NCBI GenBank assembly: GCA_963697585.1
Contig: CAVOOO010000009.1
Coordinates: forward strand, 28,656 to 92,655
DNA length: 64,000 nt
Direction of reading: 5' to 3'
Origin: an uncultured Chloroflexia bacterium
GTDB taxonomy: Bacteria; Chloroflexota; Dormibacteria; Aeolococcales; Aeolococcaceae
The position numbers and the translations under genes were made by a program. This document shows, piece by piece, positions 1 to 64,000 of this stretch; position 1 is the first letter of the stretch, and every line of letters begins with the position of its first letter. The notes beneath the pieces are model-generated. The model was not told where the DNA came from. It made no database searches and saw only the letters and a program-made list of their open reading frames with translations.

Positions 1-960
1 GGTGTTGCCGAAGTTGTCAGAGAGGAACCACAGCCGGCCATCCCGCCCCTGGACCATCGCGGTCGGAAACTGGAAGAGATTCCACGGGAGCACGTGCACT
101 CCTCCAGCGGGGCTCACCTGGGCGATGCCCCAGGGCACGTCCCCGTACGAGACCCACAGCTCCCCGGCCGGACCGGGGAGGAGCGCCTGGACGTCGCCGT
201 GGGGCAGGCGCACCGTCCTGACCAGGGAACCCTCCGGGCTCAGCTCGGCGAGCACCTTCCAGGGACCGCTGTTGGGCACGCAGCTGCAGGGGTTGGTCCA
301 CACCGACCCGTCCGGCATCACCGTCACCTGGTTGGCGTTCTGGAGGCTGGAGGGCAGCGAGTATTCGCTGACGCTCCCGCTGGGTGTGATCATGGCGAGC
401 GCATTGATGTGGTTGAGGGCGGCCCACAGCGACCCATCCGGCGCTGCGGCGAGGGAGAGCAGGTAGCCGTCCGAGCCCGGCACGGTGAAGGTCTGAAACC
501 GGCCGGTGGCGAGGTCGAGTCGCATGATCTGGCCGGTGGAGAGACCGAACCAGGGGTCTCCGTTGGGGGTGACCGCGAGACATGCGGGCTCCCCGTCGTC
601 GACCTGGAGCGTCGATGCGATCGGGTAGGTGCGTATGCCCCCGGTGGCGGCGACATCGAGAAGCCGCCAGCCGCTGTCGTAGGTGTCTGCCAGGACCCAG
701 TCCCCGCCGGCTCCGTCGGCGGCCACGCAGAAGGCCTTCAGGGTCGAAGGCCCGAGGGTCACCGCCCGGACGGAGCCCACCCCGGAGTGGGGGACGGGGT
801 GGTAAGGAGCCCAAGCCGTGGCGGTGAGGGGCAGCAACGCGACCAGCGCGGCGCCAATAGCGCCGGCGACGGTCGCGGGGAGCCGCAGCCCCCGCCTCGC
901 GCGCATCGCCCATCCCCCGACCGAGCCGGACCCGTCTCCGGCTTGTGCGAACTCTACCAT
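1..960 (-). CDS. Secreted Vgb (virginiamycin B lyase)-like beta-propeller protein, running off the window edge
   Basis: Not in the ORF track because no stop lies in the window. Manual translation from ATG 960 gives a signal-like N-terminus (ATVAGAIGAALVALLPLTATAWA), then repeats LAVTPNGDPWF, LAAAPDGSLW, VTVMPDGSVW, LLPGPAGELW, MVQGRDGRLWF. An in-frame alternative start is at 906. Confidence 0.7.
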   Translation of the reverse strand, partial: MVEFAQAGDGSGSVGGWAMRARRGLRLPATVAGAIGAALVALLPLTATAWAPYHPVPHSGVGSVRAVTLGPSTLKAFCVAADGAGGDWVLADTYDSGWRLLDVAATGGIRTYPIASTLQVDDGEPACLAVTPNGDPWFGLSTGQIMRLDLATGRFQTFTVPGSDGYLLSLAAAPDGSLWAALNHINALAMITPSGSVSEYSLPSSLQNANQVTVMPDGSVWTNPCSCVPNSGPWKVLAELSPEGSLVRTVRLPHGDVQALLPGPAGELWVSYGDVPWGIAQVSPAGGVHVLPWNLFQFPTAMVQGRDGRLWFLSDNFGNT

Positions 961-1503
961 CCACTCGGGCCAGGTCAATCTGCGCGCGCTCCCCGGTCGT
1001 CCGGGCGTCCCTGAATGAAGCCGGGCGCCTGATTGGTGAACCTGTGTTGGGCAGTTGGCGATGACCACGGTGACCGAGGTCGTGGCCCCGAGGCCGCTGC
1101 AACCGACCTACCTCGACGGCGGCAAGAGGGGACGCACCGTGTCGGTACACCTCACGCCCGGCCGCCCGGGCGGCGCTCGCCGGGAGCGCGTGCGCCTCTG
1201 AGAGCATCGTCCAACAATCCGCCTGCGGCGAGAAGCCGAAGAACACCAACCCGAGCACGTTCCTTCCAAACCGGATGTCGCGAGCGCGAGTCTCGTCCTC
1301 CCGCTCCATGGACTGATTCGTTCAGCTGTGCCTGCCGTCTCAGTGCCATCGTCGCGGCCGTGCCCCTCCGCACCGGCCCTGAGATGGAGGAGCCGGTTTG
1401 CCCTCGCCCCAACGGTGGGCTGCCCTCGGCGGGAGATCCTCCGTCGCGCCGGGTGGCCCGCCGCGGACGCCGGGGTCACCGGGCCCGGTGGCGGACCGGC
1501 CGA

Positions 1504-2169
1504 TCACGCGCCGAGCTGTGGCGGAAGCAGCAGCGCGGACAGGCTGTCGGTGAGCCAGCCCGTGTACTGCAGGCGGGTCCAGCCCATCCGCTGCGTGAGC
1601 AGCAGCACCATCTCAGCGCTCGTCAACGCCCAGATCGTCTCAGCCGCGCGGTCCACGGACACGCCCTCACGCAGCGGCCCGTTCCGAGCGATTGCAACCG
1701 CAACCTCCCGCATGCTCCGTCGCCGCTCGCGCAGCGTGTCGTCGTACTGGCCAGCCATGTCGGGCTCGGTTCGGGAAGCGTCGGCGAGGACGGCCAGCAA
1801 TGGCGCGACGCGTTCCATGATCGCTGCGATGCTCTCGGCGAAGGCGCGGATCTGCGCCCGCTGGTCAGTGAGCGCCATCACCACGCGCGGCTCATCCCTC
1901 TCGATGATCGGGGCGGGGTCCTCGTCACCCGTGATTGCGATGTGGATGAGTTGCTGCAGCAACGACCGTTTGCTGCCGAATGTGGAGTACACGGTGATGG
2001 CCGCGACTTCGGCAGCCGCGGCGATGGCCGCCACCGTCGTTCCGGCGTAGCCGCGCTCGGGGTAGAGGCGGCGCGCCGCCTCGAGGATGGCCGAACGAGT
2101 TGAGGCAGCCTGGCGGGCCCGGTGCTCTGAACGGTAGGTGCGCTCCCCTCGCTTGACATCGGCCATCAC
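1504..2169 (-). CDS. TetR/AcrR family transcriptional regulator
   Basis: N-terminal HTH TRSAILEAARRLYPERGYAGTTVAAIAAAAEVAAITVYSTFGSKRSLL; divergent from the SnoaL-like gene. Confidence 0.92.
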   Translation of the reverse strand: MMADVKRGERTYRSEHRARQAASTRSAILEAARRLYPERGYAGTTVAAIAAAAEVAAITVYSTFGSKRSLLQQLIHIAITGDEDPAPIIERDEPRVVMALTDQRAQIRAFAESIAAIMERVAPLLAVLADASRTEPDMAGQYDDTLRERRRSMREVAVAIARNGPLREGVSVDRAAETIWALTSAEMVLLLTQRMGWTRLQYTGWLTDSLSALLLPPQLGA

Positions 2170-2194
2170 CCCTATTATAGTGGCCGCATCTTCG

Positions 2195-2211
2195 ATATAG
2201 TTAGACTATAT
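2195..2211. promoter_or_regulatory. Inverted repeat ATATAGT-N3-ACTATAT, candidate TetR operator
   Basis: Perfect 7-bp arms in the AT-rich gap between the divergent TetR and SnoaL-like genes. Confidence 0.6.
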
Positions 2212-2242
2212 TCAAATGGAGACCGCGAGGAGGGATGGCGAG

Positions 2243-2691
2243 ATGGCACCGGGAGTGGCTTCCGCGGGGGAGGAGGAGCGCAACGTCACGCCTTCCATCG
2301 GCTGATCCGTGAAGGCTTCAGTGGGGGAGACCTGTTGGTGGTGGACGAGATCTGCGCTGAGGACCACGTTGAGCATCAGGACGGCTTCAACCCGCCGGAC
2401 CGCCGGGGGGTCAAGCAGGGGATTGCGTTCCTGCACCGGCTGTCGCCGGACATCGAGGTGACCGTCGAAGACCTCGAGGCCCAGGGCGACAAGGTGTGGG
2501 CACGGCTGCGTGCTCGGGGGATGCACTCGGGCCACATCCTCGGCGGACCGACGGGACAAGCCTTCGACATCACGATCATGGACGTCTGCCGGTTCCGAGA
2601 TGGTCGGGTCATCGAGCACTGGGGGGTGCCCGACCGCTTCGCTCAGATGCAACAGCTCGGGATCGTCCCTGGCGCAGGATCAGGGCGCTGA
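2243..2691 (+). CDS. SnoaL-like ester cyclase (NTF2 fold), apparent frameshift near 2289
   Basis: AGGAGG RBS before ATG 2243. EEERNV joins AFHRLIREGFSGGDLLVVDEI... only after a frame change. The C-terminus (GDKVWARLRARGMH, ITIMDVCRFRDGRVIEHWGVPD) is typical of the family. Confidence 0.8.
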
Positions 2692-2796
2692 TAGCCGGTT
2701 GGTGGGAGCGAGGCTGGGCAAGGCATCTGCCCCTGGTCCAGGCTCGCCGACCACCTCAACTCAAACGCGGCAACGGGGAAGGTCAGGGGACGAACG

Positions 2797-3815
2797 TCAT
2801 GCGTACTGGCGTCGCAGCCACCAGTAGCTGAACCCGCAGAGCGCCAGCGCGGCCGCGAGGAAGATGCCCAGCTCGGCCCACTGGAACGACCAGAAGCGGC
2901 TGGCCGGCTGGTAGGTGACAAGCGTGTGGAAGGTTGCAGATAGCTTGTCTTGACAGGCGCGAAGCGCCGCCAGAGGTTGCGGCTGGTTGAGCGCGGCAAT
3001 GCCGGGGCAAGCATGGAGCACGTAGGGGCCTGTCAGCATGGCACCGGAATGGTTGACGACGGTTGCCGCGTACACCCAGGCATTGGGGATGGTCACATGG
3101 GGTGGGGTGAGCGATAGGGTGCTTGCCGAAACCTGCACGTCAAAGCCCGGACGCGCCGTCAGGAACGAGAGGGTCTCGTGGAGAGGCGAGGTGAGGTTCG
3201 GGCGAACCCAGGCCGTGACCGCGATGCGCGCCACCAGGAATCCCACGAGCGTGGCGCCCATCGCCGCGACCGTTCGGCGCAGCAGCACCCCCACCGTCAC
3301 CCCGAGGGCGAAGGCGAAGGCGGCGTAGCCGATCGGTACGATGCCGTGGAGACCGAAACTGACTGGATCGAAGCTGTTCTGAGTGGCGGCATCGAGCGGG
3401 GTCTGCCACCAGTCGACCATCCAGGTGAGAAGTCCGCCCATCGCCACCGCGCCCAGACCGACGAGTTCGAGCTTCACCGCGAGCCAGCGCCGAAGGGTGA
3501 CACTCTGGGTCCAGGCCAGTCGAAAGGTGCCATCCTCGAGCTCGCGGGCGATGAGCGGTGCCCCCAGGAACAGGCCGATGAGCGCGGGGGCAACGGTCGC
3601 GATCGTCGCCACCAGGGCCTGCAGCCCCTGATCCACCCCGCGCACGGGGTTGGCCGCCGCGGTGCAGTTTCCCGAGGCCCTGCAGGTGGCCTGGAAGGCG
3701 TCATTGACCTGGGCCAGGTTGCCGCCGGTGATGCGGAGCACGACGGCGAGCACCGCGAGCAAGCCGACCCCGATGACTGCCTCAGTGCGGAGCGGCGCAG
3801 CGCCAACCGGATCAC
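2797..3815 (-). CDS. ABC-2 type transporter permease, apparent frameshift near 3790
   Basis: GTG start overlaps the ATPase stop; MIRLALRR joins RTEAVIG after a frame change. Contains GLFLGAPLIARELEDGTFRLAWTQSVTLRRWL and YQPASRFWSFQWAE. Confidence 0.85.
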
Positions 3816-4701
3816 GCACGAACCTCCAGCTTCGGCCGGCGGTCCTCCTGGGCGGCGCGGGTCATGTAGGCGAGGACGAGATCCTCGAGGTCGAGCTGTG
3901 CTACCGACCAGGCCGGATCGAGGATGGGATTGCCGGTCCGAACGATGAGGGTTGCTTGCCGGTCGGTGTGGCTCTCGCTGATGACCTGCTGGTCGCTCGG
4001 CAGGGCGTGGCGATCGTGGCGTGGGCCGGTGAGTTGATGGTGGGTCCTGAGCAGCTCGTCGATGTCGCCGGCAATCTGGACCCGTGAGCCGGCCAGGACG
4101 ACCAGATGGTCGCAGACCCGCTCCAGGTCGGCGATCAGGTGGAGGAGAGGATGACGCTGGCGCCGTGCTCGGCGACGACCTCCATCAGTCCCTGTAGGAA
4201 CTCACGACGTGCCAGCGGATCGAGGCTCGCGACCGGCTCGTCGAGGACCAGCAGCTCCGGTTGCTTGGCCACCGCGAGGGTGAGGGCGAGCTGGGCGCGC
4301 TGCCCGCCCGAGAGCTGGCCGGCCCGCTGACGGGGGTCGAGCCCGAGTTCGGCGACGCGCTCCTCCGCGAGCTTGGCGTCCCACGTCGGGTTCATCCACC
4401 GGCCGAAGCGCAGGTGGTCATCGATCGACAGCCCCGCGTAGGTCGGGGCGTCCTGGGCGACGAAGCCGACGCGGGCCAGCTGGCTCGGAGTTGTGCCCGG
4501 GCGTCCAGCGAGGACGTTGATCGACCCGGCGGTCGGGCGCAGGAGCCCGACGGAGAGGTGGAGGAGGGTCGTCTTGCCGGCGCCGTTGGGGCCGACCAGC
4601 CCGACAACCTTGCCTGGGGGAATGGCCAGCGTGCACTCCGAGAGTGCCCATTTCCGGCCGTAGCGCTTGCCGAGCCCGTTGGTCTCGAGGACGGCGCTCA
4701 C
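3812..4701 (-). CDS. ABC transporter ATP-binding protein, apparent frameshift near 4140
   Basis: Walker A GPNGAGKTT, signature LSGGQ, Walker B LLVLDEP. The H-loop (SSHL) reads TCCTCCACCTG, one C short, and the C-terminus (LDLEDLVLAYM) continues in another frame. Confidence 0.88.
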
Positions 4702-5089
4702 GCTACGTCTTCCGTCGAGGCGGCCCGAAAGCCGTCGCGAAAGAGCGCCTCGATGCTCTCGTCGTCGAGGCCCGCACGCCGCGCCTCGGCGAACCATCGG
4801 AGGAGCTCCCGGCGCAGCCCGGCGTGTGCCGCGAGCGAGGCGTCGCTCAGCGTCCGGGTCACGAAGGTCCCGATCCCCGGTCGGGCAGCCACCAGTCCAT
4901 CGTGCTCGAGCTCCCGATACGCCTTCAGCACGGTATTGGGGTTGATGGCCAGACGCGCGACCACGTCCTTGACGGTGGGGAGCGGTCCCCTTCGCCGAGC
5001 AGCCCCAGGCGGAGCGCCTGGCGCACCTGATGGACGACCTGGAGGTACGGCGCCACGCCCGAGCGGCTGTCCAGATGGAACTCGATCAC
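4698..5089 (-). CDS. GntR family regulator (YtrA-like), apparent frameshift near 4985
   Basis: VIEFHLDSRSGVAPYLQVVHQVRQALRLG joins PTVKDVVARLAINPNTVLKAYRELE across a frame change; first gene of a GntR-ABC-permease operon. Confidence 0.85.
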
Positions 5090-5114
5090 CGTCCCGCCTC
5101 CTGTTGCCTCTCGA

Positions 5115-5137
5115 GTATATCTATCATCATAGGACAC
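5115..5137. promoter_or_regulatory. Imperfect palindrome around CTAT-N4-ATAG, candidate GntR autoregulatory site
   Basis: AT-rich dyad about 25-50 bp upstream of the GntR start. Confidence 0.35.
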
Positions 5138-5400
5138 TATATCGCTGGGGTGGCGGCTCGCGCCACGTCCGGATCTCGGGCACCCAGGAGGTCGCCGCCT
5201 TCGCAGAGCAGAGGGCAAGGCGGGGGACGACGCGGGGCGGTTGCGGGCCGGCTCTCATGACCGCGTCGATCTGTCGGGTGGGGCGGTCCGGGGCCTTGCG
5301 AGGGCCGGCGAGAGGCTCCAACATGCGTGCAGCGGGGGAGGGCGCGGAGTGGAGATCCGGGTTGCGACCGGGGTGTCGACCTGGAGCAGGAGGGGATGGG

Positions 5401-5931
5401 ATGCCGGCCGAGGAGGTGACCGCGGAGATCCATGGGTTCAGCGAGCCCGGGTCGACCCCGACGCCGTGGGCAGTGGGACGCGAACATCTGCGTGCAGCAG
5501 ACACCTTCTGGCTCTCCACCGTCCGTCCCGACGGCCGGCCTCACGTGACGCCCCTGATCGCTGTCTGGCACGCGGAGGCGCTCTGGTTCGCAACCGGGCC
5601 TGACGAGCGCAAGGCGAGGAACCTGGCCGGGAACCCGTCGTGCGTGCTGACGACCGGGCGCAGCGACCTGGTCGAGGGAGGGCTGGACATCGTGCTCGAG
5701 GGCCGGGCTGAGCAGGTGACGGACGACGCCGAGCTCGAGCCGGTCGCGACCGCCTTCGCGGTCAAGTACCCGACCGGTCCATGGGACTTCGTGGTGCGCG
5801 ATGGGGCCTTCAGCGACCGGGATGACGGTGGGCGCGTGATCGTGTTCCGGCTGCGCCCGGCGCGGGGCCTGGGGTTTCGCAAGGGCGACCATTTCAGCCA
5901 GACCACGTGGCGCTGGAACTCATCACGATGA
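5401..5931 (+). CDS. Pyridoxamine 5'-phosphate oxidase-like (split-barrel flavin/F420-binding) protein
   Basis: FWLSTVRPDGRPHVTPLIAVW and KARNLAGNPSCVL motifs; it is the C-terminal part of track ORF 4261..5931. Confidence 0.85.
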   Translation: MPAEEVTAEIHGFSEPGSTPTPWAVGREHLRAADTFWLSTVRPDGRPHVTPLIAVWHAEALWFATGPDERKARNLAGNPSCVLTTGRSDLVEGGLDIVLEGRAEQVTDDAELEPVATAFAVKYPTGPWDFVVRDGAFSDRDDGGRVIVFRLRPARGLGFRKGDHFSQTTWRWNSSR

Positions 5932-6037
5932 TCGCCGGCCGCGCGGGTCCGCCTGCCTGTGGGGTGCGCTGATCTGCGCGAGAGGCGACGTCCCGATGGC
6001 GGGAGGTCTGGAGATCAGACGCGCAGTCGGGACGACC

Positions 6038-6240
6038 TCAGGAGGCGGGATCGGCCTCGGGTATGGTTCGGGTAACCCGAGCGGGCGATCCGAGGGCAAC
6101 GATGATGGCGGGAAGGTCCTTGGTCACGACGGCTCCCGCACCCACCACCGTGTTGTCACCGATGCTGACGCCGGGGCAGACGATCACGCCCCCGCCAAGC
6201 CAGACGGTGGATCCGATGGTGATGGGCTCGGCACGCAGGG
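6038..6240 (-). pseudogene. 3' remnant of a maltose/galactoside O-acetyltransferase (hexapeptide repeat)
   Basis: AEPITIGSTVWLGGGVIVCPGVSIGDNTVVGAGAVVTKDLP...GSPARV matches the Maa/LacA C-terminus; the N-terminal two thirds are absent. Confidence 0.7.
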
Positions 6241-6275
6241 GCCGCCACCTGACGTGATCTGGGACCGCGGCTAAG

Positions 6276-7232
6276 ATGCGGGTGGCGGTCGCATGGGACG
6301 GGAGGGCGGTCGAGGTGGGTGACGCACTGATGTGCGGGTACGGGTGGTCCGGGCAGCTCTGCCTGGCGTATTCGCAGAACGGCTCCACCTGGGGCTGGAA
6401 CCGGATCGAGGCGCAGCAGACGGTGGACTTGGTGGGCCTCACCTACTCGCCCGACACGGATCAGATCTGGTGCGCCTTTCGTGGGACGCGCACGGGAAGG
6501 GTGTTCCTCGCCTCCTCGCCGGCGTGGGAGCATATCGACACCGGGGTGGCCGCGCTGGTGGGGCCGGGCCTGGCGGCCGCGGTGAACGGCGCTGCGCCCA
6601 CGGACGTCCTCATGGTCGCCTTCCTCGATGATCCGACCTCGCGCATCAAGGTCCTCTGCCTGGACTGGGGCGACGCCCGCTACTACAGCGGTCCGTGGGA
6701 CACGGGAGAGTCGAGTCACCTGGCGCCGGCCATCGTGGAATGGGGGGGGATCCCCACCGTCGCCTACATCGGCGAGGACTCGCATCGAGTGGAGGTGGTG
6801 CAGCCCTTCGTCGGTGGCGGCGGCGTGGGCGAGGAGGACACGGTGGACTTCCTCGACTGGGGGCAGCTGCCACCGACAGGGCAGTCGAGCCGTGCGGCCC
6901 CGGCCATGGCGGCGTTCAAAGGTGAGCTCTGGGTCGCCTACCTCGGCGAGGAAACCAATCGGATTGAGTTGATCTCCTTCGCCTACGGCGCTGCCGCCTG
7001 GTCCCAGCGGGTGGTGACGACGCGGACGAGCAGCCAGTCGCCGGCGATGGCCGTGTTCCAGAAGGCTCTCTACGTCGCCTACGTCGGCGTGGACGATTAC
7101 CTCGAGGTGATCACCTCGGCCGACGGCGTGCGTTGGGAGCCCGCGACCTGGATGCCCATCCTCGTTCCCGTCGGCACCGGCCTCGCCATGATCACGGCGC
7201 CGGCGGCGGCCTACGGAGTGCCGGTCAACTGA
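6276..7232 (+). CDS. Hypothetical repeat protein, probable beta-propeller
   Basis: Degenerate repeats: TGESSHLAPAIVEWGGIPTVAYIG, TGQSSRAAPAMAAFKGELWVAYLG, TRTSSQSPAMAVFQKALYVAYVG, TGVAALVGPGLAA. Confidence 0.7.
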   Translation: MRVAVAWDGRAVEVGDALMCGYGWSGQLCLAYSQNGSTWGWNRIEAQQTVDLVGLTYSPDTDQIWCAFRGTRTGRVFLASSPAWEHIDTGVAALVGPGLAAAVNGAAPTDVLMVAFLDDPTSRIKVLCLDWGDARYYSGPWDTGESSHLAPAIVEWGGIPTVAYIGEDSHRVEVVQPFVGGGGVGEEDTVDFLDWGQLPPTGQSSRAAPAMAAFKGELWVAYLGEETNRIELISFAYGAAAWSQRVVTTRTSSQSPAMAVFQKALYVAYVGVDDYLEVITSADGVRWEPATWMPILVPVGTGLAMITAPAAAYGVPVN

Positions 7233-7274
7233 GCTCGCCCTGGCGATGCGCGGTGCCAGGGGCTACCGGCCTGG

Positions 7275-8395
7275 TCAGTGGCCCACGCCGGGTGAGCTGG
7301 GCGTGGCGGGACGTGGCGAGCTCGAATCCCCGGTCCACGCCGCGGCCGCGATGGCTGCCACGCAGCTGTCCTCACCTTCACGATCAGCGCCGCTCCGAGC
7401 CCCCACCGGCGCCACCAGGGTTTCGGCCGACACGCCGGCAGCGTCCGTCGTCTCCCGCCCCGGGGGAACCGCCCCGGGTTGCGCCCGGGGTCGACCCATC
7501 ACCACTCCGACCAGCATGATCACGCCGCCGAGGAGCTGGAGCGGCAGGATCGGCTCCCCGATCATCAGGCCCGCCGCCACCACGGTCAGGAAGGGCTGCA
7601 GGTAGCTGTAGACGGTGGTCCGGGCGGGTCCCAATCGACGGACCCCGGGGAGATAGAGCCAGGTCGTCAGGGCCACCGCGGCCAGGGCGCTGTAGGCGAG
7701 CAAGCCGAGCCACGAGCCGGTGACATGCGGATGGTGGTTGATGGCCTCCACGGCACCGAATGGGACCAGCATCACCGCACCCACCGCGGTGACCCAGGCC
7801 GCCAGGGTCAGGGGGCGGTAGCGCGCCAGGAGCGTGGGCAGCAACAGCAGGTACACCGCCCAGCTCAGCGGATTCGCCAGGGCGACGGGGACGACCGCCC
7901 AGCTCGACCACGTGCCTCCCGCCGCTCCCACGACCAGCACCAGGCCGGCCAGGCCGAGGCCGAGGCCGCCCCAGACCTTGGCTGCGAAGTGCTCGCGGTT
8001 ACGCAGGACGAGCCAGCCGACCACCAGCAGCGGTGTGGTCCCGGAGATCATGGCGATGTTGTCCGCGTTGGTGGCGCCAGCGCCCCGGCGAAGCTGGCCT
8101 GGTTGACCAGGACCCCGGTCGCCGCGGCGGCTGCGATCAGCCCCATGTCGGCGCGTGCCGGGCGCGACAGGGGACCTTCCAACCAGCGAGCCAGGCCGCA
8201 GAGCGCCAGACCCCCGAGGACATAGCGGATCGCCGAGTAGGTGAATGGCCCGCTGTTGGTGAGGGCCAGCTTGACCACCACCACGTTGACGCCCCAGATG
8301 GTCGTGGCGGCCACCACCAGAACGTCGCCCCAGCCAAAACCGCGTTGCAATCGCCGGGCGCGCGCCGCCATCTCCAAATTCACCACACCCAGCAT
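7275..8395 (-). CDS. EamA/DMT family transporter, apparent frameshift near 8075
   Basis: IWGVNVVVVK...YSAIRY in one frame joins TNADNIAMISGTTPLLV...LGPARTTVYSYLQPFLTVVAAGLMIGE in another. Confidence 0.85.
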
Positions 8396-8510
8396 AGTCA
8401 CCACGAAGGGGTTGCCGCCCTGGCAGCTCCGCGGCTCGTTGAGGGCGACCCCGTGCTCTCATGTCGCGCCACACCAATCTCCGCGGTGGAGACAGAGCTA
8501 ACCTGAGCCC

Positions 8511-9113
8511 ATGAGACTGACGCTGCACACCTTCCTGACCCTCGATGGTGTGATGCAATCCCCCGGAGGTCGGGACGAGGATCCCGACGGCAGGTTCGAG
8601 TACGGGGGCTGGCTGTTCGCGTACGGCGACCAGGAGGTCGGCGCAACCGTCGCCGGCTGGTTCGAGAAGGCCGGGGCATTTCTGCTCGGTCGCAAGACGT
8701 ATCAGATCTTCAGCGGCCACTGGCCGAATGTCACCGAGCCTGACAACCGGATCGCGACAGCACTGAACGCTCTCCCGAAGTACGTGGCGTCCACCACGCT
8801 CGATGCGGTCGAGTGGGCACACTCCTCGCTGCTCGGCACCGACGTGCCCGCGGCGGTGGCCCGGCTGAAGGCGCAGCCCGGGGGCGAGCTCCAGATCCAC
8901 GGCAGCGGCGTGCTGGCTCGCACCCTCATCGATCACGATCTGATCGACGAGTACCGGCTCCTCTGCTTCCCGCTGCACCTCGGCACCGGCAAGCGGCTCT
9001 TCCAGGATGGGGTCCGGGCCGGCGCGTTGCGACTGGTCAGCAGCACCACGACCAGTGGGGGTGTGGTGATCGCCATCTATGAGCCGGGAGGCCCGGTCGA
9101 GCCAGGGTCGTAG
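8511..9113 (+). CDS. Dihydrofolate reductase-like (RibD C-terminal domain) protein
   Basis: FLTLDGVMQSPGG, FLLGRKTYQIF, ELQIHGSG, LIDEYRL, GTGKRLF motifs. Confidence 0.9.
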   Translation: MRLTLHTFLTLDGVMQSPGGRDEDPDGRFEYGGWLFAYGDQEVGATVAGWFEKAGAFLLGRKTYQIFSGHWPNVTEPDNRIATALNALPKYVASTTLDAVEWAHSSLLGTDVPAAVARLKAQPGGELQIHGSGVLARTLIDHDLIDEYRLLCFPLHLGTGKRLFQDGVRAGALRLVSSTTTSGGVVIAIYEPGGPVEPGS

Positions 9114-9275
9114 GTCAACCCCGCCGAGCGGGTGCGATCCGGTCGTCCGTTCCTCGATGCGGCGCTGGCCTGCCGAGGGGTCGCGAGTGCGAGCTCGTCT
9201 CCCGCTCCGCCGGCCCGCCCGATCGGTGCTCGTGCGGCGCTCACGGGACCCTTCGCGCCAAGCTACCCTTCCCCC

Positions 9276-9659
9276 ATGCCGCAGACGCGCCGGAGACGGA
9301 CCTCGAGGGGGCGAAGGCCCCGCGCCCAGCGGCGGGGTGAAGCTCTCGAGGCCGGGGGCCGGCCGACCCAGAGCCTGACCGGTCCGCATCTGGACGGAGC
9401 CGATCGCCGGGGCGCCCCGACCCGCCCCGTGAGCGCCGCCGGGCCGGCGCGCGCCACCCGGGCGGGCGTCTGGTACGCGGCCCTCTTCGGGGATTTGGTG
9501 GTCTTCCTCGCCTGCGGCTTGCTGGCGCAGAGCCTGCTGCCGCCGGTCGGCCGCACCGTGGCCTGGATCGTGCTGATCATGACCTTCGGGGTTGGCGCAG
9601 GGTGGCTCTGGGGGAGGGCGCGCCAGCCGCGCCGGCTCCCTGAGGTCCGGCACGAGTGA
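9276..9659 (+). CDS. Hypothetical membrane protein
   Basis: Arg-rich N-terminus then two hydrophobic segments; TACCCT hexamer 6 nt before the ATG. Confidence 0.5.
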   Translation: MPQTRRRRTSRGRRPRAQRRGEALEAGGRPTQSLTGPHLDGADRRGAPTRPVSAAGPARATRAGVWYAALFGDLVVFLACGLLAQSLLPPVGRTVAWIVLIMTFGVGAGWLWGRARQPRRLPEVRHE

Positions 9660-9705
9660 GCGGGAACCGTCGGCCTCACCAGGCCAGGGGGAACGGGGCG
9701 TTGGG

Positions 9706-10689
9706 CTATCGCGTCAGTGCGCTCTCGCGGCCACGGCCGTACAGCTCCACCGCCCGCCAGCAGTACCAGGCGACCACCGACCGGTACGGCCGGAAGGGTT
9801 CGCCGAGCGGCTCCAGCTCGCGCGAGCTGGGCTGAGGAACGCGCCAGGCCAGCGCGTACCCGTGCCGGACTCCCAGGTCGCCGGCGGGCCAGACATCCAG
9901 GCGCCGGAGCTGAAAGATGAGGAACATCTCGGCGGTCCAGCGGCCGACCCCCCGCACCGTCGAGAGCCGGGTGACCACCTCGTCATCCGGTTCCGCGCGC
10001 AGCTCGGAGGGTGAGAGGGCGACGGTGCCGTCGAGCACCTTGGCGGCGAGGTCCCGAAGCGAGGCCGTCTTGTTGGCGGACAGACCGGCGGCACGGAGAG
10101 CATCGTCGGGAAGGGAGAGGAGTGTTTCGGGGCGGACGTCCTCTCCGAGCGCTGCGGTCAGCCGGCCATGGATGGCCGCGGCCGCAGCACCGGCCAGCTG
10201 CTGGTAGACGATCGAGCGCACCAGCGCTGCGAAGTGCGAGGCGTGCGCGGGTCGGAGGCGCGGCGGCCCTGCCCCGGCCACCAGCTCCGCGATCACCGGA
10301 TCCCGGGCGGCGAGGATCCGTGCCGCCCTCAGGTGGCTGACCTGTCGGCCCCCGGCGATCTCCGCGGTGGGTTCCCGCCCGTCCAGCCCGGGCCGGGGGA
10401 AGCGGGCGAGGCGCAGATCGACGCGGTCGCCGCGCAGCGGCACCCCCTCGCGGCGGAGCCGCTCCAGCTGCGATGCGCCGACCGGCGCCGAGCCGTCGGC
10501 CCGCACCACGCGGTGCCAGGGGAGCTTCACCTGGGTGGTGGAGAGGAGCAGACCGACGAGACGTGGGGCGCCCGGCTCGATGTCCCCGTAGGTGCTCACC
10601 GAGCCTCTGGGGATGGCCTGGATCCGCTCCACGATCCGAGCGGCGCGATCCAGCCGGACCTGGCGGTGTCCGGGGGGTCGCGTGGCCAT
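9706..10689 (-). CDS. Fusion of an alkyltransferase-like (ATL) domain and an HhH-GPD DNA-3-methyladenine glycosylase II (AlkA-family) domain
   Basis: N-terminal IPRGSVSTYGDI...LPWHRVVRADG; C-terminal SIVYQQLA, HhH LSTVRGVGRWTAEMFL, VWPAGDLGVR; one uninterrupted frame. Confidence 0.85.
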   Translation of the reverse strand: MATRPPGHRQVRLDRAARIVERIQAIPRGSVSTYGDIEPGAPRLVGLLLSTTQVKLPWHRVVRADGSAPVGASQLERLRREGVPLRGDRVDLRLARFPRPGLDGREPTAEIAGGRQVSHLRAARILAARDPVIAELVAGAGPPRLRPAHASHFAALVRSIVYQQLAGAAAAAIHGRLTAALGEDVRPETLLSLPDDALRAAGLSANKTASLRDLAAKVLDGTVALSPSELRAEPDDEVVTRLSTVRGVGRWTAEMFLIFQLRRLDVWPAGDLGVRHGYALAWRVPQPSSRELEPLGEPFRPYRSVVAWYCWRAVELYGRGRESALTR

Positions 10690-10891
10690 CAGACCGTCGA
10701 CCCTGCGAGGCCGGCCGCGGAGGTCCGACCATCTCGCCCCGGCGCCGAATGGCCGCTCTCACCGGGTCGACGACAACGGCGCATCTGCCCGCGGCCTCTC
10801 ACAGAGCGGATGGTGCCACGGCGCTCGGTCACCGCCACCGCCGGCCCATCGCCGGTGCTGGCAGACACACCGCCATCGGTTGATTAAAGTG

Positions 10892-10908
10892 ATGTCAGCT
10901 TCTGACAT
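10892..10908. promoter_or_regulatory. Inverted repeat ATGTCAG-N3-CTGACAT
   Basis: Perfect 7-bp arms next to an AT-rich patch, about 200 bp upstream of the ATL-AlkA gene. Confidence 0.4.
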
Positions 10909-11041
10909 GGGGGGGTCGGCGCCGCTCGGGTCCACGGCAGACCAAACCACGGGAGAGAGGCGGCCCGCACCCGCGCTCGGACGGCTGACGTCGCCTCCGG
11001 TGAGGCGGTCATCGGTCAGGCGGGCAGACACCCCGCCCTCC

Positions 11042-11650
11042 TCACCGCTGCTGGCCCAGCGGTGCTCGCGGGTCGCGTCCCATGAAGGCGGCGAGGCGTT
11101 CCCAGTCGTCGGCGTCCGGGGGAGGCGGCACCTCCTCTCCGTACGGCGATCCCGGCGCCACCATGTCGCGGTACTCGGGTTTGATCATGGCCCGTGCCCC
11201 CTCCAGCGCCGTCACGGCGAGGGAGGGGTCCAGCTCGTCGATCTGTCCGGTGGCCCGCGCCAGATCCCATGCATGGACGGCCAGCTCCGCCAGGTACATG
11301 TGGACCAGGGTGGCCCCCGTGTACTCCTCACCCCACGGCATCGTGAAACTCGATGACCACCTGGAGTCGTCGTCCCATGCCTGCGCCGCGTCCGCGGCGG
11401 CGCGGCGCAGCTGACCGGGCGCGTCGGACAGATCCACGTGAGGGGAATCGTCTCCGGGTGGGGGTGCCTGGCCCCGGCCCAGGGCGGCCGCCCGGCGGCC
11501 CGCTTCGACGATGTGGTCGACGAGATCAGCCACGTCGTAGTCTCGGCATGGTGTCGGCCGGCCGAGGTCCGCGCCATCTATTCCCGACACGATCACCGCG
11601 GCGTTCTCGTAGGAATCCAAGAACTTGCTTCGCCGGTCATGGCTGACCAT
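11042..11650 (-). CDS. TIGR03086-type maleylpyruvate isomerase/DinB-superfamily metal-binding protein
   Basis: LGRPTPCRDYDVADLVDH, ELAVHAWDLARATGQ, ERLAAFMGR motifs. Confidence 0.85.
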   Translation of the reverse strand: MVSHDRRSKFLDSYENAAVIVSGIDGADLGRPTPCRDYDVADLVDHIVEAGRRAAALGRGQAPPPGDDSPHVDLSDAPGQLRRAAADAAQAWDDDSRWSSSFTMPWGEEYTGATLVHMYLAELAVHAWDLARATGQIDELDPSLAVTALEGARAMIKPEYRDMVAPGSPYGEEVPPPPDADDWERLAAFMGRDPRAPLGQQR

Positions 11651-11804
11651 GCGGTCACTCCTGGCTGCGACCCCGTGACTACGTCGCCAGTATCGCTCAG
11701 CAACGCCGCCAGCGAGACACCGCGGCCCACCTGCCCCCTGGCAGTCATTGCTTCCACGGCCAGCTCACCGGGACGGGTTGACCCACCAGGTCGGCGACGG
11801 ACCA

Positions 11805-13658
11805 CTACGTCACGCTGGTCCCGAGCAGGCCGCCCCATTCGACGAGGGTGAAGCCGCGACGGACGGTGCCCCGCAGGGGCTCGGCGGGTACGGAGACGTC
11901 GGTGGCGACTCCGCGCATCACGACGAAGATGCGGAGCATGGTCGTCGGACGCGGCGTGACCGTGAGGGGGAGCAGCTGGTCGAGGGTCGCGGTGGTGAGC
12001 CACGAGATCTCGATGCACGGAGAGTCGGGGATGCGCGGGGCCCAGAAGGCGAGGAAGGCGCTGGCCTCGGCCGGACTCAGCCCAAGCGTCCGTGACTGTG
12101 CCGCCAGCACGGCCGCCGCCTCGGGACGAGGCACCACCGTGCCCTCGGTGATCGCGGGGAAGGCCCTCAGCGCATAGCCCTCCCAGTACAGCGAGCCGTA
12201 AGTCGCGCCATGCTCCTCGAGCTGACCGGACGGGGAGGCCTTGACCGTCCACCCGTCGCCGTAGACAGGGGCCGACTTGACCACGTCCGCGCCGACCGTG
12301 ACCCGGACCGTGGTCTCGCGGGTCGGATAGAGGTACTCGACCGGCTTGCCGCAGCCCCCGCTCATCGGGTACTCGGTGGTGAAGAGGGCGACCACCGTCC
12401 CCTGGGAGTTCGTGTAGAAGAGGATGGGGTCGCTGGCGAGGTAGGCCGCGTACGGCACCAGCGGGCTCGGGTCGAGGCTGGCGTAGACGGTGTAGAGGGA
12501 CGAGGCGAGGGGGGACGTGCCGTCGGCCAGCGCTGCTGTGGACATGATCGTGCCGTCGGCGGTCTTCGCGGCCGCGGTGAAGGCGTAGGGTGCGGAATCG
12601 AGGAGCGCCATCTCATTGCCGTCAACAACCGAGCAGCCCGCTCCGGCGTCCGTGTAGGCGTATGCGTTGGTGGCGCCGGTTGCCGTGAACGTGAGCCCCC
12701 CGGCGGGGATGCTGTAGATGGCCGGAGAGGGGAGGAAGCTCTGCGGGATGAAGTCGTAACCGGCAAGGACGAAGCCGGTCTCCGTGAGCCCGGCCGGTGC
12801 TGCCCCGGAGCTCGCCGTCGTCTGGGTGTACAGGTCGCCGTATGAGGTGGACGCCAGCAGCGTCGTGTCCGTTCCCTCGGAGCTCCCCGCGGTCAGCGTG
12901 CTCCCACCGGCGACGTCGTAGGGGGGAAGGTTGCTCGCCTCGCTGACGTTGGTGTAGGTGACGCCGCCCACGCTCAGGGTGGTGGGATCCAGCTCGGGAT
13001 AGGTCGTCGTCTTGTCGACGCTCGTGTCCGGCCCCATGCCGTCGCTGAACACCACCTGGCCGGTCTGGTCGAGGATGGCCGACGAGTACGCCTGGAGGAT
13101 GGTGTACTGGGAGCCGGAATCGAGGAAGAGGAAGCCGGAGACCCCCATCTCGGAGATGAGGCCGAGGTCGATGGCATCACCGTCGGCGAGCCGCCCGACC
13201 TGGTAGAAGGTGAAGGTGCCGCAGGTCATGTCGTCGGCGGGAAAGAGGGGGATCGGGGAGTTGATGGGCACCGGGTTGGTGAACCAGGTGCGCGTGCCGA
13301 TGGTCGTGTCGACGATGGGAACCTGGTTGGGTGACGAGGATGCGGGACAGGGCGTTGCCGAGGTGGAGGCGGACGCCGAGGGCGATGCGGTGGCGGTGGC
13401 GACCGCCGCGGTGGCGGTGGCGGTGGTGGTCGCCGTCGGGGTGGCTGATGGGGTGCCCCGCGCTCCCGCGGAGTGGGCGGGGCCGCACGCCGCCAGAAGC
13501 AGGACGGCGGCGCAGCCCGCCGCGATGGCGGCGTGAGGAGGGCGGCGTCGGGGCGCCGGCAAATCCGTGACCGCTGAGGGGGAGGCGCTCGCGTTCAACC
13601 TGGCGGGGCGCCCTCCGGAACTGGCCTGCCGGCTGTGCCGATGGGTGTCGGCCGTCAT
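11805..13658 (-). CDS. Large putative lipoprotein with a conserved C-terminal KPVxYLYP...EWGG domain of unknown function
   Basis: Lipobox-like LLLAAC, Thr/Ala/Ser linker, then CGKPVEYLYP, YGDGWTVKASPSG, YGSLYWEG, GLSPAEASAFLAFW, LTVTPRPTTMLRIF, GFTLVEWGG. Confidence 0.75.
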   Translation of the reverse strand: MTADTHRHSRQASSGGRPARLNASASPSAVTDLPAPRRRPPHAAIAAGCAAVLLLAACGPAHSAGARGTPSATPTATTTATATAAVATATASPSASASTSATPCPASSSPNQVPIVDTTIGTRTWFTNPVPINSPIPLFPADDMTCGTFTFYQVGRLADGDAIDLGLISEMGVSGFLFLDSGSQYTILQAYSSAILDQTGQVVFSDGMGPDTSVDKTTTYPELDPTTLSVGGVTYTNVSEASNLPPYDVAGGSTLTAGSSEGTDTTLLASTSYGDLYTQTTASSGAAPAGLTETGFVLAGYDFIPQSFLPSPAIYSIPAGGLTFTATGATNAYAYTDAGAGCSVVDGNEMALLDSAPYAFTAAAKTADGTIMSTAALADGTSPLASSLYTVYASLDPSPLVPYAAYLASDPILFYTNSQGTVVALFTTEYPMSGGCGKPVEYLYPTRETTVRVTVGADVVKSAPVYGDGWTVKASPSGQLEEHGATYGSLYWEGYALRAFPAITEGTVVPRPEAAAVLAAQSRTLGLSPAEASAFLAFWAPRIPDSPCIEISWLTTATLDQLLPLTVTPRPTTMLRIFVVMRGVATDVSVPAEPLRGTVRRGFTLVEWGGLLGTSVT

Positions 13659-13861
13659 GATCGCAGTCTCCAGAAGGGGGCGAGCGCTCCCAACGTAGTG
13701 TCAAACGCACGTTCCCGCCCCGAGTTACGCTGTCACGGAACCCATCTGACGGGTCGCTGGTGGTCCTTCACCGGCTGGTCTCGTGCGGATTGCCACACCT
13801 CTCCCGCCAGGGCAGCGGGTGACGCCTCCGACGGTCGGGTGGGCGGGCGGCCCCCGCCGGC

Positions 13862-15550
13862 TCAGCCGAATGTGAAGTCGTACGCCTGGACCCCGGGGGA
13901 GGCGGCGAGGACGAGCAGGCCCGAATGCTCGGACGGGCCCGACACCAGCGTGTACAGGCGCGGGACGCCGGACACGTCGATCGTCCCCGCAGGCTTCCCG
14001 TCGAGCGTCAGCGAGAGGGTGCCGCTTCCACCCAGGACGAGGTAGACGTCCCTCGCCTCGAAGTCCAGCTCGAGACGGGCATCGGCGCCCGCCGTGGACT
14101 CCTCCGAGCCGACCGTCCAGGTTCCCGAGAGGCCGTACTCGCCCACCACGATGGAGCCGGGGAAGCTGTACGTCGCCGGCGCGTCCTCCTGAACCGAGGT
14201 GACCCCGGCGAGGTACTCGAGCCGGCTGTAGCCGAGGTAGGTCTCGGGACTCATGAGCTCGGTCGGCGTGAGGTCGGGCACGTCGGTTGCCGGCGGCAGC
14301 TTCGCCTGCGGGTTGGCATCGGTGAGGAGCTGGCGGATGGCCGCCTCCGTCGCACCGTAGTCACCCTCGCCGAACCTCTCGTAGCGCACCTCCCCCGCGG
14401 CGTCGATCAGGTAGTCCGCCGGCCAGTACTCGTTGTTGTAGGCGTTCCAGGTGTCATAGCCGTTGTCGACCGCGACCGGGTAGGTGATGCCGAACTGCTG
14501 CACCGCGCTCCGGACGTTGGAGACGACATGCTCGAATGCGAACTCCGGTGTGTGCACCCCGACCACCACCAGGCCATCGGCCTGGTAGCGCTGGTACCAC
14601 GCCTCGACGTGGGGAAGGCTCCTCTGGCAGTTGATGCACGAGTAGGTCCAGAAGTCGACCAGGACCACCTTGCCGCGCAGTGATCGGATGGAGAGCGGCG
14701 TCCCGCCGGGTGTGTTCAGCCAGGCGGCGATGCCCTGGAAGTCTGGGGCCGGGAAGCACTCCTTCAGCGTGGAGGAGGTGGTGCAGCTCATCAGCGAGGC
14801 GCTCCCGCCCCCGGTGAGGCTGTGCAGCTGGCTCTGGACCGACCTGCCGCCCTCCACGCCGCTCTGGAGGGCGCTCGTGTATCCGGGGACATCCTGCTGC
14901 AGCCCGTCGGTGAGATTGAGCCCGATGGCGAGGGTCATGACGATGAGGACGGCGCCGCCGCCGATGCGCAGCCCCCGCGCCCGATCGCGCAGCGCCCGGA
15001 CGCGATCGATGATCGCGTCGCCGCCCAGGGCGACGGCGAGCAGGGGAACGCCGGCTCCGACCGCGAAGGCGAGGGTGAGCAGCAGGCCCATGATGCTCAG
15101 GTGGTTGGTCGCCCCGATCACCGAGATGGCGGCGAGCACGGGGCCGGCACAGGGGACGAAGACCGCACCCAGGCCCAGGCCCAGGAGAAATCCCCCGCGC
15201 GAGCTCGGCGGATGGCGGCCAGGGTGCAGACGGAGGAACGGGCGCTCGAGGAGCTCCGCGATCGCCGGCACCAGCAGGCCGAGGCCGAACAGGCCGAGAA
15301 GCACCAGCCCGGCGTCGCGCAGGAGGTCCTGGGGGAGTCCGAGGGCGCTGAGCACGGTGGTGCCGAGGAGGGTGATGGCGCTGAAGCTCACCACCAGGCC
15401 GATCACGACAGCGATCGAGCGGCGCCGCCGCGAGCCCGGCGCTGTGCCCGTCGCCCCCGCCACCAGCACCATGGGCAGCACCGGGAGGATGCAGGGCGAG
15501 ATGCCGGTGATGAGCCCCGCGACGATGCCGACGAGGAGAAGGCTGACCAT
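13862..15550 (-). CDS. dipZ: Cytochrome c biogenesis protein DipZ (CcdA membrane domain + thioredoxin + C-terminal beta domain)
   Basis: GISPCILPVLP and FVPCAGPVL (CcdA Cys pair), LVDFWTYSCINC, VHTPEFAFE, NEYWPADYLID, SPETYLG. Confidence 0.92.
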   Translation of the reverse strand: MVSLLLVGIVAGLITGISPCILPVLPMVLVAGATGTAPGSRRRRSIAVVIGLVVSFSAITLLGTTVLSALGLPQDLLRDAGLVLLGLFGLGLLVPAIAELLERPFLRLHPGRHPPSSRGGFLLGLGLGAVFVPCAGPVLAAISVIGATNHLSIMGLLLTLAFAVGAGVPLLAVALGGDAIIDRVRALRDRARGLRIGGGAVLIVMTLAIGLNLTDGLQQDVPGYTSALQSGVEGGRSVQSQLHSLTGGGSASLMSCTTSSTLKECFPAPDFQGIAAWLNTPGGTPLSIRSLRGKVVLVDFWTYSCINCQRSLPHVEAWYQRYQADGLVVVGVHTPEFAFEHVVSNVRSAVQQFGITYPVAVDNGYDTWNAYNNEYWPADYLIDAAGEVRYERFGEGDYGATEAAIRQLLTDANPQAKLPPATDVPDLTPTELMSPETYLGYSRLEYLAGVTSVQEDAPATYSFPGSIVVGEYGLSGTWTVGSEESTAGADARLELDFEARDVYLVLGGSGTLSLTLDGKPAGTIDVSGVPRLYTLVSGPSEHSGLLVLAASPGVQAYDFTFG

Positions 15551-15655
15551 CCCGTTCCGTGAGTTCAGCTTACCGGGGGCCCCCGCGCGGCCGGCATCGC
15601 GAACGCGCGGAGGCCCACAGCCCCTTGGTGACCCGGGTCCCCCCGGCCGCCGCGC

Positions 15656-16123
15656 TCAGCCCGGCCGGTACTCGCCGGGCAGCGTGCGAGCGGTCACGGC
15701 CAGGCGATTCCAGGCGTTGATGACGATCACGGCCCAGATGAGCTGGGCCAGCTCCTTCTCCTCGAACTGGGCCCGGGCGGCGTCGAAGACGGCGCGAGGG
15801 ACGTGGGTGCCGGCGATCAGGGTCATCGCATCGGTCAGCTCAAGGGCGGCGCGCTCCCGCTCGGTGAAGAACGGCGACTCGTGCCAGGCGGCGACGGCGT
15901 GAAGCCGCTGCTCGGTCTCGCCCCGCGCCCTGGCGTCGAGGGTGTGCATCTCCACGCAGTAGGCGCAGCCGTTGAGGATGGACGCCCTCAGGCTGACCAG
16001 ATCGCGGAGCGAGGAGTCCAGCTCCAGCGCGCCGTCCAGGGCCACCATGGCGCGATTGACCGCGGGGGCGAGCTGGGAGAGGGAGATCCGTGGCTGTTCG
16101 AAGGTCGTGGTGCCGGCCGCCAT
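15656..16123 (-). CDS. Carboxymuconolactone decarboxylase/AhpD-like protein
   Basis: LVSLRASILNGCAYCVEMH, FTERERAALELTD, INAWNRL; GGAGG RBS before ATG 16123. Confidence 0.88.
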   Translation of the reverse strand: MAAGTTTFEQPRISLSQLAPAVNRAMVALDGALELDSSLRDLVSLRASILNGCAYCVEMHTLDARARGETEQRLHAVAAWHESPFFTERERAALELTDAMTLIAGTHVPRAVFDAARAQFEEKELAQLIWAVIVINAWNRLAVTARTLPGEYRPG

Positions 16124-16186
16124 CTGCGGGCCCTCCAAGTGGTGGTTGACGTGAGACCAGCCTCGCCCGAATATGGCTCAATAGCA

Positions 16187-17611
16187 ATGGCCAATTCGAA
16201 GCCAGCTAAGTGGGCCACTTCTGGGCGCGACTTCTTCCTCGATCTCGGCGCCGGGGGTCGCGGGTTGCGGGTCGCCATCGAGGACGGGATCCGCGGGGCG
16301 ATCCGCTCGGGGCGGCTGATCCCGGGCACGCGACTTCCCGCCACCCGGGCGCTGGCCCGCGATCTCGGCGTCTCTCGGGGCACGGTGCTGCAGGCCTACG
16401 ACCAGCTGGTCGCCGAGGGCTGGCTCCGAGGCCGGCGGGGCTCCTCCACGGTGGTGATCGCCGAAGCCGAGGCGCACCGTCAGTCCACCGCCATCCGCGA
16501 GCCGCCCCCGGTGCGATGGCGCTACGACCTGCGCCCGGGGCGTCCCGACGCCGGCTCCTTCCCGAGGGCCGAATGGCTGCGGGCGGTCCGTCGAGCCCTC
16601 GCCACCGCGCCGAACGCCGCCTTCGGGTACGACAGCCCCCAGGGGCAGCTGCCGCTTCGGGTCGAGCTGGCGGGCTACCTGAGCCGGGCCCGCGGTCTTC
16701 ACGTCTCGCCGGAGGCCGTGGTGGTCACCGCCGGCTTCACCCAGGGCCTGGGCCTGGTGGCTCGGAGCCTGGCTGCAACCGGCGTCCGCGCGGTCGCGAT
16801 GGAGGAGCCGAGCATGCCCCTGCACCGCTCGATCGTCCGGGCGGCGGGTCTCGAGATCATCCTCACCGCAGTCGACGGCGATGGCATGCGTGTGGACGCG
16901 CTCGAGGGCTCGGCGGGGGTTGGGGGGGTGGTGCTCACCCCCAACCGGCAGCACCCGACCGGAGCCACCCTCAGCCCATCACGCCGGTCCCGGCTCGTGG
17001 GCTGGGCCCGCGAGGCGGGAGCCCTGATCGTCGAGGATGACTACGACGGCGAGTTCCGCTACGAGAGCCATCCGATCGGGCCTCTGCAGGGGCTCGACCC
17101 CGACCTGGTCGCCTACGCGGGCACCGCCTCCAAGACACTGGCCCCCGGTGTCCGACTCGGCTGGCTCGTTCTCCCCGAGCGGTGGCGGTCTCCCGTCCTG
17201 AGCGAGAAGCAGCTGGCCGACTGGCAGAGCAGCACCCTCGAGCAGCTCGCCCTGGCCGAGCTGCTCCGCACCGGCGCGTACGACCGTCACGTCCGGCGGA
17301 TGCGGCTCCAGTACCGGCGTCGCCGCGACGGTCTCGTCGGTGCCCTGGCCGGGGCGTTCCCGGACCTCGAGGTCATCGGCCGTCAGGCCGGGCTCAACGT
17401 GCTGATCCAACTCCCCGACGCCGCCACCGAAGCCCGGGTCCTGAGCGCAACCCGCGCCGCCGGGATCGGCGTCGAGGGGCTGGCCGAGAGTGGCCTCTAC
17501 GAGCGGGTGGGGCCCGCGGAACTCGTCATCGGCTACGCCGCGGCTCGGGAGCCGAGCTTCCAGGCCGCCGTCGAGGCCTTGGTCTCCGCGCTCCGCAGCG
17601 TGAGCGGGTGA
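16187..17611 (+). CDS. MocR/GabR family regulator (GntR HTH + PLP aminotransferase-like domain)
   Basis: LPATRALARDLGVSRGTVLQAYDQLVAEG, TPNRQHPTG, IVEDDYDGEF, GTASKTLAPGVRLGW; divergent from the CMD-family gene. Confidence 0.92.
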   Translation: MANSKPAKWATSGRDFFLDLGAGGRGLRVAIEDGIRGAIRSGRLIPGTRLPATRALARDLGVSRGTVLQAYDQLVAEGWLRGRRGSSTVVIAEAEAHRQSTAIREPPPVRWRYDLRPGRPDAGSFPRAEWLRAVRRALATAPNAAFGYDSPQGQLPLRVELAGYLSRARGLHVSPEAVVVTAGFTQGLGLVARSLAATGVRAVAMEEPSMPLHRSIVRAAGLEIILTAVDGDGMRVDALEGSAGVGGVVLTPNRQHPTGATLSPSRRSRLVGWAREAGALIVEDDYDGEFRYESHPIGPLQGLDPDLVAYAGTASKTLAPGVRLGWLVLPERWRSPVLSEKQLADWQSSTLEQLALAELLRTGAYDRHVRRMRLQYRRRRDGLVGALAGAFPDLEVIGRQAGLNVLIQLPDAATEARVLSATRAAGIGVEGLAESGLYERVGPAELVIGYAAAREPSFQAAVEALVSALRSVSG

Positions 17612-17712
17612 GCGCGGCGAACGGGCGCCGGACGAGTGGCCACCGGTGACGGTCGGCTGCCGGACCGGGGATAGGATGGGCGCCGTCCAAACCCGGCTTT
17701 GGAGGTGAGGCG

Positions 17713-18146
17713 GTGTTGCGTTGGGAGAGCGGACGCGGACTTCGCAGGGAGGCTCGGGGCAGCGAGATGTGGTTCAAGGCGACCGCATCGGACACCCAGG
17801 GTCGGTTCTCCTTCATGGAGCGGACCCTGCCCCCGCCGGCCGGATGCCGCCGGCCCACCGACACGTGGGGAACGATGAGGCGTACTTCGTCCTGGAGGGA
17901 GCTGTGGAGTTCCACGTTGCCGGTGAGGTCTTCGAGGGCGAGCCGGGGACCTTCGTCCTGGTCAGCGCCGGAGAGGCGCACACCTTCGGGAACACCGGCG
18001 CCATCCCAGCTCGGCTCCTGGTTCTCCACGCCCCCGCCCTGGACGGGTACTTCGAGGAGCTGGAGCGGCTCTGGGCCTCGCCCCACCCGCCGGACCGCGA
18101 GACCGAGCTCCGTCTCATGCGGCGGCACGGCATGGAACCGGTGTAG
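17713..18146 (+). CDS. Cupin domain protein, apparent frameshift near 17830
   Basis: GGAGG RBS then GTG 17713. MWFKATASDTQGRFSFMERTLP joins PPAHRHVGNDEAYFVLEG...GEAHTF after a frame change in a C run. Confidence 0.8.
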
Positions 18147-18275
18147 ACGTCGACGGCCTGGTTCGGTGTGAGAGAAGGCGCCCGGGAGGTGCTTGCCGAA
18201 GTCCCTCGCATTCCTCACCGCAGGGGGGACTGCCGTGCCCGAGGGACTCTCAGCCCGGGCCCGGAAGGCCGGTGG

Positions 18276-18824
18276 CTACCCTCTCGGCTCGTACCGCAGC
18301 GCAACCGCTCCGGAGCCGAACTCCAGCCGGCCCACCAGCTTCAGGTCGACCTGCCGGGACAGCCCCGCGAACAACGTCGGGCCGTGGCCCGCGACCGTGG
18401 GGTGCACCACGAACTCGTACTCATCGATCAGATCCAGCTCCATCAGCGCCAGTGGGAGACTCACGCCTCCCACCAGGAGTCCGTCACCCGGCTCCCGCTT
18501 GAGCTTCTGTACGGCCTCGCCCAGATCCCCGCGGACGAGCTCCGCGTTCCAATCGACCTGCTCCAGGGTGCTCGAGACCACGTACTTCTTGGCCGCGTTG
18601 ATCGTCCGGGCAAAGGGTTCCATCCACTCGGGTCTCGCTCCCGCCGGCTCCGGCGGCCGCCACGCCGATTCCATCATCTCGTAGATCACACGGCCGAAGA
18701 GAAGGGCATCGGCCTGGCTGAGGATCTCGGCCGCGTGACGATGCACATCCTCGTTCGGGGGGATAGCACGATGATCGCAGCACCCGTCCAGCGTGACGTT
18801 GATGGAGTACCGGAGGGGCCGCAC
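18276..18824 (-). CDS. Dihydrofolate reductase-like (RibD C-terminal domain) protein
   Basis: YSINVTLDGCCDH, LLFGRVIYEMM, KKYVVSSTL, LIDEYEFVVHP. Confidence 0.88.
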   Translation of the reverse strand: MRPLRYSINVTLDGCCDHRAIPPNEDVHRHAAEILSQADALLFGRVIYEMMESAWRPPEPAGARPEWMEPFARTINAAKKYVVSSTLEQVDWNAELVRGDLGEAVQKLKREPGDGLLVGGVSLPLALMELDLIDEYEFVVHPTVAGHGPTLFAGLSRQVDLKLVGRLEFGSGAVALRYEPRG

Positions 18825-18937
18825 CTCGCGATGGTACCGCCGCTGGGATCCGGGGACGCCCGCGAAACGAGCCACCCTCGACCGGGTCACCGAATCCGCG
18901 AGACCGCGCGAACAGCAGCTGTGCCCGCCGGTGAATG

Positions 18938-19411
18938 TCAGGGCGGCGGGGCGAGTCGCATCGCCCGGTCCCGGGCGTCCTGATCCGGCAAACTCGCGCG
19001 CAGCACGGTATCGGCAGCCAGCAGCTGGGCGGAATCGACCCGCTCGTCCAACCGCCGGTCGAGCGCGTCGATCGCCTCCCGGATCACCCGCGCGTACTGG
19101 TCGCCCCGCGGGGTGAGCTCGACGTTGACCTGGCGGGCGTCGCTCACGTCCCTGCGGGTGACCGCATATCCGTGTTGCTCGAGCCGGGTGACGAACTTGC
19201 GGGCCGCCTGCCGCGTGACCCCGAGCGCCGCGCCGATCTCCCCGATCGACCGGGGGCGGCGGCTGAGCAGGCGCAGGAGGGAGGCGTCGATGCGACGGTA
19301 GTCGTCGAACCCCGCGCGCCTGACCTGCTCGGCCATCTGGCGCACCCACTGCTCGCGAGCGAGGGCAAGCAGGTCGCCGAAGTGATAGGGGGTCCTTGAC
19401 TGCTCCGGCAT
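18938..19411 (-). CDS. MarR family regulator
   Basis: SIGEIGAALGVTRQAARKFVTRLEQHGY, DARQVNVELTPRG. Confidence 0.88.
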   Translation of the reverse strand: MPEQSRTPYHFGDLLALAREQWVRQMAEQVRRAGFDDYRRIDASLLRLLSRRPRSIGEIGAALGVTRQAARKFVTRLEQHGYAVTRRDVSDARQVNVELTPRGDQYARVIREAIDALDRRLDERVDSAQLLAADTVLRASLPDQDARDRAMRLAPPP

Positions 19412-19434
19412 GGTGCGCTAGCCTAGTATGCAAC

Positions 19435-20091
19435 ATGGTTGCGCACCTGTCCACCTCCCCCCGGATCACGTCCAGGGCGGTGATCGCCGCCCGGCTCGCC
19501 CTCGCCGGCGTCGTGCTCTACGCGGTCATCGACACCGCGCTGGTGTTCCTCCGGCCCCAGTTCTCGTTCCTGCACAACGCCGAGAGCGACTACGGCAGCG
19601 CCGGCCCCTGGGCCTGGCTGATGGATCTCAACTTCCTGCTCCGCTGCGCTCTCAGCCTGGCGGTGGTCGGAGCCGTCTCCGCCGCCGCCGCGCGGCGACG
19701 CGGGCTTCAGGCGGCGCTCGGGCTGCTGATCGTCTGGGCTCTCGGCTCCGGGCTGCTCGCGTTCTTCCCCGACGATCCGGCGGGCACCCCCCTCCGCACG
19801 TCGGGCGCCGTCCACCTCGCCCTCGCCTTCGTCGCCTTCGTGGCCGTGCTGGTGGGGACCATTCTGGGCTCGATCGCGCTCCGGGCCCAGCCACGCTGGC
19901 GGCCGGTCGCGATCCCGATGGCCGTCCTCTCCTGGGGAGCTCTGGTGCCCTTCCTGCTGCTCGGACGGGCCGGGTTCGACGCGCACTCGCTGGGCGGCTT
20001 CTACGAGAAGGTCTTCCTCGGGATGGAGCTGCTGTGGCTGGCCGTGGTGGCCGCGCGCATCGCGGCGGGCTCTGCGGAGGCCTCGGGTTAG
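19435..20091 (+). CDS. DUF998-like integral membrane protein
   Basis: HNAESDYG after TM1, FFPDD, SGAVHLALA, five or six hydrophobic segments; divergent from MarR. Confidence 0.7.
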   Translation: MVAHLSTSPRITSRAVIAARLALAGVVLYAVIDTALVFLRPQFSFLHNAESDYGSAGPWAWLMDLNFLLRCALSLAVVGAVSAAAARRRGLQAALGLLIVWALGSGLLAFFPDDPAGTPLRTSGAVHLALAFVAFVAVLVGTILGSIALRAQPRWRPVAIPMAVLSWGALVPFLLLGRAGFDAHSLGGFYEKVFLGMELLWLAVVAARIAAGSAEASG

Positions 20092-20340
20092 CCGTCGCAG
20101 GTGGGCCCGGGCCTCATCGCCTCCGAGACGGCCGGCCCGGGGCCTCCGCGACGGTCAGCCCAGGCATCTCTGAGAATCGCCGCCCGCCGCCGGCGAGGCA
20201 TGGGCCGACGGCAGACCACCTGAACCCGGCCCGATCCCGCGGCTGCCGGCTGCGCAGCGAACGCCCGGATCCCGCCGGCGCCATGATGCAGGCGACAGTC
20301 AATCAGCGCTCGCCGCGGGGGCGGCACCCAGGGGTTCCTC

Positions 20341-21555
20341 ATGGCAGCCGAGAAGCCGGTGGTGGTGGTCGGCGCCGGACTCGTCGGCCTGGCGGTCGCC
20401 CGCCAGCTGCTCATCGACGCTCCCGGACGGGCGGTCACCGTGGTCGAGAAGGAGAGCACGGTGGCGGAGCATCAGAGCGGCCGCAACAGCGGGGTGATCC
20501 ATTCGGGTGTGTACTACACGCCGGGATCGATCCACGCCCGGCTCTGCCGTCGCGGCGGTGCCCAGCTCCGCGAGTTCTGCGCCGATGCGGGCATCCCCGT
20601 TGTCGCCTGCGGGAAGCTGATCGTCGCCACCCGCGCCCGGGAGGCCCAGCGGCTCCGCGGACTCCTCGAGCAGGCTCGGGCCAACGGGATCGCGGACGCC
20701 GTGCTGCTGGGCGCGCGGGGAATCCGCGAGATCGAGCCTCACGCCCGCGGCGTTGCCGCCCTGCATCTGCCCTGCACCTCCAGCGTCGACTATGTGGCGG
20801 TGGCGGGCGCGCTCGCCGCCGACATCCGCCGCCGGGGCGGCGCGGTCCGGTTCGGCTGCGAGGTTCGCGGAGGTCACCTTCGCGGCGACGGTGTCGACGT
20901 GCTCACCGGCGACCAGCCGATCTCGGCGGAGCAGGTCATCCTCTGCCCGGGACTCCAGGCGGATCGTCTCGCGCAGTCCTTCGGCGCGCCGCGCGAGCCG
21001 CGGATCATACCCTTCCGCGGAAGCTTCTGGCGGCTCCGCCCGGCCGCTGCGGCGATGGTCAGGGGCCACCTCTACCCGGTGCCCGATCCCGCCCTCCCCT
21101 TCCTCGGAGTTCACGCCAGCCGACGCCACGACGGTGAGGTCTGGCTGGGGCCCAACGCGGTCCTGGCGCTGGCCCGCGAGGGATACCGGCGTGGCCAGGT
21201 GGAGTGGAGGACCATCTCGGAGGAGGCGTCGAGCACCGGCCTGCACCGCCTGATGCTGCGCAACTGGAGGACGGGGCTGTGGGAGCTGGCCCGAGACCGG
21301 TCCGGCTGGCTGGTTGCCCGCTCGGTGCGCCGCCTGCTCCCCGAGCTCACGGCCAAGGACATCCTGCCCGGTCCGTCCGGAGTCAGGGCCCAGGCGCTGG
21401 CCCGCGACGGGCACCTGGTCTCCGACTTCGTCTTCTGGCGTCGAGGCCGGCTGCTCGCCGTGCGCAACGCCCCCTCACCGGCGGCGACCGCGGCGCTCGC
21501 CATCGCCGAGCACATCACCGGCGTCCTCGACGGCACGGTGCGAGTCGACGCGTAG
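20341..21555 (+). CDS. lhgO: L-2-hydroxyglutarate oxidase LhgO-family FAD oxidoreductase
   Basis: VVGAGLVGLA, HQSGRNSGVIHSGVYY, IIPFRG, YPVPDPALPFLGVH, GVRAQA, NAPSPAATAALAI. Confidence 0.88.
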   Translation: MAAEKPVVVVGAGLVGLAVARQLLIDAPGRAVTVVEKESTVAEHQSGRNSGVIHSGVYYTPGSIHARLCRRGGAQLREFCADAGIPVVACGKLIVATRAREAQRLRGLLEQARANGIADAVLLGARGIREIEPHARGVAALHLPCTSSVDYVAVAGALAADIRRRGGAVRFGCEVRGGHLRGDGVDVLTGDQPISAEQVILCPGLQADRLAQSFGAPREPRIIPFRGSFWRLRPAAAAMVRGHLYPVPDPALPFLGVHASRRHDGEVWLGPNAVLALAREGYRRGQVEWRTISEEASSTGLHRLMLRNWRTGLWELARDRSGWLVARSVRRLLPELTAKDILPGPSGVRAQALARDGHLVSDFVFWRRGRLLAVRNAPSPAATAALAIAEHITGVLDGTVRVDA

Positions 21556-21644
21556 GGGCGGGCAGCCGCTCCCCGGGCGCCGGTCTGGCCGGTAGGCGCT
21601 GGGGAGGGCGCGACGGGTGAACGATCGAACCCCGTGCCGCCGAG

Positions 21645-22253
21645 TCAGCTCAGGAGCTGGGTGGCCAGGCCCTCGACCGCGCTCAGCGACGGTGTCGCCT
21701 CGCCTTCGAACACGACCACCCGGTTGGTGCCCTGCCGGACATCCACCCCGACCGCCGAGCCGTACAGCACGCTCGGGCTGGTGAAGGAGACCGCTTGGTC
21801 CCCCAGGCCGGACACGGGAGTCGCGGCGACCCCGCTCACGTTGAACCCGCGGTCGCCGAGCAGGGCCATCATCTCCTGCTCCTCGCTGGTGAACAGCGAC
21901 GCTGGCATGTTGTTCAGCAGGATCAGGATCGCGCCTGCGCTCGCGGAGACGTAGGTGCAGGCGATGTGGCCGGTACCGCTGGGGAGGGTGGCCACGAGGC
22001 TCGCCGACGAGACGGTCGTCGAGGTCGTGAACTCGGTGCCCAGGGCACTGTTGACGACAGCGGGCGCCGGGCACGAGGCGGTTTCGATGGCGGCGGCGGA
22101 GGTCGGTGTCGGGGTCGCGGCCGGCGTGGCTGTCGCCGTCGTCGCCGCCGAGCTGCTGGCTGGGGACGAGGGAGAACCGCCGCAGGCGGCGACCCCCGCA
22201 GCCGCCATCAGGCCGGAGAGCAACAGGCACATTGGCGAAGTGCGGTGCGACAT
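21645..22253 (-). CDS. Hypothetical lipoprotein
   Basis: GVAAC lipobox, Ser/Thr/Pro linker, Cys pair (SCP...ACTY), VSGLGDQA motif. Confidence 0.65.
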   Translation of the reverse strand: MSHRTSPMCLLLSGLMAAAGVAACGGSPSSPASSSAATTATATPAATPTPTSAAAIETASCPAPAVVNSALGTEFTTSTTVSSASLVATLPSGTGHIACTYVSASAGAILILLNNMPASLFTSEEQEMMALLGDRGFNVSGVAATPVSGLGDQAVSFTSPSVLYGSAVGVDVRQGTNRVVVFEGEATPSLSAVEGLATQLLS

Positions 22254-22600
22254 GATCCGCCCCCTGACACCCGTTCCACGGGGCAAGTGCCCCGAAAGCG
22301 ACTGCAGGGTACGGACGCCGGCCTGGGGGCGCAAGAGGCGGAGGTCATGGTCGTGCGACCGTTCGGGACCCAGATGGAGGTGCCCTTCTCCGGGTGCGGG
22401 GGCGGACAGGCGGTGCGACACGGCTGGGCCTGGGAGATCACCGGCGGCAGCAGCGTCGGCTGCGGCCAGCCTTCCCAGGTGGCGCTCGAGCTGAGCGGGC
22501 AAGGGCCTTTGCTCACCGCAGGGAACTGGTGAGAAGGTCCCGGATCCTCTGTTGCGGAAGGCCCTGGTTTGCCACGAAACGTCCGCGGACGATTGCTCGC

Positions 22601-23098
22601 ATGCGGCCCTCCGTGCTCCGTCGGGCAACCGCCAGGGCCCCTGTCGCGCTGCTGGCCAGCCTGGTCTTCGTGTCGGCCTGTGGGAGCAGCCCCTCAGCGA
22701 CCACCTCTTCTCCATCCACATCCACGTCCACGTCCAGGAAGGTGGCGTTGGGGACGAATGATCCCGCCCAGGGAGACTGCACCACGAACACCAGCGAGGC
22801 GGCCACCTCGGTCGGGTTTGTGACGCTGAGCGTGACCGCCAGCTCATTCCACGCCGAGATCCAGGTGCAATCCGGCTCACCCGACACGACCTACGGGGTG
22901 TTCATGCAGCAGGTCCCCGGATCGTGCCCGCAGGCGGCCGCCAATGGCGGCGCGCTCATCACCAACTCGAGCGGCCATGGCCAGGCGTCCGCGACTGTGA
23001 CGCGCGTGGCCGGTGCGACCATTTTCTTCGTGCAGCTCGTCCCCACCGGAGTGGGACCGCCTGACTACACGAGCGACCGCATCTCAGCAGCGTCATAA
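22601..23098 (+). CDS. Hypothetical lipoprotein
   Basis: FVSAC lipobox, Ser/Thr linker, beta-rich domain with two further Cys. Confidence 0.6.
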   Translation: MRPSVLRRATARAPVALLASLVFVSACGSSPSATTSSPSTSTSTSRKVALGTNDPAQGDCTTNTSEAATSVGFVTLSVTASSFHAEIQVQSGSPDTTYGVFMQQVPGSCPQAAANGGALITNSSGHGQASATVTRVAGATIFFVQLVPTGVGPPDYTSDRISAAS

Positions 23099-23413
23099 GC
23101 GTCAAAGTCGGGCTGCGCACCTCACCTGCCCAGGGATCAGGCTTCCTCGGATCATGCCAACCTTCGCGCATGCCCCACTCGGTGTCCCGCGGCGCGGCCC
23201 GCCACCCCCTGGGCCGGCTCCATTCCGCGAGTGCGGGACTGAGGCCCCCACGGCGCGGCCGCCGCGATGTGGACGCCACGACCCACGCACCCGGGACCCC
23301 TCAACGTGCCACGTGATCGGGCCGCCCGTCGCCTGAACCCGAGTCCGCGAGCGCGCGTATGGAGAGGTGAGGCCCAGCCGACAGGGCGGCCCCGGCATTG
23401 GGGGATCTTCGAG

Positions 23414-23932
23414 GTGCAGCGGTGGCGGGTGGAACGTCGACACCGTGCCCTCGTCCTTGGCGCGGTCGCGGCTTCGGCGCTGGGCGCGGCATGTGGCGCT
23501 GCGACCGCCGGCCCCTCCGCCCTGGCGAGCCCTGCCACGGGCAACCTGATGACGGTTCAAACCTCGCAGACAGGTGCCGGAACCGTGCTGACAGGTCCCG
23601 GTGGCCGCACCCTCTACGTCCTCCTGGGCGACCAGGGAGAGGAGGTCCCCTGCTCCGGCGGCTGCCTGACCGTCTGGCCGCCGGTCACCGTCGACTCCAT
23701 GTCACCCCGGCCGGGCCCGGGTGTGAGCGCCTCGCTCTCGATCACGCCGTCGGCCGGGGGCGCGCTGCAGCTCACCGTGTCGGGCGATCCCGTTCACTAC
23801 TACGTGGGCGACACCTCGGCGGGCCTGGCCAACGGCGAGGGCATCAGCTCCTACGGAGGCACCTGGTACGCCCTGCAGCCGAGTGGGCGTCCCCTCACGC
23901 CGGGGATGGACGGCAACCCCTACGGCTACTGA
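23414..23932 (+). CDS. Secreted repeat lipoprotein (COG4315/Lipoprotein_15-like); start uncertain
   Basis: LGAAC lipobox, GRTLY, CSGGCLTVWPP, VHYYVGD...NGEG...GGTWY. Confidence 0.8.
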   Translation: MQRWRVERRHRALVLGAVAASALGAACGAATAGPSALASPATGNLMTVQTSQTGAGTVLTGPGGRTLYVLLGDQGEEVPCSGGCLTVWPPVTVDSMSPRPGPGVSASLSITPSAGGALQLTVSGDPVHYYVGDTSAGLANGEGISSYGGTWYALQPSGRPLTPGMDGNPYGY

Positions 23933-24052
23933 GCCCGACGGGCAGGGGCGCCCCGCCCGCCCCAGCTCCGTGAGCCGTCGCCCGGTCCACCTCACCTCTC
24001 ACGGGTTCCGGGTCCCGGGCCCCCGCCGTGTCCGGGCGCGCCCCCCGACCCG

Positions 24053-24541
24053 GTGGCGGGGCAGGCGGTCACCATATGGCTGGTGAGCCCCCCGCCCACC
24101 GACCGTCACCCCCGAGGACGGCCCGACCCCGGCATCCCTCCAGCCGGCCGGGCGCCGCGCGAGGTCGAGGTCCCGCTGGCGCGGTCCCGGGCCGCGGAAG
24201 ACGAGGGCATCCGGGCGCGGTTGGAGGAGAGGCGGCGCACCCTCGAGGAGGAGGTGCGCACCCTCAGTGAGCACGACCCGGCCGAGTCCGCCAACCTGCA
24301 GTTCGGCAAGCGGATCGGCGATGGCACCGCCTACGCGATCGACCGGATGACCGGCGCCTACCAGGCGCGAACCCTGTACCAGACGATCGTGCAGATCGAT
24401 GCGGCGCTCGACCGCCTCCGCGACGGCACGTATGGCACCTGCCAGGGGTGTGGGGCGGCGATACCCGCCGAGCGCCTGGAGGCGGTCCCGTGGGCTGCCC
24501 TCTGCGTCGGCTGCGCCTCGCGCCCGGCCCCGCGCCGGTAA
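24053..24541 (+). CDS. TraR/DksA C4-type zinc-finger protein; start may be GTG 24083
   Basis: Coiled coil then IDAALDRLRDGTYGTCQGCGAAIPAERLEAVPWAALCVGC. Confidence 0.85.
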   Translation: MAGQAVTIWLVSPPPTDRHPRGRPDPGIPPAGRAPREVEVPLARSRAAEDEGIRARLEERRRTLEEEVRTLSEHDPAESANLQFGKRIGDGTAYAIDRMTGAYQARTLYQTIVQIDAALDRLRDGTYGTCQGCGAAIPAERLEAVPWAALCVGCASRPAPRR

Positions 24542-24620
24542 CGGCCGGCCCGGGGGCTCCCGGGCGTCGACGCGTTGTGGAGCGGTCTGCCGACCTGACC
24601 TGCGGGAGCCGATTCGCGGC

Positions 24621-25542
24621 TCAGGGCACGTCGGTGGCGGGGGCGCGCCACGAGGCCCCTGAGGTCCGGGCCTTGGTCGCCATGGCCGTCGCCCACCCCG
24701 CAACCGGCAGCGGCCGCCGCGGCATGGCCTGCACCCGGTCGATGAACGGCCGCACCTCGACGCTCCCGAACCGAGCCACCGGATGGCGGGAGGCGATCTC
24801 CACGGCCTCGTCCAGGTCCGCGCACTCGATGACGTCGTAGCCGGCGATGTGCTCCTTGGTCTCCGCGAACGGACCGTCGGTGACCAGCACCCGCCCCGCC
24901 TCTGCCCGCACCGTGGTGGCGGTGCTCACGGGCTGGAGCCGCCCGCCGTGGAGGTTGACGCCGCGACCGACCGTGTCCTCCAGCCAATCACCCATCCGCC
25001 GGTCTGAAGTCGGCGGCCTCCTCCGCGGTGAGCTCCACGGCCTCGCCGACGCAGATCAGCAGCATGTAGTTCTTCCCCCGCGTCGCCTCCGCCTCCGGTG
25101 TCGGGTCGGTGGGCACGGTCTGGTCTGGGCGCGGATCAGCGCCTTCCCGGCTCATCTTCGCTGCCCATTCGGCGACCTGCAGGGGTCGCCGCGGCAGCGC
25201 CTCGTCGCCGTCCACGAAGGGACGGATCTCGATGCTTCCGAACCGCACGGGGAGGCGAGAAGCCAGGTCGATGGCCTCGTCGAGGTCGGTGCACTCGATG
25301 ACGTCGTACCCGGCGATCTGCTCCTTGGTCTCCGCGAACGGGCCGTCGGTCACCAGCAGCTCTCCACCTCGGACCCGCACGGTCGCGGCGGAGCCGGGCG
25401 GCTCCAGGCGCCCCCCGTGGAGGCTGACGCCGCGCGAGATGGTGTCCTCGAGCCACAACCTCATCGTCCGCTCCTGCTCCGCGGTGTCCTCGGCGGCGAG
25501 ACCCTCGTCGCCGGCGGTGCAGTGAAGCAGCATGTACCTCAT
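24621..25542 (-). CDS. Tandem double YCII-related (DGPF) protein, apparent frameshift near 24997
   Basis: Two copies of VTDGPFAETKE(Q/H)IAGYDVIEC.DLDEA. The second domain N-terminus (KNYMLLICVG) is in the first frame and the rest (WLEDTVGRGV) is in another. Confidence 0.82.
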
Positions 25543-25630
25543 CTCAGGTTCCTCATTCTCATTGGGGCGATCAGAGCGTACCGTCGCCGGAGCGCACGGG
25601 CACGGGTCCGGCTGGTCTCATCAGGCGCGA

Positions 25631-25822
25631 CTACTGGGCGGCCCCGACCGCGGACGTCCGAGGCCGGGTCAGCAGGGACGCCGCGCGCCGGCCGGCGGCC
25701 GCCAGGCCTGCGGCGATGGCGGCGACGTCCGCAACCAACGCGCCGAGCTGGGCATCGTACTCGCGGCTGGCAGCCGCATTCCCCGCCGGAGCGAATCGGT
25801 ACGGCTGCTGGAACGAGTTCAT
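25631..25822 (-). CDS. Small hypothetical protein (63 aa)
   Basis: AGGAGAG RBS before ATG; lies just downstream of an ECF-type promoter motif. Confidence 0.55.
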   Translation of the reverse strand: MNSFQQPYRFAPAGNAAASREYDAQLGALVADVAAIAAGLAAAGRRAASLLTRPRTSAVGAAQ

Positions 25823-25880
25823 CGGGCTCTCCTCCGGGCTTCTCGCCCGTGTCATGCCCCTGAGGGGCTCTCACCCACCC

Positions 25881-25907
25881 GACGAACAGGGTGGCCGGAA
25901 ATGGACA
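25881..25907 (-). promoter_or_regulatory. Candidate ECF sigma promoter TGTCCA-N14-GTTCGTC
   Basis: Minus strand reads TGTCCAtttccggccaccctGTTCGTC; same boxes and spacing as the plus-strand copy. Confidence 0.65.
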
Positions 25908-25950
25908 TCCGGCTCCCCGTGCTCCGGTGATCCGCTCCGGCGAGTGCGAC

Positions 25951-25977
25951 TGTCCAGGGGGCGCCTGCCCGTTCGTC
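25951..25977 (+). promoter_or_regulatory. Candidate ECF sigma promoter TGTCCA-N14-GTTCGTC
   Basis: Plus strand reads TGTCCAgggggcgcctgcccGTTCGTC; points towards the small ORF and the sigma gene. Confidence 0.65.
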
Positions 25978-26045
25978 GCTCTGGTGACGGCCCCCTCGAG
26001 ACGCTGATCTCGAGGGTGGACGTAACGAGGAGTTGGAGAACGACG

Positions 26046-26309
26046 ATGAGCCCGTACATCCCCTACCTGCTGACTCTGAGATGGAGCCCTCCGGCCACCG
26101 CCGCGATCTGGGTGACGGAGGATCGCCCGGGGGCCCTCACCTCTCGGACGCCCTCGGTCCGCCGGGCGCCTGCGGCGCCCGCGAGGCTGATCCGACGGCT
26201 GGCCCACCGGCGGCCGGATGCGGCGATCGTCCGGCCCGTGGCGCCTGCCTCCTCCGGCCCCTGTCGGACGCACCCCGGCCAGAGCCTGACCGAGGCCCGG
26301 CCTCGCTGA
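26046..26309 (+). CDS. Small hypothetical protein (87 aa)
   Basis: AGGAG/GGAG RBS before ATG; lies downstream of the ECF-type motif. The C-terminal half is low complexity and uncertain. Confidence 0.4.
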   Translation: MSPYIPYLLTLRWSPPATAAIWVTEDRPGALTSRTPSVRRAPAAPARLIRRLAHRRPDAAIVRPVAPASSGPCRTHPGQSLTEARPR

Positions 26310-26497
26310 CCCAGTCCGAGCGTGACCATCGACCGGTCGCGGCCGCCTGGCCCATCTCTGAGATGGAGTCGCCATGGCGACAGCTCAACATCGAGAATGA
26401 ATTCACCTGGCGTGCCCGCGGCGATCGGGGTGACCGACGGGCCGTCCGCGCAGGGCCGACCACTCGAGGAGCCTGGGGATGACCGGACCGGTGACCG

Positions 26498-27778
26498 ATG
26501 CCGGATATCGCTGACCCGACCATCGAGGCCGCGGTCTCCGAGGCGTTCCACCAGGAGTGGGGCCGGGTGGTGGCGAGCCTCATCGCCAGCACCGGAGACT
26601 GGGACCTCGCTGAGGAGTGCGCTCAGGACGCCTTCGTACAGGCGCTGCGACGCTGGTCCCGGGACGGCGTGCCCACCCGCCCCGGGGCGTGGCTGACCAC
26701 CGTGGCCCGCAACCGCGCCGTGGACCGGCTGCGCCGTCGCGCCGTCGAGGCGACCAAGCTGGAGCAGACCGCCCTGGCCACTCCGCCCGGGGAGACGGGT
26801 GCCCCGCCCGGTGACGCGAGGATCCCCGATGAGCGGCTGCGGCTCATCTTCACCTGCTGCCACCCGGCGCTCGCCATGGAGGCGCGGGTGGCGCTCACGC
26901 TGCGATCGCTCGCGGGGCTGACCACCGCCGAGATCGCCAGCGCCTTCCTGGTCCCCGAGGCGACGATGGCAAAGCGCCTGGTCCGCGCCAAGCAGAAGAT
27001 CCGCGATGCCGGCATCCCTTTCCGGATCCCTCCACCCGACCTGCTCCCGCCCCGCCTCGGTGGGGTGCTGGCGGTGCTCTACCTCCTCTTCAACGAGGGG
27101 TACTCGGCGAGCTCCGGCAGCGACCTGATTCGGGTGGGGCTCAGCACCGAGGCGATCCGCCTGACCCGGGTCCTCGCCGAGCTGATACCGGAGGAGCCGG
27201 AGGTGAGCGGGCTCCTGGCGCTGATGCTGTTCACGGATGCGCGCCGCCACGCCCGTGTGGACCGGCGCGGTGAGCTGGTCACCCTGGAGGAGCAGGATCG
27301 CTCCCTCTGGGACGCGGACGAGATCGCGGAGGGGCGCCGGGTCCTCGACTCCGCCCCGGTCGGGCGGCCGGCGGGGCCCTACCAGCTGCAGGCGGCGATC
27401 GCCGCCTGTCATGCGCTGGCCGGGCAGGCCTCGTTGACCGACTGGGTGACCGTCGCCGACCTCTATGGGCGCCTCGCCGAGATCACGCCCTCACCGGTGA
27501 TCGAGCTCAACCGCGCGGTCGCGCTGGGCATGGCCGATGGACTTGAGGTCGGCCTGGCCCGGGTGGACCAGCTGGAGAGCTCGGGGGCCCTCGACGGCTA
27601 CTACCTGCTGCCGGCCACCAAGGCCGATCTGATGCGGCGCCTGGGTCGCCACGCCGAGGCCTCGGCCGGCTACAGGGCCGCGCTCGCGCTGGCCCCCACC
27701 GACGTCGAGCGCCGCTACCTCCTCCGGCGGATCGCGGAGATGGACCCTTCCACCCCCACCGAGAGGAACGTCCGATGA
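26498..27778 (+). CDS. ECF sigma-70 factor with long TPR-like C-terminal extension (ECF42-like)
   Basis: DLAEECAQDAF, WLTTVARNRAVD, DERLRLIFTCCHPAL, GPYQLQAAIAACH, SPVIELNRAVA; flanked by DGPF genes as is typical of ECF42. Confidence 0.9.
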   Translation: MPDIADPTIEAAVSEAFHQEWGRVVASLIASTGDWDLAEECAQDAFVQALRRWSRDGVPTRPGAWLTTVARNRAVDRLRRRAVEATKLEQTALATPPGETGAPPGDARIPDERLRLIFTCCHPALAMEARVALTLRSLAGLTTAEIASAFLVPEATMAKRLVRAKQKIRDAGIPFRIPPPDLLPPRLGGVLAVLYLLFNEGYSASSGSDLIRVGLSTEAIRLTRVLAELIPEEPEVSGLLALMLFTDARRHARVDRRGELVTLEEQDRSLWDADEIAEGRRVLDSAPVGRPAGPYQLQAAIAACHALAGQASLTDWVTVADLYGRLAEITPSPVIELNRAVALGMADGLEVGLARVDQLESSGALDGYYLLPATKADLMRRLGRHAEASAGYRAALALAPTDVERRYLLRRIAEMDPSTPTERNVR

Positions 27779-27873
27779 GGTACCTGCTCCTGATGTGCGC
27801 CGACGACAGCGTCGAGCTCACCCCTGCAGAGGACACCGCCGAGGCGGGGCGGCGCCACCCAGGCGGTTGGTAA
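27775..27873 (+). pseudogene. Truncated YCII/DGPF gene remnant (32 aa)
   Basis: ATGA overlap with the sigma stop; MRYLLLMCADDSVELTPAED resembles the YCII N-termini at 24.6-25.5 kb, then stops at TAA. Confidence 0.65.
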
Positions 27874-27884
27874 GCTCGCCGGCC

Positions 27885-28655
27885 GTGGAGGCGCTCCCGT
27901 CGTTTGGTCTCGAGGGGCAGGTCGCGCTGGTCACCGGGGCGGGCCGGGGATTGGGCCGAGCCATCGCCGTGGCCCTGGCGCATGCCGGCGCCGACGTGGC
28001 CGTGGGGCTGCGATCGCTGGGGACGGCGGCGGACGTGGTCGCGGCCGTCGAGGCGCAGGGGCGGCGATGCCTCCCGCTGGCGATGGACGTGCTCGATCTC
28101 GACCAGGTGCGCGCGGCGGTGGGGGAGGTGGCCTCCGAGATGGGGCGTCTCGACATCCTGGTCAACAACGCGGGCCTCGGCCCGTCGAACCTCGCCGTGG
28201 ACGTGACCGTCGAGGACTTCGACCTGACCGTCGACGTCAACCTCAAGGGGACGTTCTTCGCCAGCCAGGCTGCCGCTCGCATCATGATCCCGCAGGGGGT
28301 GGGGCGGATCGTCAACCTCAGCAGCCAGGCCGGGTTCGTGGCGCTGCCCACCGAGTCGGTGTACTGCATGACCAAGGCCGCCATCGCCCATCTGACCAAG
28401 TGCCTGGCCGTCGAGTGGGGCCAACATGGAATCACCGTCAACGGGGTGGCCCCCACCTTCATCCGCACCCCGGGCACCGCCGCGGCGCTGAGCGACCCCG
28501 CCTTCGAGCGCGACGTGACCGAGCGCATCGCCGCCCTGCACCGCATCGGCGAGCCGATGGACGTGGCCGGTGTGGTGGTCTTCCTCGCCTCGCCGGCCGC
28601 ATCGCTGATCACCGGCGAGACGATCCTCGTCGACGGTGGGTGGACCGCCCGCTGA
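27885..28655 (+). CDS. Short-chain dehydrogenase/reductase (SDR)
   Basis: ALVTGAGRGLG, DILVNNAG, YCMTK (YxxxK), VNGVAPTFIRT, ITGETILVDGG. Confidence 0.92.
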   Translation: MEALPSFGLEGQVALVTGAGRGLGRAIAVALAHAGADVAVGLRSLGTAADVVAAVEAQGRRCLPLAMDVLDLDQVRAAVGEVASEMGRLDILVNNAGLGPSNLAVDVTVEDFDLTVDVNLKGTFFASQAAARIMIPQGVGRIVNLSSQAGFVALPTESVYCMTKAAIAHLTKCLAVEWGQHGITVNGVAPTFIRTPGTAAALSDPAFERDVTERIAALHRIGEPMDVAGVVVFLASPAASLITGETILVDGGWTAR

Positions 28656-28720
28656 GGCGCCGGCTCAGAGTGGGCTGAGCACCCCGGCGAGCCGGCCGGA
28701 GGTCCCGCGCTCGACTCCCG

Positions 28721-29602
28721 TTACCCGTCGACGGCCAGCCAGCTGTAGATGGCGTCCAGCTCGCCGGCCTCGAGGATGTGGCCGTGGGGCAGCTCGTGAC
28801 GCTCGGAACCGGGGATTCGTGAGAGCAGCCATTCCGCGTGGCCGCGCGGGCAGAGCACGTCGTCGGGCCCGTACCAGATGCTCACCGGCACCGCGATGCC
28901 GACCGGATCGAAGCCCCACGGTCGGGTCATCGCGATGCAGTCGTCGATCCAGCCGTCCACGCCGTCGGTGTGGGCGGCGACGGTCCTCTCGAGGTGTCCG
29001 GGGTCGGCGATGCGCAACCGCAGTGCGGCCACGTCGGCCTCCGGCAGCGCGTAGTCGGTGGGGATCGACACCTCTCCCGCCCGGGCCGCATCCACCGCTT
29101 CCCGGGCGAGGCGCTCGACCAGCGGCCTGTAGGCGGCCTCCCCCTGGCGCGCCAGGGTGAACTCCTCGACGTTGCCCGGCGACATGCCGTCGAACCAGTT
29201 CAGGCCATCGGCGTCCTGAGGGGCGGGACCGACCACCGATGCGCAGCGCTCGACCCGCGCGGCCAGCAGGCTGGCGCAGGCGAGCGCATGCGGCCCGCCG
29301 CCCGACCCACCCCATACCGAGAAGCGCTCCCAGCCCTGCATCTCGACCAGCGCGGCCGCGTCCGCGACCACGTCCGCGATGCTCCGGCCCGGCCGGCGGG
29401 TGGAGGCTCCGTATCCGGGGCGCTCCAGGACCAGGAGCTGAACGCCGTGGCGCTCCACCGCATCGACCATCAGCGGGCCGAGATGGCGGGTTCCGGGGCT
29501 GCCGTAGTGGAACAGCACCGGGCGCCCGCCATCCGGTCCGTAGCGACTGAAGGCGACCCGCCGTCCGTCGAGGCTCTGAAACTCACCCGACCGCTCTGCC
29601 AT
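28721..29602 (-). CDS. Alpha/beta hydrolase
   Basis: LFHYGSPG, ERPGYGAS, nucleophile elbow GGSGGGP, RPWGFD, IWYGPDD, HGH. Confidence 0.88.
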   Translation of the reverse strand: MAERSGEFQSLDGRRVAFSRYGPDGGRPVLFHYGSPGTRHLGPLMVDAVERHGVQLLVLERPGYGASTRRPGRSIADVVADAAALVEMQGWERFSVWGGSGGGPHALACASLLAARVERCASVVGPAPQDADGLNWFDGMSPGNVEEFTLARQGEAAYRPLVERLAREAVDAARAGEVSIPTDYALPEADVAALRLRIADPGHLERTVAAHTDGVDGWIDDCIAMTRPWGFDPVGIAVPVSIWYGPDDVLCPRGHAEWLLSRIPGSERHELPHGHILEAGELDAIYSWLAVDG

Positions 29603-29662
29603 CGGATGCATTCTTCCAGCCTCGGCGGGTTCGAGGGTGCGGGTCGTCCTGCCGGCTCTGGT

Positions 29663-30166
29663 TCAGCCCGCGAGCAGCTGCTCGAGCTTCTCGAGCTGCT
29701 CGGACCAGCCCTGCTCGGCTCCGCCCAGCGCCTCGGCGGGAGGCATCGGCTCGAAGTAGGACTGGCGGATGGTGAGCGCGGTGCCGCCCGCGCTGGCCTC
29801 GAAGGTCGCCTCGATGAGCGTGGCGAAGAGCTCGCCCTGCTCGTTGTTGAAGGCTCGGCCGCTCATCACGAGCCGCTTCGGACGGTCGATCTCGTAGTAC
29901 TCGCCACCCATGTGGTGGGAGAACTGCTCCTCGGTGGGGATCGATCCCGGCCACTCCATGGCCAGCCGGTAGGTCCCGCCGACGCGCAGGTCGACCTCCG
30001 CGGCGGGGCAGCTGAAGCCCTTGGGCCACCACCACCTCTTGAGCTGCTCGGGGTCGGTGAAGGCGTCGAAGACACGCTCCGGCGAGGCCTTGATGGTGCG
30101 CTCGAGGAGCAGCTGCCTGGTGGGGGTCACGGAGCGGAGATCGACGGCGGTGTGGGTCTCAGGCAT
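29663..30166 (-). CDS. SRPBCC/AHSA1-like (START fold) protein
   Basis: ASPERVFDAFTDPEQLKRWW, DLRVGGTYR, EQGWSEQLEKL. Confidence 0.88.
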   Translation of the reverse strand: MPETHTAVDLRSVTPTRQLLLERTIKASPERVFDAFTDPEQLKRWWWPKGFSCPAAEVDLRVGGTYRLAMEWPGSIPTEEQFSHHMGGEYYEIDRPKRLVMSGRAFNNEQGELFATLIEATFEASAGGTALTIRQSYFEPMPPAEALGGAEQGWSEQLEKLEQLLAG

Positions 30167-30515
30167 GTGGGTTCTCCCTGGGGTTGGTTGCATCCGGTTG
30201 GGCGGCGAGATGGGCCTCGAGACGGTCGAGGCGGTCTGACCATTCGAGATGAGCGCGCCGGAGCCAGTCGTCCACGGGGATCAGGCCCTCGGGCTGAAGA
30301 CTCGCCGGGCGGCGCTGACCGTCGCGGCCCCGGTCGATGAGCCCGGCGCGCTCCAGCACCTTGAGGTGCTTGGTGATGGCCGGCTGCGTGAGCGTGGAGG
30401 CGTTGGCCAGCTCGACGACCCCGGCCTCGCCGGCCCGGAGACGCTCCAGGATGGCCCGGCGGGTGGGGTCGGCCAGGGCGGCGAAGGCGCGGCTCAGAGG
30501 ATCATCGATAGTCAT
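30159..30515 (-). CDS. ArsR/SmtB family regulator coupled to the SRPBCC gene
   Basis: FAALADPTRRAILERL, TQPAITKHLKVLERAGLI, WSDRLDRLE; overlaps the SRPBCC start. Confidence 0.9.
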   Translation of the reverse strand: MTIDDPLSRAFAALADPTRRAILERLRAGEAGVVELANASTLTQPAITKHLKVLERAGLIDRGRDGQRRPASLQPEGLIPVDDWLRRAHLEWSDRLDRLEAHLAAQPDATNPRENPHA

Positions 30516-30551
30516 AACCGTCAGGTTATATAGCTAGTCGGTAATTGTCAA
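30514..30551 (-). promoter_or_regulatory. Housekeeping-type promoter TTGACA-N17-TAACCT with overlapping operator ATAACC-N4-GGTTAT; probably leaderless
   Basis: -35 at 30546-30551, -10 at 30523-30528; perfect dyad 30514-30529 touches the ATG. Confidence 0.75.
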
Positions 30552-30632
30552 CCCCGGGGACCTGCCGCTGGGGGATCCGTCGGGCGAGGCGTGGACGTCC
30601 AGGCCGATGCGAGGGTGCGCCTTCCTCCCCGC

Positions 30633-31628
30633 CTACATCCGGGCGGAGAGCCAGGCGGTGATGCCGGCGCTGGCGTCCGGGTCCAGGAAGGCGTCCGGCG
30701 CGTTGTACCCGGCCATGGCCTCGGCCTGCGCCAGCTCGCGGCGCGGCCTCGGCTCATGCTTGAGGACGTGGTTGGCGTCCTCGGGGAAGAGGAACGTGAT
30801 CGCCGCTCGACCGGCGGCCGCTCGCTGCAGCGGGTCGCCGTCCGCCCGCCAGTCGACCTGGAGGTCCTTCTTGCCGATGACGACGAGGACGGGCACCGAC
30901 ACCTGGGCCAGCAGGCTGGCGGCGTCGGCGGTCCAGAGCTCGCGGGAGAACGGGAGATTGGCGGGGGTCTGGAGGGCCTGCACCAGCAGCCTGACCCCCT
31001 CGGGGAGAGCGGGATCGGGCAGCGCTGGTTCCCCGGCGAGGAACCGGGCGACGGCCGCGTCGTAGAGGGCCAGCAGCGCCTCGCCGTTCGGGATCCCCGC
31101 CGCCTGGGCGGCCAGCTGGGAGCGCGTGACGACGCCCACCGCGCGGCCGGGCGGACCGGCGAGGATGAGGCCGGCCAGCGGGAGGCCCGGGCTGCCCAGC
31201 TGGTAGTTGAGGGCGTGGAGGGTGCCCTCGCTGTTGCCCAGCGCGAAGAGCCGGTCGTCCCGAACCCAGTCCTCAGCCACCAGGGTGCGAACCGCGCCGG
31301 TCAGCTCGTCGACGTGGCTCTGCATCGTGATCTTCCCGATCAGCTGAGGGATGGTCTCGCGGACGTGTGGCCCCGAGGCCCGCTTGTCGTAGCGCAGCGA
31401 TGCGAAGCCGGCCCGTCCCAGCAGCTCGGCCAGCAGGCGGCCGCTGCCGTTGGACCCCGGGAGGAGGGGCGAGTCCCAATCCCGGTCGGTCGGGCCGCTG
31501 CCCGCCACCAGCACGACGCCGGGAAACGGACCGGCACCGGGCGGCCGCACCACGGTGCCGTGGACCGCGGTCGTTCCCAGGGCCCAGCTCACCTCCGAGC
31601 TCTCACCGAACGGCTCAGGAGCGGCCAT
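30633..31628 (-). CDS. Alpha/beta hydrolase (serine aminopeptidase S33-like)
   Basis: LVAGSGPTDRDW, LRYDKR, GNSEG nucleophile, VVIGKKDLQV, NHVLK. Confidence 0.85.
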   Translation of the reverse strand: MAAPEPFGESSEVSWALGTTAVHGTVVRPPGAGPFPGVVLVAGSGPTDRDWDSPLLPGSNGSGRLLAELLGRAGFASLRYDKRASGPHVRETIPQLIGKITMQSHVDELTGAVRTLVAEDWVRDDRLFALGNSEGTLHALNYQLGSPGLPLAGLILAGPPGRAVGVVTRSQLAAQAAGIPNGEALLALYDAAVARFLAGEPALPDPALPEGVRLLVQALQTPANLPFSRELWTADAASLLAQVSVPVLVVIGKKDLQVDWRADGDPLQRAAAGRAAITFLFPEDANHVLKHEPRPRRELAQAEAMAGYNAPDAFLDPDASAGITAWLSARM

Positions 31629-31665
31629 CCCTCAGTTCCTCCGTCTCAGCCGGCCCCGGCGATCA

Positions 31666-31699
31666 TTACCATGATTGGTAACGATACCAGATCTGATAA
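31666..31699. promoter_or_regulatory. Tandem operator-like dyads TTACCA-N4-TGGTAA and ATACCA-N4-TGATAA
   Basis: One perfect dyad and one 2-mismatch copy between the divergent hydrolase and HTH genes. Confidence 0.6.
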
Positions 31700-31718
31700 A
31701 AGTTGCTAGGATGCGGCG

Positions 31719-32273
31719 GTGGTCAAGGCCAATCTGCTTCTCCATCCGATCCGGCTCCGGATCATCCAGGCATTCCTGGGCGACCGCGCGCTCACCACCG
31801 GCCAGCTCGCCACCGAGCTGCCCGATGTGCCGCCCGGGAGCCTGTACCGCCACGTCGGCCTGCTGGTGAGCGCCGGAGTCCTTAGCGTGGCCTCCGAGCA
31901 CCGGGTGCGCGGCGCCGTGGAGCGCAGCTACGTCCTCCAGGTGGCCGCGGCCGAGGGGGACGCCGCCATGAGCGCCGAGGAGCACCGCCGGGCATTCATG
32001 GCCTTCGTCGCGGGCTTGCTCGCCGACTTCGACCGCTATCTCGAGCTGGGGGAGCCCGACCTCGCCCGCGACGGCGCCGGCTATCGCATGGCCGCGCTCT
32101 GGCTCTCGGACGCGGAGCTCGCCGAGCTCCTCCGTGAGCTGGCCACGGTGCTCGAGCCCCGCATGGGGAACGCGGCCGCGCCGGGGCGGCGCCGGCGCAT
32201 CGTGGCCGGGACCCTGATGCCCGTCACCGCGCCCGCGGCGGCGCGGGGGCGGCGACCCACGAGAGCGCGCTGA
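31719..32273 (+). CDS. ArsR-like helix-turn-helix regulator with C-terminal extension
   Basis: LLLHPIRLRII, LTTGQLATELPDVPPGSLYRHVGLL, RGAVERSY; TAGGAT 6 nt before the GTG. Confidence 0.82.
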   Translation: MVKANLLLHPIRLRIIQAFLGDRALTTGQLATELPDVPPGSLYRHVGLLVSAGVLSVASEHRVRGAVERSYVLQVAAAEGDAAMSAEEHRRAFMAFVAGLLADFDRYLELGEPDLARDGAGYRMAALWLSDAELAELLRELATVLEPRMGNAAAPGRRRRIVAGTLMPVTAPAAARGRRPTRAR

Positions 32274-32315
32274 CCGGCCGAGGCTGGCGATCCCCGCTCC
32301 CGCGAAGGTTGGCGG

Positions 32316-32948
32316 ATGACGGCGGCACTCCTGGGATTCGCGCTGGCCGCGACCCTCCTGATCCTGGCTCCCGGGCCGGACAGCATGCTGGTGATGCGCA
32401 ACTCTCTGCGCGGGGGGCGGCGGGTCGGGTGGTGCACCGCCGCGGGCACCATCACCGGGCTGCTCTGCTGGGCTCTGGCCGCGGCCTTCGGCCTCGCCTC
32501 GCTGCTCGCGGCCAGCCGGGTCGGGTACGACCTGCTGCGCTTCGCGGGCGCCGCCTACCTGATCTGGCTGGGCGCCACCAGCCTCTGGCCCCGCCGCCGG
32601 GCCCGGGATGGAGGTGCGAGCGAGCCCCGCGACCCCGTGGCGGTGGTGGGGTGGCGCCGCGGGTTCGCCAACGGCGTGATCTCCAACCTCTGCAATCCGA
32701 AGGTGGGGGCGTTCTTCGTGGCCTTCCTCCCCGCCTTCATCCCCGCCGGGGTCCCGGTCCGTGAGTTCTCGTTCCTGCTCGGGGCCTGGTTCACCGTGGA
32801 GACGGCCGTCTGGCTGGGGACGGTGGTGTGGCTGGTGGGTCGTGGCGTCGGCTGGCTGAGCCGCTCACGCGTCCAGCGGGTGCTGGAGAGGATCACCGGC
32901 CTCGTGCTGATCGGGCTCGGCCTCCGGCTCGCCACCGAGAGCCGCTGA
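32316..32948 (+). CDS. LysE/RhtB family translocator
   Basis: LAPGPDSMLV, LRFAGAAYLIWLG, SNLCNPKVGAFF, ERITGLVLIGLG. Confidence 0.92.
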   Translation: MTAALLGFALAATLLILAPGPDSMLVMRNSLRGGRRVGWCTAAGTITGLLCWALAAAFGLASLLAASRVGYDLLRFAGAAYLIWLGATSLWPRRRARDGGASEPRDPVAVVGWRRGFANGVISNLCNPKVGAFFVAFLPAFIPAGVPVREFSFLLGAWFTVETAVWLGTVVWLVGRGVGWLSRSRVQRVLERITGLVLIGLGLRLATESR

Positions 32949-33023
32949 CGGCTCCGGCCGCCGCGACGCCCGTCGCGGGCCACGGCCGTGGCCCACCGCC
33001 GCGCGCGCCGGGTGAGCCCTCGG

Positions 33024-34613
33024 TCATCTCCGTCCCGGCGCCCGCAGCAGGGCGCGCATCGCGAGGGTCATCGCCCTCGCGTACGTCCCCTGGGAGACCA
33101 GGTGAGGCGCCGCCAGAGGAAGCCCGCGCTGCACCGCCACGGTCTGGGCGTCGGTGTACTTGAGGAGACCGTTCTCTCCGTGGCGGCTGCCCACGCCGGA
33201 GTCCTTCCACCCACCCATCGGCGCGTCGACGGAAGCCCAGCTGGCTGCGTACGCCTCGTTCACATTCACGCTCCCCGCCTCCAGCCGGCCGGCGATCTCG
33301 CGACCCCTGGCGAGATCGCGGGTCCAGACCGAGAAGCTGAGCCCGTAGTTGCTGTCGTTGGCCCGCTCGATCGCCTCGTCCGGGCCGCTCACGCGGTAGA
33401 GAGAGATCACGGGTCCGAAGGTCTCCTCGGCGTACAGCGCCATCTCCGGCGTCGTGTCGGTGAGGATGGTCGGCTCGTAGAAGTAGGGGCCGAGGTCAGG
33501 CCGCGCCCGGCCACCGGCGAGGAGCGTGGCGCCCCTGGCGATGGCGTCGTCCACGTGGCCGGTCACGCTGGCCAGCTGGCCAGCGGAGGCGAGGCACCCC
33601 AGGTCGGCCCCGTAGTCGAGCGCATGCCCGATTCGGAGCGCCCTGGTCGCCGCGACGAAGCGTCTGGTGAACCTCTCCCAGACCTCGGCTGCCACGTACA
33701 TCCGCTCCATGGAGATGCACAGCTGGCCGGTGTTCGAGAACGCGGCACGGACCGCTCCCGACGCCGCCCTGCCGACATCCGCATCGGCCAGGATGAGGAT
33801 GGCGTTCTTCCCGCCGAGCTCCATCGAGTAGCTGATCAGCCGCTCGGCCGCCTGGGTGGCGACACCCCGACCGACCCGGGTGCTGCCGGTGAACATCACG
33901 AAGTCGCTGAGCGCGATCACACTCGAGCCGAGCTCCCGGCCCGGGCCGACGACGACCTGGAGCAGGCCGGGCGGCAGTCCCGCCTCTTCGAGCAGCTCCG
34001 CCGCGAAGAGCGCCGAGTAGGGCGTCTTGGTGTCCGGCTTGGCGAGGACGGCGTTGCCGGCGACGAGGGCGGGCAGGGCATCGGTGATGCCCAGGGTGAG
34101 TGGGTAGTTCCACGGCGAGATCACCCCGACCAGACCCTTGGGGCGGTGGTGCTCCGAGGTCTGGGTGAGCATCGGGAGGGCGCCCGCCCGCCGGTGCGGC
34201 CGGAGAAGCGACGGGGCGGTCCGCGCGTAGTACCGGCAGACCTGCGCCACATCGACGACCTCCTCGAAGGCGTCCCGGCGCGCCTTGCCGTTCTCCAGCT
34301 GGATGATGTCCAGCAGCTCGGCCTGGCGGTCGAGCACCAGCGTGGCGAGGCGGGACAGCACCTCCGCCCGGTCGGTCACGGGCACGCGGGCCCACTGGCG
34401 CTGTGCGCTGCGGCCGGCCTCGGCCGCGGCCGCCAGATCGTCGGGCGTGCTGTGCGGCACCTCGCCCAGCACGGTGCCGGTGGCCGGCATCTCGATGGGG
34501 ATCGGCTCGGCCCGGCCGCTCGCCGCCACCCGGGCCGCCAGCCGGTCCAGGAACTCGGGGGTGATCCGCGGACCGAGCGGGCTCGCCCCGCTGCGCAGGC
34601 GCATCCTCGCCAT
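33024..34613 (-). CDS. NAD(P)-dependent aldehyde dehydrogenase, succinic semialdehyde dehydrogenase-like
   Basis: ISPWNYP, FTGST, MELGGKN, GQLCIS (catalytic Cys), EETFGP, GGWKDSG. Confidence 0.9.
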   Translation of the reverse strand: MARMRLRSGASPLGPRITPEFLDRLAARVAASGRAEPIPIEMPATGTVLGEVPHSTPDDLAAAAEAGRSAQRQWARVPVTDRAEVLSRLATLVLDRQAELLDIIQLENGKARRDAFEEVVDVAQVCRYYARTAPSLLRPHRRAGALPMLTQTSEHHRPKGLVGVISPWNYPLTLGITDALPALVAGNAVLAKPDTKTPYSALFAAELLEEAGLPPGLLQVVVGPGRELGSSVIALSDFVMFTGSTRVGRGVATQAAERLISYSMELGGKNAILILADADVGRAASGAVRAAFSNTGQLCISMERMYVAAEVWERFTRRFVAATRALRIGHALDYGADLGCLASAGQLASVTGHVDDAIARGATLLAGGRARPDLGPYFYEPTILTDTTPEMALYAEETFGPVISLYRVSGPDEAIERANDSNYGLSFSVWTRDLARGREIAGRLEAGSVNVNEAYAASWASVDAPMGGWKDSGVGSRHGENGLLKYTDAQTVAVQRGLPLAAPHLVSQGTYARAMTLAMRALLRAPGRR

Positions 34614-34723
34614 CGGCGGGATTATCGCAGCGGCGCCGATGCCGTCTCTGGTCCCCCGCGACGATACGATGCGACAGTGGGCGGCCCCACTCGGCGGCGG
34701 CGGCATCGAGGGAGCGGGGAGCG

Positions 34724-35299
34724 ATGGGCAGGGTTGTGGTGTCCGAGTTCATCACCCTGGACGGGGTCTACCAGGACCCCGGCGGGGTCGGGGAGATCGA
34801 TGCAGGCGGCTGGGCGTTCCGTTTCGAGCGGGGCCCGGAGGGGGACCGCTTCAAGCTCGACGAGGTGATGGCGGCCGGGGCGCTGCTGCTGGGCCGGGTC
34901 ACCTACGAGGGCTTTGCCAAGGCCTGGCCCACCATGCCCCGCGACGAGGCCGGGTTCGCCGACCGGATGAACAGCCTGCCCAAGTACGTGGTCTCGACAG
35001 CCCTCGTCGACCCGGCCTGGAACAACTCCACAGTGCTCCGCGGCGACCTCGCCGAGGCGGTGGACGGGCTGAGGAAGGAGATCGACGGCGACATCCTGGT
35101 GAATGGCAGCGGCGAGGTGGTGCGGGCGCTTCTGGATCACGACCTGGTCGATGAGCTCCGGCTGATGCTCTTTCCGATCGTGCTGGGTGCCGGCAAGCGG
35201 CTCTTCGGAGAGTCGGCGAGACCGGCCACGCTGCGCCCCCTCACCACGACCAGGTCGGGAGATTGCGTGATCCTCACCTTCGAGCGCCCGCGACCCTGA
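34724..35299 (+). CDS. Dihydrofolate reductase-like (RibD C-terminal domain) protein
   Basis: EFITLDGVYQDPGG, LLLGRVTYEGF, LPKYVVS, LVDELRL, GAGKRLF. Confidence 0.9.
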   Translation: MGRVVVSEFITLDGVYQDPGGVGEIDAGGWAFRFERGPEGDRFKLDEVMAAGALLLGRVTYEGFAKAWPTMPRDEAGFADRMNSLPKYVVSTALVDPAWNNSTVLRGDLAEAVDGLRKEIDGDILVNGSGEVVRALLDHDLVDELRLMLFPIVLGAGKRLFGESARPATLRPLTTTRSGDCVILTFERPRP

Positions 35300-35380
35300 A
35301 CCCGGTGGTGGTGATCGCGGTCGGGCGCTGCCGACGGCGGCGGTTACGAGCCGGCCGCTGTCACCGGCGTCGCCGTGGGA

Positions 35381-36643
35381 TCAGACAGAGATCACCTTGC
35401 TCCGCCGCCGGCCCCGCCCCGCCGGGATCAGGGCCGTCACCAGGATGGCGAGAGCGATGGTGGCGATCGCCGAGGCCGCCATCGTGCCCCGAGCACCCCA
35501 CAGGCTCACGGCCGGCCCGCCGATCAGCATCCCGATGGGCACCACTCCGTTGGCGACGCCGCTCCAGGCCACCGCGCTCGAGGTGAGCTCCGGGCCCGAG
35601 AACTCCTTCTGCAGCAGGGTGGTGGAGGCCGCGGGATACGGTGCGTAGATGATGCCGCCGGCGGCGATCGCGATGAGGATGACGACCAGCTGGTCGGTGG
35701 CCGCCAGCAGGAGGAGGGCCAGCCCCCATCCGGCCACGACCGCGACGGCGAAACGTCGCAGGTTGGTGATCGTCCGGGTCCCCGCGGCCAGCCCCCCGAT
35801 CAGCGCCCCGACGCCGAAGGCCGCCCAGATGGCGCCCAGCAGCCCCGGGCCCGAGCGCAGATCGTGGCGCACCAGGATGGGGATCGCGGTCTCGACCGGT
35901 CCATAGAAGCCGTAGAAGACGAAGGTGAGACCGAGCAGCCAGGCCACCGTCGGTCGAGCCAGCAGACCGCGCAGACCCAGGCCGCGCGCCGCCGGTGGCG
36001 CCTCACCGGCGCCGGGCCCGACCCCGGCAGCACCCGGGACCACCGACACCGCCAGGAGCAGGACCGCGTAGCTGGCGGCGGCCAGGAAGACGACGATGGG
36101 GGCGCCGAGAAGGGCGACCAGGACGCCGCCGATCCCAGGGCCGATGACGGTCAGTGACACCTGACCAACGGCCTGCACCAGGGAGTTGGCGGCGAACCGG
36201 CTCTCGGCGTTGACACGGGAGCCGATCAGGGAGATGACGCCCCCGCTGCCGAAGGTGAGGAAGAGTGACGCGACCGCCAGCAGGGCGATGTATCCGGCGA
36301 GATCGAGCCTGCCCAGGAGCTGGAGGCTGCCGATCGCGCTGAGCCCCAGCAGCCGCAGCCCGCCATCGAGCGCGACGAGGATGCGCGGGTCGAACCGATG
36401 GACCCAGCGTCCCGCCACCAGCCCGAACAGCGCGCCGGGGAGCAGGTAGGCGGCGAGGGAGAAGCCCACCGCGTAGGGACGCTGGTTGAGCGGGGCCAGC
36501 TCGGTCGCCAGCCAGGCGACGGCGACGGAGCCGGCACCGTTGCCGAGTGCGCTGGCGCCGTAACCCACCATGAGGCGGCGCACGGCCGGGGACTCCAGCG
36601 CTCGCCGGTAGGGCGCGAGATTGCTCAGGAGGCGGGTCGCCAC
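35381..36643 (-). CDS. MFS transporter
   Basis: About 12 hydrophobic segments, IGPGIGGVLV, GPGLLGAIWAAFGVG; TAGTCT 6 nt before the GTG. Confidence 0.82.
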   Translation of the reverse strand: MATRLLSNLAPYRRALESPAVRRLMVGYGASALGNGAGSVAVAWLATELAPLNQRPYAVGFSLAAYLLPGALFGLVAGRWVHRFDPRILVALDGGLRLLGLSAIGSLQLLGRLDLAGYIALLAVASLFLTFGSGGVISLIGSRVNAESRFAANSLVQAVGQVSLTVIGPGIGGVLVALLGAPIVVFLAAASYAVLLLAVSVVPGAAGVGPGAGEAPPAARGLGLRGLLARPTVAWLLGLTFVFYGFYGPVETAIPILVRHDLRSGPGLLGAIWAAFGVGALIGGLAAGTRTITNLRRFAVAVVAGWGLALLLLAATDQLVVILIAIAAGGIIYAPYPAASTTLLQKEFSGPELTSSAVAWSGVANGVVPIGMLIGGPAVSLWGARGTMAASAIATIALAILVTALIPAGRGRRRSKVISV

Positions 36644-36829
36644 CGCCCGAGACTACGGATGTGGGCTGTCCTCTCGCAGCGCGGACGGGTGCCGGGCGCT
36701 CTCACATCGGCGGATCGGTGGGAGGGCGGGGCGCCTCGGATGGGGGCGGCCCGCAGCGCGCGCCCCGGCGCTGGGCCTCCCGGGGTGAACGGGCATGACG
36801 CCCGGCCGGCCCGCCCTGGCGCTCGTTGG

Positions 36830-36938
36830 ACCCACCCGGCGACCGTCAGCAGCGCGTCTCGGGGAACCCACCCGGCGATCGTCGGCAGCACGTTCCCCGG
36901 GGGACCCTACGTGGCGACGGTCAGCAGCACGTTCCCGG
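36830..36938. repeat. Three degenerate 36-38 bp tandem repeats; the third is the 3' end of the oxidoreductase gene
   Basis: ACCCACCCGGCGACCGTCAGCAGCGCGT (36830), ACCCACCCGGCGATCGTCGGCAGCACGT (36866), ACCCTACGTGGCGACGGTCAGCAGCACGT (36904). Confidence 0.7.
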
Positions 36939-37866
36939 TCTTCTGCTTGGTTTCGACGTAGCTGGCCGCCTCCACCACCTGCTCCAGCTCGTAGCGGCGG
37001 TCGACCACGGCTCGATACTCGCCGGCTTCGACGAGCCCCTTGAGGAGGATCACGTCCTTCTTCGTGAATCGAGGAGGTATCGGGAACCGCACTCTCCTCG
37101 CTCCGACCCACGCGGTCCACACGCTCAGGCCCAGGTTCTGCAGCCCGTCGGTGGCCAGGAAGACACCGCCCGGTTTCAGGGCGTCGCGACAGCGGCGGAA
37201 GGGAAGGTTGCCCACGGCGTCGAGGATGGCGTCATAGGTCTGGCCGCTCTTCGTGAAGTCCTCCCGCGTGTGGTCGATGACCTGGTCGGCCCCGAGTGCC
37301 CTCACCAGCTCGGCGTTGGCCGGGTGGCACACGCCGGTGACCCCGGCACCCGCGTGCCGGGCCAGCTGCACCGCGGCGGTGCCGATCGATCCGAAGGCGC
37401 CGTAGACGAGGATTCTCCGCCCCTTGCCGAGGCGTGCCGGCCGCAGGGCATTCAGTGCCAGGATCGCCCCGTCACAGACGGGGGCCGCCTCCTCGAAGGT
37501 CGCGCCGTCGGGCAGATGGGCCAGCGGGGCGGCGGCGCGCATGCAGATGAGCTCCGCGTGCGCACCGAACTTCCAGGGATTGATGCCGAAGACGGGGTCG
37601 CCGGGTCCGAATCCGCGGACGCTGGGCCCGGCCGCCTCGACCACCCCTGCGAGGTCACTGCCCAGGATCCTCCGTTTCGGCCGGAGGACCCCGGTGGCGA
37701 CGCGAGAGACGAACGGCGTTCCCGCACGAATCGCGCAATCCGTCCGGCTCATGGTGGTGGCGTGGATCCGGATGCGCACCTCGTCGACCCGGAGGAGGGG
37801 CGGCTCGACCTCGTCGAGTCGCAGCACCTCCGGGGGGCCGTACCGGTCGAAGACGACTGCTCTCAT
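36907..37866 (-). CDS. MDR-superfamily NAD(P)-dependent oxidoreductase (quinone reductase-like)
   Basis: RYGPPEVL, ILGSDLAGVVE, GAHAEL, LVYGAFGSIGTAAVQLA, YDAILDAVG, KTGNVLL. Confidence 0.9.
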   Translation of the reverse strand: MRAVVFDRYGPPEVLRLDEVEPPLLRVDEVRIRIHATTMSRTDCAIRAGTPFVSRVATGVLRPKRRILGSDLAGVVEAAGPSVRGFGPGDPVFGINPWKFGAHAELICMRAAAPLAHLPDGATFEEAAPVCDGAILALNALRPARLGKGRRILVYGAFGSIGTAAVQLARHAGAGVTGVCHPANAELVRALGADQVIDHTREDFTKSGQTYDAILDAVGNLPFRRCRDALKPGGVFLATDGLQNLGLSVWTAWVGARRVRFPIPPRFTKKDVILLKGLVEAGEYRAVVDRRYELEQVVEAASYVETKQKTGNVLLTVAT

Positions 37867-37929
37867 CCTTTCACCACCTCGCATCTGCGGTCGCCCCGAG
37901 GGGGCCATCGGCTCTGCACTGACGGTGGC

Positions 37930-39063
37930 CTAGGCGGGCGGGCCCGTGCCCAGCACCGAGGCCGGCTCTGCGGTCCATCTCGAACCATTCAGCACCCAGA
38001 GGACGTCGAGCGGATTCGCATCCGGCCAGTCCCCCCCGACCAGGATCACGCGCCCGATGCCCGTGTCCGCGAGCAGGGTGGTGCCGTCCGGAGAGGTGTC
38101 GACGTCAGGGGAGTCGGCGGAGAGCTCCTCCCAGGTCGATCCGCTGAGAGCCCAGGTGCAGGCCGCCGAGCCACCGGGGTGCAGGAAGAGGACCACCGCA
38201 CCTGTCTGGGGATCGGGGGCGAGGCTCTCCGAGTAGGGATCCAGGCCGAACCTCGTGGTCGAGGTGACGAACGTCCAGCTCGAGCCGCCCCAGGCCCACG
38301 CCTGGGTGGTCTCTCCGCTCGGCGTGTGCGGGTCGAGCAGAGCCACGATCCGGTCATGGGTGGGGTCTGCCGCCAGCAGCGGAGCGGAGGCCCCCGCCGG
38401 CAGCTCGTTGACAGGGTGGCGTAGCGTCCAGCTCCCCCCCGCCGCCCAGGTCCACGTCTCGGTCGCGGTTCGCGCGGCGTTCCCGGCCACCAGGACCAGC
38501 TGGGTCCCCAGCGGCTCCAGACCGAGGACCTCCCATCCGCCCGCGAGGGGAAGGTCGGCCGCCGCGGTCCACGCGGCTCCGTTCCAGCTCCAGGTCTCCA
38601 ACCCGTCACCGCTCGAGCGCGAGCCGTCCAGCGCCGTCAGACGTCCGGACGAGGGGTCCTGGACGACCGGTCCCGGCGCCATGTCGGGGCTGGCCTCCGA
38701 CTGCCAGCCCGCGCCATCAAGGGTCCAGGCATCGCTCAGCGGCCGGCCGGTGGTGAAGTCGGAGCCGCCCAGGACGAGCACGTCGTTCTGCTGGCTGTCA
38801 TAGAAGATGCGCTCCCCCACCCGGGGCGTGGGGAGCGGTGCCTGCAGTGTCGGGGAGGGGGGTGGCGCGGCGGAGTCCGCCGCGATCGAGCCAGGGCCGC
38901 AGGCCTCGGCGACCGCGCCGGGGGTGGCGGGTGGCGGGGTTGGCCTCGTCACCCCGGCGGGTCGACGGGGAGCCATGAGTGCGGGGATCGTGAACGCGAG
39001 GACGGGCACGGCCACCACCACTCCCAGGATGGTCCACGGGGACCGCCACCACTCCCGGCCCAT
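37930..39063 (-). CDS. Membrane-anchored protein with Kelch-like (T/A)W(T/S)WxGxxW repeats
   Basis: N-terminal TM helix, Pro-rich linker, six repeats: DAWTLDGAGW, ETWSWNGAAW, ETWTWAAGGSW, QAWAWGGSSW, CTWALSGSTW, VLWVLNGSRW. Confidence 0.7.
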   Translation of the reverse strand: MGREWWRSPWTILGVVVAVPVLAFTIPALMAPRRPAGVTRPTPPPATPGAVAEACGPGSIAADSAAPPPSPTLQAPLPTPRVGERIFYDSQQNDVLVLGGSDFTTGRPLSDAWTLDGAGWQSEASPDMAPGPVVQDPSSGRLTALDGSRSSGDGLETWSWNGAAWTAAADLPLAGGWEVLGLEPLGTQLVLVAGNAARTATETWTWAAGGSWTLRHPVNELPAGASAPLLAADPTHDRIVALLDPHTPSGETTQAWAWGGSSWTFVTSTTRFGLDPYSESLAPDPQTGAVVLFLHPGGSAACTWALSGSTWEELSADSPDVDTSPDGTTLLADTGIGRVILVGGDWPDANPLDVLWVLNGSRWTAEPASVLGTGPPA

Positions 39064-39133
39064 GCTCCCAGTCTGCTTTCAGGGCTTGCGGATGTCACGG
39101 GCCTGCGACCCGCGAGGCGGCATCCCCGGCCCA

Positions 39134-40624
39134 TCACCGGCCGGCTCCTGGTTCCGCTGCGGCTTGCGGGCTCGGCGGTCCCGCGGCCGCCGCCACCCCG
39201 ACGCGGGCCGTCTTCTGGACCTGACGGCGGGCGGGAAGCAGGAGAGCAGGTACCACCGCCAGGACCGTGAACCCGATCGCCCACCAGAAGGAGTTGTCGA
39301 AGGCGGCGACCCGGGACGCCGCGGTCAGGACGGCGTGGCTCGCCAGTTGGGTGGCGAGGATGACCGCCAGAACCGCGGCGCCGAAGGAGCCGCCGACCTG
39401 CTGGACGATCCTCATCATGGTGCTGGCATCCGGGACCTCCTGGTGCGGGACGCCCTGGAAGGCACCGGCCATCACCGCGATGGTGACGGCGCCGAGGCCC
39501 GCCCCCCGTACGACGAGCGAGGCCGACAGCAGCCAATCCGAGGGTGCGGGGCCGGCCAGGGCGAAGGCCACTGTGCCGAGCACCGTCAGCGCGAGGCCGG
39601 GGATGACCACGAGGCGGGGGCCCACCCGGTCGGTGAGCTTCCCGGCGAGGGTGCGGGGGAGCAGCGAGCCGATCCCCTGGGGGGCGAGCAGGAGGCCCGT
39701 GATCAACGCGCTCTTGCCCTGGACGCCCTGGTAGTAGAGGCCGAGCAGGAGGAGCGGGCCGTAGAGCGACAGGCCCGCCAGCAGGAAGACCCCGGCCGCG
39801 GCCGCGAAGGAGGGGATGCGCAGCACGCGGACGTTGACCAGCGGCCCGTCGTGCTTCCGCGACGCATGGACACCGAATGCCGCCAGCAGCACCGCTCCGA
39901 GCACGATCGGGACGGCCACGGCCGCGCTCGCGAAACCGGTGGGTCCCGACACCTGAGCCAGCCCGTAGAAGACCAGTGCCAGCCCGGGGGAGAGGGTGAG
40001 CAAGCCCACGATGTCGAACCGGTGGCGCTCCCCGGTCGGAACGATGGTCTGCATCGCGCGCCATGCCAGGACGATCGCGGCGATGCAGATGGGGACGTTG
40101 ACATAGAAGATCCAGCGCCAGCTGAGGTCGGTGACGATGAGCCCGCCGACCACCGGCCCGAGGGCCGGCACCACCACCACGGGAAGGCTGACGATCGCCA
40201 TCATCCGCCCGAGCTTCCGGGGGCCGGCGGCCTGCACCAGGATGGTGATGAGGAGCGGCATCATGATCCCGGCGGCGGCACCCTGGACCACCCGGAAGAC
40301 GATCAGGCTGGTCATGCTCCAGGCTGCCCCGGAGAGGGCAGACCCCGCCAGGAAGAGCGCCAGGGAGATGATCCAGAGGCGCTTTGCGCCGAGGCGCTGG
40401 GTCGCCCAGCCGGTGACCGGCATGGCCATCGCCATGGCCAGCAGGTAGCCGGTCATGGTCCATTGGGTGACCGCCACCGTCGCGTGGAGATCGCGCCCCA
40501 CGGTGGCCAGGGCCACGTTGACGATGGTGCTGTCGAGGATGGGCGCTATCCCGCCCAGCACCAGGATCCACATGAGCCGGCGTACGCGGGGGTCCAGGCC
40601 CTGGTCGGGTTCAGGCTGCGTCAT
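39134..40624 (-). CDS. DHA2/EmrB-QacA family MFS efflux transporter
   Basis: LDSTIVNVAL, WTMTGYLLA, LIVFRVVQG, WRWIFYVNVPI; about 14 TM segments. Confidence 0.92.
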   Translation of the reverse strand: MTQPEPDQGLDPRVRRLMWILVLGGIAPILDSTIVNVALATVGRDLHATVAVTQWTMTGYLLAMAMAMPVTGWATQRLGAKRLWIISLALFLAGSALSGAAWSMTSLIVFRVVQGAAAGIMMPLLITILVQAAGPRKLGRMMAIVSLPVVVVPALGPVVGGLIVTDLSWRWIFYVNVPICIAAIVLAWRAMQTIVPTGERHRFDIVGLLTLSPGLALVFYGLAQVSGPTGFASAAVAVPIVLGAVLLAAFGVHASRKHDGPLVNVRVLRIPSFAAAAGVFLLAGLSLYGPLLLLGLYYQGVQGKSALITGLLLAPQGIGSLLPRTLAGKLTDRVGPRLVVIPGLALTVLGTVAFALAGPAPSDWLLSASLVVRGAGLGAVTIAVMAGAFQGVPHQEVPDASTMMRIVQQVGGSFGAAVLAVILATQLASHAVLTAASRVAAFDNSFWWAIGFTVLAVVPALLLPARRQVQKTARVGVAAAAGPPSPQAAAEPGAGR

Positions 40625-40647
40625 CGGCCGGCTCCTACTGCTATGCT

Positions 40648-40712
40648 CTACCTGTCGAACGGTAGGCTAACCAGAAGGTTAGACCGAAGATAACCTGTCG
40701 TCAAGTAGGTTA
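40648..40712. promoter_or_regulatory. Cluster of dyads between divergent MFS and TetR genes, candidate operators
   Basis: CTACC-N8-GGTAG (40648), CTAACC-N4-GGTTAG (40667), TAACCT-N10-AGGTTA (40691); ACCTGTCG occurs in both the first and third. Confidence 0.55.
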
Positions 40713-40727
40713 CGTGATCGGTACGAG

Positions 40728-41321
40728 GTGCGATCGGCGCTGATGAGTCCCCGCCGCACGGACACGCGCCGCCGAGCCCTCGAGGTGGCCCTCGAGCTCT
40801 TCACCGAGCAGGGCTATGAGAAGACCTCGCTGCGGGAGATCGCCGACCGGCTCGGCATCAGGCAGGCCTCCCTCTACTACCACTTCCCGTCGAAGGACGC
40901 CCTCCTGGCCGGGATCATGGAGGACCTGCTCGCCCCAGTCGACGAGCTGGTCGCCTGGAGCCAGGCTCAGCCACGGACGGCCGCGACCCGCCAGGAGCTG
41001 CTCCGCCGGATGGCCGTGGCCATCGGCGGGCCGTTCAGTCGCTGGATCCAGTTCGCCCAGGCGAACCAGACCACCCTCCGCGATCACCGGGCCGAGGGTC
41101 TGCAGATGCAACGTCGCCTGATGGGGCTGTTCGCCGCCGTGATCGACCCGGACGCCGAGCCGCGCCAGCAGGTGCGCTCCCTGCTCGCCCTCGCGGCCGT
41201 CTATCTCGGGAACCTGACCCCGGTCGTGGCCATGCTGTCGACCTTCGGCATCCGGTCGACCATCGACGAGTTCGGGGCCGCCGCGATGGAGGTGGCCCAG
41301 GAGCTCGTCGAGGACGGGTAG
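40728..41321 (+). CDS. TetR/AcrR family regulator
   Basis: ALELFTEQGYEKTSLREIADRLGIRQASLYYHFPSKDALL. Confidence 0.92.
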   Translation: MRSALMSPRRTDTRRRALEVALELFTEQGYEKTSLREIADRLGIRQASLYYHFPSKDALLAGIMEDLLAPVDELVAWSQAQPRTAATRQELLRRMAVAIGGPFSRWIQFAQANQTTLRDHRAEGLQMQRRLMGLFAAVIDPDAEPRQQVRSLLALAAVYLGNLTPVVAMLSTFGIRSTIDEFGAAAMEVAQELVEDG

Positions 41322-41459
41322 GGAGAACGCGGCCCCAGGTCCGCCCGAGCACTCACGGATCGGGTGGGATTCCCGGCCCCCCGGGTTCTCGGCGACGGGA
41401 ACGTCACCCGGACCGCGCCTCCGGGGGCTGCCCCGCGGATGTACGGTTCCGGCCGGGCC

Positions 41460-42116
41460 ATGAGCTACCAACCACCCGTCCCGCCCCCGCCGGTGGCGTA
41501 CAGCCCCGATGGACGCTACTGGTGGGACGGTCGCCAGTGGCTTCCGACCCAGCCGCAGCCGCTCCCCGCGTACCCGGTCGTCCCCGGCTCCGCACCCTAC
41601 CCGGCCCCCGGCGGCTGGGCGCTGCCGGCGCGCTCGCCGTTCGCGGGGTTCTGGCTCCGGTTCGTCGCCTATCTGATCGACGCCGTCGTCCTGAGCATCG
41701 TCGCGATCCCGATCAACCTCGCGCTCTTCGGCAACAGTGGCGCGGTCTGCGGCGCAACCCCCTACACGATCACAACTCCCAACGGCTACAGCACCGGCAC
41801 CAACTACGGATGCAACGCGACCGGCGGCGGAACCCTGATCTATCTCGGCCTGGGGCTGCTCTACTTCGCGCTGATGTGGAGCCGCGGCGCCACTCTCGGC
41901 CAGCGCGCCCTGAGCCTCAGGGTCGTCGACAGCACCACCGGGGGCCTGCTCTCCATCGCACGCTGCGTGATCAGGTATGTGGGTTTCTGCCTGTCGGTCA
42001 TCCCGCTCTGCCTCGGATTGATCTGGGCCGGGTTTGACCCGCGCAAGCAGGGGTGGCACGACAAGATGGCCCGGTCGGTGGTGGTTCGCGGAGGCACACC
42101 GGCTCCAGGCCGGTGA
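41460..42116 (+). CDS. RDD family membrane protein with Pro-rich, Trp-motif N-terminus
   Basis: YSPDGRYWWDGRQW, AGFWLRFVAYLID, GATLGQRALSLRVV, KQGWHDKMARSVVV. Confidence 0.88.
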   Translation: MSYQPPVPPPPVAYSPDGRYWWDGRQWLPTQPQPLPAYPVVPGSAPYPAPGGWALPARSPFAGFWLRFVAYLIDAVVLSIVAIPINLALFGNSGAVCGATPYTITTPNGYSTGTNYGCNATGGGTLIYLGLGLLYFALMWSRGATLGQRALSLRVVDSTTGGLLSIARCVIRYVGFCLSVIPLCLGLIWAGFDPRKQGWHDKMARSVVVRGGTPAPGR

Positions 42117-42215
42117 CCGGCGCTCACTGATCACCTGATCGCTCGCGATCGCGGTCCCGGCCCCCGATCTGCAACTCCGCATTCGTGATGGCCACCGTGG
42201 TTGCGAACACCATCA

Positions 42216-42229
42216 ATGACAAATTGCAT
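42216..42229. promoter_or_regulatory. ATGACA-N2-TTGCAT dyad, candidate response-regulator box
   Basis: Resembles the ATGACA-N2-TGTCAT type site reported for DesR-like regulators; about 50 bp upstream of the ABC-TCS operon. Confidence 0.4.
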
Positions 42230-42279
42230 GGTCAGCATATGTGGCAGCTCACTACCCCGTCTGACCCGGTCGGTGGACC

Positions 42280-43239
42280 ATGGCCCGTATGAACGATCTC
42301 GATGAACACCGACCAGGAGTCGTGGCGACCGCCCTCACCAAGTCCTACGGTGCGGTGCATGCGGTGCGCGGCATCGACCTCGCGATCGCACGCGGTGAGA
42401 CGGTCGCCATCCTGGGACCCAACGGCGCCGGCAAGACGACCACCCTCGACATGGTGCTCGGCCTGACCCGTCCCGACCAGGGGACCGTGACCGTCTTCGG
42501 GGTTGGGCCGGCCTCGGCGGTGGAGTCAGGCTGGGTCGGCGGCATGCTCCAGACAGGGTTGCCCCTGGACCGTCTCACGGTGCGGGAGCTGGTGACGCTC
42601 ATGGCCTCGTACTACCCCCACCCCCTCGACGTCGACGATGTGCTGCGCGAGACGGGGTGCGACGGGTTCGCCGGCCGTTTCACCGAGCGGTTGTCCGGCG
42701 GGCAGGTTCAGCGGGTCCGTTTCGCCGCCGCCCTGGTGGGCGACCCCGATCTGCTGGTCCTTGACGAGCCGACCGCGGGGATCGACGTCGAGGGCCGCCA
42801 CGACTTCTGGGAGGCGATGCGCGGTCTCACCGCACGTGGCAAGACGGTGGTGTTCGCGACTCACTACCTGGAGGAGGCGGATGCCTTCGCCGATCGCGTG
42901 GTGCTGATGGCCCGTGGGCGCATCGTCGCCGACGGTCCGGCCACCGAGATCAAGGCGCGTGTGGGTGCCCGCACCATCCGGGCGACGCTCCCCGAGGTCG
43001 ATGTCACCGGGCTCAGCGGCCTGCCCGGAGTCATGAAGGCCGAGCGCCGTGGGGACTCGGTCACCCTCCTCTGCTCTGACGCCGACGCCGCGCTGGCCTC
43101 TCTGCACGCGGCCTTCACCGGCCTGCGTGACATCGAGGTGCGCGGCAGCAGCCTGGAGGAGGCGTTCCTGGAGCTGACCGCCGATCAGGGTGCCGGCGTC
43201 GACCGCAAGTCAGCCATCACCGTGGAGATCGGAAGATGA
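42280..43239 (+). CDS. ABC transporter ATP-binding protein
   Basis: GPNGAGKTT, LSGGQ, LLVLDEPT, FATHYLEEAD. Confidence 0.93.
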   Translation: MARMNDLDEHRPGVVATALTKSYGAVHAVRGIDLAIARGETVAILGPNGAGKTTTLDMVLGLTRPDQGTVTVFGVGPASAVESGWVGGMLQTGLPLDRLTVRELVTLMASYYPHPLDVDDVLRETGCDGFAGRFTERLSGGQVQRVRFAAALVGDPDLLVLDEPTAGIDVEGRHDFWEAMRGLTARGKTVVFATHYLEEADAFADRVVLMARGRIVADGPATEIKARVGARTIRATLPEVDVTGLSGLPGVMKAERRGDSVTLLCSDADAALASLHAAFTGLRDIEVRGSSLEEAFLELTADQGAGVDRKSAITVEIGR

Positions 43240-43964
43240 TCAACGTCACTCACCTCCGCTACGAGGTGCTGCGCACCTTCCGCAATCGCCTGTTTCTCGG
43301 CCTGACGATCGGCCTGCCGCTGGTGCTGTTCTATGCGGTGACCTCCGCCAACATGACGCACCACGTGGACGGCATCACCTTCCCGCTGTACTTCATGACC
43401 GCCATGGCAGCCTATGGGGCGATGTATGCGGCGGTGGCTCCGGGTGGGCGCACCGCCGCCGAGCGGGCTCGGGGCTGGACCCGGCAGCTGCGCATCACCC
43501 CGCTGCCCGCCCGCACCGCGCTCCTGTCCAAGGCGGTGGCGGCATACCTCCTCACCCTCCCCACCCTGATCGTCGTCGGAGCGGCGGGCGCCTCGCTGGG
43601 TGTCCGTCTCAGCGCCGAAGGGTGGGCGGAGACGGCCGGTCTGCTGCTGGTGGGCCTGGCTCCCATCGCCATGATGGGCATCCTGATCGGGTACCTGATG
43701 AAGGTCGAGGTGGCACCGCTCGCCATCGGCGGGCCGGTCGTGCTCCTGGCCCTTCTCGGCGGCGAGTTCGGGCCGCTGTTCAACAGCGGCATCGGGCTCA
43801 CCATCGTCAAGCTGCTTCCCTCCTACTGGCTGGCTCAGGCGGGCAGGGTGGCGATCGGCGGGGCCGGCTGGCCGGGCGAGGCCTGGGTGGTGGTCGCGAT
43901 CTGGACGCTGGTCATGATCGCCGCGGCGGCGCTGGCGTACCGGCGCGACACCCAGCGGGTTTGA
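43236..43964 (+). CDS. ABC-2 permease
   Basis: AAERARGWTRQLRITPLP, LLPSYW; six TM segments; ATGA overlap with the ATPase gene. Confidence 0.9.
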   Translation: MINVTHLRYEVLRTFRNRLFLGLTIGLPLVLFYAVTSANMTHHVDGITFPLYFMTAMAAYGAMYAAVAPGGRTAAERARGWTRQLRITPLPARTALLSKAVAAYLLTLPTLIVVGAAGASLGVRLSAEGWAETAGLLLVGLAPIAMMGILIGYLMKVEVAPLAIGGPVVLLALLGGEFGPLFNSGIGLTIVKLLPSYWLAQAGRVAIGGAGWPGEAWVVVAIWTLVMIAAAALAYRRDTQRV

Positions 43965-43996
43965 GCCCATGATGGGTGAGAAGGAGCGTTCGTAGG

Positions 43997-45184
43997 ATGT
44001 CGAGCGGGCAGGGGTCCGGCGACGGCGGGGCGCGGCCCGACGTGGTCCCGCGCGGCCACCGGTGGTCCGAGGGTTGGCGGGCAGCTCTGCTGGGCGCTGG
44101 GCTGCTCATCTACTCGGTGGTCGCGGCGGGAGGTGTCTCCCAGGTTTCGAGGGGAGCGACTGCGCTGGCCGGGTATGTGATCATCGCAGCCTTCAGCTTG
44201 GTGCTCTGCGCGCTGGGGGTGATGGCCGCGAGGGCGACGCTGCCGTCCGGGGGAGAGGGGCAGCGCGCCGGCACCGGAATCTCCGACCTGCAATTCTGGC
44301 TGCCCTTCGCGGCCATGAGCGCGCTCTTGGTGGCCGCGCTCCCGTTCGCGCATGCCGATGGCTTCTTCCTCGCCGCCGTCCTGGCTGCACTGGTGGTGGT
44401 CCGCACCCGCCGTGCCTCCCCATGGGTGGTCGGCGCGCTCGCGATGGCCGCTCTGGCCGTGCCCTGGTCGGTGAACCCGTGGCGGAGCGGGCCGGGATGG
44501 GTCCAGGCCCTCGACATCATCTTCACGGCGCTGGTGAGCTACGCGTTCAGTGAGCTGATCCGGGCCAACCAGGCGCTGCGCGAGGCTCGGGCCGAGATCG
44601 CTCGTCTCGCGACCGAGGGGGAGCGGAACCGGATCGCCCGCGACCTCCACGACCTGCTCGGTCATTCGCTGACCGCGATCACGGTCAAGGCCGGACTGGC
44701 ACACCGTCTGGCAGGCAGCGACCCCGCCCGCTCGCGGCAGGAGATCGGCGAGGTCGAGAAGCTCTCGCGCCAGGCCCTGGCCGAGGTCCGTGCCGCGGTG
44801 TCGACCTATCGGAACGTCACCCTGGCGGCGGAGCTGGCCCGCGGCCGGGAGCTGCTGCGCGCCTCCGGTGTGGTCGCCGACCTCCCCACCGCGACCGACA
44901 TGGTCGACGCGGCCCATCAGGAGTTGCTCGCCTGGGCGGTGCGCGAGGGCTTGACCAACGTTGCCCGCCACGCCCGCGCCACCCGCTGCACCGTGATCCT
45001 CTCCGCGTCGGCGGTGGAGATCCGTGACGACGGCGTGGGAGGCCCGGCGGGCGACGGGCACGGACTCGACGGGCTCCGGGAGCGGGTCGCCGCCGCCGGG
45101 GGGAGCGTCGAGGCGGGGCCGCTGACACCGCGCGGCTGGCGTCTCCACGTCTCTCTGGACCCGGCTGGTGGGGGGCGGGCGTGA
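43997..45184 (+). CDS. DesK-like (HisKA_3) sensor histidine kinase
   Basis: ERNRIARDLHDLLGHSLT, REGLTNVARHA, DDGVG, GHGLDGLRER. Confidence 0.92.
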   Translation: MSSGQGSGDGGARPDVVPRGHRWSEGWRAALLGAGLLIYSVVAAGGVSQVSRGATALAGYVIIAAFSLVLCALGVMAARATLPSGGEGQRAGTGISDLQFWLPFAAMSALLVAALPFAHADGFFLAAVLAALVVVRTRRASPWVVGALAMAALAVPWSVNPWRSGPGWVQALDIIFTALVSYAFSELIRANQALREARAEIARLATEGERNRIARDLHDLLGHSLTAITVKAGLAHRLAGSDPARSRQEIGEVEKLSRQALAEVRAAVSTYRNVTLAAELARGRELLRASGVVADLPTATDMVDAAHQELLAWAVREGLTNVARHARATRCTVILSASAVEIRDDGVGGPAGDGHGLDGLRERVAAAGGSVEAGPLTPRGWRLHVSLDPAGGGRA

Positions 45185-45789
45185 CCATCCGCCTGCTGCT
45201 GGCCGACGACCAGGAGCTGGTCCGCACCGCCCTGGGAGCCCTGCTGGAGCTGGAGGACGACTTCGAGGTGGTCGCGTCGGTGGGGCGGGGGGACCAGGTC
45301 CTCGACGCCGCCCGGGAGCACCGGCCCGACGTGGCGCTGCTGGACATCGAGATGCCCGGCCTCGACGGGCTGGCCGCGGCGGCCCTGCTCCACGCCAGGG
45401 CGCCCGCCTGCAGGATCGTGATGCTGACCACCTTCGGCCGCGCAGGCTTCCTCCGCCGGGCCATGGAGGCCGGCGCCATGGGGTTCGTCGTGAAGGACGC
45501 GCCCGCCGAGGCGCTGGCCTCCGCGATCCGCCGGGTGATGGCCGGGGAGAGGGTCGTCGACGCGGCCCTCGCCGCCGCCACCCTCGCCGCCGGGGAGTCT
45601 CCCCTCACCCCGCGGGAGCGCGACGTCCTCAGCGTGGCGCGCTCCGGCGCCACCGTCGCCGAGATCGCCGGCAAGCTCTACCTCTCGGAGGGGACAGTCC
45701 GCAACTACCTCTCGACGGCCATCTCCAAGACCTCGGCTCGCAACCGGCTCGACGCCCTCCGGATTGCGGACGAGCGCGGCTGGCTGTAG
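45181..45789 (+). CDS. DesR-like NarL/LuxR family response regulator
   Basis: LLADDQ, ALLDIEMPG, LTTF, VVKD, LTPRERDVL...LSEGTVRNYLS. Confidence 0.93.
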   Translation: MTIRLLLADDQELVRTALGALLELEDDFEVVASVGRGDQVLDAAREHRPDVALLDIEMPGLDGLAAAALLHARAPACRIVMLTTFGRAGFLRRAMEAGAMGFVVKDAPAEALASAIRRVMAGERVVDAALAAATLAAGESPLTPRERDVLSVARSGATVAEIAGKLYLSEGTVRNYLSTAISKTSARNRLDALRIADERGWL

Positions 45790-45961
45790 CCGTCCGTGTC
45801 AGAGGAGTGACGGGCGCCGCGCCCGGGGTCGGCCATCGACCGTCGGCCGGGTGGGGGAGGGGGGGAGGCGGGCATTCGCAGCCCATCCCCCAGCTAACCT
45901 GGGAGCTCTCGAGCGGCATGGGCTCTCGGGCGGTTCACGGCACGACCATGGGGGTGGCAGG

Positions 45962-46621
45962 ATGGCGAGGGTCCGGGTCAGCAACTTCTCGATCTCGCTC
46001 GACGGTTACGGTGCCGGACCGGATCAGGATGCGGACCATCCCCTCGGTCGTGGCGGCGAGCGCCTCCACGAGTGGATCTTCCTCACCCGCTCCGGGCGGA
46101 GCATGCGAGGCCTGCCGGGCGGGGAGGGGGGGATCGACGACCAGCAGTTCGCCCGGCGCTACCAGGGGGTGGCCGCCACCATCATGGGCAGGAACATGTT
46201 CGGACCGGTCCGAGGCCCCTGGGATGACAGCCGATGGGCCGGCTGGTGGGGAAGCGACCCGCCGTTTCATCACCCCGTCTTCGTGCTGACCCACCATCAC
46301 CGCCCGCCGATCGAGCTGGAGGGGGGCACCACCTTCCACTTCGTCGACGCGGGGATCGAGGCCGCGCTCGCCCTGGCGCGCGAGGCCGCGCGGGGTGCGG
46401 ACGTCGCGGTCGGCGGCGGGGTGGCGACGCTTCGCCAGTTCCTGCGGGCTGGCCTCATCGACGACCTCCACCTCGTGCTGGTGCCGCTGCTGCTCGGCGG
46501 CGGGGAGCGCCTCTTCGAGGATGTCGAAGTCGGGCCGGACGCCTACGAGTGCGTGGAGCGGATCAGCTCGCCCTCGGTGATCCACGTCCGCCTCACCCGG
46601 TCCACCTCGACCTCGCCCTGA
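45962..46621 (+). CDS. Dihydrofolate reductase-like (RibD C-terminal domain) protein
   Basis: FSISLDGYGAG, IMGRNMFGP, PPFHHPVFVLTHH, VGGGVATLRQFL, LIDDLHL. Confidence 0.9.
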   Translation: MARVRVSNFSISLDGYGAGPDQDADHPLGRGGERLHEWIFLTRSGRSMRGLPGGEGGIDDQQFARRYQGVAATIMGRNMFGPVRGPWDDSRWAGWWGSDPPFHHPVFVLTHHHRPPIELEGGTTFHFVDAGIEAALALAREAARGADVAVGGGVATLRQFLRAGLIDDLHLVLVPLLLGGGERLFEDVEVGPDAYECVERISSPSVIHVRLTRSTSTSP

Positions 46622-46716
46622 GCCCCGGGCGGCAGGGCCGGCGGCGGCTCACCGCTCGAGCGTGGCGCCCGCCGCCGCGCGCCGGTCGCCCTCTTCCCGG
46701 TGGCGTCCAGGGTTCG

Positions 46717-47667
46717 TCACGACCAGGTCATCGTGATGGCGCGCTCGAAGTTGCGCCACCCGGCTCGGAGGAAGGATTTCGCCATCGGGAGGTTCCCCAG
46801 GTCGGTGCTCGCGCGGATCCGGGGCACGCCCTCGTCCGCGAGGATGCGCGTGCCCTCGGAGAGGAGGTCGTCCACGTACCCGTTCCCCCGGTGAGGCGGT
46901 GCGACGCCGATGTAGGCGATGATCGCCCCGTAGTCGTTGGCTGCAGGGATGACGAAACCGACCGGCTCACCCTCGGGCAGCGTTCCGATGCGCCACCAGC
47001 TTCGCGGGCTGCTGTAGCGGGCCAGCTCGTCGGCGTAGTGCAGCGACGCCACCCGGCGCGGAGACGCCGTCCCGGCGAGCTCCCGGCGGCTGTGGGCGTC
47101 GAGCGTGCCGTGCAGGACGCTGGTCATCAGGTCGATCAGCTCGCCGTCCTCGCCCACGGGGCGAAACCGCAGGCGGCGGCTGGGCGCGGCGATCGGCGTG
47201 CCGGGGCGCCACTCGAAACGGAGGCGCTCGACGAGCAGCCGGGCCCCATTCCTGCCGGCGACTCTCATCCGGCTCTCGACCACCCGGCGTGAGCTCGCAT
47301 GGTCGCGCCAGTCGGGTGGGATGAAGCGCACGTAGTCGGGCGGCGCGGTGCCCGCGGGTACGACGCTTCCGAGGGCGGTGCGGAGCAGCGCCGCGCCGAC
47401 CTCGGTGGCATCGTCGTCGCCGCTGATGTCGAGGATGTCGAGGACGGCGGGTTCGGCGTCGTCGGGATGGCCCCACCATGCCACCCGGGCGACCGGCCGT
47501 CCCTGCCGGAGTGCCAGCCACATCCACTCGGGGCGGCGGCGACCGGAGGCCAGGTCCTCGGCCAGCTCGTGGTTGAGCGTGTACTCGAGAGAGCAGAAGA
47601 GGTCGAGCTCCTCAGGCCCGCGGAGGGGGCGCATGGTGGGGCCGGCCGGTGGATCGCTCGACGGCAC
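46717..47667 (-). CDS. GNAT family N-acetyltransferase (two-domain type)
   Basis: C-terminal IAYIGVAPPHRGNGYVDDLL...STDLGNLPMAKSFLRAG. Confidence 0.85.
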   Translation of the reverse strand: MPSSDPPAGPTMRPLRGPEELDLFCSLEYTLNHELAEDLASGRRRPEWMWLALRQGRPVARVAWWGHPDDAEPAVLDILDISGDDDATEVGAALLRTALGSVVPAGTAPPDYVRFIPPDWRDHASSRRVVESRMRVAGRNGARLLVERLRFEWRPGTPIAAPSRRLRFRPVGEDGELIDLMTSVLHGTLDAHSRRELAGTASPRRVASLHYADELARYSSPRSWWRIGTLPEGEPVGFVIPAANDYGAIIAYIGVAPPHRGNGYVDDLLSEGTRILADEGVPRIRASTDLGNLPMAKSFLRAGWRNFERAITMTWS

Positions 47668-48034
47668 TGCGCCATGCTAGGCGAGACCAGCCGCAGGCCA
47701 GATCCCGGCAGCGGCCGCTCGGCCGGGGAGCATCCTCGGAGATGGCCGGCCGGTGAGATGGCAGGCGGGTGGGATGGCGGGTCTGAGCCCGGGCCCGGGG
47801 CCGCCGCCCCGAGGCGCCTCTCAGGTGGCCCGGCGGCGGATCCACCAGCACGGGAGCCCGACCAGGATGAGGGTGAGCCTCTGCCGTCCCCGGTGCGACG
47901 CCGGCCGGGCGCCTGCCGATGTTTGGGTTCCCCGGCGGACGGGTACACAGAGGTGGCGTGGCGCCTCTCGTGTTGGGGTCGTACGTGGAACCCGGTGACG
48001 GAGCGGCGATCTGTATAACCACACCAGCCAGACC

Positions 48035-48328
48035 GTGGACGGGCTCAGGGCGCGCGACCACCAGGTGCGACGCCTTCAGTACGCGCGCCGCCACCGCATC
48101 CGGCTCATCGATGGGCTCCTCAACGAGCTGGAGTTGCTGAACGTGGCGGGGGAGTCGGAGGTGCCGGGCCAGCTCAGCGAGCGGGCGTGCGCGGTGATCA
48201 CGAGCGCCGACACCCATTCGCTGGTGATGCCGCCGGACCACGCGATCCCCATTGCCGACTGGATGACGGCTCTCTTCGAGGTCCAGGACACCCTGATGGT
48301 CTCCCTCGAGGACCGCCCCGCGGACTGA
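48035..48328 (+). CDS. Small hypothetical helical protein
   Basis: GC3-rich frame, amphipathic RIRLIDGLLNELELLN; TATAAC hexamer shortly upstream. Start uncertain. Confidence 0.55.
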   Translation: MDGLRARDHQVRRLQYARRHRIRLIDGLLNELELLNVAGESEVPGQLSERACAVITSADTHSLVMPPDHAIPIADWMTALFEVQDTLMVSLEDRPAD

Positions 48329-48593
48329 CCTGTCGCAGCAGAGGGCGGTGCCTGGCACGCGCCAGATCCCCTCCGCCCTCGGACCCCGGGAAAGGGGGCG
48401 ATCAGCCTCCCCGACCGCGGGGGGCCGCAGAGGCCGGAGGTCCGACCGCGGCGCCGCAGCCTGATCGCCGCGCTCGGACAGCGCAGACGGTTCATTCGCG
48501 TCTGGCGTGGCGCACACGGGGCCATGCGCGGTGCCGGTGTACGCTGCCGTGATCCTGCTCACCACCGGCTGATCAGACGGAGTCGCCCCCGGC

Positions 48594-49778
48594 TTGAACT
48601 TCCTCGCGGGCCTGCACGGAGCCGTCGCCATCGCCCTCCTCGGCGGGTTTCTCTTCGCCGAGGAGGCGGGTGTCCCGCTGCCCTTTGCGCCCGGGGAGCT
48701 CACCCTGCTGGCCGCCGGCCTCCTGATAGCGGCCGGCGGTCTGGACCCCTTCATCTTCATCCCGGTCTCGCTGGTGGCCTGCATCGCCGGCTCGCTGGTG
48801 GGATACACGTGGGCCCGCGCGGTGGGCGACCACGGGCTCCAGGCACTGGCCCGGAGGATCCACCAGCAGCGCAGTCTGGAGCGGGTCTCCCGGCGGGTCC
48901 GGTCCGCCGGGTGGGGCGGGATCGCGGTGTGCCGGCTCATCCCCGGGCTCCGCATCTACACGACGCTGGTCGCCGGCGCCCTTCGGGTGCGCCGCACCAC
49001 ATTCCTTCTGGGGATGGCGCCCGCCACCGTGATCTGGATAGCGGTGTACGTCGCCCTCGGTGTGCTGGTTGGCGTTCCCATCGAGCACTTCTTCACTGCG
49101 GTGCAGAAGCTGGCCATCCAGGGCGCCATCCTGGTCGCGATGGGGGTGGGCTGCTACTTCCTGATCCGGAGGACCCCGGCCTCATCAGGGGCCGGCCTGG
49201 TGCGAGTGCCCCGGCCGGTGCGCGTGGTGATCGCGGCCGTCCTCGACATCGGCGTGGTCGCCAGCGTCACCACCGGCCTGATCGCCCTGGGGCGGCTTCT
49301 CGGTTTCGGGCTCCAGGCGGGCTGGGTGGATCCGGTGGTCGCGCTCCTCGTCGTCGCCGGCTTCTACGTCGTCATCGCCCGGCGCAGCAGCGGGGCCACC
49401 GTCGGAGAGGCCCTCCTCCAGACCAGCTATGCGACCGGCCAGCGCCTGCCGCTGCGGCCTCGGGCCGCCCTCCAGGCCGCCCGCTCCCTGCTGTCCCGGA
49501 ATGCGGACGAGCTCACCGCGACCTCCGACCTGCTCCGAACCCTCGGTGACCCCGAGCGGCTCCGGATCGTGAGCCAGCTCCTCGAGGAGCCGCGAACCGT
49601 CCCCGAGCTGGCCACGCTGACGCGCCAGCCGGCCTTCGAGGTCCGCCACCAGCTGGAGCGCCTCTCGTCCGCGGGCGCGGTGGTGGTCAGTGGCGAGGAG
49701 CCACGGGTGGCCTACGTCATCCGTCCGGATCTGGGGCGAGCCCTCGTGGAGCTTCTGGCCGCGATGCCGGCCGGCTAG
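48594..49778 (+). CDS. DedA/VTT membrane domain + RDD-like segment + C-terminal ArsR-type HTH
   Basis: EEAGVPLPFAPGE, GSLVGYTWAR, CRLIPGLR (DedA); AAVLDIGVV...GATVGEALL (RDD-like); LLRTLGDPERLRIVSQL...HQLERLSSAGAV (ArsR-like). Confidence 0.8.
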   Translation: MNFLAGLHGAVAIALLGGFLFAEEAGVPLPFAPGELTLLAAGLLIAAGGLDPFIFIPVSLVACIAGSLVGYTWARAVGDHGLQALARRIHQQRSLERVSRRVRSAGWGGIAVCRLIPGLRIYTTLVAGALRVRRTTFLLGMAPATVIWIAVYVALGVLVGVPIEHFFTAVQKLAIQGAILVAMGVGCYFLIRRTPASSGAGLVRVPRPVRVVIAAVLDIGVVASVTTGLIALGRLLGFGLQAGWVDPVVALLVVAGFYVVIARRSSGATVGEALLQTSYATGQRLPLRPRAALQAARSLLSRNADELTATSDLLRTLGDPERLRIVSQLLEEPRTVPELATLTRQPAFEVRHQLERLSSAGAVVVSGEEPRVAYVIRPDLGRALVELLAAMPAG

Positions 49779-49799
49779 GCCGATGGTTGGAGCGGACCT

Positions 49800-51470
49800 G
49801 TGAAACGCTGGTGGATCCCGCCCACGCTCCGCGGCTACCGCAGGCCCTGGCTGGTGGCCGACGCCCTCGCCGGTCTCACGCTGGTCGCCGTGGTCCTGCC
49901 GTCGCAGATGGCGACGGCGCGGCTGGCGGACCTCTCGGTGGTTGCCGGCCTCTATGCCTTCGTCGCCGGGTCGCTGCTGTACGCGCTGATCGGCACCGAC
50001 CACCACCTCTCGGTCGGCGCCAACTCCACCATCGCGCCGGTGCTGGCCCTCGGCGTGGGGTCGGTCGCCGCGGTCGGGAGCTCCGGCTACGCGTCCGCCA
50101 TGGCCTTCACCGCCGTGGTGGTCGGCGCCATCCTGATCGGCGTCGGCCTCGTCCGGCTGGGATGGATCTCGGACCTCCTCTCGACGCCGGTCATCACCGG
50201 GATCCTGGCGGGGATCGCCGTCGGCATCATCGCACGGCAGCTTCCGATCATCTTCGGAGTTGGCGGCACGGGGACCACCACCATCGACGAGGTCCGCGAC
50301 CTCGTCGAGCATCTGGGCCGGGTCAATGTCTGGTCGCTGGGGATCGCGCTCGGGGTGCTCGCGATCATGGTCGCGGCAGAGCGGCTGAGCCGCCGGTTGC
50401 CGGGAGCGCTGCTCGGCCTCGTCCTGTCCGTCGTGGTGGCCGATCTCCTTTCCCTGAGGTCGCGACACGGGGTCGCGGTCATCGGTTCCATCCACGGTGG
50501 TCTCCCGAACCTGGGCCTGCCAACCGTCTCGTGGTCGCAGCTCTCGTCACTCGTCGCCACGGTGCTGACGGTTGCCTTCCTCTGCATCGCGCAGACGGCC
50601 GCCACGGTGCGCCGTTCGGGCGCCGCGAGCGCTCCGCGCGCGGGCGATTTCAACAGAGATCTGGTCGCGGTCGGGGCGGGCAGTGTCGTCGCCGGGTTGA
50701 TCGGGACATTCGCGGTCGACGCCAGCCCGCCCAACACGGCGATCGCGACCGCATCGGGTACGCGCTCCCAGCTCACCAACATCCTGGCCGCGCTGGTCGT
50801 CGTGATCGTCGCCGTCTGGTTGACCGCACCGCTCGCCAACCTCCCCGAGGCGACCCTCGCGGCAACCCTCGTGTTCATCGCCACCAAGCTGTTCCGGGTC
50901 GACGAGCTTCGAAGCATATTCCGCTTCGATCGCCTGGAGTTTGCACTGGCCTCGGTGACCGTCCTGGTGGTGGCCCTGGTGGGGATCGAGCAGGGCGTGC
51001 TGCTGGCCATGATCCTCTCCCTCGCGGACCGCACCCGGCGCACCCTCCGACCGCGCGACACCGTGCTCGGACGCGAACCCGGCACCGATCATTGGATCCC
51101 GCGCGACATCGGCAGGCCGACCGAGCAGGTCGCCGGGGTGATCGTGTACCTCGTCTATGCGCCGCTCTGGTATGGCAACTCCGACTACTTCCGGGAGCGG
51201 CTCCGGGAGCTTCTCCACGCCGCGCCGGACCCGGTCCGCACCATCATCCTCGACGCCAACGCGATGTCCGACATCGACTACACGGGACTCCAGGCTCTGC
51301 GGGGTCTGGTCAGTGAGCTGGCTGAGACGGGGGTGGCGCTGGGGATCGCCCGCGCGTCACGCCTGGTCCACCGGGAGCTCAAGCACGGAGCGCTCCTCGG
51401 GCAGCTCGGCGCCGACCACCTCTTCGCCTCGGTCGAGGACGCCGTCACCGCCCTCCAGGGCCGCCGGTGA
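49800..51470 (+). CDS. SulP family anion permease with STAS domain
   Basis: DALAGLTLVAV, GLYAF, LSVGANST, APLWYGNS, LDANAMSDIDYTG. Confidence 0.92.
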   Translation: MKRWWIPPTLRGYRRPWLVADALAGLTLVAVVLPSQMATARLADLSVVAGLYAFVAGSLLYALIGTDHHLSVGANSTIAPVLALGVGSVAAVGSSGYASAMAFTAVVVGAILIGVGLVRLGWISDLLSTPVITGILAGIAVGIIARQLPIIFGVGGTGTTTIDEVRDLVEHLGRVNVWSLGIALGVLAIMVAAERLSRRLPGALLGLVLSVVVADLLSLRSRHGVAVIGSIHGGLPNLGLPTVSWSQLSSLVATVLTVAFLCIAQTAATVRRSGAASAPRAGDFNRDLVAVGAGSVVAGLIGTFAVDASPPNTAIATASGTRSQLTNILAALVVVIVAVWLTAPLANLPEATLAATLVFIATKLFRVDELRSIFRFDRLEFALASVTVLVVALVGIEQGVLLAMILSLADRTRRTLRPRDTVLGREPGTDHWIPRDIGRPTEQVAGVIVYLVYAPLWYGNSDYFRERLRELLHAAPDPVRTIILDANAMSDIDYTGLQALRGLVSELAETGVALGIARASRLVHRELKHGALLGQLGADHLFASVEDAVTALQGRR

Positions 51471-51523
51471 ACGGTCCGATCCCCTGTGGCCGTCGGAGCT
51501 GACCCAGCCCGAGCCTCAGCCGT

Positions 51524-53164
51524 TCACGCCGCCACGGTGTCCTCGGCCTCCTGCGAGGTCGGCACGTGAGCAACCCCGTGTCCACTCACGGTCACCGCGG
51601 TCTCCTTCGCAGAGTTGGTCTGGGGGAGGAAGACGATTGTGACCACGGCTCCGCCTGCGGCGATGGCGGCTCCCAGGAGGAGCGCCGTATCCATGCCGCC
51701 GACAAAGGACGTCCGCACCGAGGCGAGCAGCGACGCCGAGCCGAGCCTGTCCGCAACCGCCACGCCGCCGAAGATACTCTGACGGACGGCGGTCGCCGCC
51801 GCGGCCGGGAGCCCGGCCAGGTGCAACCCCGCGAGGTAGCCGACGCTCAGCACGCTCCCGAGGATCGCGGTGCCCATCGGACCACCGATCTTGTTGACCG
51901 CCTGCAGCACCGCTCCACCGACACCGCTGCGCTCCCGTGACAGCTCGACGAGCGCCGCGGAGGTGGCGGTGGCCATCGACATCCCCACCCCCATCCCGGC
52001 GACGAACATCCAGGCCGCGGTGAAGAGGCCTGTCGAACTCAGGCTGGTCATCGCTCCGACGAGCAGCCCGACCGCGAGCAGGAAGAAGCCGGCCGCGACC
52101 ACGACCTTGGCGCCCACCACCCGGACCACCTGGGCGGCGGGAATCGCTCCGAGCATCAGCCCGGCGATCATCGGCAGCAACCTCAGGCCGGAGCCCATCG
52201 CGTCGGTGCCGACCACGCCCTGGAAGTACTGAGGCAGGGTGAAGAGGATGGAGATCATGGCCAGCACCGGCAGCGCGGCCAGGATCACGCCCCAGGTGAA
52301 CGAGGCCGAGGTGAAGAGCTTCATGTCCAGCAGCGGCTGGCCTCCGGCCAGGCGGCTCAATCTGCCTTCCCAGAGAAGGAAACCGACCAGGACCGCAACT
52401 CCGACGATCATCAGGGTCAGAGCGCCGATGTCCCCCCAGCCGTTCTGGCCCGCCTCGATCAGACCGTACGTGAGGGTCACCAGCCCGGCGGCCGACGCGG
52501 CGATGCCGAGGATGTCGATGCCCGGACGCTTCGCGGCGCGGGTCTCCGGAACCAGCGCGATCAGAGCGGTCAGTCCGAGCAGGGCGACCGGGACGTTGAT
52601 GAGGAAGACCCAGCCCCACCAGAACTCGGTGAGCATCCAACCGCCCAGGATCGGTCCGATCGGGAAGGAGATGAAGTTGGCTGCCGCCCAGAACCCGACC
52701 GCCTTGGGTCGCTCCTTGGCGGTGAAGAGGACGGTGACCGCGCTGACCGCCATCACGATGATCCCCGCCCCGGCCATCCCCATCAGCACCCGGGTGGCCA
52801 TGAACTCGGCCACCGACGTGGAGAACGCAGAGCCCGCCGACCCCACGGCAAAGAGCCCGAGCGCGAGCAGCATCACCCTCTTGCGCCCGAAGCGGTCGCC
52901 GAGAAGCCCGGCCGGCAGCATCGATGCCGCCATCACCAGGAAGTAGATGGACATGAACCACTGGAGATCGGATTCCGATGCGTTCAGCGCCTTCGAGAGC
53001 GTCGGCAGAGCCACGCTCAGCACCGTCCCGTCAACCCCCACGGCGAGGCAGCCTAGGCACACGGCGCTGAGCGCCCACCACTTGCGGTTTCCGCGGCTGG
53101 TCGTGGCGCGGTCGCTCGCGGCCTCGACGCCGGCAACCCGATCCGGCACCCGCTGATCAGTCAT
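51524..53164 (-). CDS. DHA2-type MFS efflux transporter
   Basis: VDGTVLSVALPTL, GLLGDRFGRKR, WWGWVFLINVP; about 14 TM segments. Confidence 0.9.
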   Translation of the reverse strand: MTDQRVPDRVAGVEAASDRATTSRGNRKWWALSAVCLGCLAVGVDGTVLSVALPTLSKALNASESDLQWFMSIYFLVMAASMLPAGLLGDRFGRKRVMLLALGLFAVGSAGSAFSTSVAEFMATRVLMGMAGAGIIVMAVSAVTVLFTAKERPKAVGFWAAANFISFPIGPILGGWMLTEFWWGWVFLINVPVALLGLTALIALVPETRAAKRPGIDILGIAASAAGLVTLTYGLIEAGQNGWGDIGALTLMIVGVAVLVGFLLWEGRLSRLAGGQPLLDMKLFTSASFTWGVILAALPVLAMISILFTLPQYFQGVVGTDAMGSGLRLLPMIAGLMLGAIPAAQVVRVVGAKVVVAAGFFLLAVGLLVGAMTSLSSTGLFTAAWMFVAGMGVGMSMATATSAALVELSRERSGVGGAVLQAVNKIGGPMGTAILGSVLSVGYLAGLHLAGLPAAAATAVRQSIFGGVAVADRLGSASLLASVRTSFVGGMDTALLLGAAIAAGGAVVTIVFLPQTNSAKETAVTVSGHGVAHVPTSQEAEDTVAA

Positions 53165-53452
53165 GGGAGGCTCTCCTGTGGCTGGCTCGCTCCGAAGCCG
53201 TCTCAGCCGGGCGCACCGGGCGAAGCTCAGAGTGCGCGGGACCGGGCAACAAGCGCAGCAATAGCCCGTGCGATGCCCCGGGCGCGGGACTGATCGGACC
53301 CCTGGCGTACCTGCCGCCTCTGTGCGGCAGCGCACAGACGGGCGGCGTTGCCAGGCGGAGAGTGCGGACCGGGTGGGGCACGCGAGCTCTCTGAACTCCC
53401 TCCCCAGGGAGCCGCGAGCCCGCCTATCTGTGCGGGGTGGCCGGGCCCTGGC

Positions 53453-54556
53453 TCACGGCCTCGCCCCGTCCGGCAGCTCGTCAGGGAGGTCGAGGCGGGC
53501 CACGCCGATCTGGTCGTCGGCCATCCCGTAGTAGACGTCGAAGCGATCGGGTGCACCCAGGTCGTCCCGGCAGTCGATGCCGGTCGGGAACACGACGTTG
53601 GCGATCGTTCCCTGGCGCTCCTGGGGCAGCTCGGGCGCCAGGATGGGTTCCGCCGAGCGATACCTGATCCGTCGCGGGTGATCGTTGGAGAGGACCATGA
53701 CCCCGGCTGAGTAGGTCGGCAGATGGCCGCCGCCGCTGGGCCCGTTGAGGTCGCTGACCCCGTGGTAGATGACCAGCCAGCCGTGCCGGGTCAGGACGGG
53801 CGGCGTCCCCACCCCGATCTTGAGACGCTCCCACGACGACACCGGCGCCGCCAGGCGGTGATGGGAGGTGAACGGCGCGAGGTGGTGCGACCCGTTGGCC
53901 GGGCTGTGCGTCCGGCTGTAGGAGATCCAGATGCTCTCGCGGTCGAGCTGCTCATCGCCGGGCCTGGGGTGATGGTCGATGCCATCACCGTGCGTGCCGG
54001 CAAAGATGGGCCGGTGCAGCAGGGCCAGCTCGGGGTTGCCGGACGGATTGGGAATGAACACGGGGAAGAGGGTGGCGTCCTTGTTGTCGACGCCGTCCAG
54101 CTGGATGCCCTGATAGGGCCCGAACTCCGCCAGGCCCAGCCGCGTCCAGTGGAGCAGGTCGTCGGACACCGCCAGCGCGATCCGCGGCCCGCTGGGGGAG
54201 AAGGCGGTGTAGGTCATCACGTACTCGAGGAGCGGCTCCACGAAGGTGATGCGCGGGTCCTCGCAGCCGCCGCCGTCAGGCCGGATCTCGTAGTCGGCCT
54301 CGGGCTCGAGCGCGATGCCGAGACGCTCCACGCCACAGGGATCCCCATCGGCGTTGAAGAGAACGCGAGCGATGCCGATCCGCGAGTAGTTCCCCCGGCT
54401 CACCAGTCGCGGAAAGAGGTAGAGCTGCCCGTCCGGGCCGCGAACGGCGGCCGGGTTGAGCACGCCCTCCGCCTCCTGGGGGTTGCCCGGCTCCGGGGCC
54501 ATGATCGGCCAGAGGCGGTGCATCTGGAAAGGGTTCAAGACTTTCACGGGACTCAT
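53453..54556 (-). CDS. GH130 family glycosidase/mannoside phosphorylase
   Basis: VLNPAA, GCEDPRIT, DNKDATLFP, LLHRP, KIGVGTPP, WLVIYHGV, NVVFPTG, YYGMAD. Confidence 0.88.
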   Translation of the reverse strand: MSPVKVLNPFQMHRLWPIMAPEPGNPQEAEGVLNPAAVRGPDGQLYLFPRLVSRGNYSRIGIARVLFNADGDPCGVERLGIALEPEADYEIRPDGGGCEDPRITFVEPLLEYVMTYTAFSPSGPRIALAVSDDLLHWTRLGLAEFGPYQGIQLDGVDNKDATLFPVFIPNPSGNPELALLHRPIFAGTHGDGIDHHPRPGDEQLDRESIWISYSRTHSPANGSHHLAPFTSHHRLAAPVSSWERLKIGVGTPPVLTRHGWLVIYHGVSDLNGPSGGGHLPTYSAGVMVLSNDHPRRIRYRSAEPILAPELPQERQGTIANVVFPTGIDCRDDLGAPDRFDVYYGMADDQIGVARLDLPDELPDGARP

Positions 54557-55335
54557 GACTCCGCCGCCGAGGCCGCGGCACCCTCCCGGTCGCCGGCGAG
54601 GCAGGCGATGATGGTCTCGATCACCAACCGGGTGTCATGGGGGTCGCGCACCGGGATGGAGACGACCCCCGCCTCCTCGGCCGGGTAGTCGTTACCGCCC
54701 GGGAAGAGCGCGTCACCGACGAAGACCATCTCGGCCAGGGACACGCCCAGGACGTCTCGAAGCTTCCTGATGCCGTAGGCCTTGTCGATACCGGGCTTGG
54801 TCACGTCGATCGACGTGGCACCGCCCATGCGCACGGAGAACTCGGGGATGAGGGTGTCGAGAGCTGCCGCAATCCGCTTCCTCTTGGCGTAATCGGGGTC
54901 CCAGCTCTCCTTCTCGGAGAGGGGAGCCTGCTGGCCCAGTGCGGAGAGCGTGATCTGGCTGCCACGGTCCTCGATGATCTCTCCCCAGACCCTCGCCGGC
55001 CAGAGACCGGTCGCCTTCAGGGCTGATCCCAGCGCACTCACGATCTTCTCCCGCTCCGCGGCGGTCAGATCCTCCGAGTACAGCCTCGTCCAGCCGGCGG
55101 CGTATCTGTAGAACTGCGTGCCGCAGGTGGGGAGGAGGAAGAGGTTGGCCAGGCGCTCGTCCCGGGCGAGGTGGGAGAGCAGCTGCTTCTCGAACTGAGG
55201 CCAGCTTCCTCCGGAGATCACGGCGACCTTGACGATGCCGAGCAGGTCGTGCAGCAGCCCCGTGATCTCGGCATCGGGAGCCGACTTGCTCGCGGCCAGC
55301 GTGCCATCCAGGTCAAAGACGACCAGCCGCTTCAC
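54553..55335 (-). CDS. HAD-IIB hydrolase, eukaryote-type phosphomannomutase-like
   Basis: FDLDGTL, VISGG, IEDRGSQIT, WDPDYAKR, GGATSIDVT, FVGDALFPGGNDYP. Confidence 0.82.
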   Translation of the reverse strand: MKRLVVFDLDGTLAASKSAPDAEITGLLHDLLGIVKVAVISGGSWPQFEKQLLSHLARDERLANLFLLPTCGTQFYRYAAGWTRLYSEDLTAAEREKIVSALGSALKATGLWPARVWGEIIEDRGSQITLSALGQQAPLSEKESWDPDYAKRKRIAAALDTLIPEFSVRMGGATSIDVTKPGIDKAYGIRKLRDVLGVSLAEMVFVGDALFPGGNDYPAEEAGVVSIPVRDPHDTRLVIETIIACLAGDREGAAASAAES

Positions 55336-55342
55336 CTCTCCC

Positions 55343-56437
55343 TCACGTCGGGCGCACGGGTGGACCGGGCTCGGGCTCCGGAGCGACCGCGCCGCGAGCG
55401 GTGGAGGACTCCGGGAGCGCCACCTCCAGCAGGCTCACCGGCCCCCTGGGCCGCAGGATGCAGGAACCCACCACGGCGGGCAGGAGCAGCACCTCACCCC
55501 GCGCGATGGGGTACGAGGCGCTGCCGTGCTCGACCTCGCCGGCCCCCCCGATGCACACCAGGATGCGCGGCACACCGGCCGCGCCGACCCGGAACGGGAG
55601 CTCTCCCTGAAGGCGCCGCACCGAGAAGTGCTCGCAATCGAACAGCCGCTCCGACCGGACCGGCGCCAGGGTCTCGATCGCGGGCAGCACGGGGCCCAGG
55701 GCAACCTGCGTGAAATCGGTGCACGCGAGGGCCTGATCGACCTGCAGGTCACGGGGCCGCCCTGTGGTGGGATCGATGCGATCCCAGTCGCAGAGGCGGA
55801 AGGTCACGTCGCTGTTCTGCTGCACCTCGAACACCACGACGTCCCCGCCCAGAGAGTGCACTGTGCCGGCGGGGAGGAAGACGGCATCGCCGGGATGCGG
55901 CCTGAAGCCGGCCAGCTGCGAGCGGATGGCGGCGCCACCCAGGGCCCGCCCCAGGCTCTCCGGGGTGGTGCCGGGCTCGAGCCCGGCGTAGATGCGACCC
56001 TCCGGACCCGCCTCCAGAACCACCCACGCCTCGTTCTTGCCGGTCTCATGCGCGGGGAGGTAGCGCGTCTGCCGATCCGATGGGTGGACCTGGACGGACA
56101 GCAGCTCACGGGCGTCGAGGAACTTGAGCAGCAGCGGGAAGCGGTGGAGCCGGGGCGCCCCGCGTCCGAGCATCTGCTCCGGGAACTCCGCGAGCAGCTG
56201 GCGGAGGCTGACCCCGGCGAGGGGACCGCTGGCCACGCGGCTCTGATGGTCGGGACGGTCGCTGAGCACCCACGCCTCGCCGATCGGACCATCGCCCGGC
56301 AGGGGGGCGGTCATCAGCTCCGCCAGCCGTCGCCCGCCCCAGAGCCGGTACTCGAAGATCGGCCCGAAGCTCAACGGATAGAGGGCCCGGTCGCCGGCAT
56401 GCGCCGTCATTCCGCGGCCCGATGCCGTCATCTCCAC
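55343..56437 (-). CDS. manA: Mannose-6-phosphate isomerase, class I (cupin); start may be slightly downstream
   Basis: WGGRRL, IGEAW, FPLLLKFLDA..LSVQVHP, KNEAW, PAGTVHSL, EVQQNSDVTFR. Confidence 0.88.
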   Translation of the reverse strand: MEMTASGRGMTAHAGDRALYPLSFGPIFEYRLWGGRRLAELMTAPLPGDGPIGEAWVLSDRPDHQSRVASGPLAGVSLRQLLAEFPEQMLGRGAPRLHRFPLLLKFLDARELLSVQVHPSDRQTRYLPAHETGKNEAWVVLEAGPEGRIYAGLEPGTTPESLGRALGGAAIRSQLAGFRPHPGDAVFLPAGTVHSLGGDVVVFEVQQNSDVTFRLCDWDRIDPTTGRPRDLQVDQALACTDFTQVALGPVLPAIETLAPVRSERLFDCEHFSVRRLQGELPFRVGAAGVPRILVCIGGAGEVEHGSASYPIARGEVLLLPAVVGSCILRPRGPVSLLEVALPESSTARGAVAPEPEPGPPVRPT

Positions 56438-56475
56438 GTCGGCCTCGCCCGGCGCCGCAGCGGCGCTCAGGGCGG

Positions 56476-56904
56476 CTATCCGGAGGCTCCAGGGTGGCGC
56501 ATCACCGGCGCCACGGCGGCCACCGGCGTGTCTCCCCGGCGGTCCGCGATCGGCGCGGCGTCCGGGGGCGGGTCTGCCGCGCTCACCACTCCCGGCTGGA
56601 TCTGCGCGTGGCCGCGCAGCTCTCTCAGCTCGACCGCATCGGTCAGCTGGTGGCGGCGGCGGCGCCTCCAGATCACCCCGACCAGGCTGGTCAGGGCGAC
56701 CGCCAGCACGATGGTGGCCAGCAGTGCAACCGCCAGCGACAGGCTTCCGGTCCAGGCCAGGTAGCTCAACCTGACCCCCTGTGAGTTCTGGACGATGCCG
56801 ATGATGATCGCAACGGCGACCACCAGCGTGAGGATCACCGTCCAGTAGAGGCCGGTGCCTCGGAACTGCCGGTGCCTCGTGTCGTTGCCCTCACCACTGT
56901 TCAT
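56476..56904 (-). CDS. LapA/DUF1049-like small membrane protein
   Basis: TM1, QN motif (IVQNSQGVRLSY), TM2, then poly-Arg (WRRRRRH). Confidence 0.7.
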   Translation of the reverse strand: MNSGEGNDTRHRQFRGTGLYWTVILTLVVAVAIIIGIVQNSQGVRLSYLAWTGSLSLAVALLATIVLAVALTSLVGVIWRRRRRHQLTDAVELRELRGHAQIQPGVVSAADPPPDAAPIADRRGDTPVAAVAPVMRHPGASG

Positions 56905-56998
56905 TGGGTACCTCCCGCCGCTGGCTTCGGATGATTCCTCGGGTCTTCCTCGCCGCGTCTTACCGAGCGGCGAGGCGTGGCCGGACCCCTGGTCTCGC

Positions 56999-57160
56999 TC
57001 ACAGGCTGAAGCGGCGGCGACCGCGGCCGCGCGGCCGGACGATCAGCACCACGAGCCAGACGCCCAGGGCCAGGAGGCCCACCCAGACCAGGGTGTGCAG
57101 CGCGAATCCGAGCAGGAAGAGGACGACGATGAGGGCGAGAAAGAGGAGCATTGTGCGCAT
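56999..57160 (-). CDS. Small hydrophobic two-TM protein (53 aa, below track cutoff)
   Basis: MRTMLLFLALIVVLFLLGFALHTLVWVGLLALGVWLVVLIVRPRGRGRRRFSL; AAGGA RBS. Confidence 0.7.
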   Translation of the reverse strand: MRTMLLFLALIVVLFLLGFALHTLVWVGLLALGVWLVVLIVRPRGRGRRRFSL

Positions 57161-57286
57161 CGGAGGATCCTTCTTGCGATGAGAGTTGGGGTTGCCGTTA
57201 CGGGTTGACCGATTCCATCCGGCCCTTCAGCCGCGCTCGGAACCGGACGCGGTGCCGGACGCGGCCGCATGGGGGGTGTGGGGAAA

Positions 57287-57727
57287 TCAGATGGACCGCC
57301 TGGCGCGCTGATCGGTGCTCATCGACACCACCTTGACGAGCACCGTTGCCGCGATGGCATAGACCACGGCGGCCAGGATGTCCGCCCAGACGATCACCGT
57401 GCCCGAGGTGGTGGAGGCCGTCTTGAAGATGCCCGCGAAGGGCGCGGCCAGGGCTCCACCGATGCTGTAGACGAAGGCTCCAAAGCCCACGTCGGCGGCT
57501 CCGGCCGCACGGAAGATGAAGTCGAATCCGAGGAAGATGAAGACGATGCCCGCGGCCAGGCCGATGATGCGAGCGGCCAGGGGTCTGCCCGACCACGCCT
57601 GCGTCGAGCTCCGCCGGGTTGCCACGCCGGTGGCCGGGTCCGACGTCGTCCGCGTCGTGCTGGTCACCCCCCGGTAGTCCTGACCCTCGCTGCTCACCAC
57701 CCGCTCCTGCGTCTGCATGTCGGCCAC
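57287..57727 (-). CDS. Hypothetical membrane protein (YggT-like C-terminal half)
   Basis: AAGGAGG RBS before GTG 57727; Thr-rich N-terminus; FRAAGA...GALAAPFAGIF; three hydrophobic segments. Confidence 0.65.
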   Translation of the reverse strand: MADMQTQERVVSSEGQDYRGVTSTTRTTSDPATGVATRRSSTQAWSGRPLAARIIGLAAGIVFIFLGFDFIFRAAGAADVGFGAFVYSIGGALAAPFAGIFKTASTTSGTVIVWADILAAVVYAIAATVLVKVVSMSTDQRARRSI

Positions 57728-57785
57728 CTGGGCCTCCTTGGGGATCTCCCCTCGGGGCCTCCGAAACTGAGGCTCCCTGTGATCC

Positions 57786-58157
57786 TCACTCTGCCGTCGG
57801 GGTCGCAACAACCGCAGCAACGGCGCTCTGTGAGAGGGGGGATTGCGGCTGGTGGGCCCGCACCCGCGCCTCCCAGAATCCGAGCCTGATTCGGAAACGG
57901 TCGGCCTGGGCGACCACCACCGGGACGTTGGTCAGCTCGACCTCTCGCCGCGCCTGGCGCGACTGCGATGCCATGAGCTGGCGGATGCGCTCGAGGACGG
58001 CTTCCTCCATGGCCAGGATCTCGGTGTAGATGCCCCTCCAGAAGAGCGCCAGCTCGAGGGGGGCGGTCGCCGGGTCGGGCTCGTCGTCCATCCCCAGGGA
58101 GACATCCCCGCCCCGGGTCGCGGCCACGATATCGGGTCTCGCCTGGTGGGAGTCCAT
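57786..58157 (-). CDS. Stand-alone helical protein homologous to the N-terminal domain of the divergent regulator
   Basis: DPATAPLELALFWRGIYTEIL...LERIR...AQADRFRIRLGFWEAR aligns with the N-terminus of 58279..58839. Confidence 0.72.
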   Translation of the reverse strand: MDSHQARPDIVAATRGGDVSLGMDDEPDPATAPLELALFWRGIYTEILAMEEAVLERIRQLMASQSRQARREVELTNVPVVVAQADRFRIRLGFWEARVRAHQPQSPLSQSAVAAVVATPTAE

Positions 58158-58278
58158 GGGTCCGGGATACACCCACCGCCGCAAGAAGTTCAGCAACTGA
58201 CCGCACCCGGCGCTCGAGGGGCCGGGCGTCCGGGCCCCCTTGGGGAGCCGTCGCGGGGTGCGGTATAGTCGTTGCATA

Positions 58279-58839
58279 GTGGCAGATGAAGCAATCACGC
58301 CAGCGCGCGGGCCTCTATCGGGAGAGGACATCGCGACGGAGCACTGGGAGGACGCGCGCCACTGGATGAGCATCTACGACGATCTGATCCGCTTCAAGCT
58401 GGGCCTGCTCGAGCGGGTGAGGAGGGAGTTGCCGAAGCTGCACCCCGTGGCCCGAGCCGCGGCCGATGTTGACGTCGCCTTCATCGAAGCCCAGATGGCC
58501 GGATACCACGCCCGGCTCGACCTCTGGTACCAGCGGGTGTGGCAGCTCCACGGGCTGTGGCTGGACCCCGATGGACGGGTGGTGCGCCACCAGGGGAAGG
58601 AGGCCGCGCTCACCGTGCGGGAGTTCGAGCTCCTGCAGTTCCTGCTGGAGCATCCGCACCGCTTCTACACCACGTCGCAGATCGCCGGTTACGCGTGGTC
58701 AGACTCCGCACTGATGCCCGAGGAGGTCCGCAACTACGTCACGCGGGTCAGGAGGATCCTTGCTCGGCTGGAGATCCCCTGTGACCTGATCAACCGACCC
58801 GGTCACGGCTACTCGCTGACCTTCCGCGATGCCGGCTAA
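58279..58839 (+). CDS. Regulator with an unrecognised helical N-domain and an OmpR/PhoB-type winged helix; no receiver domain
   Basis: LTVREFELLQFLLEHP...AW...VRNYVTRVRRIL...NRPGHGY; TATAGT hexamer 9 nt before GTG 58279. Confidence 0.85.
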   Translation: MADEAITPARGPLSGEDIATEHWEDARHWMSIYDDLIRFKLGLLERVRRELPKLHPVARAAADVDVAFIEAQMAGYHARLDLWYQRVWQLHGLWLDPDGRVVRHQGKEAALTVREFELLQFLLEHPHRFYTTSQIAGYAWSDSALMPEEVRNYVTRVRRILARLEIPCDLINRPGHGYSLTFRDAG

Positions 58840-58887
58840 CCGGCTGGCCGCGGGGAGTGCTCGCACCCTGCTCAGAACGGCCCGGGG

Positions 58888-59964
58888 TCAGGCGGCGCCC
58901 GGCTCCGCCACTCCCCGAGGCAGGCCCTCGGATTGCGTCAGCCGCCCGGCCACCAGGACCGCCTCATCGAAGAGGGCCTCGGCGCCGACGATGTTGGCCT
59001 CCGCCCCCGAGCGCGGGCTGACGCAATTCCCGTCGACGCCGTCGCCCACCCGTCCCTCGCGGCGGTCATACACCGGGCGTCCGGCCGGGTTCCGCCCGTC
59101 GAACCAGGCGCGCGAGAGCGCGGCCAGGCGCTCGAAGGCGGGGTCTCCGGTCGTCTCCGCCAGCCGGCTCAGCGTGTAGACGGCGGAGGCGACGTCATAC
59201 GGCTGGACGCGCGCCAGGTCGAATCCGCTCCTGACCGCGTCCGCAAACACCAGGTCCGCGCTCCGGCCCGCGACGGCCAGCCACTCCTTGCGGTCCAGCC
59301 GGGCCGCGACCTCGGCGAGCACACCCTCCTGAATATGACCCCAGAGGTGAGGTGCGCCGCGCTCGTCCGGCGAGTTCATCAGCATCTCGGCGTCGCGGCA
59401 GCTCAGCAGCTCCTCCGTCCAGATCGGGAGCCGCTCACCCAGGCCGTGGTCCTCCGGCCGGCCGGCGAGCGCCAGCGCGGCCCGGATGTGGAGGGCGCGC
59501 ACGTCACTGGCCACCTCCACGGCCGCCAGGATGTGAGGGACGCCCCGGCGCAGGGCGGGCTCGATGCGCTCGTCATCCAGGATCGGGGCCGCATGGGCCA
59601 GTGCCAGCACGGCTCGGGCCTGCCAGAAGTGGCCCCCGGCCGCCGAGGTGCGCCCGGTCTGATTGGGTGTCCCCTCCCAGTCGAGGATGAAGTTCAGCCA
59701 CTGCCCGTCGGCGTCCTGCAGGGCGAGCACGAAGTCGAGCAGCCCGTCGCACCACCGTCGCAGCCACGGCAGCCGCGTCGTCTCCCAGAGGGCGCAGTAC
59801 AGATCGAGGGCGCGGGCGGCGTCGTCGACGCAGGCGACCCCTTCGTACCCGGCCTCATGGGCCCGAACCGGCTCGTTCAGGCCATCGGCGTAGACGGCGA
59901 GCGCCAGGGCCCGGTCCCCGGCAAATGGGACGCTCCGCCCCAGCCGCGCGAGCTGTCTCAGCAC
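58888..59964 (-). CDS. Six-hairpin glycosidase-like hypothetical protein resembling the usual C-terminal domain of this GT4 family
   Basis: GTG overlaps the upstream stop; ACVDDAARAL, WLNF, FWQARAVLAL, WFDGRN...YD...GRVGDG...SGAEA. Confidence 0.72.
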   Translation of the reverse strand: MLRQLARLGRSVPFAGDRALALAVYADGLNEPVRAHEAGYEGVACVDDAARALDLYCALWETTRLPWLRRWCDGLLDFVLALQDADGQWLNFILDWEGTPNQTGRTSAAGGHFWQARAVLALAHAAPILDDERIEPALRRGVPHILAAVEVASDVRALHIRAALALAGRPEDHGLGERLPIWTEELLSCRDAEMLMNSPDERGAPHLWGHIQEGVLAEVAARLDRKEWLAVAGRSADLVFADAVRSGFDLARVQPYDVASAVYTLSRLAETTGDPAFERLAALSRAWFDGRNPAGRPVYDRREGRVGDGVDGNCVSPRSGAEANIVGAEALFDEAVLVAGRLTQSEGLPRGVAEPGAA

Positions 59965-62360
59965 CGGGTCATCTGGTCGAGGATGGCCTGAACCTCGAAG
60001 TCCGCGGCCGCGACGCAGCGGTCGGCGGCCCCGTAGTACACGCGGATCCGCTCTGCGCGAGGGTCGAGGGGAACCAGTCCGCAGGCGAAGACGGCGTCGT
60101 TGAAGACGCCGACGCGCTCGTAGGGTTCCGTCGGCGTGAGGATCGGCTTCGGGGATCTCGCGATGACTTGGCTGGGGTCCTCGCTGTCGAGCAGAAGCGC
60201 CCCGAGCGCGTACCGTGTCTCGCGATCCACGCCGTGGTAGATCTCCAGCCAGCCGCCGGCGACTCGGAAAGGCGGCGCGCTCGCGCCGGTGCGCAGCTCG
60301 TCCCACATCCCCGGACGGGGAAGCGCGAGTGGAGCGTGACCACCCCAGTGGACCAGGTCGTCGGAGAACGCGATCCAGATGCCGAGCACCCGGCCGAAGG
60401 ACTGGGGCATGGGTCGGGTCAGGGCGGCGAAGCGACCGCCGACACGCTCCGGGAAGAGCGCGACGTCCTTGTGGTCCGGCAGGAACATGAGACCGTGACG
60501 CTCGAAGGAGCGGAAGTCGGTGGTGGTGAGCCGGCTGGTGCTGATGCCGAGGCGGCCGACCGAGACGTAGGTGACGTTCCAGACACCGTCGATGAGGGTG
60601 GCTCGGGGGTCCTCGCAGCCGTACTCCTCGAAGCGGGTCGTGGGGGGGACCATCGGATGGTCCTCCACCTCGAAGTGGACGCCGTCGCGGCTCCGCGCCA
60701 CCCGGAGGTGGGACATCTGGGTGAGGAAGTCGCTGACGTCGTCCGCCGCCGCGGTGAATCCACCGGCCAGGTTGCGGTAGCGGATGGCCCGCGGATCGGT
60801 GAGGTCGAGGCCCGGGGTGCTGCGCGGGATGAACACCGGGACGACGCGGTTCGGTGTGTGCTCGGTGTCGAGGAAGGCGATGCCGACGACCTCCTCGGCG
60901 GTGTACCCGGGGGCCAGCGGCTTGAGCTCCGGCTCGGGCGCGGCCAGATCCAGGGTGAGAGCATCCGCCGGGGGCACGGCGCCGGCGCATGGGCGCTCCC
61001 CGACGCGGAGCAGGAGCACGACCTCGTCCTCGACCCTGGCCGCGGCCGCATTGAAGACGGAGACGACCTCGAGGCCGGGGAGCGACGGGGTCACATCCGC
61101 CGGTGTGAGGATCGGATTCTCCGCCAGGCGCTGCGCCAGCGGTGGCGCGGATGCCCGGCCCTTGTGCACCCGGGCTCGAATCGCCGAGCGGTGGGGCAGG
61201 CCGCTCACCACGTCGAGGAATGCGCGTGCCGATCGGGGCCAGGTCGCCTCGTGCGCGTAGTCGAACGCCGCCTGCTCGAACCGCTGCTTGGCAGCCGGGT
61301 TGTCGAGGATCCCGGAGACGGCGCCGGCGAGCTGGTCGGGATCACGAAAGTCGACCAGCACGCCGCGGCCGTCGCTCAGCGCCTCGGTGGCGTGCAGGTA
61401 CGGCGTGGACACCACCGCCTTCCCGGCGCCGAGCGCGTAGGAGAGGGTGCCGCTGGTGATCTGGTTGGGGTCGAGATAGGGGGTCACGTAGACGTCGGTG
61501 GCGAGCAGGAGCTCGACGATGTCTCGCTGGGTCATGTAGCTGTCGATGAAGGCGACGTGGTCGTCGAGCCCCAGGGAGTGGGCCTCGGCGACCAGGCTGT
61601 TTCGGTATGTCTCGCCCTGGGTCCGTAGCAGGTCGGGGTGGGTCTGGCCGGCGATCAGGTAGAGGGCCCCGGGGTGGTGAGTGACCACCTCGGACATCGC
61701 CTCGATCATGTACTGGAGACCCTTGCGGGGATCGACCAGGCCGAAGGTGGAGATCAGCGGCCGGCCTTCGACGCCGAGCTTGGCCTTGAACCGCTGACGG
61801 CCGTGCGGCTCGATCACCGGCATCCCGTGGGGGATGACCCGGGGCGGCTTGGTGAGGCCGTAGTCGGTGGCGAAGATCTCAACGGCGCGCGAGGCCATCA
61901 CGATCACCTCGTCGCTGAGGGCGGCGACGCCCCTCACCGCCTCGCGGATGGAAGGCGACGGATTGGGGAGGACCGTGTGCATGGTCGTCACCACCGGCTT
62001 GCGGAGCTCCTCGAGGAAGGGCCGGAGATGGTCCTCGTAGGCGCCGTCGGTCATGGTGCCGGCGACCAGGCGCGGCGCCGTCCAGACGCCGTAGAGGCCG
62101 AACTCGTGCTGCACGTTGACGGCGTCGGCATTCGAGCTGTTGATCGCTCGGGCGGCGTTGCGGTAGGAGTCGGCATTGCCCTGGCGTATCCGCCAGCGCA
62201 CCTCGGACGGGTAGGGCCGGAGCACGGTCGGCTCCTCGATGGCCGCGACCCGGCAGGTGACCGATGGATCGGTGGCGCGGATCGCGGCGATGAGGCTCGC
62301 CGAGAAGGTGGCGATGCCGCATCGGCGGGGTACGGCTGAGGACACCACGGCGAGGCGCAT
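59958..62360 (-). CDS. GT4 glycosyltransferase (mannosyltransferase-like) fused to a GH130 domain
   Basis: N-terminal PRRCGIATF, VQHEFGLYG, TFGLVDPRKG, QITSGTLSYALGAGKAVVSTPY; C-terminal VFNAAA, YGCEDPRAT, KDVALFPE, WLEIYHGV, VYYGAAD; single 800-aa frame. Confidence 0.9.
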   Translation of the reverse strand: MRLAVVSSAVPRRCGIATFSASLIAAIRATDPSVTCRVAAIEEPTVLRPYPSEVRWRIRQGNADSYRNAARAINSSNADAVNVQHEFGLYGVWTAPRLVAGTMTDGAYEDHLRPFLEELRKPVVTTMHTVLPNPSPSIREAVRGVAALSDEVIVMASRAVEIFATDYGLTKPPRVIPHGMPVIEPHGRQRFKAKLGVEGRPLISTFGLVDPRKGLQYMIEAMSEVVTHHPGALYLIAGQTHPDLLRTQGETYRNSLVAEAHSLGLDDHVAFIDSYMTQRDIVELLLATDVYVTPYLDPNQITSGTLSYALGAGKAVVSTPYLHATEALSDGRGVLVDFRDPDQLAGAVSGILDNPAAKQRFEQAAFDYAHEATWPRSARAFLDVVSGLPHRSAIRARVHKGRASAPPLAQRLAENPILTPADVTPSLPGLEVVSVFNAAAARVEDEVVLLLRVGERPCAGAVPPADALTLDLAAPEPELKPLAPGYTAEEVVGIAFLDTEHTPNRVVPVFIPRSTPGLDLTDPRAIRYRNLAGGFTAAADDVSDFLTQMSHLRVARSRDGVHFEVEDHPMVPPTTRFEEYGCEDPRATLIDGVWNVTYVSVGRLGISTSRLTTTDFRSFERHGLMFLPDHKDVALFPERVGGRFAALTRPMPQSFGRVLGIWIAFSDDLVHWGGHAPLALPRPGMWDELRTGASAPPFRVAGGWLEIYHGVDRETRYALGALLLDSEDPSQVIARSPKPILTPTEPYERVGVFNDAVFACGLVPLDPRAERIRVYYGAADRCVAAADFEVQAILDQMTRC

Positions 62361-62402
62361 CGACGCCCGCGAGCCTCTAGCCCGGGATGCGATGGGACGT
62401 CC

Positions 62403-62882
62403 TCATCGGGTCACCCCGGCCTGGCCCTCGGCGCAGCTCTCGCAGAGGCTGCGGTTGGGAGCGAGGCCGGGCTCTGAGCCGTCGACCGGGATGGCGACGC
62501 TGACGAAGCCGAAGCCCAGGTCGTCCTTGCCGCACGCCCGGCAGCTGGCCGAGTTCACCAGCGTGTTGAACCGGAACTGCTCGCCTCCGATGACGAGGCC
62601 GCGCTGGGGATGAGGATTGAAGCTCGCGGCCGGGATCAGGTGGCGGGCGGGGTCGCGGCGCTCTTCGGGCCCCGCCGGCGACGCGACCTGGTCGCGAAGG
62701 ACCTGCAGCTGGGCGGTGGCGCTGTTGCGCCGGACGGCGACCACCGGCACCGGCAGGCCGTCGACGCTCGTGTAGCCGGGGACGGGGTGGGGGAGCGGCT
62801 GCCAGCCGGCGGGCGCGCTCTGGTGGTGCTGACCTGCTCCCGGCAGCCAGCCACGAAGAAGCTGGGTCAGGTTAGTCGCCAC
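62403..62882 (-). CDS. Hypothetical protein with CxxC...CxxC motif, overlapping the Phd-like gene
   Basis: GTG 62882 overlaps the Phd-like stop (62872-62874); CRAC and CESC motifs; 159 aa. Confidence 0.6.
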   Translation of the reverse strand: MATNLTQLLRGWLPGAGQHHQSAPAGWQPLPHPVPGYTSVDGLPVPVVAVRRNSATAQLQVLRDQVASPAGPEERRDPARHLIPAASFNPHPQRGLVIGGEQFRFNTLVNSASCRACGKDDLGFGFVSVAIPVDGSEPGLAPNRSLCESCAEGQAGVTR

Positions 62883-63198
62883 GGTGGCTGCCGCGAAGAC
62901 GCGCCGGCGCCGGCGAGGGACGTGGGTCGGGGAAGTCGCCGGCAGCATCGCGGGCGCGCTGCCAGTCGGCGCCTCGCGTGCGCCCGGCGGCCAGGTCCGG
63001 GTCGGCCTCGGCGCCGACCCTGGTGGCGGCAGGGGCCTGGCCTAGCAGCCAGTCCTCGAGGGCGGTCTCGTCGATGGGAAGGAGCGCGGCCACCGGCCTG
63101 CCGTTGCGCGTCACCAGCGCCGGGCGTCCGGACGACTGGACGCCCTGGATCACCGAGGCCGTGTTGCGGGCCAGCTCGCGGAGGGTGACGGTCGCCAT
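62872..63198 (-). CDS. Phd/YefM (prevent-host-death) family antitoxin-like protein
   Basis: MATVTLRELARNTASVIQGVQSSGRPALVTRNGRPVAALLPI; C-terminal ADPDLAAGRT. Confidence 0.85.
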   Translation of the reverse strand: MATVTLRELARNTASVIQGVQSSGRPALVTRNGRPVAALLPIDETALEDWLLGQAPAATRVGAEADPDLAAGRTRGADWQRARDAAGDFPDPRPSPAPARLRGSHRGD

Positions 63199-63221
63199 GT
63201 GTGGAGTGTACGCTAATTCGT

Positions 63222-63235
63222 CAGACAATTGTCTG
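63222..63235. promoter_or_regulatory. Perfect 14-bp palindrome CAGACAATTGTCTG, candidate autoregulatory operator
   Basis: Lies 12 bp upstream of a TACACT hexamer, which sits 6 nt before the Phd-like ATG. Confidence 0.65.
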
Positions 63236-63396
63236 TCAGGGTGGCCTGGCCCCGCTGCCGAGAGGGCCGCGGTGGCGGCGACGAGAGTTCCACGGTGGCG
63301 GCCACTCCCGTCCCCGCATCCCCCTTCCTGGCCGGTGATCACCCGCCGATCCTCCCCCCGGGGGCCCCGCCGGACTCGCGGGACGTTCCCGCCGGG

Positions 63397-63924
63397 TCAG
63401 GGAGCGAGCGTCGGCAGCGTGCTGCTCGAGAGCAGGGTGTCGCAGAGGATCTCGGTCTCCGCGGGGCTGCCGCCCTTGGCGGTGTAGATGCGCGCGGTGA
63501 TCTCACCGCCCTCGTAGGTCACGTGGCACTCCGGGACGCTCTCGTACTGGCCGGCGGGGACGGTGGAGATCGCCACCCAGTCGGAGCTGCCCTCGAGGGT
63601 GCTGCAGATCGAGTTCGCGTTGGTCGCATCGGAGCCCGCGACCGTGAGGTAGGCGATGATCGAGCCGCCGCTGCTTCCGGAAGCCGCGCAGACGGAGTTC
63701 TGGTCGGGGTTGGCGGAGGTGTCGCCGGCGCCGCCGGTGACGCCGGCCACCGGCCCTGACTTCGCGGTCGCCGATGGGGAGGCGGTCGACGGAGAGGTGG
63801 TGGTGGCGGTCGGAGCCGTCGTGGCCGGCGTGCTGACCGACGCAGCCGTGCTCCCGCAGCCGGCGGCAGCGAGGGCGGCAACTCCCAATCCCCACACCGC
63901 GATGAGAAGACGCGCCCGTTTCAC
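63397..63924 (-). CDS. Hypothetical lipoprotein
   Basis: LAAAGC lipobox, Thr/Ser/Pro linker, four further Cys. Confidence 0.7.
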   Translation of the reverse strand: MKRARLLIAVWGLGVAALAAAGCGSTAASVSTPATTAPTATTTSPSTASPSATAKSGPVAGVTGGAGDTSANPDQNSVCAASGSSGGSIIAYLTVAGSDATNANSICSTLEGSSDWVAISTVPAGQYESVPECHVTYEGGEITARIYTAKGGSPAETEILCDTLLSSSTLPTLAP

Positions 63925-64000
63925 GCCCAGCCCTTCCAATCTCGAGATCATGCCGGCCCACCGGTGGTCACCGCGCGGCGGGCCGCGGGCCACCCGGGCG

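Follow-up and report, generated by a model that had tools for sequence, protein, structure and literature searches.

The window, by which is meant the whole stretch of 64,000 nucleotides analysed here, belongs to a genome assembly of 3.2 Mb (72% G+C, 9 contigs) that is estimated to be 88% complete. The region described below is a divergent one, in which two small ORFs face away from each other across 223 bp of intergenic DNA (Table 1). The ORF on the minus strand is followed by a gene for a double YCII/DGPF protein and the ORF on the plus strand by a gene for an ECF42-type sigma factor, and the Pfam domains of both downstream genes agree with what an earlier, sequence-only reading of this DNA had made of them. 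That reading had also placed the motif TGTCCA-N14-GTTCGTC on both strands, and its positions were borne out exactly: the motif occupies 25881-25907 (minus strand) and 25951-25977 (plus strand), with the two -35 hexamers 43 bp apart. A ribosome binding site and a small ORF do follow each promoter, as was claimed, but the starts had to be corrected. The minus ORF begins at 25822 and encodes 63 amino acids, since a 74-amino-acid version starting at 25855 is not conserved, and the plus ORF begins at 26046 rather than 26047.

Three details of the gene layout bear on how the table is read. The double YCII/DGPF gene is split in this assembly into two frames (24988-25542 and 24621-24995) by an extra base at 25007-25008, where the window has AA and close strains have A; in congeners and in near-identical strains (L099-L101) the gene is one intact ORF of 293-306 amino acids. 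The conserved core of the plus-arm ORF consists of its first ~56-60 codons (26046-26225), and the length of the tail beyond it is variable. Finally, relatives carry an intact YCII/DGPF gene 3' of the sigma gene, at the place where the window has a remnant. A YCII remnant was also looked for in the 188-nt gap upstream of the sigma gene, and none was found there.

Table 1. Genes and putative control elements at the divergent ECF42-type locus (positions count from the first nucleotide of the window)
Feature	Position	Strand	Remarks
DksA/TraR-type zinc-finger gene	24053-24541	+	
Double YCII/DGPF gene	24621-25542	-	Second gene of minus-arm operon; Pfam YCII on both halves
Small ORF, minus arm	25631-25822	-	63 aa (MNSFQQPYRF...EYDAQLGAL...); first gene of minus-arm operon
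Shine-Dalgarno GGAGGAG	25829-25835	-	6 nt before ATG at 25822; GAGGAGA kept in relatives
Putative -10 element GTTCGTC, minus-arm promoter	25881-25887	-	
Putative -35 element TGTCCA, minus-arm promoter	25902-25907	-	
Putative -35 element TGTCCA, plus-arm promoter	25951-25956	+	
Putative -10 element GTTCGTC, plus-arm promoter	25971-25977	+	
Shine-Dalgarno GGAGA	26035-26039	+	Within invariant block AGTTGGAGA; 6 nt before ATG at 26046
Small ORF, plus arm	26046-26309	+	87 aa (MSPYIPYLLTLR...); first gene of plus-arm (sigma) operon
ECF42-type sigma gene	26498-27778	+	426 aa: sigma2, sigma4, DUF6596, C-terminal TPR region
YCII/DGPF remnant after sigma gene	27775-27873	+	About the first 25 residues left, then a short-chain dehydrogenase (SDR) gene

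The motif is rare and tied to this locus. When up to one mismatch was allowed, the 64-kb window yielded two matches against 0.03 expected, and none of 100 shuffles reached two. In the whole 3.2-Mb genome, a search for the exact motif returned these two copies only, as did a search with two of its positions relaxed, and no further copy of the strict motif, as a wider regulon would have, was found in this genome or in three congeners. Four genomes of the genus were scanned for TGTCCA-N15-TTCGTC, and in all of them its sole copies are those at ECF42 loci. This restriction agrees with PMC7776599, in which ECF42 sigmas are described as local regulators.

The homologous region is present in the three congeners, so that the intergenic DNA could be aligned four ways. 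The invariant blocks in this alignment are both -10 elements, both -35 elements, and the ribosome binding site of the plus ORF together with its start; the remainder has diverged. ORFs related to the plus-arm ORF (the plus family) have a promoter of this kind in all 10 loci examined, 68-88 nt upstream of the ATG. A relative of the minus-arm ORF (the minus family) is present in four loci, and each time the promoter precedes its ATG by 56-60 nt. One congener (L093) has kept both promoters even though the minus-arm ORF is absent there.

A consensus for ECF42 promoters was derived from 80 loci that carry the nearest sigmas of other lineages, at 49-68% identity. In these loci, the spacing between TGTCGA and CGTC peaks at N17, with 44 matches versus 0-11 at the other spacings from N12 to N20, and TGTCCA...CGTC gives a smaller peak of seven matches at the same spacing. 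The aligned sites yield the consensus TGTCGAT-N13-CCGTTCGTCGT, and 53 of these 80 loci contain one or more sites, most of which lie before a DGPF gene and 400-600 bp 5' of the sigma gene. The boxes in the window have the consensus spacing (TGTCCA-N17-CGTC) as well as the extended -10 element GTTCGTCG, and they differ from the consensus only at position 5 of the -35 element, where G is replaced by C. The locus therefore has the published ECF42-dependent boxes at their fixed spacing, with one -35 position altered, and has them upstream of both the sigma operon and the DGPF genes. The match in spacing and extended -10 element to the 80 other loci, together with the conservation in relatives, upholds the proposal that the boxes are ECF42-type promoters. 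The further description of the -35 element as a variant was right in that it differs from the published box, but it is not specific to this locus: TGTCCA is found in 7 of 50 ECF42 promoters elsewhere.

The promoters mapped for RpoE10, an ECF42 sigma of Sinorhizobium meliloti, read TGTCGG...TTCGTC, and transcription from them begins about 9 nt 3' of CGTC (PMC6180224). Based on these, transcription in the window would be expected to start near 25872 on the minus strand and near 25986 on the plus strand. A divergent pair of ECF42 promoters, 9 bp apart, is also found in a distant Actinomycetota MAG (L031), where the promoters run straight into a DGPF gene without a small ORF.

The sigma factor itself has the core of an ECF sigma, with regions 2 and 4 but without regions 1 and 3; Pfam places Sigma70_r2 at residues 30-82 and Sigma70_r4_2 at residues 117-168. 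It scores above the TIGR02937 cut-off, and its matches among PDB sequences are all ECF sigmas, covering residues ~4-172 only. The remainder (~175-426) is a C-terminal extension of the kind expected for ECF42, at least ~200 residues long and with TPR motifs. It contains DUF6596 at residues 186-286 (E 3.8e-38) and, at residues 375-409, TPR_14 and TPR_2, which fall just under the Pfam cut-offs (22.8 vs 23.5 bits). DGPF genes adjoin the sigma gene, in the form of the double YCII gene on the divergent arm and the YCII remnant. The protein is 60-68% identical to sigmas from Streptomyces, Kitasatospora, Amycolatopsis and others that have the same architecture and promoter.

The altered -35 position appears to have a counterpart in the sigma factor. 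For this comparison, 88 sigmas were anchored on the window sigma and grouped according to the -35 box of the locus that encodes each of them. Residue 159 lies in the recognition helix of region 4, TMA(K/Q)RLVRAK, and is K in the window sigma. It is Q in all 38 TGTCGA loci and in one TGTCGG locus, and K or R in all 16 TGTCC(A/C) loci (13 K with TGTCCA, one K with TGTCCC and two R with TGTCCC). No K sigma goes with TGTCGA and no Q sigma with TGTCCA, which leaves no counter-example in 52 loci. A quick maximum-likelihood tree has the residue changing state at least four to six times, and the independent contrasts for which both traits are known number two, namely the separate lineages L004 and L031, each set against its Q neighbours. 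Both are concordant, but two contrasts cannot reach significance, and the pairing of K or Q with C or G is for that reason suggestive rather than statistically established. Such a pairing is expected if each sigma reads its adjoining promoter, so that the "variant" box would be one half of a matched pair and not an oddity. Because the boxes and their spacing follow the consensus, and because the change of G to C at position 5 goes together with the change of Q to K in the sigma, it is very probable that both promoters are genuine and that the neighbouring sigma factor reads them. A choice between Q and K at one helix residue, set against G or C at position 5 of the -35 element, would amount to a simple specificity rule, and such a rule could give an orthogonal ECF42 promoter/sigma pair.

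The GC3 of the small ORFs is 0.86-0.88, as in neighbouring genes (with a GC2 of 0.62-0.72), but GC3 does not distinguish the strands, since an ORF and its antisense frame have the wobble position in common. Homologues of both ORFs were found in congeners by tblastn, and among 5.8 billion proteins the plus family forms 11 clusters and the minus family five, all of them lacking a Pfam domain. The plus family keeps the pattern MSPYIPY(L/V)(L/M)T(L/I)R...TAEI(W/R)A.(E/D)DRLG.FA...PARLLGR over ~56 residues, with C-terminal tails that range from 56 to 149 amino acids, and the minus family is 61-63 amino acids long with an invariant EYDAQLGA. With all pairs summed, dN/dS for the minus ORF is 0.45 in its own frame versus 1.15-1.75 in others; the antisense frame that shares its wobble position gives 0.47 and contains two stops. 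The corresponding values for the plus ORF are 0.57 versus 0.70-1.29, the wobble-sharing antisense frame giving 0.70 and containing six stops. With these two antisense frames set aside, the remaining frames of both ORFs span 0.86-1.75. The annotated frames are free of stops in seven species (plus) and four species (minus), their start codons and Shine-Dalgarno sequences are conserved, and indels are in frame only. The frame-specific dN/dS, the absence of stops and the retention of start and ribosome binding site argue that the ORFs are conserved and probably coding, in keeping with the microproteins that had been suggested, and that they are probably translated under moderate constraint. They had also been called unannotated, which is incorrect: the GenBank and JGI records of relatives already carry them as hypothetical proteins.

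An exhaustive HMM search of 1.84 billion representative proteins (E <= 1e-3) recovered 16 members of the family. Members beyond the genus reach E 1e-9, and conservation at the protein level extends to members less than 50% identical. The family is found in MAGs labelled Dormibacteria or Chloroflexota, and the same search of 1.84 billion representatives recovered no homologue outside this Dormibacteria-like lineage; proteins from the closest relatives of the window's genome carry the labels Candidatus Dormibacteria, Dormiibacterota or Chloroflexota. Most of the contexts that could be recovered have the small gene flanked by an ECF42 promoter on one side and by DGPF or sigma genes on the other, and small ORFs precede DGPF genes as often as they precede the sigma gene. 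Three members (P0027, P0028 and P0030) each head an operon consisting of the small ORF, zero to two YCII genes, the ECF42 sigma and further YCII genes, with TGTCCA-N14-G(T/A)TCGT(C/T) upstream; one genome (G001) carries two such operons. Another member, P0034, has no adjoining sigma gene, yet TGTCCG-N14-GTTCGTCG is present ~150 nt upstream of it. Two members with E ~1e-4 (P0032 and P0035) lie in unrelated contexts and may be chance matches. A distant homologue (E 7e-8) occurs in genome G022, but no DUF6596 sigma and no ECF42 motif was found in that genome.

Of 61 related genomes from the same family and order, 33 encode a DUF6596 sigma but only about six have the small ORF, which assigns the small-protein family to a single sub-lineage of ECF42 operons. 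Beside the 80 nearest ECF42 sigmas of other phyla no homologue was found, the best tblastn match having an E value of 0.3. To judge from these searches, the small ORFs form a previously undescribed family that is real enough to name and is associated with a single branch of ECF42 operons.

The two small proteins had been noted to share a weak pattern, and profile comparison indicates that the resemblance is real. Alignment of the plus and minus families with hhalign gives P = 3.7e-4 over 44 columns. In a repeat profile-profile run the score was 25.2, which exceeds every one of 200 column shuffles (mean 9.4, sd 1.9, maximum 16.8). The joint alignment of both families is collinear from residue one, and two members, P0030 and P0034, mix the traits of both, combining an MSPY-type N-terminus with DAQ(I/L)G. 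By this evidence of alignment the two small genes are paralogues. Since the two families are related and distant members have features of both, the divergent unit appears to have arisen long ago, when a promoter and its small gene were duplicated in inverted orientation.

The structure predictions for the two proteins differ. AlphaFold2 models the minus protein as one long helix (residues 12-52, mean pLDDT 75, central part above 90) and gives no confident fold for the plus protein (pLDDT 54). Neither protein has a match in Pfam or NCBIfam at E values up to 10 or among PDB sequences, and neither has a transmembrane segment or a zinc motif. Several specific identities were considered. As candidate anti-sigma factors, the proteins show no four-helix ASD or other anti-sigma family and no HxxxCxxC/His-Cys motif. 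The idea that the ORFs are decayed N-terminal pieces of YCII/DGPF genes arose from a resemblance by eye (YMLLI... / ...EY.AF) and was rejected: hhalign comparisons with 82 DGPF sequences gave P = 0.25 and 0.54, and the small ORFs have no PF03795 match. A riboswitch or other structured leader was likewise rejected, with no Rfam match above noise and no covariation in nine aligned leaders, whose consensus fold is only -6.3 kcal/mol without a covarying pair. The ORFs also do not qualify as attenuation leader peptides, being 56-87 codons long, and no terminator-like site is present within 25400-26700.

The best explanation is that the locus controls a strictly local ECF42 regulon that activates itself and consists of two divergent operons, with two real small paralogues among its genes; we assign this reading a probability of roughly 0.6. 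In this model, the sigma factor with RNA polymerase would recognize both back-to-back TGTCCA-N17-CGTC promoters; leftward transcription would then cover the 63-amino-acid gene and the double DGPF gene, and rightward transcription the 87-amino-acid gene and the gene of the sigma factor itself. In the -35 element, C at position 5 would be the form matched to a sigma lineage that has K for Q in the region-4 helix. Consistent with this model, the layout fits the symmetrical, autoregulated divergent unit that the sequence-only reading had proposed. The small genes, paralogous and lineage-restricted and apparently set 3' of an ECF42 promoter and 5' of DGPF or sigma genes, would be transcribed in a sigma-dependent manner and translated. 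Position is the only functional clue, and from it we infer that their products act inside the sigma-DGPF module. Our best guess is that each acts as a short partner, helical or disordered, which would bind DGPF proteins or the TPR extension of the sigma, and whose amount would rise and fall with sigma activity. The dN/dS of 0.45-0.57 counts against this explanation to some degree, as it marks only moderate constraint relative to the value of 0.25 for the sigma in the same genomes. Also on the negative side are the poor model of the plus protein, the uneven tail lengths, the loss of the minus-arm ORF in L093, the many related genomes that have a DUF6596 sigma but no small ORF, the homologue in G022, the two contrasts on which the K/Q pairing depends, and the behaviour of S. 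meliloti RpoE10, which did not measurably activate its own operon.

Direct modulation of the sigma by the small proteins is a more specific claim, and we regard it as unlikely. On this view, which is that of the sequence-only reading, the small proteins would be dedicated ECF42 regulators, either anti-sigma factors or co-activators, that dock on the TPR extension; a feedback loop would result, since the promoters of the sigma would also drive their synthesis. The plus-family ORF is indeed the first gene of the sigma operon wherever it is present, but its paralogue heads the DGPF operon rather than the sigma operon and is missing in L093. ECF42 sigmas have no known anti-sigma factor, and control by a partner protein through the TPR region has been proposed (PMC8999054; PMC6180224); however, the small proteins have no similarity to anti-sigma domains and no Zn-binding motif. 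A single long helix, as predicted for the minus protein, is the kind of ligand that TPR domains bind. Against this, most ECF42 sigmas of sister genomes lack the family, and a homologue is present in G022, where no ECF42 sigma was found. Overall, such dedicated regulators seem improbable on the present comparisons. It is likewise doubtful, and perhaps slightly more so, that the family serves as a switch partner that binds the TPR/DUF6596 extension or bridges it to DGPF proteins, and the same degree of doubt attaches to the idea that the paralogues provide the divergent promoters with a built-in feedback loop.

A different possibility is that the small ORFs are regulatory upstream ORFs, in which translation itself sets the expression of the DGPF and sigma genes by coupling, arrest or mRNA stabilization. 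One might expect this from their place, always first and directly 3' of the promoter, and from the conservation of the MSPYIPY N-terminus and the Shine-Dalgarno sequence even at the nucleotide level; in L092, the small ORF runs into the sigma start. However, the distance to the next gene varies from ~50 to 190 nt, and neither a terminator-like site nor a conserved or covarying leader structure was found. The variable tail, the weak constraint and the poor AlphaFold2 model of the plus protein would also suit an ORF that matters mainly for being translated, but 56-87 codons is long for a leader peptide, the whole ~56-residue core is conserved at the protein level below 50% identity, and the stop codon of the minus family is nearly fixed in place (61-63 amino acids). 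We therefore consider regulatory upstream ORFs quite improbable. That the ORFs are not genes at all, their open frames and conservation arising from 72% G+C and from constraint on leader RNA or DNA, is very unlikely: high-GC genomes are rich in long spurious ORFs, GC3 is blind to strand, GC2 is high (0.62-0.72) and no family, fold or structure match was found, but dN/dS is lowest in the ORFs' own frames, which are free of stops whereas the antisense frames contain them, ATG and Shine-Dalgarno sequences are conserved with indels in frame, homologues beyond the genus (E to 1e-9) hold the same operon position, and no conserved RNA structure was found.

The proposed self-activating regulon can be set beside several known systems. 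Three ECF42 sigmas of Streptomyces venezuelae (SVEN_0747, SVEN_4377 and SVEN_7131) reportedly have DGPF genes as targets, as Liu, Pinto and Mascher are said to have described in 2018. The window shares with these sigmas the combination of sigma2 and sigma4 with a long TPR-bearing C-terminal extension, the YCII/DGPF genes alongside, a TGTC-type -35 and a CGTC -10 element at equal spacing, and a small local regulon with no recognizable anti-sigma factor. It differs in that a TGTCCA -35 element is paired with K for Q in the recognition helix, in the divergent promoter pair, and in the small gene of an undescribed family that separates each promoter from its DGPF or sigma gene. None of these three features has been reported for the Streptomyces systems in the searchable literature.

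What the locus adds is a modest new twist on a known ECF42 circuit, in which the promoter reading is well supported and a modulatory function of the small proteins is hypothetical. ECF42 is among the most widespread ECF groups. Reviews have proposed a protein partner for the ECF42 TPR extension (PMC8999054), and a conserved small gene that heads both ECF42-driven operons offers a concrete candidate to set against the sigma and the DGPF proteins. Should the small proteins be no more than passengers, what remains is an ordinary and well-behaved regulon of the ECF42 type.

S. meliloti RpoE10 resembles the window in having a YCII gene followed by the sigma gene and in having few, local, hypothetical targets (PMC6180224). 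It differs in that there is no divergent pair and no small-ORF homologue was recovered, and RpoE10 showed no measurable activation of its own operon (PMC6180224; Lang et al. 2018). Classical operons of an ECF sigma with its anti-sigma, such as RpoE-RseA and SigW-RsiW, are autoregulated, as the operon in the window would be, and a small co-transcribed protein would therefore be made in step with the sigma. Unlike in those operons, the small gene in the window lies upstream and not downstream of the sigma gene, its product has no anti-sigma domain, transmembrane segment or zinc motif, and a second copy heads another operon. The ECF41 group, exemplified by SigJ of M. tuberculosis, is similar in its local regulon, with one or two promoters per genome, and in carrying a C-terminal extension in place of an anti-sigma factor; its members, too, have been called "local regulators" (PMC7776599). 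The extension of ECF41 sigmas is SnoaL-like rather than DUF6596/TPR, and both the promoter and the target genes are different.

The sigma factor and its promoter vary together at one residue and one base. Among loci L001-L109, a strict site is present at 52 ECF42 loci, and at all of these Q or K at residue 159, in the recognition helix TMA(Q/K)RLVRAK, is perfectly paired with G or C at position 5 of the -35 box. Only two phylogenetically independent contrasts with both traits known underlie this pairing. The pairing is a candidate for a specificity rule of one residue and one base.

Features of the ECF42 locus and of a second operon of the genome (window positions unless a contig is named)
Feature	Position	Remark
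Lipoprotein_15-repeat gene	23267-23932	locus flank
DksA/TraR-type zinc-finger gene	24053-24541	locus flank
Surplus base	25007-25008	in double DGPF gene 24621-25542, minus strand; from comparison with L099-L101
Perfect 7-bp hairpin, CTCGAGA-CGCTGA-TCTCGAG	25995-26014	predicted plus-arm leader
Sigma residue 159	about 26972-26974	recognition helix
YCII/DGPF remnant	27775-27873	3' of sigma; from comparison with relatives
Second ECF42-like operon	C8:110197-111782	outside window; YCII, then sigma with DUF6596

All DGPF genes of the locus are damaged in this assembly, by a frameshift and a deletion. The reading frame of the double DGPF gene is disrupted by one surplus base (AA on the plus strand, versus a single A in each of the three near-identical strains L099-L101), whereas in these strains and in congeners the gene is a single uninterrupted ORF of 293-306 aa. 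Either the assembly is wrong at this base, or the gene is a pseudogene specific to the strain. On the other arm, a complete YCII/DGPF gene of 115 aa follows the sigma gene in relatives. In the window, about 25 N-terminal residues of that gene (MRYLLLMCADDSVELTPAEDTAEAGR) remain before the SDR gene, so the rest has been lost to a deletion.

YCII genes seem liable to truncation at loci with the second type of small-ORF operon. Immediately 3' of sigma and 5' of a double YCII gene, two such loci carry a truncated YCII gene of 85 aa (L107:5695-5952 and L112:1522-1779) and a third carries one of 45 aa (L109:6382-6519).

The flanking DksA/TraR-type and Lipoprotein_15-repeat genes keep their synteny in near-identical strains L099 and L100; it could be by chance or otherwise that a gene for a DksA-like RNA-polymerase-binding protein adjoins a sigma locus. 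At the position of the plus-arm leader hairpin, relatives have different, GC-rich inverted repeats, and the consensus fold contains no covariation.

The second ECF42-like operon is without a small ORF, and is preceded by a -10 box (GTTCGTCGG) and an only degenerate -35 box (CGTCCC). TGTCCA-type ECF42 promoters also stand back-to-back in a distant Actinomycetota MAG (L031:2366-2410), with 9 bp between the -35 boxes; one side there leads directly, with no small ORF, into a DGPF gene and sigma. In one relative, an additional perfect TGTCCA-N14-GTTCGTC site (L098:6340-6366) lies 3' of the sigma-YCII pair and about 400 nt 5' of a 234-aa ORF without a Pfam domain, a possible further regulon member.

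Follow-up and report, generated by a model that had tools for sequence, protein, structure and literature searches.

Genes A and B, a divergent pair within the 64,000-nucleotide stretch of DNA analysed here (the window), encode proteins related through a domain of about 85 residues, which A carries as a free-standing protein and B carries ahead of an OmpR/PhoB-type winged helix. By profile comparison, A and the N-terminal part of B are homologous, and their common domain is, according to the structure models, an antiparallel hairpin of two helices. The evidence supports the hairpin as a real, undescribed helical domain. The pair itself is most likely a self-contained regulatory pair with no conserved link to the mannose genes that neighbour it in the window.

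The hairpin domain and the winged helix of B

The source of the pair is an uncultured soil bacterium of the class Dormibacteria. Both open reading frames were found at the coordinates given in a preliminary description of this DNA, and the features discussed below are as follows.

57287 to 57718, minus strand: membrane-protein neighbour of 143 aa lying immediately downstream of A, polar in its N-terminal region and with three hydrophobic segments
57786 to 58157, minus strand: gene A, 123 aa, free-standing hairpin protein (open reading frame and translation)
57840 to 58097, minus strand: hairpin domain of A, 86 aa, predicted helices at about 57855 to 58058
58167 to 58174, minus strand: conserved GATACACC (GGTGTATC on the strand of A), 9 nt from the ATG of A
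58177 to 58200, no strand assigned: conserved intergenic element, consensus GGCGTAAGAAGWTCAGCAACAG, about 20 to 45 nt upstream of the start codon of A
58264 to 58269, plus strand: conserved TATAGT, upstream of the GTG of B by 9 nt here and by 7 nt in most loci
58279 to 58839, plus strand: gene B, 186 aa, N-terminal hairpin and C-terminal OmpR/PhoB-type winged helix
58300 to 58557, plus strand: hairpin domain of B, paralogous to that of A, helices at residues 23-53 and 56-90 (about 58345 to 58548)
58558 to 58824, plus strand: OmpR/PhoB-type winged-helix DNA-binding domain of B, with a linker of about 3 residues between it and hairpin helix 2

Translation of A likely begins at the ATG at 58157, which is kept as CATG in an alignment of 63 intergenic regions. 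For B the likely start is the GTG at 58279; translation from 58240 or from an in-frame GTG near 58258, giving longer forms, is less probable, and the conserved TATAGT falls inside these longer open reading frames, 9 nt 5' of the GTG at 58279. Of the two tails that flank the A hairpin, the N-terminal one (RPDIVAATRGGD) is conserved and the C-terminal one is variable.

The preliminary description had the two proteins aligning almost without gaps, and had named a profile-profile alignment as a check. BLASTP aligned A with the N-terminal part of B over 72 residues at 29% identity with one gap (E = 1e-4), and hhalign, run on 23-sequence family alignments, covered 80 columns with an E-value of 5.7e-6 and a probability of 85.5%; the near-gapless alignment was thereby confirmed, and the profile-profile comparison was significant. 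Across 80 related loci, the A profile matched the B N-terminus and the B profile matched A at E-values of about 1e-4 to 1e-8, over identical columns. Divergent paralogues from other Dormibacteria genomes were matched by both profiles at E-values of 1e-9 to 1e-18. A family alignment of 27 sequences was near-gapless over 85 columns, with a W and a Y invariant and an E, an R, a W, and an R nearly so. When searched against its own 3.2-Mb genome, the family profile matched only the A and B open reading frames, even at E <= 10. That the similarity is a coiled-coil or compositional artefact between unrelated N-terminal regions is hardly credible. Heptad-patterned helical sequences can inflate alignment scores, and the pairwise E-value is modest, but BLASTP, hhalign, and the reciprocal HMM searches over the 80 loci arrived at a single register, and the artefact is effectively refuted by the reciprocal matches, the bridging paralogues, the invariant and nearly invariant residues of the near-gapless alignment, and the own-genome search.

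The A hairpin, as the first row of the 85-column, 27-sequence family alignment, was modelled by AlphaFold2 with a pLDDT of 94.3 and helices at 14-43 and 47-81. The model of B (pLDDT 85.6, pTM 0.73) comprised a hairpin plus a winged helix, and residues 23-90 formed two long helices with no alpha/beta fold. Helix 1 presents about four large hydrophobic positions per heptad in columns 24-39, which exceeds the need of a lone hairpin.

The domain had been called unrecognised, a description upheld by every collection searched. No Pfam family was matched by more than one of the 27 domain sequences (best E 0.006), and a Pfam search with 27 long relatives also left the hairpin unplaced. NCBIfam gave no match on A and matches on B that were confined to the winged helix, while PADLOC and PHROGs did not place the domain. 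PDB sequence searches, for which three profiles were used, gave nothing below E 0.7 with the domain profile; a weak match to TFIIS domain II (E 0.016) was gone with a broader profile. Foldseek searches of the PDB with the A and B models returned nothing below E 0.37 for the hairpin. The 1991 relatives of A at E <= 1e-3 are all unnamed or annotated as "hypothetical protein," and none has a Pfam domain.

The C-terminus of B matched the Pfam family Trans_reg_C (PF00486) at E 4.3e-10, with 40 bits against a cut-off of 26.2. PDB sequence profile matches to AdeR and PhoB (E 1e-8), and Foldseek matches to the DNA-binding domains of AdeR, SaeR, PhoB, and VicR with target TM scores of 0.75-0.81, bear out the OmpR/PhoB effector domain first proposed for B. 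The absence of a receiver and of a nearby kinase had also been claimed, and both statements stand. Response_reg gave no Pfam match in B at E <= 1, the region ahead of the winged helix is the modelled two-helix segment, and NCBIfam response-regulator models matched B only from about profile position 108 on, far below their cut-offs. No above-cut-off kinase match lies within about 40 kb of the pair; of the HATPase_c matches on the contig, the closest, about 13 kb off, falls below the threshold and the next is about 41 kb off, and no kinase recurs at related loci. In Streptomyces antibiotic regulatory proteins (SARPs), an OmpR-type winged helix at the N-terminus precedes a BTAD domain. We rejected B as a SARP, as its winged helix is C-terminal rather than N-terminal and it has no BTAD match.

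Occurrence of the pair and its genomic setting

The hairpin family comprises 1261 clusters at 50% identity, large enough for a domain definition, and is present in 123 of 151 Dormibacteria genomes with 1 to 12 copies in each. A narrower gene-A profile found no match among 179 other Chloroflexota genomes. The family was shown to be restricted to this lineage and expanded there. Our literature search returned no description of such a regulator in Dormibacterota. A and B are each single-copy in their own genome and 75-94% identical across genera, and nearly all surface residues of both hairpins are conserved across genera. This level of identity places B among the most conserved small regulators of Dormibacteria.

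Conservation of the pair, which the preliminary description had put forward for checking, was evident in the 80 related loci. A lies head-to-head with B in 62 and co-directionally, upstream or downstream, in 7 further loci, such that the two are within 6 kb of each other in 69 of 80; a free copy and a winged-helix-fused copy therefore form a conserved gene pair. The remaining 11 B loci have no A within 6 kb, and B can thus exist without an adjacent A. Elsewhere in the family, free hairpin genes recur as tandem heterotypic pairs with partners from different clades, two cluster representatives have two hairpins fused in one chain, and one locus has the reversed order of winged helix, then hairpin. 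Most members are free-standing, many without a winged-helix copy nearby, and antagonism of a DNA-binding paralogue may therefore not be the primary role of the family. The surroundings of the paralogues suit a regulatory function: adjoining genes encode sigma-70, CheR-PAS, CheB, a REC-PAS-GAF-GGDEF-EAL protein, histidine kinases, and PspA. In a phylogeny of 40 hairpin representatives, the A clade had an SH-aLRT value of 99 and the B clade 93; the backbone was unresolved, and the origin of the fusion cannot be dated from this tree.

The GGCGTAAGAAGWTCAGCAACAG element between the two genes had the highest information content in an anchored alignment of 61 intergenic regions. It also appears, translated, as LLNFLRR and RKKFSN in over-extended open reading frames of both families. 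With a PWM score of 36.3 bits against 17.3 for the next site, the element is unique in the 3.2-Mb genome, and a whole-genome regulon search with this PWM gave no second site. The runner-up, a 14-nt match within an inositol-phosphate-synthase-like coding region (KKISK codons), was judged to arise by chance. Inspection by eye revealed no convincing OmpR-style direct or inverted repeat or palindrome within the element. It is a candidate common promoter or operator. Leaderless transcription of both genes is conceivable, with GATACACC/GGTGTATC, judged by its position, as a candidate -10 region for A and TATAGT as a candidate -10 box for B.

Neighbouring genes were counted by tblastn of the window's neighbours against the 80 loci, since an all-against-all BLAST of stop-to-stop open reading frames had produced giant low-complexity clusters in this 70% GC DNA. 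The sole frequently conserved neighbour is the 143-aa protein, which follows A directly on its downstream side in 31 of 80 loci and belongs to no family in Pfam, NCBIfam, PADLOC, or PHROGs. The position of the pair had been taken to suggest control of a mannoside cluster, a proposal that did not survive these counts. Near the pair, PMM occurs in 8 loci and PMI in 9, a six-hairpin protein occurs in 1, and the GT4-GH130 gene has only 30%-identity matches, in a different position, in 8 loci.

It is therefore quite improbable that A and B are a dedicated regulator of the adjacent PMI, HAD-type PMM, GT4-GH130, and GH130 genes. The pair and the sugar genes are physically adjacent in the window, and close relatives keep PMI and PMM on the A side, but about 90% of loci have lost this adjacency, with A and B each retaining 75-94% identity. 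The pair is adjoined elsewhere by catalase/Fur, chalcone-synthase-like, CMD/DoxX, or GH65 genes, and a second copy of the conserved element is found neither near the sugar genes nor at any other place in the genome. A misleading functional link from the pair to the mannoside genes is thereby removed.

Possible modes of action

The best explanation, which we hold tentatively, is that the hairpin serves as an association module and that A pairs with the hairpin of B to tune or antagonise it within a self-contained unit. The hairpin would be a lineage-specific protein-protein association module of some 85 residues, which in B would take the place of the phospho-receiver domain of an OmpR-family DNA-binding protein. 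Packing of hairpin against hairpin, probably as a four-helix bundle, rather than phosphorylation would set the oligomeric state of B and hence its DNA binding. A, the stand-alone hairpin divergently transcribed from a strongly conserved control region common with B, would most likely pair with the B hairpin to give hetero-oligomers with fewer DNA-binding domains, and B would be tuned or antagonised as a result. The unit would consist of A, B, the intergenic element, and often the small membrane protein downstream of A. Hairpin dimerisation, contact between A and B, the direction of the effect on B, and binding of B to the intergenic element are what we infer from the above considerations. Of the ideas first advanced for the pair, heterodimerisation with B or its titration by A is plausible, whereas competition for a ligand of B is without support, because the two-helix hairpin shows no pocket.

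The surplus of hydrophobic positions on helix 1 lends indirect support to association. The tandem heterotypic pairs and the two-hairpin fusions support hairpin-hairpin association, and the survival of A-B linkage through rearrangement, whether head-to-head or co-directional upstream or downstream, argues for selection on proximity. Both observations speak against a somewhat doubtful alternative in which A and B are independent paralogues. The hairpin would then only self-dimerise B, A would have drifted to a separate job, for instance with the downstream membrane protein, and the head-to-head genes, with their common promoter DNA, would be the retained scar of a duplication. In keeping with such independence, a protein with three transmembrane segments lies directly downstream of A in the 31 loci noted above, A is absent at 11 of 80 B loci, and the two hairpins are only about 29% identical while each is very strongly conserved by itself. 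Co-variation between A and B, computed as mutual information with average-product correction on 70 gene pairs that were too alike and too few to be informative, also gave no signal, with a top value of 0.51 for the hairpin against 0.47 for the winged-helix control. Net charges of the A and B hairpins showed no complementarity.

It is unlikely that the hairpin instead binds a third partner, such as RNA polymerase, a sigma factor, or a signalling protein, which would recruit or control B and for which A would compete, resulting in titration without A-B contact. OmpR-family activators are known to contact RNA polymerase, the near-total surface conservation of both hairpins across genera suggests extensive contacts, and free paralogues adjoin genes for a primary-type sigma factor, CheR/CheB, kinases, and a c-di-GMP enzyme. 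Against this, those paralogue neighbours are heterogeneous, no third gene recurs beside the A-B pair, and no evidence points to any partner.

Returning to association between hairpins, a wider proposal is conceivable but rather speculative: the hairpin may be the unit from which a signalling system of partner-switching hairpin pairs is built, one that is undescribed and specific to Dormibacteria. Two types of hairpin would form four-helix-bundle heterodimers, deployed as free pairs, fused doubles, and winged-helix fusions. A/B would be the core member of the system, in which the hairpin would be a phosphorylation-independent replacement of the receiver of an OmpR-type regulator. In most loci the pair would behave as a toggle: two leaderless promoters, placed back to back, would have their -35 regions overlapping within a single conserved 23-bp element.

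Dormibacteria abound in peat, permafrost, and desert soils, and most information on them comes from metagenome-assembled genomes; to our knowledge, almost nothing is known of their regulation. The input domain of B is a module of simple fold and is described in no database. Should A control B through an exchange of hairpins, the pair would constitute a compact, phosphorylation-independent switch for an OmpR-type DNA-binding domain. Both proteins are small and lend themselves well to heterologous biochemistry.

Comparison with known regulatory systems

B has the genuine Trans_reg_C winged helix of the OmpR/PhoB response regulators. In that family, dimerisation of the N-terminal module normally licenses DNA binding, and the gene for the cognate histidine kinase of a two-component response regulator is usually adjacent. 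B differs in having a two-helix hairpin in place of a receiver, and it lacks a phospho-acceptor Asp and a partner kinase.

Two other groups of helical hairpins were considered. WXG100 proteins of the EsxA/EsxB type are hairpins of about 100 aa that are encoded in tandem heterotypic gene pairs and form four-helix-bundle heterodimers, and the present family also occurs in such gene pairs. EsxB structures were among the top Foldseek matches of the hairpin, although non-significant (TM 0.55-0.6, E about 2). Membership was rejected, given this E-value, turn columns 47-53 without W-x-G, and no WXG100 Pfam match. Fusion of the hairpin to a cytoplasmic DNA-binding domain argues against secretion, and the loci examined showed no type VII secretion genes. 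The DHp domains of histidine kinases and Spo0B-type proteins are likewise antiparallel two-helix hairpins that dimerise to a four-helix bundle, and a LOV-kinase DHp was among the weak Foldseek matches. A phosphotransfer hairpin was also rejected: only 15 of the 27 sequences have a His at alignment column 23 in helix 1, a position occupied by Phe in A, there is no H-box, and neither HisKA nor Hpt was matched.

In Hha/YmoA with H-NS, and in Id with bHLH factors, a truncated paralogue that lacks the DNA-binding part is incorporated into oligomers of the full-length factor, whose activity is thereby altered. The folds and lineages of these proteins are unrelated to A and B, and the likeness is in logic only.

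A close parallel in logic may be drawn with SinI/SinR (and SlrA/SlrR) of Bacillus subtilis. There, as with A, the homology of a small protein to the regulator is limited to the helical oligomerisation region of the latter, and the genes are adjacent, as A and B are in 62-69 of 80 loci. In pairs of this type, a heteromer supplants the homo-oligomer of the regulator, and DNA binding is lowered. SinI, SinR, SlrA, and SlrR interact via common "helical hook" regions (PMC3917956). The antagonist there forms a heteromer with the regulator through this common helical region (PMC3917956), and A and B may do the same. The architectures differ: SinR has an N-terminal Xre-type HTH followed by a short C-terminal two-helix hook, whereas B has the reverse order and an OmpR-type winged helix. 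The helices of the A/B hairpins are about 30-35 residues long and have no sequence or fold match to SinI/SinR, and Pfam, PDB sequence, and Foldseek searches gave no relation of the hairpin to either protein. The hairpin family is also much larger, with most members not fused to DNA-binding domains. By analogy, the likeness of A/B to SinI/SinR is one of logic and not of family membership, and if A controls B by hairpin exchange, the pair would represent an independently evolved analogue of the SinI/SinR switch.

A divergent gene pair sharing a helical hairpin

ORF calling in the window (GC content 70%) placed genes A and B back-to-back on opposite strands. The source assembly (3.2 Mb, 88% complete) belongs, judging by how its relatives are named, to the class Dormibacteria, and orthologues of A and of B retain 75-94% identity across genera. 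The most likely starts are ATG 58157 for A and GTG 58279 for B. Longer B reading frames, starting at 58240 or at an in-frame GTG near 58258, would contain the conserved TATAGT.

Genes of the divergent pair
57786-58157, minus strand: gene A, 123 aa; stop at 57786 and probable start at ATG 58157, supported by the commonest gene call in relatives and a conserved CATG (63 aligned intergenic regions).
58279-58839, plus strand: gene B, 186 aa; probable start at GTG 58279, with a conserved TATAGT 9 nt 5' of the GTG.

The similarity of A to the N-terminal part of B claimed in the preliminary description was borne out by BLASTP, hhalign, reciprocal profiles, and bridging paralogues. BLASTP aligned residues 100-171 of the long A ORF with residues 30-100 of the long B ORF at 29% identity with one gap (E=1e-4), and hhalign of the two family alignments, 23 sequences each, recovered the same register over 80 columns (E=5.7e-6, probability 85.5%). 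In 80 loci around B relatives, the A profile matched the B N-terminus and the B profile matched A with E values of ~1e-4 to 1e-8. Most tellingly, divergent paralogues in other Dormibacteria genomes matched both profiles (E 1e-9 to 1e-18) and bridge the two families. The family alignment is near-gapless over 85 columns, with W and Y fully and E, R, W, and R almost fully invariant (consensus LL.GEDP.T..EDA.HW..VY.EL..FK..LL, turn, AR.E....D...EA...RFR.RL..W..R..L). Searched against the window's own genome, the family profile matched A and B alone, even at E<=10, which rules out coiled-coil noise as the explanation; that the similarity arose by chance is barely conceivable.

AlphaFold2 predicted the A domain to be an antiparallel two-helix hairpin (helices 14-43 and 47-81, pLDDT 94.3). 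In the B model (pLDDT 85.6, pTM 0.73), helices 23-53 and 56-90 are followed after ~3 residues by a winged helix. The helical domain had been put forward as unrecognized, and indeed the hairpin was left unplaced by Pfam, NCBIfam, PDB sequences, Foldseek against PDB, PADLOC, and PHROGs. Pfam gave only scattered matches of the hairpin to single members, all with E above 0.005, and NCBIfam gave no match for A and, for B, sub-threshold response-regulator models confined to the winged helix. No PDB sequence matched the domain profile below E 0.7, nor did Foldseek place the hairpin against PDB below E 0.37, its list consisting of generic hairpins (designed proteins, EsxB, kinase DHp, and the seryl-tRNA synthetase arm). 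PADLOC returned no match and PHROGs the winged helix of B only. The input half of B is an undescribed, lineage-restricted, and expanded domain family.

The hairpin is ~45 Å long, and hairpins of this length rarely occur alone. Two hydrophobic positions per heptad are enough for a hairpin by itself; in helix 1, nine positions within columns 24-39 are large and hydrophobic, or ~four per heptad, and helix 2 has ~three per heptad. As these exceed two per heptad, an additional packing surface is expected.

The DNA-binding half of B is ordinary, its C-terminal domain being standard for the OmpR/PhoB effector type, as had been described. The reported absence of a receiver from B and of a nearby kinase also held, the closest kinase ATPase match being sub-threshold and ~13 kb away and the next ~41 kb away. 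The DNA-binding domain therefore places B in the OmpR family, but B is not a response regulator. The A/B system can be classed as an OmpR-family regulator that lacks a receiver, carries a new, putative association domain, and has a free paralogue. Membership in the response-regulator, SinIR, WXG100, DHp, and SARP families was considered and rejected, with a departure from each in at least one tested defining feature.

Distribution and architectures of the hairpin family

When 1.84 billion cluster representatives were searched exhaustively with the profile, 1261 matched at E<=1e-3, and 556 of these at E<=1e-10. Among the best 150 representatives, 125 were free-standing (<=150 aa) and 18 were >=175 aa; Trans_reg_C was found in 13 of 27 longer representatives, with no second recurring domain. 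Named relatives, all from Dormibacteria/Chloroflexi MAGs, are annotated either "hypothetical protein" or "winged helix-turn-helix domain-containing protein". The domain was present in 123 of 151 sampled genomes of the class at 1-12 copies each, and a narrower A profile matched 16 of 22 class members versus 0 of 179 others in a phylum-wide sample; the restriction to Dormibacteria is based on such genome samples and on source names. Within the same order, the domain was absent from 13 of 13 genomes (~2-3 Mb) of family f52, and its sister families carried 1-12 copies.

Free hairpin genes in other Dormibacteria genomes also form tandem pairs whose partners come from different clades. Two metagenomic relatives have tandem hairpins in one protein (P0243, 209 aa, at 18-100 and 122-200; P0244, 221 aa, at 12-96 and 140-217), and for the second hairpin of each the A profile outscored the B profile. 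The domain order is reversed in a 364-aa protein (L097:4006-5100, minus strand; G164:C6), with Trans_reg_C at 190-262 and then the hairpin at ~290-375. Hairpin genes adjoin CheB-methylesterase and CheR-PAS genes in two genomes (L092:1155-4362 and L101:3463-6999), the latter locus also having a divergent B-like winged-helix fusion with a free hairpin gene directly upstream. Elsewhere (L099:3879-5838; G191:C23), tandem free hairpin genes immediately precede a gene for a full-length sigma-70 factor of the primary type (regions 1.1 to 4), with a HAMP-HisKA-HATPase kinase ~1.8 kb further upstream and one other ORF between. A 71-aa ORF (L088:3835-4050, plus strand; …PKDARRWVAVYERLLERG…RLAFWKRW) resembles a third, shortened hairpin and was without score in the profile searches; it ends beside a tandem free pair with a slight convergent overlap.

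Linkage of A and B and their intergenic region

The pair proved to be conserved, A being linked to B in most of 80 loci from related genomes; as the loci were picked by similarity to B, these co-occurrence figures are conditional on the presence of B. A was head-to-head immediately upstream of B in 62 loci, co-directional upstream in 5, and downstream in 2, and was not found within 6 kb of B in 11. Linkage thus outlasts rearrangement. The palsa_834 genome (PMOL01000013.1 and PMOL01000005.1; L049, L058, and L059) has three complete A-B pairs in head-to-head arrangement, of which two share a contig at a distance of 13 kb, and here the pair duplicates as a unit. Three divergent B loci without an adjacent A (L073:6571-7350, L077:6582-7364, and L080:6575-7351) have, directly downstream of B, a second ORF (~260 aa) that encodes an OmpR-type winged helix.

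The conserved coding motifs of the two genes are separated by 130-300 nt, mostly 160-189. Conserved in this interval are GATACACC, 8-9 nt from the ATG of A, a 21-23-bp element (GGCGTAAGAAGWTCAGCAACAG), and TATAGT, 7-9 nt from the start of B; their positions suggest that both transcripts are leaderless. In the commonest short form the putative -10 boxes are ~36 bp apart, a spacing at which the element would cover both putative -35 regions. The element abuts the TATAGT region in most loci, and in the window clade (also L008, L011, and L083) a GC-rich insertion of ~55 bp separates the two (window 58201-58263), so that the two putative promoters would be uncoupled there. The element occurs only once in the genome (PWM score of 36 bits versus 17 for the runner-up, which lies in a coding gene), which fits a local, autoregulatory role, and no regulon emerges from it. 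An exact 14-nt copy of its core (AAGAAGATCAGCAA) at C4:888800, encoding KKISK within an inositol-1-phosphate-synthase-like coding region, is probably coincidental, although only ~0.001 such matches would be expected by chance.

Candidate roles for the pair

The position of the pair had been taken to suggest control of the mannoside cluster, a proposal that the wider comparison did not sustain, as sugar genes rarely accompany the pair across the 80 loci. Homologues of the window's HAD-type PMM (8/80), PMI (9/80), and LapA-domain protein (11/80) were near the pair in close relatives only, the six-hairpin protein was near it in 1/80 loci, and the GT4-GH130 protein gave 30%-identity matches at a different position in 8/80. 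Neighbors differ among gene-called related loci (catalase/Fur, SnoaL, and GH65; a chalcone-synthase-like protein and DUF6458; CMD and DoxX). It is very unlikely that the pair is a dedicated controller of the sugar genes. The sole frequent companion (31/80 loci) is the gene directly downstream of A (57287-57718, minus strand), possibly co-transcribed with it. Its product, a membrane protein of 143 aa, is polar in its N-terminal region, has three hydrophobic segments, and matched no family in Pfam, NCBIfam, PADLOC, or PHROGs.

We tentatively favor a model in which B would oligomerize via its hairpin, standing in for the dimer of phosphorylated receivers in classical OmpR-family proteins, and A, having no DNA-binding domain, would enter the B oligomer and change its DNA binding. 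This is the best reading of the mechanism because of the helix hydrophobics, the heterotypic tandem pairs, the two-hairpin fusions, the reversed-order protein, and the free copy beside a B-like fusion; the last four of these are "Rosetta-stone"-type hints of hairpin-hairpin association. Two results keep the model tentative: an A-B co-variation test scored no better than its control, and charge complementarity was not found between the two hairpins. That A and B function independently is doubtful. The idea of a third partner shared by A and B is based on free paralogues adjoining sigma-70, CheR-PAS, CheB, kinase, GGDEF-EAL, and PspA genes (Pfam-verified), and we consider it quite unlikely.

The proposed logic of a B oligomer joined and altered by A is the same as in SinI/SinR, Hha/H-NS, and Id/bHLH, but we know of no precedent that has this fold or uses an OmpR-type domain. 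SinI/SinR (the antagonist-regulator pair of Bacillus subtilis) and SlrA/SlrR, which follow the logic proposed for A/B, interact via shared helical hooks (PMC3917956).
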